This document shows positions 1 through 28,931 of a stretch of 28,931 nt of DNA, in pieces. Position 1 is the first letter of the stretch. Every line of letters starts with the position of its first letter. The position numbers were made by a program, and so were the translations under genes. The stretch lies in the IMG/VR virus record IMGVR_UViG_3300032218_002135, positions 1-28,931 of that record; one strand, written 5' to 3'. Source of the DNA: a virus (Duplodnaviria > Caudoviricetes). The notes beneath the pieces are model-generated. The model was not told where the DNA came from, did no database searches, and saw only the letters and a program-made list of their open reading frames with translations.

Positions 1-123
1 CAAGGCCTAGCAGTCCTATCCCAAGGATCACCGACACTAGAATGTCGGGCCGATGAGCATCGCAAGCCCTACCACGGGTGCCGATGGACGAGAAATTGGG
101 AAGCAGTTGCAAGCAGTGGGAGG

Positions 124-152
124 TTGACAGCCCGCCCAAAAGGCGCTATAAT
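124..152 (+). promoter_or_regulatory. Early sigma70 promoter P1
   Basis: TTGACA (124-129), 17 bp, TATAAT (147-152): perfect consensus; followed by RBS AAGGAGCGAA and ATG 185. Confidence 0.92.
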
Positions 153-183
153 ATACACATACACTAGCAACTAAGGAGCGAAC
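145..183 (+). repeat. 39-bp direct repeat, copy 1 (-10 box + leader + RBS cassette)
   Basis: GCTATAATATACACATACACTAGCAACTAAGGAGCGAAC is identical to 1114-1152. Confidence 0.95.
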
Positions 184-184
184 T

Positions 185-409
185 ATGTTTACACTAGAAT
201 CCCGCAACAACTATGATCAACGCCACGGTGGCCCTTTTGATCGCGGCTCAGCAGACAGCTACTACGGTCGTGGCCGTGACCCACACTACTACCTAGGTGG
301 CACAGGCACTTCAGAGCGTGTTACTGATCTTACCCCAGCAGAAGTACAGGCCTACCTAGCAGGCTATCAGTACAACGAACAGTTTGGCGATAAGAAAAAC
401 TGGGACTAA
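185..409 (+). CDS. Hypothetical early phage protein (74 aa)
   Basis: ORF with its own promoter and strong RBS; Tyr/Gly-rich (GGPFDRGSADSYYGR). Confidence 0.85.
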   Translation: MFTLESRNNYDQRHGGPFDRGSADSYYGRGRDPHYYLGGTGTSERVTDLTPAEVQAYLAGYQYNEQFGDKKNWD

Positions 410-412
410 TGG

Positions 413-441
413 TTGACGCTCTAGCCCAAACCCTGTATAAT
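413..441 (+). promoter_or_regulatory. Early sigma70 promoter P2
   Basis: TTGACG (413-418), 17 bp, TATAAT (436-441); AGGAG at 461-465. Confidence 0.88.
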
Positions 442-471
442 AGACACATCAACAGCAACAAGGAGCAGACT

Positions 472-663
472 ATGGGATACAAGGTTTTGGGCCGTACAGA
501 AGACATCATGCAAGGCTACGGTCCCCGCAAGGGACTAGAAGGACCCTACGTGTTCAACGGTCGTGTTCTGTACTATGATCCCAAAGAAGGTAAGTACTGG
601 GATCCCCGTACAGACTTTTATGTACCCTACGACGAATGGTTTCGGTTGACGGGTTTGATTTAA
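472..663 (+). CDS. Hypothetical early phage protein (63 aa; start revised from 409 to 472)
   Basis: Promoter P2 and RBS AAGGAGCAGA lie inside the longer ORF, so ATG 472 (MGYKVLG) is the likely start; YYDPKEGKYWD motif. Confidence 0.8.
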   Translation: MGYKVLGRTEDIMQGYGPRKGLEGPYVFNGRVLYYDPKEGKYWDPRTDFYVPYDEWFRLTGLI

Positions 664-674
664 TTTAGTACAAT
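646..674 (+). promoter_or_regulatory. Early sigma70 promoter P3
   Basis: TTGACG (646-651), 17 bp, TACAAT (669-674); RBS AAGGAGCGAA at 690-699. Confidence 0.85.
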
Positions 675-701
675 AAAGACATAGCAACAAAGGAGCGAAA
701 C

Positions 702-1088
702 ATGTATAACTGGGATGACCTTATCCGCCCGATGGACTTGCAAGACGCCGTTAACTTCTTGGGAGCCAGCCGCAAACAGTACAACAAGAACACAGGTGAA
801 GGACTCAGCTTCCAAGAGACCTTTGACATGATTGACGAGTGCTCTTGTAATGTGGGCACCAACAAGGACTTTGCCATGATGAAGTCCATCAAAGGCTACA
901 TTGAAGAACAGCTAGCCCTGCGTGAAGCAGAGCTGTGGAAGCAACTGTCTAAGCAGGTTGAAGTCAAGACTGTCAACAAGATGCTCAAAGACGACATGTT
1001 GTTTGAGGACAGTGACGACTACCAGATGACCGATGAAGAAGCCGCAGAGTACTACGGTGACGAGTTTAACGCAGACGAGTACTATTAA
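702..1088 (+). CDS. Hypothetical early phage protein with acidic C-terminus (128 aa)
   Basis: ORF with its own promoter and RBS; D/E/Y-rich tail. Confidence 0.85.
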   Translation: MYNWDDLIRPMDLQDAVNFLGASRKQYNKNTGEGLSFQETFDMIDECSCNVGTNKDFAMMKSIKGYIEEQLALREAELWKQLSKQVEVKTVNKMLKDDMLFEDSDDYQMTDEEAAEYYGDEFNADEYY

Positions 1089-1092
1089 GTGG

Positions 1093-1121
1093 TTGACAGG
1101 TTCACAGTAGCCTGCTATAAT
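1093..1121 (+). promoter_or_regulatory. Early sigma70 promoter P4
   Basis: TTGACA (1093-1098), 17 bp, TATAAT (1116-1121). Confidence 0.92.
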
Positions 1122-1152
1122 ATACACATACACTAGCAACTAAGGAGCGAAC
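1114..1152 (+). repeat. 39-bp direct repeat, copy 2
   Basis: Identical to 145-183. Confidence 0.95.
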
Positions 1153-1155
1153 CAA

Positions 1156-1476
1156 ATGGCTAAGTTACACATCTACACACAGGACCAAGAGAACTACGGT
1201 GCCCATGATTGGGACGGCACAGGTGCTTGCCCGCAGTACTGGAAGTTCAAAGGTGGTGAGGACTTCTTTGTGCCCAAGTTCAAGGGCGGCGATGTAGAAG
1301 CCTCTATGGCTGTAATGGCCCTGCGTGATCAGATTGAAGAGAACAACGACTACTTCCGCCGCCAGATCGTTGGCTGGGCCATTGTGGCTAACAACTTCAT
1401 GACTGACTTTGAGCAGAGCCAGTTGGACTACGAGGGCAAGATCACTTACCCTGCTAAGACCTTGGAGTGGGCATGA
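1156..1476 (+). CDS. Hypothetical early phage protein (106 aa)
   Basis: ORF after P4 and RBS; ENYGAHDWDGxGxCPQYWKFKGG motif. Confidence 0.85.
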   Translation: MAKLHIYTQDQENYGAHDWDGTGACPQYWKFKGGEDFFVPKFKGGDVEASMAVMALRDQIEENNDYFRRQIVGWAIVANNFMTDFEQSQLDYEGKITYPAKTLEWA

Positions 1477-1655
1477 ACCAGTACACTGTGGTCTTTGATC
1501 TGTTTACCTATGAAGGTACAGCACGTATAACCGAAAGCACTAACCAAAACCTAGTGACACAGGTCCTGGCCACTAACCCCTATCAAGCAGAGCGTATGGT
1601 TGTAGCACAGTATGGCGGGGATGAACATGTTTGGGTTAAGACTGTCCATTTGTGA
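1473..1655 (+). CDS. Hypothetical protein (60 aa)
   Basis: ATGA overlap with the previous stop (1473-1476); ends directly before promoter P5. Confidence 0.7.
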   Translation: MNQYTVVFDLFTYEGTARITESTNQNLVTQVLATNPYQAERMVVAQYGGDEHVWVKTVHL

Positions 1656-1684
1656 TTGACAAGACCCTAGCGACACAGTATAAT
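1656..1684 (+). promoter_or_regulatory. Early sigma70 promoter P5
   Basis: TTGACA (1656-1661), 17 bp, TATAAT (1679-1684); RBS AAGGAGCGA at 1702-1710. Confidence 0.92.
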
Positions 1685-1712
1685 AGTACTTTAACACACA
1701 GAAGGAGCGACA

Positions 1713-2609
1713 ATGGCAAAAGGTAAAGTAATGACTCTGCAGACTTTGGCTAAACAAACAGCTGAAACCAAGAGCCTTGAAACGGACAAGGACTATATCC
1801 GTGCTAAAGAAGCGGCTTTGGCCCAAGAGTCCGACGAAGAGATCATGACACGTTTGGCACAGCGTTTTGATATTCTAGAAGACATGACCCGTGCTGTTAA
1901 GCGGGGTGATGTACGTGCTATGATCGTTACGGGCCCTCCAGGTGTGGGCAAGAGCTTTGGTGTAGAGAAGGTACTGAGCAAGCATGATGTGTTTGCCACA
2001 GTAGCAGACGACAAGAAGCTGAAGAAGTACGAAGTGGTCAAGGGTGCGATGTCAGCTATTGGACTCTACAGCAAACTCTACGAGTTCTCAGACACTAAGA
2101 GTATTCTAGTGTTTGACGACTGTGATAGTGTGCTGATGGACGACCTGAGCCTTAACATTCTCAAGGCAGCATTGGACTCAGGTAAGAAGCGTATGATCCA
2201 TTGGAATACGGACAGCCGCTTGTTGCGTAGTGAAGGTGTGCCCAACAGCTTCGAGTTCAAGGGCGGTGCTATCTTTATCAGTAACATCAAGTTCGATCAC
2301 GTTAAGAGCAAGAAGCTTAGAGATCACTTGGAAGCATTGGAAAGCCGTTGCCACTACTTGGATCTAACTATTGATACAGAGCGTGAGAAGATACTCCGCA
2401 TCCGTCAGGTAGTTAACGACTGTGGCATGCTGGATGACTATGAGCTAGAGGACTGGGCCAAGTTGGAAGTAGTGGACTTCATTGAAGCTAACAAACATCG
2501 CATGCGTGAGCTGAGCCTGCGTATGGTGCTTAAGGTAGCAGACATCCGTAAGAGCATGCCCGCTAACTGGAAAGCTGTAGTAGAAGTAACATGTATGCGT
2601 AACCGCTAA
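1713..2609 (+). CDS. AAA+ / P-loop ATPase (298 aa)
   Basis: Walker A GPPGVGKS, Walker B ILVFDDCD, sensor-1-like IFISN, arginine-finger-like ALESR. Confidence 0.9.
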   Translation: MAKGKVMTLQTLAKQTAETKSLETDKDYIRAKEAALAQESDEEIMTRLAQRFDILEDMTRAVKRGDVRAMIVTGPPGVGKSFGVEKVLSKHDVFATVADDKKLKKYEVVKGAMSAIGLYSKLYEFSDTKSILVFDDCDSVLMDDLSLNILKAALDSGKKRMIHWNTDSRLLRSEGVPNSFEFKGGAIFISNIKFDHVKSKKLRDHLEALESRCHYLDLTIDTEREKILRIRQVVNDCGMLDDYELEDWAKLEVVDFIEANKHRMRELSLRMVLKVADIRKSMPANWKAVVEVTCMRNR

Positions 2610-2610
2610 G

Positions 2611-2788
2611 GCTACGCTGTAGTGTACAGCAAGCAGCCGCTAAGAGCTGTGCTGTAGCAGTAGGATAGGCTAGTAGATTCGCTCCCGAACACCTGTCCAT
2701 AAACACTGGCGCCAACAAGGCAACAGTGTTTACATCCTAGGAACCCATAAGCCCGATTCGCTCCCGGCAAGTTCCTAGGATTTTTTTT
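2611..2788 (+). ncRNA. Putative structured small RNA with two anti-RBS loops (GAUUCGCUCCCG x2)
   Basis: Consecutive stems: GCTAC/GTAGC enclosing GCTGTA/TACAGC and GCAGC/GCTGT; GGATAGG/CCTGTCC; TAAACACTG/CAGTGTTTA; ATCCTAGGAAC/GTTCCTAGGAT plus T-run. 12-mer repeated at 2676-2687 and 2755-2766. G-U pairs and the U-tail favour the + strand. Confidence 0.7.
2734..2788 (+). terminator. Intrinsic terminator closing the early region / sRNA
   Basis: 11-bp stem 2734-2744/2771-2781 running into T8 (2781-2788). Confidence 0.75.
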
Positions 2789-3009
2789 GGCTGAGGGGCT
2801 GAGAAATATCTTTTCGTTTGGTGGGGGTCGGGGCATATAAACACAAAACTGTTGTTTAAAAACTACAAGCGCAACGTCTTTTTTCTCCCTCTAAAAAAGT
2901 GGTGTATAGGTGTAAAATCACCACCATGAAATAAAAAGTACTGGTTTCTAAATTTTTACGCGGCTAATTTTTTAGCCTGCAGGACCCATTTCGGGTAAGT
3001 ATTACTACT

Positions 3010-3489
3010 ATGACAATCCTGCCTCTACTACACTATCCCGATCCACGCTTACGTACCATAGCCCAACCTGTAGTGCATTTTGACTCAGCACTAGACGATC
3101 TTGCACAACAGATGTTTCTAACCATGCGACACCATAATGGTATTGGTCTAGCCGCTACACAGGTCAATCAGCATCTACAGCTCATAGTGCTAGATGTACT
3201 AGAACCCTTGGTCTTGGTCAATGCCCGTATTGTTGATCAACGTGATCAGCAAACTCTAGAAGAAGGCTGTCTAAGTGTGCCCAATGTTTTTACTCCCATA
3301 GCACGCTCTTTGGCTATCACTGTAGACTATCAAGATCTCAAGGGCCTGGCACACTCGCTTACAGCCACGGGACTATTGGCACAGTGTATACAGCATGAGC
3401 TAGATCATTTGGCGGGTCGTGTGTTTATAGACGGTCTAAGCCAACTCAAACGCGATAGACTTATTGCACAGGCCAAAAAAAAGCACTGA
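3010..3489 (+). CDS. def: Peptide deformylase
   Basis: All three PDF motifs: GIGLAATQ, EGCLS, QHELDHL; TAAGTA at 2996-3001 upstream. Confidence 0.96.
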   Translation: MTILPLLHYPDPRLRTIAQPVVHFDSALDDLAQQMFLTMRHHNGIGLAATQVNQHLQLIVLDVLEPLVLVNARIVDQRDQQTLEEGCLSVPNVFTPIARSLAITVDYQDLKGLAHSLTATGLLAQCIQHELDHLAGRVFIDGLSQLKRDRLIAQAKKKH

Positions 3490-3501
3490 GTTATCAGTGC
3501 T
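3475..3501 (-). terminator. Intrinsic terminator for the minus-strand micropeptide transcript
   Basis: AGCACTGA-gtta-TCAGTGCT stem (3482-3501) with A-run 3475-3482, read as a U-tract on the minus strand; overlaps the def stop. Confidence 0.7.
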
Positions 3502-3553
3502 GGCTTGTTCGGGCATGTCCCGTATAGTAGTTCAACAGTGATCAACTACTGTG

Positions 3554-3616
3554 TCAGTTAGGTGGATTTTCCAAATGACACATTTGTTTGGTACGCTTGT
3601 ACATATGATTAAACAT
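3554..3616 (-). CDS. 20-aa micropeptide MFNHMYKRTKQMCHLENPPN (not in the ORF track)
   Basis: TAAATA late-type box (3647-3642), RBS AAGGAGG (3629-3623), ATG 3616, TGA 3556-3554, downstream terminator. Confidence 0.6.
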   Translation of the reverse strand: MFNHMYKRTKQMCHLENPPN

Positions 3617-3704
3617 ACTAGCCCTCCTTCTGTTGTAATATTATTTACATCTTTATTTGATTCACTAGTGATAATAGGTAAATATTTAGGTATTTTTCTA
3701 CACC

Positions 3705-3917
3705 ATGCGTCAATACTACATACTTACTTTAGACCCCAGGGCCAGCGAAGTGTTTCAGTTTATACTGCATCACAAGCTCAAGTTGGATGTACACATCAAT
3801 CGTACACGCTTTTGGGTTCCCGAAGGATCAGTCTTAACAGAGTTTATACTACGCTTTAGTGACTGTTGTCCCCCTGTAGATCCTGATCTTGATCTAGCCA
3901 CAGGGCGACCCCTATGA
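3705..3917 (+). CDS. Hypothetical protein (70 aa)
   Basis: ORF; TAAATA at 3679-3684 upstream; ATGA-coupled to the next ORF. Confidence 0.7.
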   Translation: MRQYYILTLDPRASEVFQFILHHKLKLDVHINRTRFWVPEGSVLTEFILRFSDCCPPVDPDLDLATGRPL

Positions 3918-4027
3918 CCTACTTTCTAATATTTCCCGATGGTACTTGCGAACAGTTTTATATTCTGGCCTGTGCTAGGATTTATCAATCTGTGTGGGAT
4001 GGGGAGTTGGTTGGTGTGGCGCTTTAG
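3914..4027 (+). CDS. Hypothetical protein (37 aa, MTYFLIFPDGTCEQFYILACARIYQSVWDGELVGVAL; not in the ORF track)
   Basis: ATGA overlap with 3705..3917; TAG at 4025-4027. Confidence 0.55.
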   Translation: MTYFLIFPDGTCEQFYILACARIYQSVWDGELVGVAL

Positions 4028-4091
4028 TTTTTGCGCCGCTGTGCGCTTCGCGCACTAGTTATAAAATCGCGCACCGCTTCGCGGCTTCTGA

Positions 4092-4757
4092 CTATCTAGG
4101 GCGTCCAGGAAATGGGCGATCTTTTTGACCTGCTTGTGGCTTGGCTTTTTCCTGTGGTTTTTCAACGGGTTTAATCTGTGGTTTGTTTTTGGCCATGGCC
4201 ATGACTTCTTGTGCAACATCTTTGTATACGGCGGGCACAGCATGTACACCGTCACTTAGCTGGCGACCATTGATGTCTATTATGGGCACATGAACTGCGC
4301 TCTTAATGGCCGCACGTACTGAGTCTTGATATTGACTGCCATACCATACAGCATCTTTATTACCGGGGTTGTAGCCCGGACCATTGGGAAACAGCATGAA
4401 CACTACCAATCGTGGTGATCTAGCCTGTACTTGCTCCACTACTCCAGCCACGTCCTGTGCTATGTCACTGGGGTCACGGGCCTTACGACCGTTTTCCTTG
4501 GCCGCACGATAAGCATTGGCCGTGTCGTTGGCGCCTAGACTGACTACCACTACACTGCCCTGGGGTATTTGACCAATGCCTGCCAACATCTTTTGTACAA
4601 AGGGATGTGAACCTCTACTGGGTGCGCCACCTACTGCTAGGTTGTGCCAACCTGCTCCGCCCATTTGTGCTATGGCCACTGCGTGACTGTCACCTATGGT
4701 ATAGTATCCTGGATCCTGTGCCTGTTCTGTTAGGCTGATGATTTCTGCTAGTTTCAT
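4092..4757 (-). CDS. SGNH/GDSL hydrolase (221 aa; start revised to 4757)
   Basis: Block I IGDSHA, block II NLAVGG, block III SLGANDT, block V DGVH; TAAATA 4 nt before ATG (MKLAEIISLTE). Confidence 0.85.
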   Translation of the reverse strand: MKLAEIISLTEQAQDPGYYTIGDSHAVAIAQMGGAGWHNLAVGGAPSRGSHPFVQKMLAGIGQIPQGSVVVVSLGANDTANAYRAAKENGRKARDPSDIAQDVAGVVEQVQARSPRLVVFMLFPNGPGYNPGNKDAVWYGSQYQDSVRAAIKSAVHVPIIDINGRQLSDGVHAVPAVYKDVAQEVMAMAKNKPQIKPVEKPQEKAKPQAGQKDRPFPGRPR

Positions 4758-4770
4758 GGTATATTTATTG

Positions 4771-5025
4771 TCAAGTCCAAGCCAATAGAAATAAGGTCTT
4801 GCTACGGGCACGTTTAAAAGCTATACAGGCATGCCAATAGTCATTGCTCTGTTGCTGTGCATAGGCCCATTCTGCCCAGTGGGGACCGCAGTATCTATTG
4901 AGCCAAAACTCCAACTCGGCCATGGCATCTACCCAATCCAACTGTTGATCCAACAAGCGTGGCCACGGTGCTACCGCTATGTGATCAAACGAGTGATATT
5001 CCGGCAAATAGAATATTCCAGTCAT
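4771..5025 (-). CDS. Hypothetical protein (84 aa, Trp-rich)
   Basis: ORF with TAAATA (5035-5030) 4 nt upstream; fills the gap once the neighbouring starts are corrected. Confidence 0.75.
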   Translation of the reverse strand: MTGIFYLPEYHSFDHIAVAPWPRLLDQQLDWVDAMAELEFWLNRYCGPHWAEWAYAQQQSNDYWHACIAFKRARSKTLFLLAWT

Positions 5026-5029
5026 AAAG

Positions 5030-5054
5030 TATTTAACTTTAAAATGGTTAAATA
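5030..5054. promoter_or_regulatory. Divergent pair of late-type promoters (TAAATA on each strand)
   Basis: TATTTA 5030-5035 (minus, 4 nt to ATG 5025) and TAAATA 5049-5054 (plus, 7 nt to ATG 5062); resembles the T4 late consensus TATAAATA. Confidence 0.7.
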
Positions 5055-5061
5055 TACTACT

Positions 5062-7164
5062 ATGAGACTTAGAGAACTGTTTTTTGAAAGCCCCGAGGGT
5101 AGCCGTGAAATCAACGAAATAGCCCAGGCCATTGTTGACTACTTTAGAGATAATAAGAATCTAGTACGTGCGGGCACGGAAGTAGATCTGGACAAGATAC
5201 CCGGTTTAATGAGCAGGGTTAGTCCCGGGTCAACCGGCGAACAACTTGCGGCCACTACTCGTGTGGTCATAGTCAATACCAAAGGCATGGCTGCAGATGA
5301 TCCCCGTAGAACTCCCGGTGGTTATGCCACTCCTAACGGTGTATTTGCCCCCGGGGATCATCAGGGTGTTAGTGCCACTAAAGAGCTACGTACCGTAGAT
5401 CCAGCAACTGGCCGTAGCGGCCTAGGCGAACTATATGGTAAAGGCTACAAGCATCAGTTGGGACTCAGCGCCGAGTGGTTAACTGGGCAAAAAAGTACTG
5501 CTAAAATTTCAGGGCATACATTTGTACACGAACTACAGCATCTAAGTGACGGACTAAGATCTAACGGTGCGGCCTTTCAAGCCTATAGAAAAATTCAGTA
5601 TAATGACCTAGCAACTCGACGTGCGGAAATAAACAAGAACTGGTCGGACGAAACACTAAAAGGCAATGTTGAAGCCAAGGCCAAATGGGAAGCTAGAGTT
5701 GCTCAGTTAGAAGCTGAGGCAGCAGAGTTCATTAAAACACTACCCGAGATCAATGCTCAACGAACAGCCGTGGGATTATCACCGGTAGGACCTGAAGATA
5801 ACTGGGCCGCTATTCAGCTTGATGCTGTCAAAAAAGGTGGTTGGAAAGATAGTCTTTACGGCTATAGAGACCCCAATATGAAGTTGATGGATCCTATTAC
5901 TGTAGAGCCCGAAAACTCTAAACGTCCTCCTAGGAAAGTTAAACCCAATCCTAATATGGCTACCGGTTGGGGCGACGCGCCTTATATGCGAAGTACTGAA
6001 GAAATCAATGCTCGTGTGGCAGTGGCCTTTGACCGAATCAACAAATGGATGACCACGGAAAAACCTTATATGGACATGTGGGACAGCCCCACCAAACCCT
6101 TGACCACTGCAGAACGTACTGCATTTAACTCTAGACTACGAGAAGTTGTTGACTGGGCATTTAAGATTGAACAAATTGATGATTATCTTAAACCTAAAAC
6201 AACAACACCTCCACCGGGTGTTGATCCCAAAGACTGGTACAAGGGAGAACCTGCTACCAGTTTGGGCAATACTGTGGAACAAAGCAAAAAAGAACTAGAG
6301 CGTCTTAAGAATCGTGCAGTGGTCATGGCCAACGCTGAAATAGCCCTTGAACCAGCTAAAAGAATATTAACTTCTAGAGAAGCCAACTTTGGTGAGCGTG
6401 TGGCCTTGGCCTTGATGGGTCGAGGAGACCTTAATGTTGAAATAGCCAAACAGGTTATTCTACCAGGTTGGAAGGATGTTGCGGCACATGTGGCCCGTCA
6501 ACCACTGCATGTTATAGCAGGTCGAGTAGTGGTACTTGCCGATAAAGAACTTGAACTGTTGATCATGAAGAAGATGCCCTATTATTTAAAAACAGGTCTT
6601 CTCAAGAGTATTCCGCTAGCAGGCTACGCTATATTGGCCTATCTAGTAGGTGAACGACTTGGCAAGGGAGATCCAACGGGTGCGGCCTTAGAGCTAGGTA
6701 CAGGGCTAGCCATGGGATCTGGTTGGGGTGCTATTGTGGCTACTATTCCAGGTATTGCAGTTATCATGGCTCGTGATCTTTACGGTGAAACTTTTAAGAA
6801 CCCCAACACTGATAAAATGGCCAAGTGGGAAGAAGACATGATATCCGATCCCCAAGGAACTAAAGAACGCATGTCTTATCTGTCTGACCTGATTGAAAAA
6901 CAAATGAAAGAAGGCATTGAACAGGCCAAACAAAGTTATGAAGCAGGCAAACAATCTGCAGAGCTTGACCGTAAGACCAACATGCCCATTACTGGCCGAC
7001 AGGGCGCACAAAATCAAAGAAACGTAGTGCGCAACTGGGACACGCCTGGTAATCCTGCACCCAGCGATAAAGAACGAAGACTTAATGTACCTGCTGGCGT
7101 ATTAACACCTCCTAAAGGGTATGCACCAACGCCAAACACTACTCCCGGATTTAGCGCCTACTGA
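5062..7164 (+). CDS. HEXXH zinc-metallopeptidase-like protein with hydrophobic C-terminal helices (700 aa; start revised to 5062), probable virion protein
   Basis: TFVHELQH motif and downstream YMRSTEEINAR; Gly/Ala-rich hydrophobic segment KSIPLAG...GDPTGAALE...IPGIAVIMARD; late box before MRLRELFFE. Confidence 0.7.
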   Translation: MRLRELFFESPEGSREINEIAQAIVDYFRDNKNLVRAGTEVDLDKIPGLMSRVSPGSTGEQLAATTRVVIVNTKGMAADDPRRTPGGYATPNGVFAPGDHQGVSATKELRTVDPATGRSGLGELYGKGYKHQLGLSAEWLTGQKSTAKISGHTFVHELQHLSDGLRSNGAAFQAYRKIQYNDLATRRAEINKNWSDETLKGNVEAKAKWEARVAQLEAEAAEFIKTLPEINAQRTAVGLSPVGPEDNWAAIQLDAVKKGGWKDSLYGYRDPNMKLMDPITVEPENSKRPPRKVKPNPNMATGWGDAPYMRSTEEINARVAVAFDRINKWMTTEKPYMDMWDSPTKPLTTAERTAFNSRLREVVDWAFKIEQIDDYLKPKTTTPPPGVDPKDWYKGEPATSLGNTVEQSKKELERLKNRAVVMANAEIALEPAKRILTSREANFGERVALALMGRGDLNVEIAKQVILPGWKDVAAHVARQPLHVIAGRVVVLADKELELLIMKKMPYYLKTGLLKSIPLAGYAILAYLVGERLGKGDPTGAALELGTGLAMGSGWGAIVATIPGIAVIMARDLYGETFKNPNTDKMAKWEEDMISDPQGTKERMSYLSDLIEKQMKEGIEQAKQSYEAGKQSAELDRKTNMPITGRQGAQNQRNVVRNWDTPGNPAPSDKERRLNVPAGVLTPPKGYAPTPNTTPGFSAY

Positions 7165-7174
7165 TAAGTAGTGT

Positions 7175-7783
7175 ATGTTTAAAAATATCGTAACCTTTAT
7201 CAACGGAATAGAAATAAATCAAGAGCCCGGAGTAATACCCATTGCTGCCGAAACGTGTGATTTCATGCATCACTTACGACACAATGTAGAATGGGCCACT
7301 TGTCTTGATCTTGGTTGTGGTACTGGAGTATTTGGTGTTACACTAGCCGAACCAGGTAAAAATGTACTTTGTACAGATATCAGCGATGCGGCACTTGCCT
7401 TAACTTTACGCAACGCAGAACACAATAAAAAAACTGTGGATGTTCTAAAAAGCAACTGGTATGAATCACTAGAAGGCGGCGTTTGGGATCTTATTATAAG
7501 TAATCCACCACATGCGCATACACTTGACTATGAGCAGGCCGATGACGAACTCAAAGCATGGGTACCGTTAGAAAGTATCGACGGTGGACAAAACGGTCTT
7601 GCTGGCATAGTTGCTGTTATGGAAGAAGCCGCTGATCATCTTAGCCCAACCGGCCACCTAGCTCTCATGTGTGACAGAGAGTTTTTAGATGGACTAGACG
7701 AGCTAGCAGAATGGGCTGGACTACGAATGGTCAATCAACAAATATCAGAAAATATGGCCATGTCCATATTCTGCAAAGTTTAA
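7175..7783 (+). CDS. prmC: HemK/PrmC-like SAM-dependent N-methyltransferase (202 aa)
   Basis: Motif I LDLGCGTG, TDIS, DLIISNPPH (NPPY-type), DGGQNGL; TAAGTA 4 nt upstream. Confidence 0.8.
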   Translation: MFKNIVTFINGIEINQEPGVIPIAAETCDFMHHLRHNVEWATCLDLGCGTGVFGVTLAEPGKNVLCTDISDAALALTLRNAEHNKKTVDVLKSNWYESLEGGVWDLIISNPPHAHTLDYEQADDELKAWVPLESIDGGQNGLAGIVAVMEEAADHLSPTGHLALMCDREFLDGLDELAEWAGLRMVNQQISENMAMSIFCKV

Positions 7784-8223
7784 TCTTTGCTGTAGTACTT
7801 GTAGTTTACGCTGGTTAGATTTTCGCGATGTACACTAGCGCCATTCTTTAAGTGAAAGCGCCGAGCCATAGAAGTTTGAGGGCTTAGTGTGACAATAGCC
7901 TTGATATCCTTGTATTCTTCAAGTAACCATTCGGCAGCCGACTTTAGCAAGTTTGCGCCTGCTCCCGGTGCATAACTCCAAATAGTGTAGAATACTGCTA
8001 CATCACGTGTTTTGCCCATACTGATTAAATCAGTTTCATCTTCAGGAATTTCGTTAAGCCATTGTAGGCAAGTGGCCGCTAGGATTTCTTCTCCTGCTTT
8101 AAGGATCAGTATTTCTGCCGCATCATTAATCCGCTGTTCCAAAGGGATATGCGGACGTACAGGGTCGTCTTTGATAACCTTGGCTAGTGGGTCGCTAATA
8201 TCGCGAACATGATGCAGTTCCAT
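7780..8223 (-). CDS. GNAT-fold-like hypothetical protein (147 aa)
   Basis: FYTIWSY..GAG..LL and ARRFHLKNG resemble GNAT motifs A/B; RBS AAGGAG. Confidence 0.55.
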   Translation of the reverse strand: MELHHVRDISDPLAKVIKDDPVRPHIPLEQRINDAAEILILKAGEEILAATCLQWLNEIPEDETDLISMGKTRDVAVFYTIWSYAPGAGANLLKSAAEWLLEEYKDIKAIVTLSPQTSMARRFHLKNGASVHRENLTSVNYKYYSKD

Positions 8224-8325
8224 AGGGGCTCCTTTTGTAGTATATTATAAACGTACTTATCTCTCAAAGTATTTTTTAGGGGTGTAACAGGTTTTATAAA
8301 TATAGTATAGCATCTACGCTAACAA

Positions 8326-9093
8326 ATGTCAAGGAAAAATATTGTTATGGCAACTATTAAACCAATGAGCGAACAGCTTAAGATGACCGAATGGAAACCT
8401 TATTATTACCAAAAGTCATCAACTCCTATTATACCAATGGGATTATCAACTTATCAAGATCAGCTTGATTTACTGGCACAACATGCCGTGGATAACAAGA
8501 ATCCCTTAAATCTCTTTTTGCCCGGGCAAAACTTCAGAGATGCCGCTATGGAATACCTATTTCCTTTAGACGAATGGTATCGTTGGCCTATACCATTTTG
8601 CTTTAGCTGGCCGCAATATAGAGAGAATAGTGAAGGCGGGGTTACATTATGGCGCATAGCCAAAGATTTTTGGTCTGACATAGAAAAAGCTAAACCTGGA
8701 CTACGTGTATTTGCCGCTGAACTATTTTTATTGCCTGCAGGTAAAAACACTGAACGTGTTGGCCATAATCCTGGAGGTCCTAGTACCTATACATGGTTTG
8801 TTGGCGGCGCTTGTAGATTACATATCCCGTTAATAACCAATAATGATGTTGTGTTTGACGTTGGCCCTGAATCTCAGCATTTAGAACAATATCGCGTGTA
8901 TGAAGTTAATAATAGAATGGTCCATCAGATTAGAAACGAAGGAACTACTGACCATGTGTACTTAAACATTGATCTTGTTCCCCAGGAAAACACCGATGAA
9001 CTTGAACAACGCTTACTATCACACCCTATAGTAAGAAAACTGCACGTAACTCAAAGTGCAGGATTCCCCGCAGTAACCACTGCATTCCTTTAA
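8326..9093 (+). CDS. Cupin / aspartyl-asparaginyl beta-hydroxylase-like protein (255 aa; alternative start 8347)
   Basis: RLHIPLITN...VYEVNNRMVHQIRNEG...YLNIDL signature; TATAAATA at 8295-8302. Confidence 0.75.
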   Translation: MSRKNIVMATIKPMSEQLKMTEWKPYYYQKSSTPIIPMGLSTYQDQLDLLAQHAVDNKNPLNLFLPGQNFRDAAMEYLFPLDEWYRWPIPFCFSWPQYRENSEGGVTLWRIAKDFWSDIEKAKPGLRVFAAELFLLPAGKNTERVGHNPGGPSTYTWFVGGACRLHIPLITNNDVVFDVGPESQHLEQYRVYEVNNRMVHQIRNEGTTDHVYLNIDLVPQENTDELEQRLLSHPIVRKLHVTQSAGFPAVTTAFL

Positions 9094-10535
9094 ACTAAAT
9101 CATCAGTTCCAATATTGCCCAGTAGTTGTCTTAGCTTGCTAGACTCTACTTGGGCGGTTACTTTTGGAACAGCCACACCCGCAGTTGGATTAATCTCGCC
9201 AGTTGTAGGATCTATTACCTTAACTTGGCTTCGTTGCTTAATGCTGTCAATCAAACTGTTTGTTGAACTCTTGCCTGGGCTAGAACTCCAACCGCCTTGA
9301 TCGTCTGCAATGTCGCTAATACGTAAACTTTCAATGTTAAAGTCAAGATCAATCTTTTGTCCCACACCGCTTGAGCTACGTGTCTTCATCAACTGTATTT
9401 GATATCGTCCATGTTCACGCATAGCACGGCTAGTAAAAATACCAAATACGTTGTCTGCTGTTTGAATCTTACTCAGTCCGCCTGAAATGTGACTGTGATC
9501 AAACTCAACTTCTTCAACAGCACCACGATTTAACTGTGCGGCAGTTACTAGCACACAACTCTTTTCAACTGCTAGGTTACGCAGTTCTTCTGATACATAT
9601 TTGTCTTTAATAAACAAATCTGCTGGACTGATCTTTTTACTAATAGGCATTAACAAGTCTAAGTAGTCAACTAGCAAAATATCTACTTTACGATCAGTTT
9701 TAATCTCATATTCTTTCAAGTAGCTTCTAACATCGTTTGCTGTCTTACCGCTGGGCATATACTTAACTTGATATGTACCAGATTTCTTACCAATCATCTT
9801 AACTTTCATTTCAACATCGTCAAGACTCTTAAAAATCTCTTTAGTTGGAATACCAGTCGTCATAGCATCCATACGCATACAAACAAGATCTTCGCTAAGT
9901 TCAAGTGTCAAGTATACTACATTTAAACCTTGTAGTGCCCAGTTAACACCTAGGTTTGCCAAGAACAAACTCTTACCTGCACCAGATCCTCCTGCAAAGA
10001 TATTCAACTCTCCACGGTTCATACCACCAAATAACTTGTCATCGATAGCTTTCCAGCCGGTACTAATCTGGCCGTTTTTATCTTTAATACGCATTAGTCT
10101 AGAACGCGGATCATCAAAGTAATCTGTGCCAAGATCTTTTTGTAAACCTACTTGTACAGCTTTCTTAATCTTATCTTCTACTGGACCGTATTCGCCCTTT
10201 TCCAATAGGTCTGCACTTTCAAGAATAGCACGTTCAAGACCTTTATGCCTAATAAATGTTTCAAAATCAGTTAGTAACCAATCATAATGTTCTTCTCTAA
10301 GTTCTGTAGGTATTTTAAAATCTGATCCGCATGCCGCATTAACAATGTCAACTGTGGGCATAACATTATGCTCTTCTACATAGGCATTAAGAAACTCTGC
10401 GCTTTGTTGTAGTTTTCGATCAAATAAACTATGATCAAAAATACTTTGGCAACGAACAAATGTTGCCGCATCAGAAATCATCATTTCTAAATATAATTTT
10501 TGGATATCGTATCCGTAGTCTGTGTTTTGTTTCAT
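9090..10535 (-). CDS. dnaB: Replicative DNA helicase (T4 gp41/DnaB-like)
   Basis: Walker A GGSGAGKS, TLEL, ILLVDYLDL, TAAQLNR, KTR. Confidence 0.93.
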   Translation of the reverse strand: MKQNTDYGYDIQKLYLEMMISDAATFVRCQSIFDHSLFDRKLQQSAEFLNAYVEEHNVMPTVDIVNAACGSDFKIPTELREEHYDWLLTDFETFIRHKGLERAILESADLLEKGEYGPVEDKIKKAVQVGLQKDLGTDYFDDPRSRLMRIKDKNGQISTGWKAIDDKLFGGMNRGELNIFAGGSGAGKSLFLANLGVNWALQGLNVVYLTLELSEDLVCMRMDAMTTGIPTKEIFKSLDDVEMKVKMIGKKSGTYQVKYMPSGKTANDVRSYLKEYEIKTDRKVDILLVDYLDLLMPISKKISPADLFIKDKYVSEELRNLAVEKSCVLVTAAQLNRGAVEEVEFDHSHISGGLSKIQTADNVFGIFTSRAMREHGRYQIQLMKTRSSSGVGQKIDLDFNIESLRISDIADDQGGWSSSPGKSSTNSLIDSIKQRSQVKVIDPTTGEINPTAGVAVPKVTAQVESSKLRQLLGNIGTDDLV

Positions 10536-10541
10536 CGTACT

Positions 10542-10570
10542 ATTATATATTCTTTATACTTTTATCTCAA
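10542..10570 (-). promoter_or_regulatory. sigma70 promoter of helicase (leaderless)
   Basis: TTGAGA, 17 bp, TATAAT, 6 nt, ATG 10535. Confidence 0.7.
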
Positions 10571-11504
10571 TGTGTTTGACAGGATCCCAGCGATAATCCC
10601 ATTCTCTTGTTTTAGTATGGTATAATACTGCACCTATACTACTACTGGAATCACCTGGATCAGGTAATGACCAAATATGATTCCACATTGGTTCAACTAC
10701 ATTTTTATTAGTTTGACTGTTCATAGCACAGCCACCCATATAGACCAAACAGTCAGCATTGGTTATTTTTTTAGCCAACTGCATAACTTTTTCAACTTCC
10801 ATTTCAAAACGTTCTTGTACTGCTGCCGCAAGATTGCATTGGTCTTGCACCGTCCAGCCACCTATACCCCAGTTTTGAACACCACAATGAAAGTTATAGG
10901 CTAGCTCAACTGTGCCTGTACCAAAGTAGTTGCCTACTTCTCTCCTAAACTTAGTAGGGTCGCCTAGTTCAGCCATCCTTTGCAATAGATATTCATCTCT
11001 AATGGGAGTTAGTCCTAACATCTGTGTGAAAGCACTATAAAATAAACCTAAACTATGTGGATAACTCCTTGACCACACTTTCTTCATTTCCCCGTGCTTG
11101 CCTTCCCATATAGTAGCGCATTCAAACTCGCCAATAGCATCAAGTACAACAATAGCACAATGATTAAAAGGACTGGTATAATAACCGGCAGCGGCATGAC
11201 TACCATGGTGCGGTGTGTAGTGCATCTTAACCCAGTTATATCTGTGGTCCTTGACCCATTTTTTAGGTAACACGTTCATGTTCATTGCTGTTTTATATTG
11301 ACCAGCATATACTTGTCTTGCCTTCTTAACCCACGGTCTCTCATACCAAAATATATCAGTAGGTGACCCTATATCAAGTGCTCGACGAACAATATTACCA
11401 GGGACATTATCTTCAGTTGATACTGAAAACTGTTGTAGTTTACTGTAGTTAAACACAGCCAAACTTGAGCCGTGGTTAAGAGCGTTTATTCCCCAGGCTA
11501 TCAT
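10554..11504 (-). CDS. Carbamoyltransferase N-terminal (Kae1-like, NodU/CmcH family) domain protein (316 aa)
   Basis: WGIN..NHGSS, HHGSHAAAGYYTSPF, VLDAIGE, SLGLFY, GGCAMN, PGDSSSSIGA; no C-terminal YrdC-like domain. Confidence 0.88.
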   Translation of the reverse strand: MIAWGINALNHGSSLAVFNYSKLQQFSVSTEDNVPGNIVRRALDIGSPTDIFWYERPWVKKARQVYAGQYKTAMNMNVLPKKWVKDHRYNWVKMHYTPHHGSHAAAGYYTSPFNHCAIVVLDAIGEFECATIWEGKHGEMKKVWSRSYPHSLGLFYSAFTQMLGLTPIRDEYLLQRMAELGDPTKFRREVGNYFGTGTVELAYNFHCGVQNWGIGGWTVQDQCNLAAAVQERFEMEVEKVMQLAKKITNADCLVYMGGCAMNSQTNKNVVEPMWNHIWSLPDPGDSSSSIGAVLYHTKTREWDYRWDPVKHIEIKV

Positions 11505-11620
11505 TTGTAAATAAACGGATCTTGTTTTCGCAGTTCTTCTAACCGTTTTTTATGTGCTTTCTTTTGTTGCCATCTGTGCCACGGCTGTAATAAAAAATCA
11601 AGTAGTCTTTTCATATTCAT
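11501..11620 (-). CDS. Small basic protein (39 aa, ...KKRLEELRKQDPFIYK; not in the ORF track)
   Basis: AAGG directly before ATG 11620 (spacing fits the in-frame ATG 11614 better); ATGA overlap with the carbamoyltransferase start; fills the primase-carbamoyltransferase gap. Confidence 0.65.
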   Translation of the reverse strand: MNMKRLLDFLLQPWHRWQQKKAHKKRLEELRKQDPFIYK

Positions 11621-12581
11621 CCTTAAACCAGGTTTTAGCCTTTAATCTTATTTTTAATGCATTGCTTTCTTTACTAGAAATAATTAGCCATAATGTAGCC
11701 AGTCGTCCAAGTTTTAAGACAGCATCATTAACATCTTTAACGCCCACAGGCCAATCAGGCATGCTGACTGACCATCCATATTCTATTGCTTGTTCTACTG
11801 TACGTGGGCCTTCGTGATCTCTGTCTGGAACTAACACTATTTCTTTGCCGAGCTGTTTTAACAACCAGTTTTGACTGTCCTTGATCTCAGCGCCAAGTAA
11901 GGCACATCCATCAATACTTATAGCATCAATCGGACCTTCACATACTATAACTACATCTCTATTGTTTTGTTGCCGATCAAGGTTAAACACATACCCTGGC
12001 TGTTGCTCACTAATATATTTAGGTTTAACATCATTTATGGCTCTAGCGGTATACCCTACACAGATATTGTCTTTGTAAAACGGTATAATAAGTCTATTAC
12101 TAAATCCTGTTTTAGGTGTCCAATGGAATGGATATTCGTCTGGGTATAGGTTCCGATTGACCATATACTCGAGAACAGGCAATAGTTTTTCTGGAGGATT
12201 GTTTAGATAGTTTGATATGAGATCGCTGTCTAACGGTAACTCTCTTTGATCAAACTTTGGAATAATAGACTGAACTGTACTAGCAGTACTGTCAGTTAAC
12301 TTAAGAGCTTCTAATCTAAGTTGACTAATAATATCATCACTGATATTAAGTTGGCGCATCAGCTTGTTCATTTTTTGACTGATAGTCCGACCAGGTTGCC
12401 AACTGGCTTTGAAACCACAGTTAAAACAATGATAGCTTACTGCATCGCCACCATTAATAATAAAGCCGCCACGCTGTCTTTTATCATCACAGCAAGGTGC
12501 GTTAAAACTTATCCAACCACTTGGAGTATGTTTTTTCTTAGCGGGTAAGTATGCTAGTAATGTATCTGCTATGAGGCTCAT
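11598..12581 (-). CDS. dnaG: DNA primase (T4 gp61/DnaG-like)
   Basis: N-terminal Zn ligands (CC...HCFNC), TOPRIM CEGPIDA, DRD, KDVND. Confidence 0.9.
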   Translation of the reverse strand: MSLIADTLLAYLPAKKKHTPSGWISFNAPCCDDKRQRGGFIINGGDAVSYHCFNCGFKASWQPGRTISQKMNKLMRQLNISDDIISQLRLEALKLTDSTASTVQSIIPKFDQRELPLDSDLISNYLNNPPEKLLPVLEYMVNRNLYPDEYPFHWTPKTGFSNRLIIPFYKDNICVGYTARAINDVKPKYISEQQPGYVFNLDRQQNNRDVVIVCEGPIDAISIDGCALLGAEIKDSQNWLLKQLGKEIVLVPDRDHEGPRTVEQAIEYGWSVSMPDWPVGVKDVNDAVLKLGRLATLWLIISSKESNALKIRLKAKTWFKDEYEKTT

Positions 12582-12586
12582 GCCTT

Positions 12587-12615
12587 ATTATAACAGACTA
12601 AATGGCAAAGGTCAA
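12587..12615 (-). promoter_or_regulatory. sigma70 promoter of primase (leaderless)
   Basis: TTGACC, 17 bp, TATAAT, 5 nt, ATG 12581. Confidence 0.8.
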
Positions 12616-12622
12616 CCTTTAA

Positions 12623-13483
12623 TTAACACTCTTCGCCTGGACCAATATCGGCTGTAATCTTAACTACCTTGCCGGCTAGGCCGTCTGGGTTAGTCGGGGA
12701 TACACGGTGTTGATCGCTGTTTTCCCAGCTTACTCGAAAATACTGATAGTCGCCCACAGTTAATGGATGAAAATGTACTGTGGTAGTTGTTGCTTCTGTA
12801 TAGGTAAACTCCATAATCTTTGGAGCATTTTTAAAAGACTCAACTGAAATAGTACCTGACTTTGCACCTTGAATATAAATGGTTCCAATAAAATCTTCGA
12901 TAAATGCATGAACATTCATTTCTGTTGTTGGGACAGCTTCATAGAACGTAGTAGGTATAGCAGGACTACGACTAATAACTCTACCATTTAAATCAATCTC
13001 GCCTGTGGAAGTAGTGTATACTTGTGTGGGCTTAATAGTTGGCATGGCATTTCCGACTATTTCCATTTTGCCAACTACTCCAAATCTGCTGTCTGCATAC
13101 AGTGGAATATTTGCAGTTTCTTTCATGGCTGTTACAGTATAATTTAAAAACTGGTGTCCTAAATCTGCAAGATCTGCACTAGGAATCGTAACAGTTGCTA
13201 TACCTTTAACAGTAATACTTGGTTCAACGGTATACGGACTATTAGGCAATGCATTACCCTGTGCATCCATAACGGTTAACATGATATCAGTTATTGCCGG
13301 CGTGCCTGTTAAATCTAATCGTTTTTGATCAGCATTTTTAATATCAAACTCAATGACATTGTCCACGCCTTTATATATTTTTACATTTCTCTGATACACG
13401 TTAGTATACTCCACGTTGATGCCTGCCAAATCAGCTAATAGCTCGATTCTATTTGGATATAAATATGTTGAGATTTTTTGCAT
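12623..13483 (-). CDS. Hypothetical beta-rich protein, probable virion component (286 aa)
   Basis: Long ORF with T/V/I-rich beta-strand patterning; TAAATA at 13509-13504 upstream. Confidence 0.7.
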   Translation of the reverse strand: MQKISTYLYPNRIELLADLAGINVEYTNVYQRNVKIYKGVDNVIEFDIKNADQKRLDLTGTPAITDIMLTVMDAQGNALPNSPYTVEPSITVKGIATVTIPSADLADLGHQFLNYTVTAMKETANIPLYADSRFGVVGKMEIVGNAMPTIKPTQVYTTSTGEIDLNGRVISRSPAIPTTFYEAVPTTEMNVHAFIEDFIGTIYIQGAKSGTISVESFKNAPKIMEFTYTEATTTTVHFHPLTVGDYQYFRVSWENSDQHRVSPTNPDGLAGKVVKITADIGPGEEC

Positions 13484-13508
13484 ACCTGGCAGGACCTTTT
13501 ATATATTT

Positions 13509-13883
13509 ATGGCAAAACTAAGAGATAACATCGAAGAAAAACTACCCTTTATATCTGTCCTAAACTACGGAGATGATGAGTTTGTGGGCATCATTATTAA
13601 TCAAGATCAGTTTGTAACTAGTTTTTATGATTTAAACTCGATAAAAACACAAGAAGAAAAAGCTATCTTTTTAGAAATAGGTGAAACTTGGTGGTGGGAA
13701 TCAAACCGCCAATTTCCTATTAATATTTTCTGTAGAGATCAGATACAACCGTTTCATTATGCTATTAAAACTTTTAACAGCAAGGATGTTAAGGTAATAC
13801 TGGGCCCGGTTGTTAACCTAATGAACTTAACTCTTAAACGAGTAAAAAGAAAGAGTGTTCAACTGGTTAGAAAAGTTAGGTAA
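13509..13883 (+). CDS. Hypothetical protein (124 aa; start revised to 13509)
   Basis: MAKLRDNIEE start avoids overlap with the divergent gene; WWWESNR motif; TATAAATA at 13458-13465. Confidence 0.75.
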   Translation: MAKLRDNIEEKLPFISVLNYGDDEFVGIIINQDQFVTSFYDLNSIKTQEEKAIFLEIGETWWWESNRQFPINIFCRDQIQPFHYAIKTFNSKDVKVILGPVVNLMNLTLKRVKRKSVQLVRKVR

Positions 13884-14445
13884 CTATACCTTCGCAAATA
13901 ACATTCATTTGCACCACTATCGCACATGCATAGGCTATTGCATGTGATTTTTTAAAATAGTACTCATCATTCGTCGGCCTCTCCCATACCGATTCCATAA
14001 TATCGTTCCATGTCTTCTCTTGTAGGTGCCGCTTTGCGGGACGGATCAATGCCAGGCACGCGGCCAGTTCTTCTATACTCTTCGGCTTCAGCTTCCGTAG
14101 CAAGTCTCCATACCCGTTTACGTGAAACAATAAATTCGTGAAATCGTCGTTCTCTAGAAGTTCCCATAGCGGTTCAGTCTCCATTAGCTTGACAAGATGT
14201 TCTTCATTTTTTACATCTTTGTATACATTGACATTTAAAAAGTCAATCTTAAAATAGCCTCTTTCTTCTGCTTCTTTATAATCAATAGTACTTATTCCAG
14301 TTACTGGATTGTAGGGTATAGAAGTACAATATACTCCAGAGTTGTGCTTTTTAAAAGTTCCGTTTTCTTTTATAGCCGCAGGCGTGTGCTTGATAAACTC
14401 AAGAGCTTTTGTTCTATCTAAAAAGTCAATATCAATATCTGGCAT
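13876..14445 (-). CDS. dnaE: Miniature DNA polymerase III alpha (DnaE-like) catalytic-core protein (189 aa)
   Basis: MPDIDIDF, KHNSGVY, GYFKIDFL, LALIRP, YYFKKSHAIAY in DnaE order. Confidence 0.85.
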   Translation of the reverse strand: MPDIDIDFLDRTKALEFIKHTPAAIKENGTFKKHNSGVYCTSIPYNPVTGISTIDYKEAEERGYFKIDFLNVNVYKDVKNEEHLVKLMETEPLWELLENDDFTNLLFHVNGYGDLLRKLKPKSIEELAACLALIRPAKRHLQEKTWNDIMESVWERPTNDEYYFKKSHAIAYACAIVVQMNVICEGIVT

Positions 14446-14633
14446 TAGTGTTTAATCTCTGATTCAAAAAGTAATAATGGAAAATGTTCTGTTAAATGTG
14501 TTGCATAGTTATCGGCTTCTTCAAGATTATCAAATCCTGATAGTTTAACATATACAGTCGCATCTTCCTCGCTTACAATAACTTCTAAATTTAATCGTGT
14601 TATGCCGTCTGACCCCGGCGAAGTATATGTCAT
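14445..14633 (-). CDS. Hypothetical protein (62 aa)
   Basis: ORF translationally coupled on both sides. Confidence 0.7.
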   Translation of the reverse strand: MTYTSPGSDGITRLNLEVIVSEEDATVYVKLSGFDNLEEADNYATHLTEHFPLLLFESEIKH

Positions 14634-15328
14634 ATATTTGATTCCTTTACAACTTGTTTAACTAACTCAACATCTTTAATATTTTTCCTAAACCTTTGAT
14701 TCCAAAATATAGGATCAATCTGAGGAGATATTGACATTAGTTGTTCATCATTTAGTTTACTTAATAGAGCTCTGCCATTGATAGAGTTTAACAAAATCCA
14801 AGGACTTATTTTGCCATCTCTTATATCATAGGTTGCTCTGTTCAAGTTGACATATAAAAAATAATGATTCCATTCAGCGGAGTTTTCTTTGCCCCATTTA
14901 ATCATATGGTTAATACTGCGCTCAAGAGCAGTTTCTACATTCTCAGTCCTGATAAGATCTAACACATATTGGTCGTACAACTCGTCTCGGCACCAGTGAT
15001 CAAGTTTAACGCCCGATACAACGACCCAGTTGATAAATCTGTCCGGGTAGAGAGGATTGACGTTACTAACAAAACTGCCAAACTTAACAAAGGCATTATA
15101 ATAAGGGCTCTTAGCAAAATCTTCATAAGTCTTGTCCTGTTTGCTGTTTTGTGTTTTTCTATAAAATCTATTGTAGGTGTCATAGCCTAACATCACGTGC
15201 TTTTCTGTTTTAGCAAGTGCTCGTCTTTTTTGCTCGCATAAATGTACAGCTAAAGTTTTTTCTTTAGTGTAACCGTGCCCGCAATATTGACAAATATAAG
15301 GCTTTGTTGTGTTCAATGATAAAATCAC
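14630..15328 (-). CDS. Hypothetical protein with N-terminal zinc-finger-like motif (232 aa)
   Basis: YICQYCGHGYTKEKTLAVHLC; coupled in the replication operon. Confidence 0.8.
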   Translation of the reverse strand: MILSLNTTKPYICQYCGHGYTKEKTLAVHLCEQKRRALAKTEKHVMLGYDTYNRFYRKTQNSKQDKTYEDFAKSPYYNAFVKFGSFVSNVNPLYPDRFINWVVVSGVKLDHWCRDELYDQYVLDLIRTENVETALERSINHMIKWGKENSAEWNHYFLYVNLNRATYDIRDGKISPWILLNSINGRALLSKLNDEQLMSISPQIDPIFWNQRFRKNIKDVELVKQVVKESNI

Positions 15329-15795
15329 TTTAGTTTTTTAGCAATGTCGGCTTCTTCAAAACCGTGGTCTCTTAAAATAACTTTTATTTCTTTTTCACTA
15401 AGCATTGTACTAAGCAGTTCAACTTCATCTTGTTTTTTATTAGGATATATGTCTAACAACACTTTTAAAAGTTTACTGTTGCCGGCTTTCTTTTTATGCC
15501 CAATCCATTCATGATACATGATTTTTTTTGATTCATGACTGCATAAACATAGTAACTGCCATAACAGTTTTGGGTGTTTACTTAATAGAAAAAAGTTTTT
15601 ATTGTAGTATTCGTTTACTGCTAAAATAAAATGTTCCTGCATTTCTTTATTACTTGCCTTAACAGAACTCATATATCTATTAAGTAGATAAAAAGATACA
15701 GATTTTTTTTGATCGTCTGTAAACTCATCCCACACTTCTTTGGCTCCTAGATCAAGAGCGCCAAGAATATCTTTAAGTTCTAGTTTTTCACTCAT
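15325..15795 (-). CDS. Probable clamp-loader small subunit (T4 gp62-like, 156 aa)
   Basis: FYLLNRYMS...VNEYYN...HPKL.W..L...W..KKK pattern, size and replication context. Confidence 0.55.
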   Translation of the reverse strand: MSEKLELKDILGALDLGAKEVWDEFTDDQKKSVSFYLLNRYMSSVKASNKEMQEHFILAVNEYYNKNFFLLSKHPKLLWQLLCLCSHESKKIMYHEWIGHKKKAGNSKLLKVLLDIYPNKKQDEVELLSTMLSEKEIKVILRDHGFEEADIAKKLK

Positions 15796-16420
15796 CAGTT
15801 TCTACCGGTACTAGTCTAGCATCAAAAGCCATAACAATCCTAGAGCCGTTGCCTTTCCATGGATAAACACCGTGAGGCAAATAACTTGGAAACACTATAA
15901 ATGTACCGGCTTGCGGAGAAAACTTCCAGTTGTCATTCATTACAAACTTAGTTATATCTCTAGTCTGTGGAAATCTAAAATTAATTTGAGCATCTGACGG
16001 GTTACTATTTGTTTCCAGTTCAGGTGCAACTACATAGATGTTTCCGCTGATATTTCCGCCTGGATGACTATGCATTTCTTGATAGTCGCCTTGTTGTTGC
16101 TTAATGGTCCAAATGCTGGTAACAACTGGCCTGCAATATTTTAAATCAGAAGTACTAGATTGTGTTGTAACTAAATCCATGTAACCTTGACATACAGATT
16201 CTAACCATGTAACTAACCAGTCAACACTTACTCCTAGATTATTAGGATATATTTGTACTTGTTGGCCTCCGCGGGCACTAACAAGAGGATTTCCTAAATC
16301 GTTAAGTTCAGTGTGTGTATGAAAATCATTTACTAGATTAAAAATCTTACTAAACTCAACCGGCGGGACTTGATCTGCCGCAATAATGATAGGTTGAAAA
16401 TATGCTATTTTTAAAGTCAT
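15788..16420 (-). CDS. Putative 2OG-Fe(II) oxygenase (TIGR02466-like, 210 aa)
   Basis: W....GDYQEMHSHP, ISGNIYV, FPSYLPHGVYP, RIVMAFD. Confidence 0.85.
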   Translation of the reverse strand: MTLKIAYFQPIIIAADQVPPVEFSKIFNLVNDFHTHTELNDLGNPLVSARGGQQVQIYPNNLGVSVDWLVTWLESVCQGYMDLVTTQSSTSDLKYCRPVVTSIWTIKQQQGDYQEMHSHPGGNISGNIYVVAPELETNSNPSDAQINFRFPQTRDITKFVMNDNWKFSPQAGTFIVFPSYLPHGVYPWKGNGSRIVMAFDARLVPVETDE

Positions 16421-16725
16421 TCAATTTTGTCCTTACTGAGTTTATATATTATTATAACATTATCTACGGCCTTTTGTAAAGCAGGATTGGTTTTAGCCAG
16501 CTCAAGTATTTCTTGCCATTCTTGATTTTGCCGGTGCCTGAGGTTATTTAGTTGTAGATTTCGGTATGCATCGGATGCAACTGGATTGAGTCCAACAAGG
16601 TCTGACTCATTATAATCCCATCCAATAGGCTTTCTTGTTTCAATCGGTGCGCCCAACTCTCGAGCAAAAACAACATCGTTGTGTCGTTCGTATATGTAAG
16701 TAGCACCGGGCTTTAGTGTTCCCAT
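16417..16725 (-). CDS. Hypothetical protein (102 aa)
   Basis: ORF in operon, overlapping the next start. Confidence 0.8.
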   Translation of the reverse strand: MGTLKPGATYIYERHNDVVFARELGAPIETRKPIGWDYNESDLVGLNPVASDAYRNLQLNNLRHRQNQEWQEILELAKTNPALQKAVDNVIIIYKLSKDKIE

Positions 16726-16726
16726 A

Positions 16727-17233
16727 TTATAAAATCTTATCTAGCTGAATGATTTCGCTTTGGCGACTTATTTCTTTAACAAAGTATGCACATGGTGGTT
16801 TTTCACTTTTGCTTAACGGAGTTGCTAGTAGTTGGCCTGATCGCATTTTTGGAAAATACCATTTAACGTCATTATAAAAGTTAACGATTTCAATCTTTTT
16901 AAACTCAATCCTAAAACTACTTAATGGGTTAAAAATCAATGCTTCAAAACCTCTATCATTTAGACTAGTTAATGGAAGTATTTCAATATCACTTGCGCTA
17001 CTACTATCTCCTACTGCTATTGACCAATCGATGGGCATAGCTACTTCATCGTTACCTATACGCAATACCATTGCAGGCGCATTAAAACTTTCTAAAAATA
17101 TTAATGGTTGAAAAAAGAAGTCAGGTTCTTTTGGGTCACTGTTATCTAGTACCGCAAATCTAGTATGTTCGTCTACCTCATCGGGTAGGTCGTTTAATGA
17201 AAAACTTAAATTGTCTAATGTTAATATCTGCAT
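16727..17233 (-). CDS. Hypothetical beta-rich protein (168 aa)
   Basis: ORF directly after UvsW; AAGGA RBS. Confidence 0.82.
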   Translation of the reverse strand: MQILTLDNLSFSLNDLPDEVDEHTRFAVLDNSDPKEPDFFFQPLIFLESFNAPAMVLRIGNDEVAMPIDWSIAVGDSSSASDIEILPLTSLNDRGFEALIFNPLSSFRIEFKKIEIVNFYNDVKWYFPKMRSGQLLATPLSKSEKPPCAYFVKEISRQSEIIQLDKIL

Positions 17234-17239
17234 AATTCC

Positions 17240-18709
17240 TTATTTTTGCCAGTCCACTTTTTCTAATGTAAATGGATATTTGGCTTCCTTGTAAAATTTC
17301 TTTCGCTCTGTGAGGTGTCGTTTGGCATATTTGCATGTCGATGTGATATCCCAAATTTGTACGAAATCTTTGTCTTCTGCTTTTCTAATGCCTCGCCCAA
17401 TACTCTGTATAACCCTTGTAAAGCTCTTTCCGGACTCCAAAAGAACCAGATTAAAAATACGAGGAATATTAATACCCACAGCGGCCACACCGTAAGTCGC
17501 CACAATAATCTTGTTAGTACTTGTTTTAACTTCATCATATTCTTCTTTCCGATCTTTTGTTTTGACTTCGCCCGATATAAAGACAGAGTCCTCTATTTCA
17601 TTAACTAAAAATTTGCCTGAATCAATCCTATTAACTAGAACCAATGTGTTGCCTAAAGCTGAGATTTTCTTTACTAGTTTACTGACATATATCATGCGAT
17701 CTTCGTCAGTAACTAGATACTTTAACTCTTCTGAATATGCTTTAAATTCTGGAAGATCAATTAGTTGTACTACGTTAACATGACAGTTAGATAGTACACC
17801 CATTTCTTGTAGTTCGTGTGCTTTAATGCCACCAACAACTTTGCCAATGCTGGCAAAAATACTTTCATATTCAAACTTTTCTTTGGGTACTGTGCCTGTT
17901 AATCCCCAACGAATAGGTGCGTTACACAAGTTTTGTGTTAGAAGATTTTTTAATACTTCGGCCTTGGCCATATGTACTTCGTCGACAATAACAGTCTTAA
18001 CCCCGTCGAGAAATTCTGCTAATGACAGGATATCTTGTTCGTGATTTTTGCTTTTTTTATCTAATATGTTTAGACTTTGCCAAGTACAGATAGTGTGTGT
18101 TTTATTAAGATCTTTTCGGTCGCCGTAATACACTCCGACGTCAAGACCAACGTTAACAAAGTCTTCTTCTGTTTGTTCGACAAGTGATTTATTCGGGACA
18201 ATAGTGATAGTTCTACCATATTTTTCTGCAAGTTGGCTTAATGTTGCTGTTGTAATAGTTTTTCCTGCACCTGTGGCAATCTCTTGTAGTGCTTGCGGAT
18301 TTTCAAGGAATCTATTAATAGCTTCAACTTGATAGTCACGTAGCATAATAGGTTTGCCGGCATCAACGTGACCTTTAGGCCAAACTTTTCCTTGGTTGGC
18401 CCAGTACATATCAGTCACTGGTTCAAACTCAATTTTACTGGTAGTTCTTAGGTCTTCAAGTTCATCTACAATGATGCCCATTTTGCCTAATATGGTAAGA
18501 ATAGTTTCTAACTGGCTCAAGTATCCTGTGCCGCCAATGCCAAACAAACTGACCATTCCGTCCCAACGTCCAAGTTTGTACGCAGGATGGTAACGTGCGT
18601 AAGGTATTTCATACTTAAAGTTATTTGCCAACTTTTTTCTGGCTTCTAACGGCAAACCTTCAAGTTTGATATTAACTTCGTCTCTAATAATAAGTTTTAC
18701 TGAAGCCAT
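17240..18709 (-). CDS. uvsW: UvsW-like superfamily 2 helicase
   Basis: LRDYQ Q-motif, ATGAGKT, DEVH, GLTGT, QSIGRGIR. Confidence 0.92.
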   Translation of the reverse strand: MASVKLIIRDEVNIKLEGLPLEARKKLANNFKYEIPYARYHPAYKLGRWDGMVSLFGIGGTGYLSQLETILTILGKMGIIVDELEDLRTTSKIEFEPVTDMYWANQGKVWPKGHVDAGKPIMLRDYQVEAINRFLENPQALQEIATGAGKTITTATLSQLAEKYGRTITIVPNKSLVEQTEEDFVNVGLDVGVYYGDRKDLNKTHTICTWQSLNILDKKSKNHEQDILSLAEFLDGVKTVIVDEVHMAKAEVLKNLLTQNLCNAPIRWGLTGTVPKEKFEYESIFASIGKVVGGIKAHELQEMGVLSNCHVNVVQLIDLPEFKAYSEELKYLVTDEDRMIYVSKLVKKISALGNTLVLVNRIDSGKFLVNEIEDSVFISGEVKTKDRKEEYDEVKTSTNKIIVATYGVAAVGINIPRIFNLVLLESGKSFTRVIQSIGRGIRKAEDKDFVQIWDITSTCKYAKRHLTERKKFYKEAKYPFTLEKVDWQK

Positions 18710-19887
18710 ACATTCCTTGATTCTGATAGAGATTTAGTTGGGGAGTATTCGATTATTAAATCGCACATGTTAGAATATATTCCACTCTTCGTAGACCGTA
18801 ATTTATGACCTAACGATATTACAGTCATTGGGTACCAGTCAGATTTTATGAAAAATTTAGGAATTTTATTAGATGCAATACCGGCAACATTGCTATCAAT
18901 GTCTAATGGATGATTATATTTTTTATCTGCAATAAACTTATTAAACTCAATACCTTCACTATTATCGAATCTAAAATAAATTCCTATTTTTTCGGAAATT
19001 TTGACATTTTCTAGGCTAGCGTGTAGATCTTCTAAATAGGCGATTGCTTGTTTAGGTGCAAAAGTGTCAAAGACAACTAGCAATGGAAATCTATTTAATT
19101 TTTTTACTTCTTCGATAACAGATGATAATGTGTGCTCATTACTGTCAATCCAAACATGAGGATTTTTTCGGAAAATTATGGAATTTTTCACTGATTTTTC
19201 ATGGCCTTGTTTTTCAGGTAAAAAGTATTGATACCGAACACTTCTGTCAACTAACATGTCGGGCGAAGATGAAGATATATCCCCAATATTATTTTCTAAA
19301 TGAGCCTTTAGGTTGCTGACTGGTATATTTTCAAGAACATATTTGTCTCGAATTTCCTCAAAATTCCAAGATTTTATGGTTTCGTAAAATGTCTTAACTG
19401 GCTCATGAATATCAAACTTGAAAGGCGCCATATTATCAATAACTTCAACAATATTTTTTTCAGTCAACGGCGTAATGTAAACTCTACCATTTGGCGAACT
19501 AATGCCTTCGGGGATATCTTTGCTTAAATTATTGAGTATTTTTCGTATAGAACTGTTAAATGCGAATTCAATGACTAGCAACGGTTCACCGGTGGTTGGA
19601 TCTTTTGATGTAAATATTTTTTTTGTTTGATCTACTTTTCTAAATGGTTGTGACCATGTAGGAGTTTTTAAGTATGTTCGAATCTCTGTGTCAACACACA
19701 GTAATTTTTCGTAATTTTCAAACAATATTTTTATCAACAGGTTTGACTGATTTTCTGTAATAAATCTATTAGAAGAAATTGCAGTTGCTAGATTTTTTAA
19801 AATCTTAACGTCTCGACTGTGCATGGTTTTTGGAAGATTGTCAAAACCATACTTTTCAACTTTTTGTAAAAATGTATCTACGTTCAT
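18697..19887 (-). CDS. Hypothetical protein (396 aa; start revised to 19887)
   Basis: A sigma70 promoter and terminator lie inside the longer ORF's 5' extension; start MNVDTFLQ. Confidence 0.8.
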   Translation of the reverse strand: MNVDTFLQKVEKYGFDNLPKTMHSRDVKILKNLATAISSNRFITENQSNLLIKILFENYEKLLCVDTEIRTYLKTPTWSQPFRKVDQTKKIFTSKDPTTGEPLLVIEFAFNSSIRKILNNLSKDIPEGISSPNGRVYITPLTEKNIVEVIDNMAPFKFDIHEPVKTFYETIKSWNFEEIRDKYVLENIPVSNLKAHLENNIGDISSSSPDMLVDRSVRYQYFLPEKQGHEKSVKNSIIFRKNPHVWIDSNEHTLSSVIEEVKKLNRFPLLVVFDTFAPKQAIAYLEDLHASLENVKISEKIGIYFRFDNSEGIEFNKFIADKKYNHPLDIDSNVAGIASNKIPKFFIKSDWYPMTVISLGHKLRSTKSGIYSNMCDLIIEYSPTKSLSESRNVWLQ

Positions 19888-19893
19888 GTTTTT

Positions 19894-19922
19894 ATTATAT
19901 ACTGTGTGATATAGTAAGTCAA
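19894..19922 (-). promoter_or_regulatory. sigma70 promoter (leaderless) of the uvsW operon
   Basis: TTGACT, 17 bp, TATAAT, 6 nt, ATG 19887. Confidence 0.8.
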
Positions 19923-19930
19923 CCATTAAG

Positions 19931-19965
19931 AAAAAAATAGGCCTCAATATTATTTAAGGCCTATT
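19931..19965 (-). terminator. Intrinsic terminator after uvsY
   Basis: AATAGGCCT/AGGCCTATT stem followed by T-run on the minus strand; TAAATA in the loop. Confidence 0.75.
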
Positions 19966-19987
19966 AGCAAAGTTTTGAGTAAATCAG

Positions 19988-20443
19988 TTATAGTGTAGCA
20001 TCTTCCATGCCAGCAACTCTAAGTTTTACAACATTAGTAATTTGCCATTGTTTTTGATCCAACGCCTTAGTAATACCCAACCACTTGTTCCTAAGCAATG
20101 CAAACTCATTGATGATTTTTTCAAAATCTACCACATCTGCTTCGCCGTCTACATATCGATCTACATCTCGACTAGTTAGTGCTCTTTGATAGTTTTCTAA
20201 GTACTTACGAAAATGCTGACTTTTTAGTCTGCGAAGTTCAATGTTGAGGTATTCTAATATTGCTTCAATTTCTTGAAGTTGATTAAATCGATGTTCAACA
20301 ACACCGGGCATACTGGCCGCGGCTTTTTCAAGATTTCCAGTAAGTTTAATTTCTTGTTTAGCAGCCAATAGTTCTGCTTCATAAAAATTAATAGCTGACG
20401 GGATATTAGAAATATCTTTAGCAATGTCAGAATACCAACCCAT
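19988..20443 (-). CDS. uvsY: UvsY-like recombination mediator (151 aa)
   Basis: Size, helical pattern (YLENYQRALTSRDVDRYVDGEADV...KALDQKQWQI) and position after UvsX. Confidence 0.75.
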   Translation of the reverse strand: MGWYSDIAKDISNIPSAINFYEAELLAAKQEIKLTGNLEKAAASMPGVVEHRFNQLQEIEAILEYLNIELRRLKSQHFRKYLENYQRALTSRDVDRYVDGEADVVDFEKIINEFALLRNKWLGITKALDQKQWQITNVVKLRVAGMEDATL

Positions 20444-20679
20444 TAAAACTCCAGTTCGTCGTAACCTTCATCATCTTCATCAGCCTCATCTTCTAAATAA
20501 TAGTTAATGGCTGAATCAAGATGATCGTCATTACCAATAGCACCGTTTAGTGCTTGATCTGTGACTCCGTGATCAGCAAGCAAATCGACATATCGTTCTG
20601 CTACTGTTTCAAGTTGTTTTTTATCAATATATTCGCTAAACAAAATCCAGATGTCTGCGATTTGAGTCTCATTCAACAT
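20443..20679 (-). CDS. Small acidic hypothetical protein (78 aa)
   Basis: Coupled between uvsX and uvsY; D/E-rich tail. Confidence 0.8.
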   Translation of the reverse strand: MLNETQIADIWILFSEYIDKKQLETVAERYVDLLADHGVTDQALNGAIGNDDHLDSAINYYLEDEADEDDEGYDELEF

Positions 20680-21724
20680 TTTCTTCGTTCTCCTCGGGAA
20701 TGGTAGTTGTTAAAGGTTTGATGTGATAATTTTTCATTATCATATCTAATTTATCATCTTTCCATTCTTTTCGGTAGAATAAGAACTCTTCTCCAGTAGT
20801 TGGGTCAACATACTTTAACCTGTTGCCTTGTTGTACAAGAATACCTTGTTTCTCCAACATATCAACCATACCACTATAAGGATTCATACCTGTTTCATAT
20901 GGAATCTTAATCTGTACAGTTTCAAAAGGTTTAGCATAACGAGTCTTCATAATCTTACAAGCGGCACGAATACCGTTGACTTCTGAAGTCTTGTTACCAT
21001 CTTCATCTTCTTTTAACTTCAACTTTTTCATAGCAACTACAATAGAACTTGCGTATACAAATCCCTGGCCGCCACTGATCTTGTCATCTGGATCAAACAT
21101 GTCCTGGCTTGCGTATGTATGATTTGTACAAACCATACCTACATTATAACTACCAAACATATTTACACAGTTACGAACAAGTGCTGTTAATGCCTTAGGT
21201 TTACGGCCCATGTCGCCCTTTAGATCTCCCGCCTCAAACTGGTTGATATCGGTAGGGGTAAGCAACATACCCAATGAGTCTATGACAAATAAGACCTTAG
21301 GACGTTCTGTCATTGTTTTATATTCTGACATAAACTCGTGAATGGTTTTAGCCACATCATCGATCATAGCCATATTAAGTTTAAGCAGTTTATCTTCACT
21401 AGTGTCTACACCTAGATCTTCAAGCCACTTTTGATCAAGTGCGTTTTCTGTATCAACTAGAATAACATAAATGCCTTGAGCTTGTGCGTTACGCACTAGA
21501 TTGCCTGAACAGATAAATGACTTACCTGCGCCAGATTCTCCGGCAAACACGGTAACTTTACCAAGCGGTACTCCTTTGTGGAAATCGCCTGAGATTAGAT
21601 AGTTTAGCGTATAGTTACCAGTGCTAACCCAATCTGTAGGATCATTAAATCCTACACCTAGACCGTCAATGCTTTTGGTCAAGGTTTTTCTAAATTTCGA
21701 TAAATCGAAGGCTTTTGTAGCCAT
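20669..21724 (-). CDS. uvsX: UvsX/RecA-like recombinase
   Basis: GESGAGKS, VDTENALD, VIDSLG, SGG.G..YASS, KTR. Confidence 0.95.
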   Translation of the reverse strand: MATKAFDLSKFRKTLTKSIDGLGVGFNDPTDWVSTGNYTLNYLISGDFHKGVPLGKVTVFAGESGAGKSFICSGNLVRNAQAQGIYVILVDTENALDQKWLEDLGVDTSEDKLLKLNMAMIDDVAKTIHEFMSEYKTMTERPKVLFVIDSLGMLLTPTDINQFEAGDLKGDMGRKPKALTALVRNCVNMFGSYNVGMVCTNHTYASQDMFDPDDKISGGQGFVYASSIVVAMKKLKLKEDEDGNKTSEVNGIRAACKIMKTRYAKPFETVQIKIPYETGMNPYSGMVDMLEKQGILVQQGNRLKYVDPTTGEEFLFYRKEWKDDKLDMIMKNYHIKPLTTTIPEENEENVE

Positions 21725-21747
21725 AAGTTATTTCTCCTAATGATGAT

Positions 21748-21771
21748 TTAAGGGGACCGAAGTCCCCTTAA
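21748..21771 (-). other. C(UUCG)G tetraloop hairpin between SSB and uvsX (stabiliser or weak terminator)
   Basis: TTAAGGGGAC-TTCG-GTCCCCTTAA on the minus strand; no U-tract. Confidence 0.7.
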
Positions 21772-21776
21772 TGCTT

Positions 21777-22763
21777 TTACTTCTGACGATTGCGAATCAT
21801 TGCAAGAATGTCTTGGGCACGGCTATCGCCGCTTCCAGTTGATTCTGCTTTTGCTTCAACGCTAGGAGCCGGTGCTGCCTTAGCTACTGGAGCGGGTTCA
21901 TCGTCGTAGACATCGCTTGCTACTGGAGCACTTGCTTTAGGAGTAGATGTCTTTTGTGGATCACCTGTGTTCTGGCTCATGCCAGCTGGTTTAAAGTATT
22001 GACCCCAACGATCCATATCATATGCTTCGCCGTCAACTGACGCTTCAAACATTTCTTTCATCACTTTGACTTCAACATCAGTAGGCTTCTTAGGCAAGTA
22101 GTCTGTTAGGTTAAACAAACCGTGTGCTTTAAGTGCCGCTTGTTCTGTGTCGCTCAATGGACGTTCACGACGGCTCCACTTTGATGTAGAGTAGTCAGCG
22201 TAACCACCCTTACTACCTTTTGTCAAACGGAAGTCAAGTCCGTGTACAAAATCAGTTGGCAAGTCTTCCAACTCTGGATCAACTAATGCTGAACGGATAA
22301 GTTGGAAAATCTGTGGACCGATAATAAATCTACGGATTGGATTTTCTGGAGTTTGTTCTTCTTTAAGTCCGTCTTCTACTACAAAGCCTTGGAAAATATA
22401 ACTACGTTTCTTCCAATATTTACGACCCATGTCTTCAAGAGCAGGATCTTTAAACCATGCACGTACTTCATTAAGAATTGGACATGCTTCGCCATACATT
22501 TCCATACAGGGTACTTGTACGATTGCTGGTTTGCTTTCTGTTTGACCTTTGATTCCAGCGAATGGAAGTTTGATCATTGCACGTTCAACCCAGAAAAATG
22601 TGTTATCTGTGTTGCCGTCGGGTAAGAATCGAACTAGTGATTCTTGGCCTTCTTTTAAGTTCCAGAACGGATAAATGCTATTGTCACCGCCTGTTTTATT
22701 TTCACCACTTGCGCGGCCTTCTGATTCTTTGAGCTTCGCTCTAATTTCTGCTAAAGTTGCCAT
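21777..22763 (-). CDS. ssb: Single-stranded DNA-binding protein (T4 gp32-like)
   Basis: VRFLP, C..MYGE.CPI, GG.YADY..SKW, acidic/Ala linker and C-terminal DILAMIRNR; RBS AAGGAG. Confidence 0.88.
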   Translation of the reverse strand: MATLAEIRAKLKESEGRASGENKTGGDNSIYPFWNLKEGQESLVRFLPDGNTDNTFFWVERAMIKLPFAGIKGQTESKPAIVQVPCMEMYGEACPILNEVRAWFKDPALEDMGRKYWKKRSYIFQGFVVEDGLKEEQTPENPIRRFIIGPQIFQLIRSALVDPELEDLPTDFVHGLDFRLTKGSKGGYADYSTSKWSRRERPLSDTEQAALKAHGLFNLTDYLPKKPTDVEVKVMKEMFEASVDGEAYDMDRWGQYFKPAGMSQNTGDPQKTSTPKASAPVASDVYDDEPAPVAKAAPAPSVEAKAESTGSGDSRAQDILAMIRNRQK

Positions 22764-22831
22764 AATATTCTCCTTAATATGCCTTTGCTTATTTTATGTG
22801 CCTATATTTGTTTTACCACCTTTGATAAAAC

Positions 22832-22878
22832 AAAAAGTGCATACATGTTATTGTACGCACTTTTATTTATGTTTGCAA
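22832..22878 (-). promoter_or_regulatory. SSB promoter (sigma70 + embedded late box) overlapped by a terminator-like hairpin
   Basis: TTGCAA (22878-22873), 17 bp, TACAAT (22855-22850); TAAATA at 22869-22864; stem AAAAGTGCGTACA/TGTATGCACTTTT then T-rich. Confidence 0.65.
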
Positions 22879-22915
22879 GAGAAATCTTGCTTAAATGTGG
22901 TTTATTTTACTCGTT

Positions 22916-23536
22916 TTATCTGAGTCCGGCAATCCTTAACATTGCCAATAATTCTGCATTTTCGTTAGTAAATGCTCGTTTATTCAATTCAGCTTGGTTA
23001 GGATTAGTTTGAACACCGAACGCCTTTGCTGTGGTATCGGCTTGCGCCTTTTCTTCTGGAGATGCATCAGGTGCGCCATTAGGCTCGGTATCATTATAAC
23101 CTTGTCTTGCCATTTTTTTAGCATATTCATAACGAGCATTCATTTGAGGAGTCATTGACGAATCATAATTTCGATAAGTTGAACTAACCCCGTATCCACC
23201 ACGTGCTTTCTGTTGGCCTTCCCATCGTATTTGATTTTGCAACTCTGTCTTGTCAGGATCCGGAATAAAACTTGGATCTGTTTTATATGATACAAACACT
23301 CTATCGTTAGAATCTTCCCAACCTTTTGTCCCAGCAGATTTTGCCGCAGTGCCCGATGCCGCAGGCGATACTGAAGCAGACTTGTTAGAAGTTGAAGGAG
23401 CAGTACCGGCTAAAGCATCGCTGACTGCTTTAGCTGTATACTGTCCCCAAATGCCGTCATCTTTGGTTGGGCCTAAATCGTAGCCTTTGGCCATAAGACT
23501 TTGTTGTATTTTTTTAAGATTTGCGTCGAATGCCAT
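22916..23536 (-). CDS. Peptidoglycan-binding-domain (PG_binding_1-like) virion protein (206 aa)
   Basis: IQQSLMAKGYDLGPTKDDGIWGQYTAKAV matches the PG-binding consensus; C-terminal MLRIAGLR. Confidence 0.8.
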   Translation of the reverse strand: MAFDANLKKIQQSLMAKGYDLGPTKDDGIWGQYTAKAVSDALAGTAPSTSNKSASVSPAASGTAAKSAGTKGWEDSNDRVFVSYKTDPSFIPDPDKTELQNQIRWEGQQKARGGYGVSSTYRNYDSSMTPQMNARYEYAKKMARQGYNDTEPNGAPDASPEEKAQADTTAKAFGVQTNPNQAELNKRAFTNENAELLAMLRIAGLR

Positions 23537-23537
23537 A

Positions 23538-24320
23538 TTAAATCCTTGCTAACTGAATAATACGTACTAGAGCTTGACCCTCGGTGTAACCAACGGTTTC
23601 GGCCATATTACTTACACTAGGAGTGCCGGCGCTCATTGTGCCTGCTGGTGCTTCGGACGACGAAGGTACAGGCGCCGGTGTTGGCGTCGGTGCTGTTGAA
23701 GGTGCCGCCGCAGGTGCCGCATTTTTAACAATGTTCCAAAGATTATCGCCTTGTTTAACATCATATGTTGAACCATCTGGCATCTTAAGTTTTTGACCAA
23801 CTGCAATTTTATTTGGATCTTTAATATTATTAAACTTAGCAAGATCTTGTACGCCTTTGGATATTTCTTGATTAGTTTTTGGTTTATTAACTTGTCCGGA
23901 TTGTGCAGGTGTTGCCGCAGGTGTTGCCGCAGGTGTTGCCGCTACTGCTGGCTCAGCGGGCGGTAATGGTGTTGCCTGTACCGGTGTAGGTTCTGCTACG
24001 GGAGTTGCAACAGCTACAGGTTCTTCTGGTTTAGGTGCTTCTGGCGCAGTTGCAACAGGAGCAGTTGGCTTAGTATCTGCTTGCGGGCCTCCGGGCTGTC
24101 CCGGTGGCGGAGTTGATCCTGATCCAACTTGTTGACCGCTACTTGATCTTATTGGGTTACCACTGCTATCAGTCCAACCACCCTGTACTGTTTTTGGTGC
24201 ATTAGCAGTAAATGATGCGCCGCTTGGTGTAGTATACTGCTGTGTTGGCGGAACCGAACCGTCTGGGTTTAATGTTACTTTTTCTGTAACGATTGTGATA
24301 TAGTCTCTTATTGATCTCAT
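23538..24320 (-). CDS. LysM-containing Pro/Ala/Thr-rich protein (260 aa)
   Basis: LAKFNNIKDPNKIAVGQKLKMP plus YDVKQGDNLWNI, between low-complexity linkers. Confidence 0.82.
   Translation of the reverse strand: MRSIRDYITIVTEKVTLNPDGSVPPTQQYTTPSGASFTANAPKTVQGGWTDSSGNPIRSSSGQQVGSGSTPPPGQPGGPQADTKPTAPVATAPEAPKPEEPVAVATPVAEPTPVQATPLPPAEPAVAATPAATPAATPAQSGQVNKPKTNQEISKGVQDLAKFNNIKDPNKIAVGQKLKMPDGSTYDVKQGDNLWNIVKNAAPAAAPSTAPTPTPAPVPSSSEAPAGTMSAGTPSVSNMAETVGYTEGQALVRIIQLARI
23905..23940. repeat. Tandem repeat 3 x 12 bp (GCAGGTGTTGCC) encoding (AATP)n
   Basis: Three perfect copies at 23905, 23917, 23929. Confidence 0.9.
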
Positions 24321-26713
24321 TTTTTAATCCCTGCAACTTTTAACATTTGTGCTAGTTCATTATTTGGACCAGCTGGAATTTTATCCTGTATTCCTTTCAT
24401 CATACTGCCAACATGTGTTTGTATTTGAGGGCCTAAGTTATCGATATCTAACTCATCACCTTCGTCACCATCAACGGTTGGTAGCCTAGGCATTTGTATG
24501 CCAGCATTTTTCATCATTTGCTTAAAAGCACTCATTTGACTAGCTTGTTTAGCATCTTTGGCCACTGGCGCTGGATTAGGTGCGTCAATGGTATCAGTAG
24601 CGGATGTTACCCCGTCTGTATCAGTAGCCAATGTTGATCCATCGTCAAATGTAGTTAGGTCAGATCCATCGTCAAATGTTTCTTCATCTACAGTATGCCC
24701 TACTCCTGCTAAACGTAAGATATCATGGTGCTGTTTAGTACTAGCGGGCGGATCAATCTTATCAATAAATGCAAACATAGATTTTAAGTCGCTTGGATTT
24801 GCACCAGGGAACTCTTTTTCTAGTTTGATTTTCATGCGTTCGCCACCAATAGTGAAGTTTCTTTCTTCTCTATTAAAGAATCCGCTCATAAACTTTTTCA
24901 TATCGTCTAGGTCGCTGGCTTCTTGTGTATCAAAACCGCACTCCATTGGAGTCATGCCACATTCTTCAATGGCATCATGTAATGTCATTTCTTTTCCGTT
25001 TACATTAAATCTTGTATCTAATGTTGCGCCTGCATCACGGGCTTTGGCAATAGCAGCCTGCATACCTCTGTTGCGTAATGCTTGTACACGGTCTCTAGGA
25101 TTTTTTGCTGGCTTTTTAAAATGTGGTTTTTCTTCAGCATCGTCAACATCCCATGGTGGGCTATCGTGGTCATGCCCTTCTGCCACAGGCGCTTGCTGAG
25201 GTGCCGGAGCTGCCGCAGTTGGTGCTGGGGGTGTAGGTTCTGCAGGGGCTGCTGGTGCAGCCGCAGTTGTTTGATCAGCAGATATTTCACCGCTGTCGGC
25301 GCCGCCGTTAAAGTCAATCATTTGTACAGTACGTGCCAGTTCTGGATCGTCTGAATGTTCTTTGGCCAGTTTAGTTAACTCTAATCGTACAGATTCTCTT
25401 GCATCAAGGCTTGGATCGGAATCTTTAAACTGATCTAAAAAGTTTGGATACTTTTGTGTGCTTGGGATCAACTTGCTTAATGTTGATATGAGATTAAGAC
25501 CGCCTTTAACTTCAGACTTAAAAATTTTATTAAGTTCGTCAACAGCTGAGTCTCTTACATCCGGGTTAGAATCAAAAATACCGTCGCCGTGTTCATTACT
25601 AGCATCTTGCTCAATAATGCCGCTCATAAACTCTTCAAGTTCTAGCTCTTCTGGCAATGTTGCGTCACTATATGTTTCGTATTGGGTGTCTTCTGTTTCC
25701 GACAATAGATCATCTGGGTTTAAATCAACTACTGGTAACTCTGACTCGTCTACCATTCTATAGATATAAGGGAATACGCTTTTTAGTTCTTCGTTGAATG
25801 TACGAATAGTTAAACGATCAACCCAGTCATTTAATAAATCTTCAGGTATAACTTGATCTTCTTTAGATTCAAATGATTCTGCAAACTGTTTGTAGTAATC
25901 TGATTTTTGTAAGTTATTGATTTCTTTCTTAATAGAATCAATTCGTTCCATTACCTTACTAGTAATAGGACCCATATTTTCTGACAGTTGTTCCTGACGG
26001 CCTACATAGTTTTTAAATTTACGTAACTGTGCAAGTTCTTCGCTTAGACTAGTGATATGTTTACCAATGCTGTCATAAGGTGTGCCGCCTGCTTTGATAT
26101 GTTCAGCTAATGCACGAGCACCATTAATATGACGTGCTGGGTAACGGAAACGTTCGCCGGCAGCATTTTCAATATAGATACTTTCAATGTGCATTGTTCT
26201 ACCTGCTGCCAAGGCAGTATTAACAGGTTGACTATGCTTAATAATAAGCTGTGCTTCGCCTAAGTCTTGATAACTAATTTTAGCTGAGCCATATAGTTTA
26301 CTTTCCATTATAGGGTCCATCGGTGGTTCTTCCTTACGTGTCGATTGAAAATGATAATCTCTTTTATCTAGTTCTGTTTTACCAGTTATAAAAGCATCAA
26401 ACTTTAATAATTTTCTTTTAGCAAATATTCTACAAGAACGCACAAACTTATCTAAGCTCGGGTGATTGCGGCCGTCTGCTTCAGGAGTCATGCTTATTTG
26501 TAGCACAACACCTTTCTTTTGATTTAACGATATTGTGATTGAAGCAATATCTTCGCCATTTCGAACAAACTTAAATTCAAAAAAGCGGGCTGTTGGAATG
26601 TCTTCTTCTTTACTTAAGACATCCCCGTGTTCATTTGCAAACTCGATATTAGGGAAACGAGTTTCTATTTTTCCGTAGAGTTCTGCGGCAATTTTATCTA
26701 AATTAGCGTCCAT
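24317..26713 (-). CDS. Large acidic protein downstream of terminase, probable head/virion protein (798 aa; start revised to 26713)
   Basis: TAAATA 4 nt before MDANLDK, directly after the terminase stop; globular-looking N-half, low-complexity C-half with ILRLAG/MLKVAG motifs. Confidence 0.75.
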   Translation of the reverse strand: MDANLDKIAAELYGKIETRFPNIEFANEHGDVLSKEEDIPTARFFEFKFVRNGEDIASITISLNQKKGVVLQISMTPEADGRNHPSLDKFVRSCRIFAKRKLLKFDAFITGKTELDKRDYHFQSTRKEEPPMDPIMESKLYGSAKISYQDLGEAQLIIKHSQPVNTALAAGRTMHIESIYIENAAGERFRYPARHINGARALAEHIKAGGTPYDSIGKHITSLSEELAQLRKFKNYVGRQEQLSENMGPITSKVMERIDSIKKEINNLQKSDYYKQFAESFESKEDQVIPEDLLNDWVDRLTIRTFNEELKSVFPYIYRMVDESELPVVDLNPDDLLSETEDTQYETYSDATLPEELELEEFMSGIIEQDASNEHGDGIFDSNPDVRDSAVDELNKIFKSEVKGGLNLISTLSKLIPSTQKYPNFLDQFKDSDPSLDARESVRLELTKLAKEHSDDPELARTVQMIDFNGGADSGEISADQTTAAAPAAPAEPTPPAPTAAAPAPQQAPVAEGHDHDSPPWDVDDAEEKPHFKKPAKNPRDRVQALRNRGMQAAIAKARDAGATLDTRFNVNGKEMTLHDAIEECGMTPMECGFDTQEASDLDDMKKFMSGFFNREERNFTIGGERMKIKLEKEFPGANPSDLKSMFAFIDKIDPPASTKQHHDILRLAGVGHTVDEETFDDGSDLTTFDDGSTLATDTDGVTSATDTIDAPNPAPVAKDAKQASQMSAFKQMMKNAGIQMPRLPTVDGDEGDELDIDNLGPQIQTHVGSMMKGIQDKIPAGPNNELAQMLKVAGIKK

Positions 26714-26723
26714 GTTATATTTA

Positions 26724-28319
26724 TCAGAGATTAGTTGAAACGAATATTGGCATCGGAGCATCCCATTCGTCGTCAAGGCTATTTTCAATGCTTAATGTGT
26801 CAAAAACCCTAGGATCCCATTCGGCTAGCATAACACTCATGCGTACTACTAGCAATAAAGACGATACTAGGTCGTCGTGCTGACCAACTTTAGCTTTAAA
26901 TGTAATGCCCGCGGCAATAAAGGATTTTAGTTCACTTATCAGTGCCCTGCTGTTTATCTCCATCTTATTTTCTTCAATAAGATACTTTAGTCTAGCGCAT
27001 GCTGATATTTTATTACTGTATGTTGTATTAAATCCTTTACGAAACTTGCGTACATGCCCTTTTCGTATAGGTTCGCTGATAAACATTCCCGGAAATGTAT
27101 CTTCCCCTAGATCTTTAATAACAACCAATGCCGCTTCACCTACAGTGTTATTTTCAGTTGACCAATAGATATTATTGTTGTTTTCTGGGCCTATTTCATC
27201 TAAAATATATTTTAACACATCGCGAAATATCTTAACTTGTCCCTGTACTGGTGTTATGTTATGATGCCATTCGCCCACTTGTTTAAAACTAGGTAACTCA
27301 AAAATCTGTATAGCGGCAAAATCTCCACCAGTTCCTAGACTAGGATCTAAAGCTGCCAAATATAAGTTGCCCGGTTCAGGTTTTTTAAACCAGCGGACTT
27401 GTCCTGTTCTAGTAATGGGTTCTCTGCCAACCATCTCACTTAACTTGATACTGTTAACTAGTGTTTCGTCATAGACCAAGAATTCGCAACCGTATTCACG
27501 GCGGAAACGTTCTTCGCCAATACGACCCATCTCAGTCGATTTCCACTTTTCGTCTCGGTCTGGGTGCTCGTGCCACTCTGCACGGAAACCGTGGAATCCA
27601 TTCATGCCTAATCCGTCAAGCTGTTCATTACCAAACTCGTCAAATGTATGTTGACTTTCTTTCCAGATGATAGCAAACTCATCTTCGTCACTATTAGGAG
27701 TACTAGTAATAATCGCACGTCCACCAGTGGCTAGTGTTGGCGAAATTGAGGTCCAAAATTCAGTGGCGATATTAGGCTGTACAAATGCAAACTCATCACA
27801 ATAAAGTAATGATATTGACATACCACGACCAGTGTTGCCAGTTGTAGTAGCCGATACAATTCTTGATCCATTATCAAACTCGATGCTCCCTTTATTATAG
27901 TTTACTACTCCACAGCGTATATGATCCGGGCATAGTTCATATCCATAACGGATACGTTGCATAATTTCCTGTGAGCCTGTGTATTTGTGTGCGGCAACTA
28001 GAATAGTTTGGTCTGGATGGAACATGGCATACCATAATAGGTATGCTGACGCACAAGTTGTCTTACCGCTTTGACGCGGTAGCATATTAATATTAAAACG
28101 GAAATCGTGATAACTTTGTAATAATCTCTCTTGATACTCAAACGGTTTAAATAACAGTTTGCCCTGCACCGGGTGTTGTATGTAAAAGAAGTTTTTAGCA
28201 AAATATAAGTATCCGTTTTCGGGGTCAGCACACAGCAACAGATCTCGAACCTGTTGTTCTGTGAACTTTTCTTTGGTGTGTGCCTTTTTGGTTAAGACAC
28301 CATCTAAACTTTTTGCCAT
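26724..28319 (-). CDS. terL: Terminase large subunit (T4 gp17-like)
   Basis: PRQSGKT Walker A, LLYCDEFAF Walker B, ITSTPN, nuclease LDPS..G.DF and HDDLV; TAAATA 5 nt upstream. Confidence 0.96.
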   Translation of the reverse strand: MAKSLDGVLTKKAHTKEKFTEQQVRDLLLCADPENGYLYFAKNFFYIQHPVQGKLLFKPFEYQERLLQSYHDFRFNINMLPRQSGKTTCASAYLLWYAMFHPDQTILVAAHKYTGSQEIMQRIRYGYELCPDHIRCGVVNYNKGSIEFDNGSRIVSATTTGNTGRGMSISLLYCDEFAFVQPNIATEFWTSISPTLATGGRAIITSTPNSDEDEFAIIWKESQHTFDEFGNEQLDGLGMNGFHGFRAEWHEHPDRDEKWKSTEMGRIGEERFRREYGCEFLVYDETLVNSIKLSEMVGREPITRTGQVRWFKKPEPGNLYLAALDPSLGTGGDFAAIQIFELPSFKQVGEWHHNITPVQGQVKIFRDVLKYILDEIGPENNNNIYWSTENNTVGEAALVVIKDLGEDTFPGMFISEPIRKGHVRKFRKGFNTTYSNKISACARLKYLIEENKMEINSRALISELKSFIAAGITFKAKVGQHDDLVSSLLLVVRMSVMLAEWDPRVFDTLSIENSLDDEWDAPMPIFVSTNL

Positions 28320-28333
28320 AAACTTATTTACAT

Positions 28334-28360
28334 AAAAAAAGGGGCCGTTAAGCCCCTTTT
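28334..28360 (-). terminator. Intrinsic terminator upstream of terL
   Basis: AAAAGGGGC/GCCCCTTTT stem with T7 on the minus strand. Confidence 0.8.
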
Positions 28361-28378
28361 GAGTGTTATTGACAAGAG

Positions 28379-28906
28379 TTAATCTTGTAAACGACCTTGT
28401 CCTTCTTTGATTGACTGGTAGTGGCTAGCTAGACGTGCTACTAGCGATTCTTTAACTGCATAGGGATTTCCGCCGCCGTTAACTTTTTCTACTTCATTAC
28501 CGCCTTTACTGGCTAAATCATCGCCTGTTGGGGTAACTGCATCAATACCGGCTATGTGTTGTTCTGGAGATGTTGTAGCACTGCCAAACCCGCCGTCGTT
28601 CATTTCTTCTTCCATGTCGCCAATAATAATTTCTTGGCCGTCTGGTTCACCACCAAATAGTGTATCTGCATCGTGATGATGTTGTGCAGGTGCTGTACTA
28701 CCTTGCTCAATGTTTCTTAGAATGCCCATGAGTTCTTTGATGCCGCCTGCACCGCTAGCGTTCATGTTAACACTCATGCTAACTGAATCAGATTGCTTTG
28801 GTGACGACATCATGCCAGGCATTGGCATCATACCACACTCCTCTACCGGAGTGTCAACACCTTCGCTAATGGCGTGTATTTTTTTATATAAGTCTTGAAA
28901 GTTCAT
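28379..28906 (-). CDS. Hypothetical low-complexity protein, probable prohead/internal protein (175 aa)
   Basis: AAGGA RBS; MNFQDLYKKIHAISE N-terminus; several xxE/G-type sites. Confidence 0.75.
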   Translation of the reverse strand: MNFQDLYKKIHAISEGVDTPVEECGMMPMPGMMSSPKQSDSVSMSVNMNASGAGGIKELMGILRNIEQGSTAPAQHHHDADTLFGGEPDGQEIIIGDMEEEMNDGGFGSATTSPEQHIAGIDAVTPTGDDLASKGGNEVEKVNGGGNPYAVKESLVARLASHYQSIKEGQGRLQD

Positions 28907-28907
28907 G

Positions 28908-28931
28908 TTATTTTCCTTTTCTTGGATCTGG
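28908..28931 (-). CDS. 3' end of an upstream gene (partial, ...PDPRKGK*)
   Basis: Open frame from the window edge ending TAA one base before the next ATG. Confidence 0.4.
   Translation of the reverse strand, partial: PDPRKGK

Follow-up and report, generated by a model that had tools for sequence, protein, structure and literature searches.

A conserved phage 3′-UTR element with loops complementary to a ribosome-binding-site tag of predicted early genes

A conserved 3′-UTR element of T4-like phages, as RNA, probably base-pairs in trans with a private ribosome-binding-site (RBS) tag (GGAG+CGAA) of predicted early genes and blocks ribosome loading, as judged from sequence comparison. The element follows an AAA-type ATPase gene in the window, by which we mean the whole 28,931-nucleotide stretch of DNA analysed, a 28.9-kb virus record with T4-like replication and packaging genes (helicase, primase, UvsX, UvsY, SSB and terminase, from family scans). 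Comparison with relatives identifies the element as real, conserved and predicted to fold, with stems that vary yet pair around an invariant loop, AUUCGCUCC. A preliminary description of this DNA had read it as a small RNA that shuts off the early regulon through a shared RBS, and that interpretation is partly supported. Throughout, we take ‘early’ to mean a gene led by a sigma70-type promoter and ‘late’ a gene preceded by TAAATA, both by inference from T4 biology.

In the proposed mechanism, the early promoters would be read through to the terminator of the element, and the structured 3′ end, whether processed into a fragment or still part of the mRNA, would persist for longer than the rest of the transcript and accumulate. 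Its 8-nt seeds would then cover the Shine–Dalgarno (SD) core and spacer, lowering translation of the tagged set, which includes the element’s own ATPase mRNA and would thus create negative feedback that may serve as a timer. Untagged genes such as SSB and uvsX, whose GGAGAA RBSs pair with the seed over 4 bp, would escape. A few late-looking genes of relatives (holin-like, CsgF-like and membrane genes) would either stay repressed until enough of their own mRNA has built up to titrate the RNA away, or act as a sink for it.

The element and the tagged leaders in the window

Table 1. Predicted features of the element and its complementary leaders (window coordinates)
Feature	Position	Strand	Basis
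RBS tag GGAGCGAA before ATG 185, 8 bp; promoter 124–152	175..182	+	sequence, promoter scan, duplex
Partial tag GGAGC before ATG 472, 5 bp; promoter 413–441	462..466	+	sequence, promoter scan, duplex
RBS tag GGAGCGAA before ATG 702; promoter 646–674	692..699	+	sequence, promoter scan, duplex
RBS tag GGAGCGAA before ATG 1156; promoter 1093–1121	1144..1151	+	sequence, promoter scan, duplex
Wobble variant GGAGTGGG before ATG 1473, 8 bp including three G-U	1464..1471	+	duplex computation
RBS tag GGAGCGA before AAA ATPase start, 7 bp; promoter 1656–1684	1704..1710	+	sequence, promoter scan, duplex
AAA-type ATPase gene (phrog_1250)	1713..2609	+	protein family match; element in its 3′ UTR
Structured non-coding element, candidate 3′-UTR regulatory RNA	2611..2788	+	between AAA ATPase stop and U-tract; fold and comparison
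Variable 5′ interrupted hairpin, AGUG bulge	2616..2661	+	MFE fold; missing from minimal homologues (L196, L203)
Hairpin 1, GGAUAGG/CCUGUCC stem, bears motif copy 1	2663..2698	+	sequence and fold
Anti-RBS seed 1, UUCGCUCC; CUCC exposed, UUCG partly paired	2678..2685	+	fold probabilities
Variable spacer hairpin	2700..2732	+	fold and comparison
Terminator-like hairpin, U8 tail; apical CCG/CGG stem closes 9-nt loop AUUCGCUCC	2734..2788	+	fold and comparison
Anti-RBS seed 2, UUCGCUCC	2757..2764	+	sequence and fold probabilities

The preliminary description proved correct in all its coordinates for the 12-mer repeat, its core, the RBS positions and the pairing lengths. The 12-mer GATTCGCTCCCG starts at 2676 and 2755, and the core TTCGCTCC at 2678 and 2757, its sole occurrences in the window; among 3000 dinucleotide shuffles, none contained two copies of TTCGCTCC and a single one contained any 12-mer repeat. 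The duplex with the seed covers the GGAG core, which 16S rRNA must pair, and the computed cost of opening the loop (~1.5 kcal/mol) compares with ~ −13 kcal/mol for the 8-bp loop–tag duplex. At 2676–2686 the element reads GAUUCGCUCCC, which we liken to the 3′ end of 16S rRNA and which differs from it mainly in three bases reading the tag spacer.

The predicted plus-strand fold is more stable than that of shuffled sequences (z −3.88, with 0 of 200 as stable). The fold drawn by eye in the preliminary description comprised a three-way junction and three hairpins ending in a terminator; the hairpins and terminator are retained in the minimum free energy (MFE) structure, which has an interrupted 5′ hairpin in place of the junction, and the sole multiloop closure needs bases past the U-tract. 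The centroid fold keeps only a small hairpin at 2616–2630 in this 5′ region, with the loop AGUGU. Exposure of the two seeds is uneven: seed copy 1 can form UUCG/CGAA pairs, with an unpaired probability of 0.2 at three of its first four positions and of 0.92–0.97 across CUCC, and seed copy 2 ranges from 0.39 to 1.0. The placement of the motif in open loops is therefore only partly realized in this genome, whereas it holds in homologues, where the mean unpaired probability of the loop over 181 contexts is 0.83.

The element is flanked by small genes of no assigned function, the ATPase and a deformylase. A minus-strand open reading frame at 2612–2836 was rejected as a gene, given that the motif spacing of 26–84 nt is even over the three frames (28/29/31) and that the frame has no family match. 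After the terminator, a second conserved non-coding block at 2810–2990 contains a GG-rich run, TTGTTG...CAAC, AAATCACC at 2915, AAGTAC and AAATTTTT; in 56 of 86 class A loci, AAATCACC is found no more than 520 nt from the ATPase stop, and the block may be an origin, packaging or terminal site. Elsewhere in the window, sigma70-type promoters at 12615 and 19922 on the minus strand precede the primase gene and a 416-aa gene. These have almost no leader and no tag, and therefore would escape the RNA. No tRNA genes were found in the window, and no antirepressor family among its 35 scanned proteins.

Conservation, structure and strand of the element in relatives

Conservation in relatives, anticipated in the preliminary description, is borne out by 112 viral stretches that match the double motif. 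A single 15-mer was found in at least 123 stretches from a quarter of the collection, corresponding to an estimated ~490 overall. The class A motif (loop UUCGCUCC) occurs within 200 nt of the stop codon in 98 of 243 distinct ATPase loci, a fraction that is inflated because many loci were retrieved via the motif itself; among loci retrieved by protein alone, the motif is present in every listed row of L001–L030 and L037–L055. Class A ATPase loci carry one to three motif copies, and 88 of the 98 have two, spaced 26–84 nt apart in all three frames. The uncultured relatives include records of 356–383 kb at 96–100% estimated completeness. The closest annotated ATPase relatives, at 47% identity, belong to PA5oct-like Pseudomonas jumbo phages; the PA5oct ATPase locus contains neither loop motif, and blastn with the element as query matched none of 50,697 annotated phage records. 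PA5oct has an RNA-seq-annotated non-coding RNA (L179:3040-3658) ~2 kb upstream of its ATPase homologue, which likewise holds neither motif. The sole match in a prokaryote genome, a phage-like contig filed under an Ignavibacteria MAG, was rejected as a host clue.

The ATPase gene is not the only site of the element. Of the 109 distinct contexts with a single motif, 41 come after a winged-helix gene, 30 after the ATPase and 38 after neither; by eye, the last group comprises ~14 contexts after a third early gene, ~9 opposite-strand RBSs and ~12 probable chance matches, these ~12 of the 109 being GC-rich and set aside on that judgement. Because the contexts span the winged-helix gene, the ATPase and the third early gene, the module appears tied to the 3′ ends of early units and not to one gene. 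In G025, G026 and G027 (L633, L635, L638, L639, L641, L642), two single-hairpin copies occur, one behind the winged-helix gene (HTH_39) and the other overlapping the final codons of the third early gene.

Structure is conserved through pairing rather than through stem sequence. Across 181 contexts of the 9-nt loop, pair 1 is G-C in 177, and pair 2 is paired in 171 through five pair types. Terminator arms form a mean helix of 9.0 bp with their own partner (at least 8 bp in 69 of 79), compared with 4.4 bp for swapped arms, 3.7% of which reach that length, and the predicted stem covariation is thereby confirmed. RNAalifold on a MAFFT alignment, in which the outer stems do not stay in register, recovered just the apical stem of 3 bp; it is the arm-swap control that recovers the outer stems. 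An Rfam search under gathering and E-value thresholds, a check that the preliminary description had also called for, returned no gathering-level match (best E value 5.1, to unrelated families). We found no description of the element RNA in the open-access literature; in the supplement to PMC10690425, the motif is absent from the six files searched, and three further files (1, 2, 4) may hold an unnamed model.

Several features assign the RNA to the plus strand. A T-tract follows the motif in 96 of 98 loci, whereas an A-run precedes it in 0 of 79; and among 40 contexts, GNRA or UUCG tetraloops occur 7 times on the plus and 0 times on the minus strand. G-U versus A-C flanks weakly favour the plus strand (108:91, p 0.08; 30:16, p 0.03). 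The U-tail and the G-U pairs had both been cited earlier in favour of this strand; the cited G-U pairs are present, yet the G-U count in MFE folds is uninformative (458 on plus, 566 on minus); a count of interior interruptions stands at 14:7. The minus strand of the element also folds slightly better (z −4.65); folding energy is no test of strand.

That minus-strand stability is among the points that could favour a motif read by a protein, in which GGAGCGAA would be bound by a repressor, nuclease or DNA-binding protein and the element would serve as a minus-strand decoy or inverted operator. In sponges of the CsrB/RsmZ type, the transcribed strand displays GGA loops for CsrA. A minus-strand sponge of this kind finds no support: the U-tract lies on the anti-GGA strand, and phage-encoded CsrA was not found in the 4 near-complete genomes by a search with a working control. 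A regB gene was found in 0 of the 4 near-complete genomes, in a search whose positive control gave no match, and RegA was not matched in the genomes searched, again with no positive control. A protein reader would have a precedent in T4 RegB, which reads the extended sequence GG*AGRAYARAA (PMC3014915), and the late sites described below are themselves small hairpins. However, the U-tract and the promoters face the plus strand, the tag variants favour wobble pairing, and the late sites run into clade-specific stem arms (14 nt in G006), so that we regard a protein-read motif as very improbable.

Co-switching of loop and tag, and the reach of the RNA

The loop and the RBS tag change together between clades, as anticipated for the early-RBS consensus. 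Loops and tags were classified by script over 242 loci, with PA5oct omitted. In the 107 class A loci, GGAGCG occurs in 381 of 637 promoter-proximal leaders and RAGGGC in 0 of 637. In the 32 loci of the sister clade, class B, where the loop is UGCCCUC or UAGCCCUC and the RBS GAGGGCA or GAGGGCU, RAGGGC occurs in 139 of 222 leaders and GGAGCG in 8 of 222, 7 of these 8 coming from L212, a false B call whose actual element is class A. Four loci scored in both classes, and for 99 the fetched DNA contained no element (GGAGCG in 65 and RAGGGC in 40 of their 465 leaders). Orthologous genes follow the same division: for one early orthologue, 21 of 24 class A loci show GGAGCGA and 6 of 8 class B loci show RAGGGC, and the ATPase has GGAGCG as its RBS in 58 of 62 loci of class A and RAGGGC in 19 of 25 of class B. 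Counts of the exact 7-mer as an RBS in near-complete genomes are 14, 15 and 6 for class A and 10 for class B, compared with 0–2 for the 7-mer of the other class. On a quick tree of 106 ATPases, class B falls within a single clade with support 100 and a class C group within a separate one with support 98, and the co-switch therefore rests on about two independent events; related leaders are non-independent counts, which makes p values optimistic.

In class C, both sides are shortened, to GCUCC and GGAGC, and 78 of 106 leaders pair over exactly 5 positions. A second conserved loop, GUAGUGU, is found in class C (L195, L199, L200, L202, L207, L213, L227, L231, L234, L238–L240, L249), and 42 of 100 class C leaders have ACACUA upstream of GGAG/SD, compared with 1.9 in shuffled sequences, 49 of 511 class A leaders and 0 of 169 class B leaders. 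The two may form a possible two-part recognition. GTAGTGT also occurs in the window at 2619–2625, and the 185 and 1156 leaders contain ACACTAG; within class A, we found no link between a UAGUGU loop and ACACUA leaders (3/22 versus 53/524, p 0.48). In L200, most leaders read GGAGAAAC and the loop UUGCUCCG, and the predicted loop UUUCUCC was not found. In an AT-rich sister clade, the ATPase is preceded by AAAGGGCAC, with the element absent in 30 of 45 motif matches examined (five fragments, 12–41% complete).

Substitutions within the tag are biased towards those that preserve pairing. Among GGAG leaders of class A, all 8 positions pair in 213 of 459 early leaders versus 11 of 267 non-early ones. 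Variants carry G in 20 of 76 cases at position 8 and in 13 of 55 at position 7 (8% expected from spacer composition), and class B variants carry U in 9 of 10 at position 6; at class A position 5, no C-to-U wobble variant was seen (0/5). The wobble-compatible bias at three tag positions argues for RNA pairing over a protein site. A simple terminator with complementarity by chance, for which the normal-looking intrinsic terminator formed by the last hairpin could be cited, is scarcely credible beside two seeds arising in 0 of 3000 shuffles, an invariant loop among varying stems and the co-switch of loop and tag.

The target layout bears on whether the RNA acts in cis or in trans. Five sigma70-type promoters (124, 413, 646, 1093, 1656) face the element, and the scan found no plus-strand terminator between them and it; with its loop limit of 8 nt, the scan also missed the element’s own terminator, which has a longer loop. 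Of 520 tagged leaders across relatives, 424 are upstream of the last loop, and in 18 of 98 loci no more than 10 nt separate the first motif copy from the stop codon. These observations are compatible with a cis fold-back, in which the 3′ loops of an early mRNA that has reached the terminator would bind the RBS of that same mRNA, so that translation lasts only until the transcript is finished. Stand-alone copies would speak against it, and among 40 matches in a promoter-anchored scan just 1 was plausible (L669, a metagenome contig on which a second copy, lacking a U-tract, may follow a promoter of its own). However, the other 96 tagged leaders, in 51 of 139 loci, lie downstream; promoter-led tagged genes sit ~250 kb from the element in near-complete genomes, and tagged genes are found 100–280 kb away in relatives; and L059 has a stand-alone copy behind its own promoter with no intervening gene. 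Tagged genes that are downstream or far away cannot be cis targets, nor does the L059 copy fit a cis arrangement, which argues for action in trans. As the sole mode, cis fold-back is unlikely, and it may operate alongside the trans mode for the upstream cluster.

Motif copies that abut the stop codon, in those 18 ATPase loci and in the third gene class, could also be read as activating, with loops docking on tagged leaders and passing terminating ribosomes on to raise translation. Activation is nonetheless very doubtful: the duplex hides the GGAG core needed by 16S rRNA, and the late sites form 11–17-bp duplexes over or beside that core.

The preliminary description had placed the phage targets among the early genes. 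The tag is indeed found on early genes, but not exclusively, as a few late-looking membrane- or lysis-type genes of relatives carry longer complements; no such site was found within the window. Tagged non-early genes include GTA_holin_3TM, CsgF, curlin-repeat, DUF4337 and phrog_18771. GGAGCGAA serves as the RBS of the holin-like gene in 3 of 3 class A genomes, with CAGCGAGGGCA in its place in the class B genome G006 and GGAGUAA in the class C genome G029; the gene shows no tag in the four outgroup rows, where start codons are uncertain. The CsgF-like gene carries the tag of its class in G002 and G006 and none in 4 of 4 outgroup genomes; for phrog_18771, the class-matching tag is present in G002 and G006 and missing from the class A genome G024. 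Late-looking leaders of relatives contain 11–17-nt complements over or beside the SD core. The element’s longest exact match elsewhere in the genome, in pairing orientation, is such a leader in G005 (17 nt), G006 (14 nt), G002 and G001 (13 nt each), although chance matches of 13–14 nt occur and the G002 match ties with one. The long sites track the clade consensus over the genome’s own stems, one G002 site matching the G005 RNA over 16 nt and its own over 12. In G001 (C1:278900-278966, L585), a DUF4337 leader directly after a TAAATA late-type promoter has a near-perfect 24-nt complement of the terminator hairpin, which includes the 13-nt match, followed by a second site at the RBS, making it a candidate sponge or strong target. 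In three short records whose relation to the jumbo phages is uncertain (L615, L618 and L619; G016–G018), a gene that we take from a translated motif to be HNH/endonuclease-VII-like bears the complete CCGGGAGCGAATCG complement ahead of its GTG start codon.

Clade-specific tags would also fit superinfection exclusion, in which the RNA mainly blocks early translation of a related incoming phage and tag classes equate to immunity groups. The c4 RNA of P1/P7, which is described as acting via loops on RBS-proximal sites and as underlying heteroimmunity (PMC12197685), offers a parallel. As the main role it is decidedly unlikely: the class A loop is nearly invariant down to ~61–65% ATPase identity, which suggests lock-in by many targets, and tags on the phage’s own late-looking genes point to self-regulation.

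A broader scheme can be put forward tentatively, and we hold it to be rather less probable than its absence. In these 350–380-kb lytic-type phages, one RNA would read the RBS tag, shut down the early regulon through 7–8-bp seeds and gate holin-like and membrane genes through 11–24-bp sites, setting the early-to-late switch and lysis timing, with late mRNAs titrating the RNA. Clades would rewrite tag and reader into orthogonal codes, which may exclude same-clade phages, and one clade would add a loop reading ACACUA upstream of the SD.

Relation to known regulatory systems

If repression in trans is correct, the element would be a trans-acting RNA that governs a whole temporal gene class in a T4-like phage, and it would connect early shut-off with control of a holin-like gene. 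The natural class A and class B pairs would be ready-made orthogonal repressor–RBS sets. On present sequence evidence, the element is a member of none of the cuckoo, OppZ/CarZ, c4 or RegB systems, having other motifs and no Rfam match.

In architecture, the element resembles the cuckoo/CcsR RNAs of Alphaproteobacteria, which have 2–4 adjacent hairpins with variable stems and an invariant C-rich anti-SD loop, CCUCCUCCC, and whose target specificity is left open in the account cited (PMC4615179). Adjacent hairpins, variable stems and one repeated loop recur here (1–3 copies, two in 88 of 98); in contrast, the loop is AUUCGCUCC or UGCCCUC and not CCUCCUCCC, the RNA is phage-encoded, and a private RBS extension co-varies with it. 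The Burkholderia double-hairpin ‘toxic’ sRNAs (RF02278) share the two-hairpin shape, with CU-rich stretches predicted over RBSs; they are chromosomal, with host metabolic targets predicted (PMC5688073, PMC4603805), and the element does not match their Rfam model.

In position, the element resembles OppZ and CarZ of Vibrio cholerae, 3′-end operon RNAs that pair with their own transcript and inhibit translation (PMC7398697): it lies at an operon 3′ end, appears to share the terminator and is complementary to the initiation region of its own transcript. Each of those RNAs serves its own operon, whereas here the seed fits ~6–15 exact-tag genes per genome on many promoters. A C-rich motif in the 3′ UTR of S. 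aureus icaR likewise pairs with the SD and blocks initiation (PMC3868564), although it acts on one mRNA in cis, in contrast to the many targets here, some on separate transcripts; it is the precedent for the cis fold-back considered above.

Among phage systems, the c4 antisense RNA of P1/P7 displays complements to sites near the RBS in its loops, as the element does for the phage’s own mRNA; it controls one antirepressor mRNA of a temperate phage (PMC12197685), whereas here there is no RF01695 match, no antirepressor family among the window proteins scanned that would supply an immI-type target, and a genome-wide tag. In T4, the RegB endoribonuclease singles out early mRNAs via GGAG and a 3′ extension and inactivates them, easing the early-to-later switch, and according to a 2010 review no trans-acting small RNA had by then been characterised in T4 (PMC3014915). 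RegB is a protein nuclease, of which the RNA reader proposed here would be the base-pairing counterpart. Finally, the start-associated sequence (SAS) of cluster K mycobacteriophages is a phage-wide extended RBS motif on non-structural genes, for which an RNA or protein reader has been proposed (PMC3203893). The present tag differs in sequence and phage group, and it is accompanied by a matching RNA, which offers a testable answer to what may read phage-wide extended RBS motifs such as SAS.
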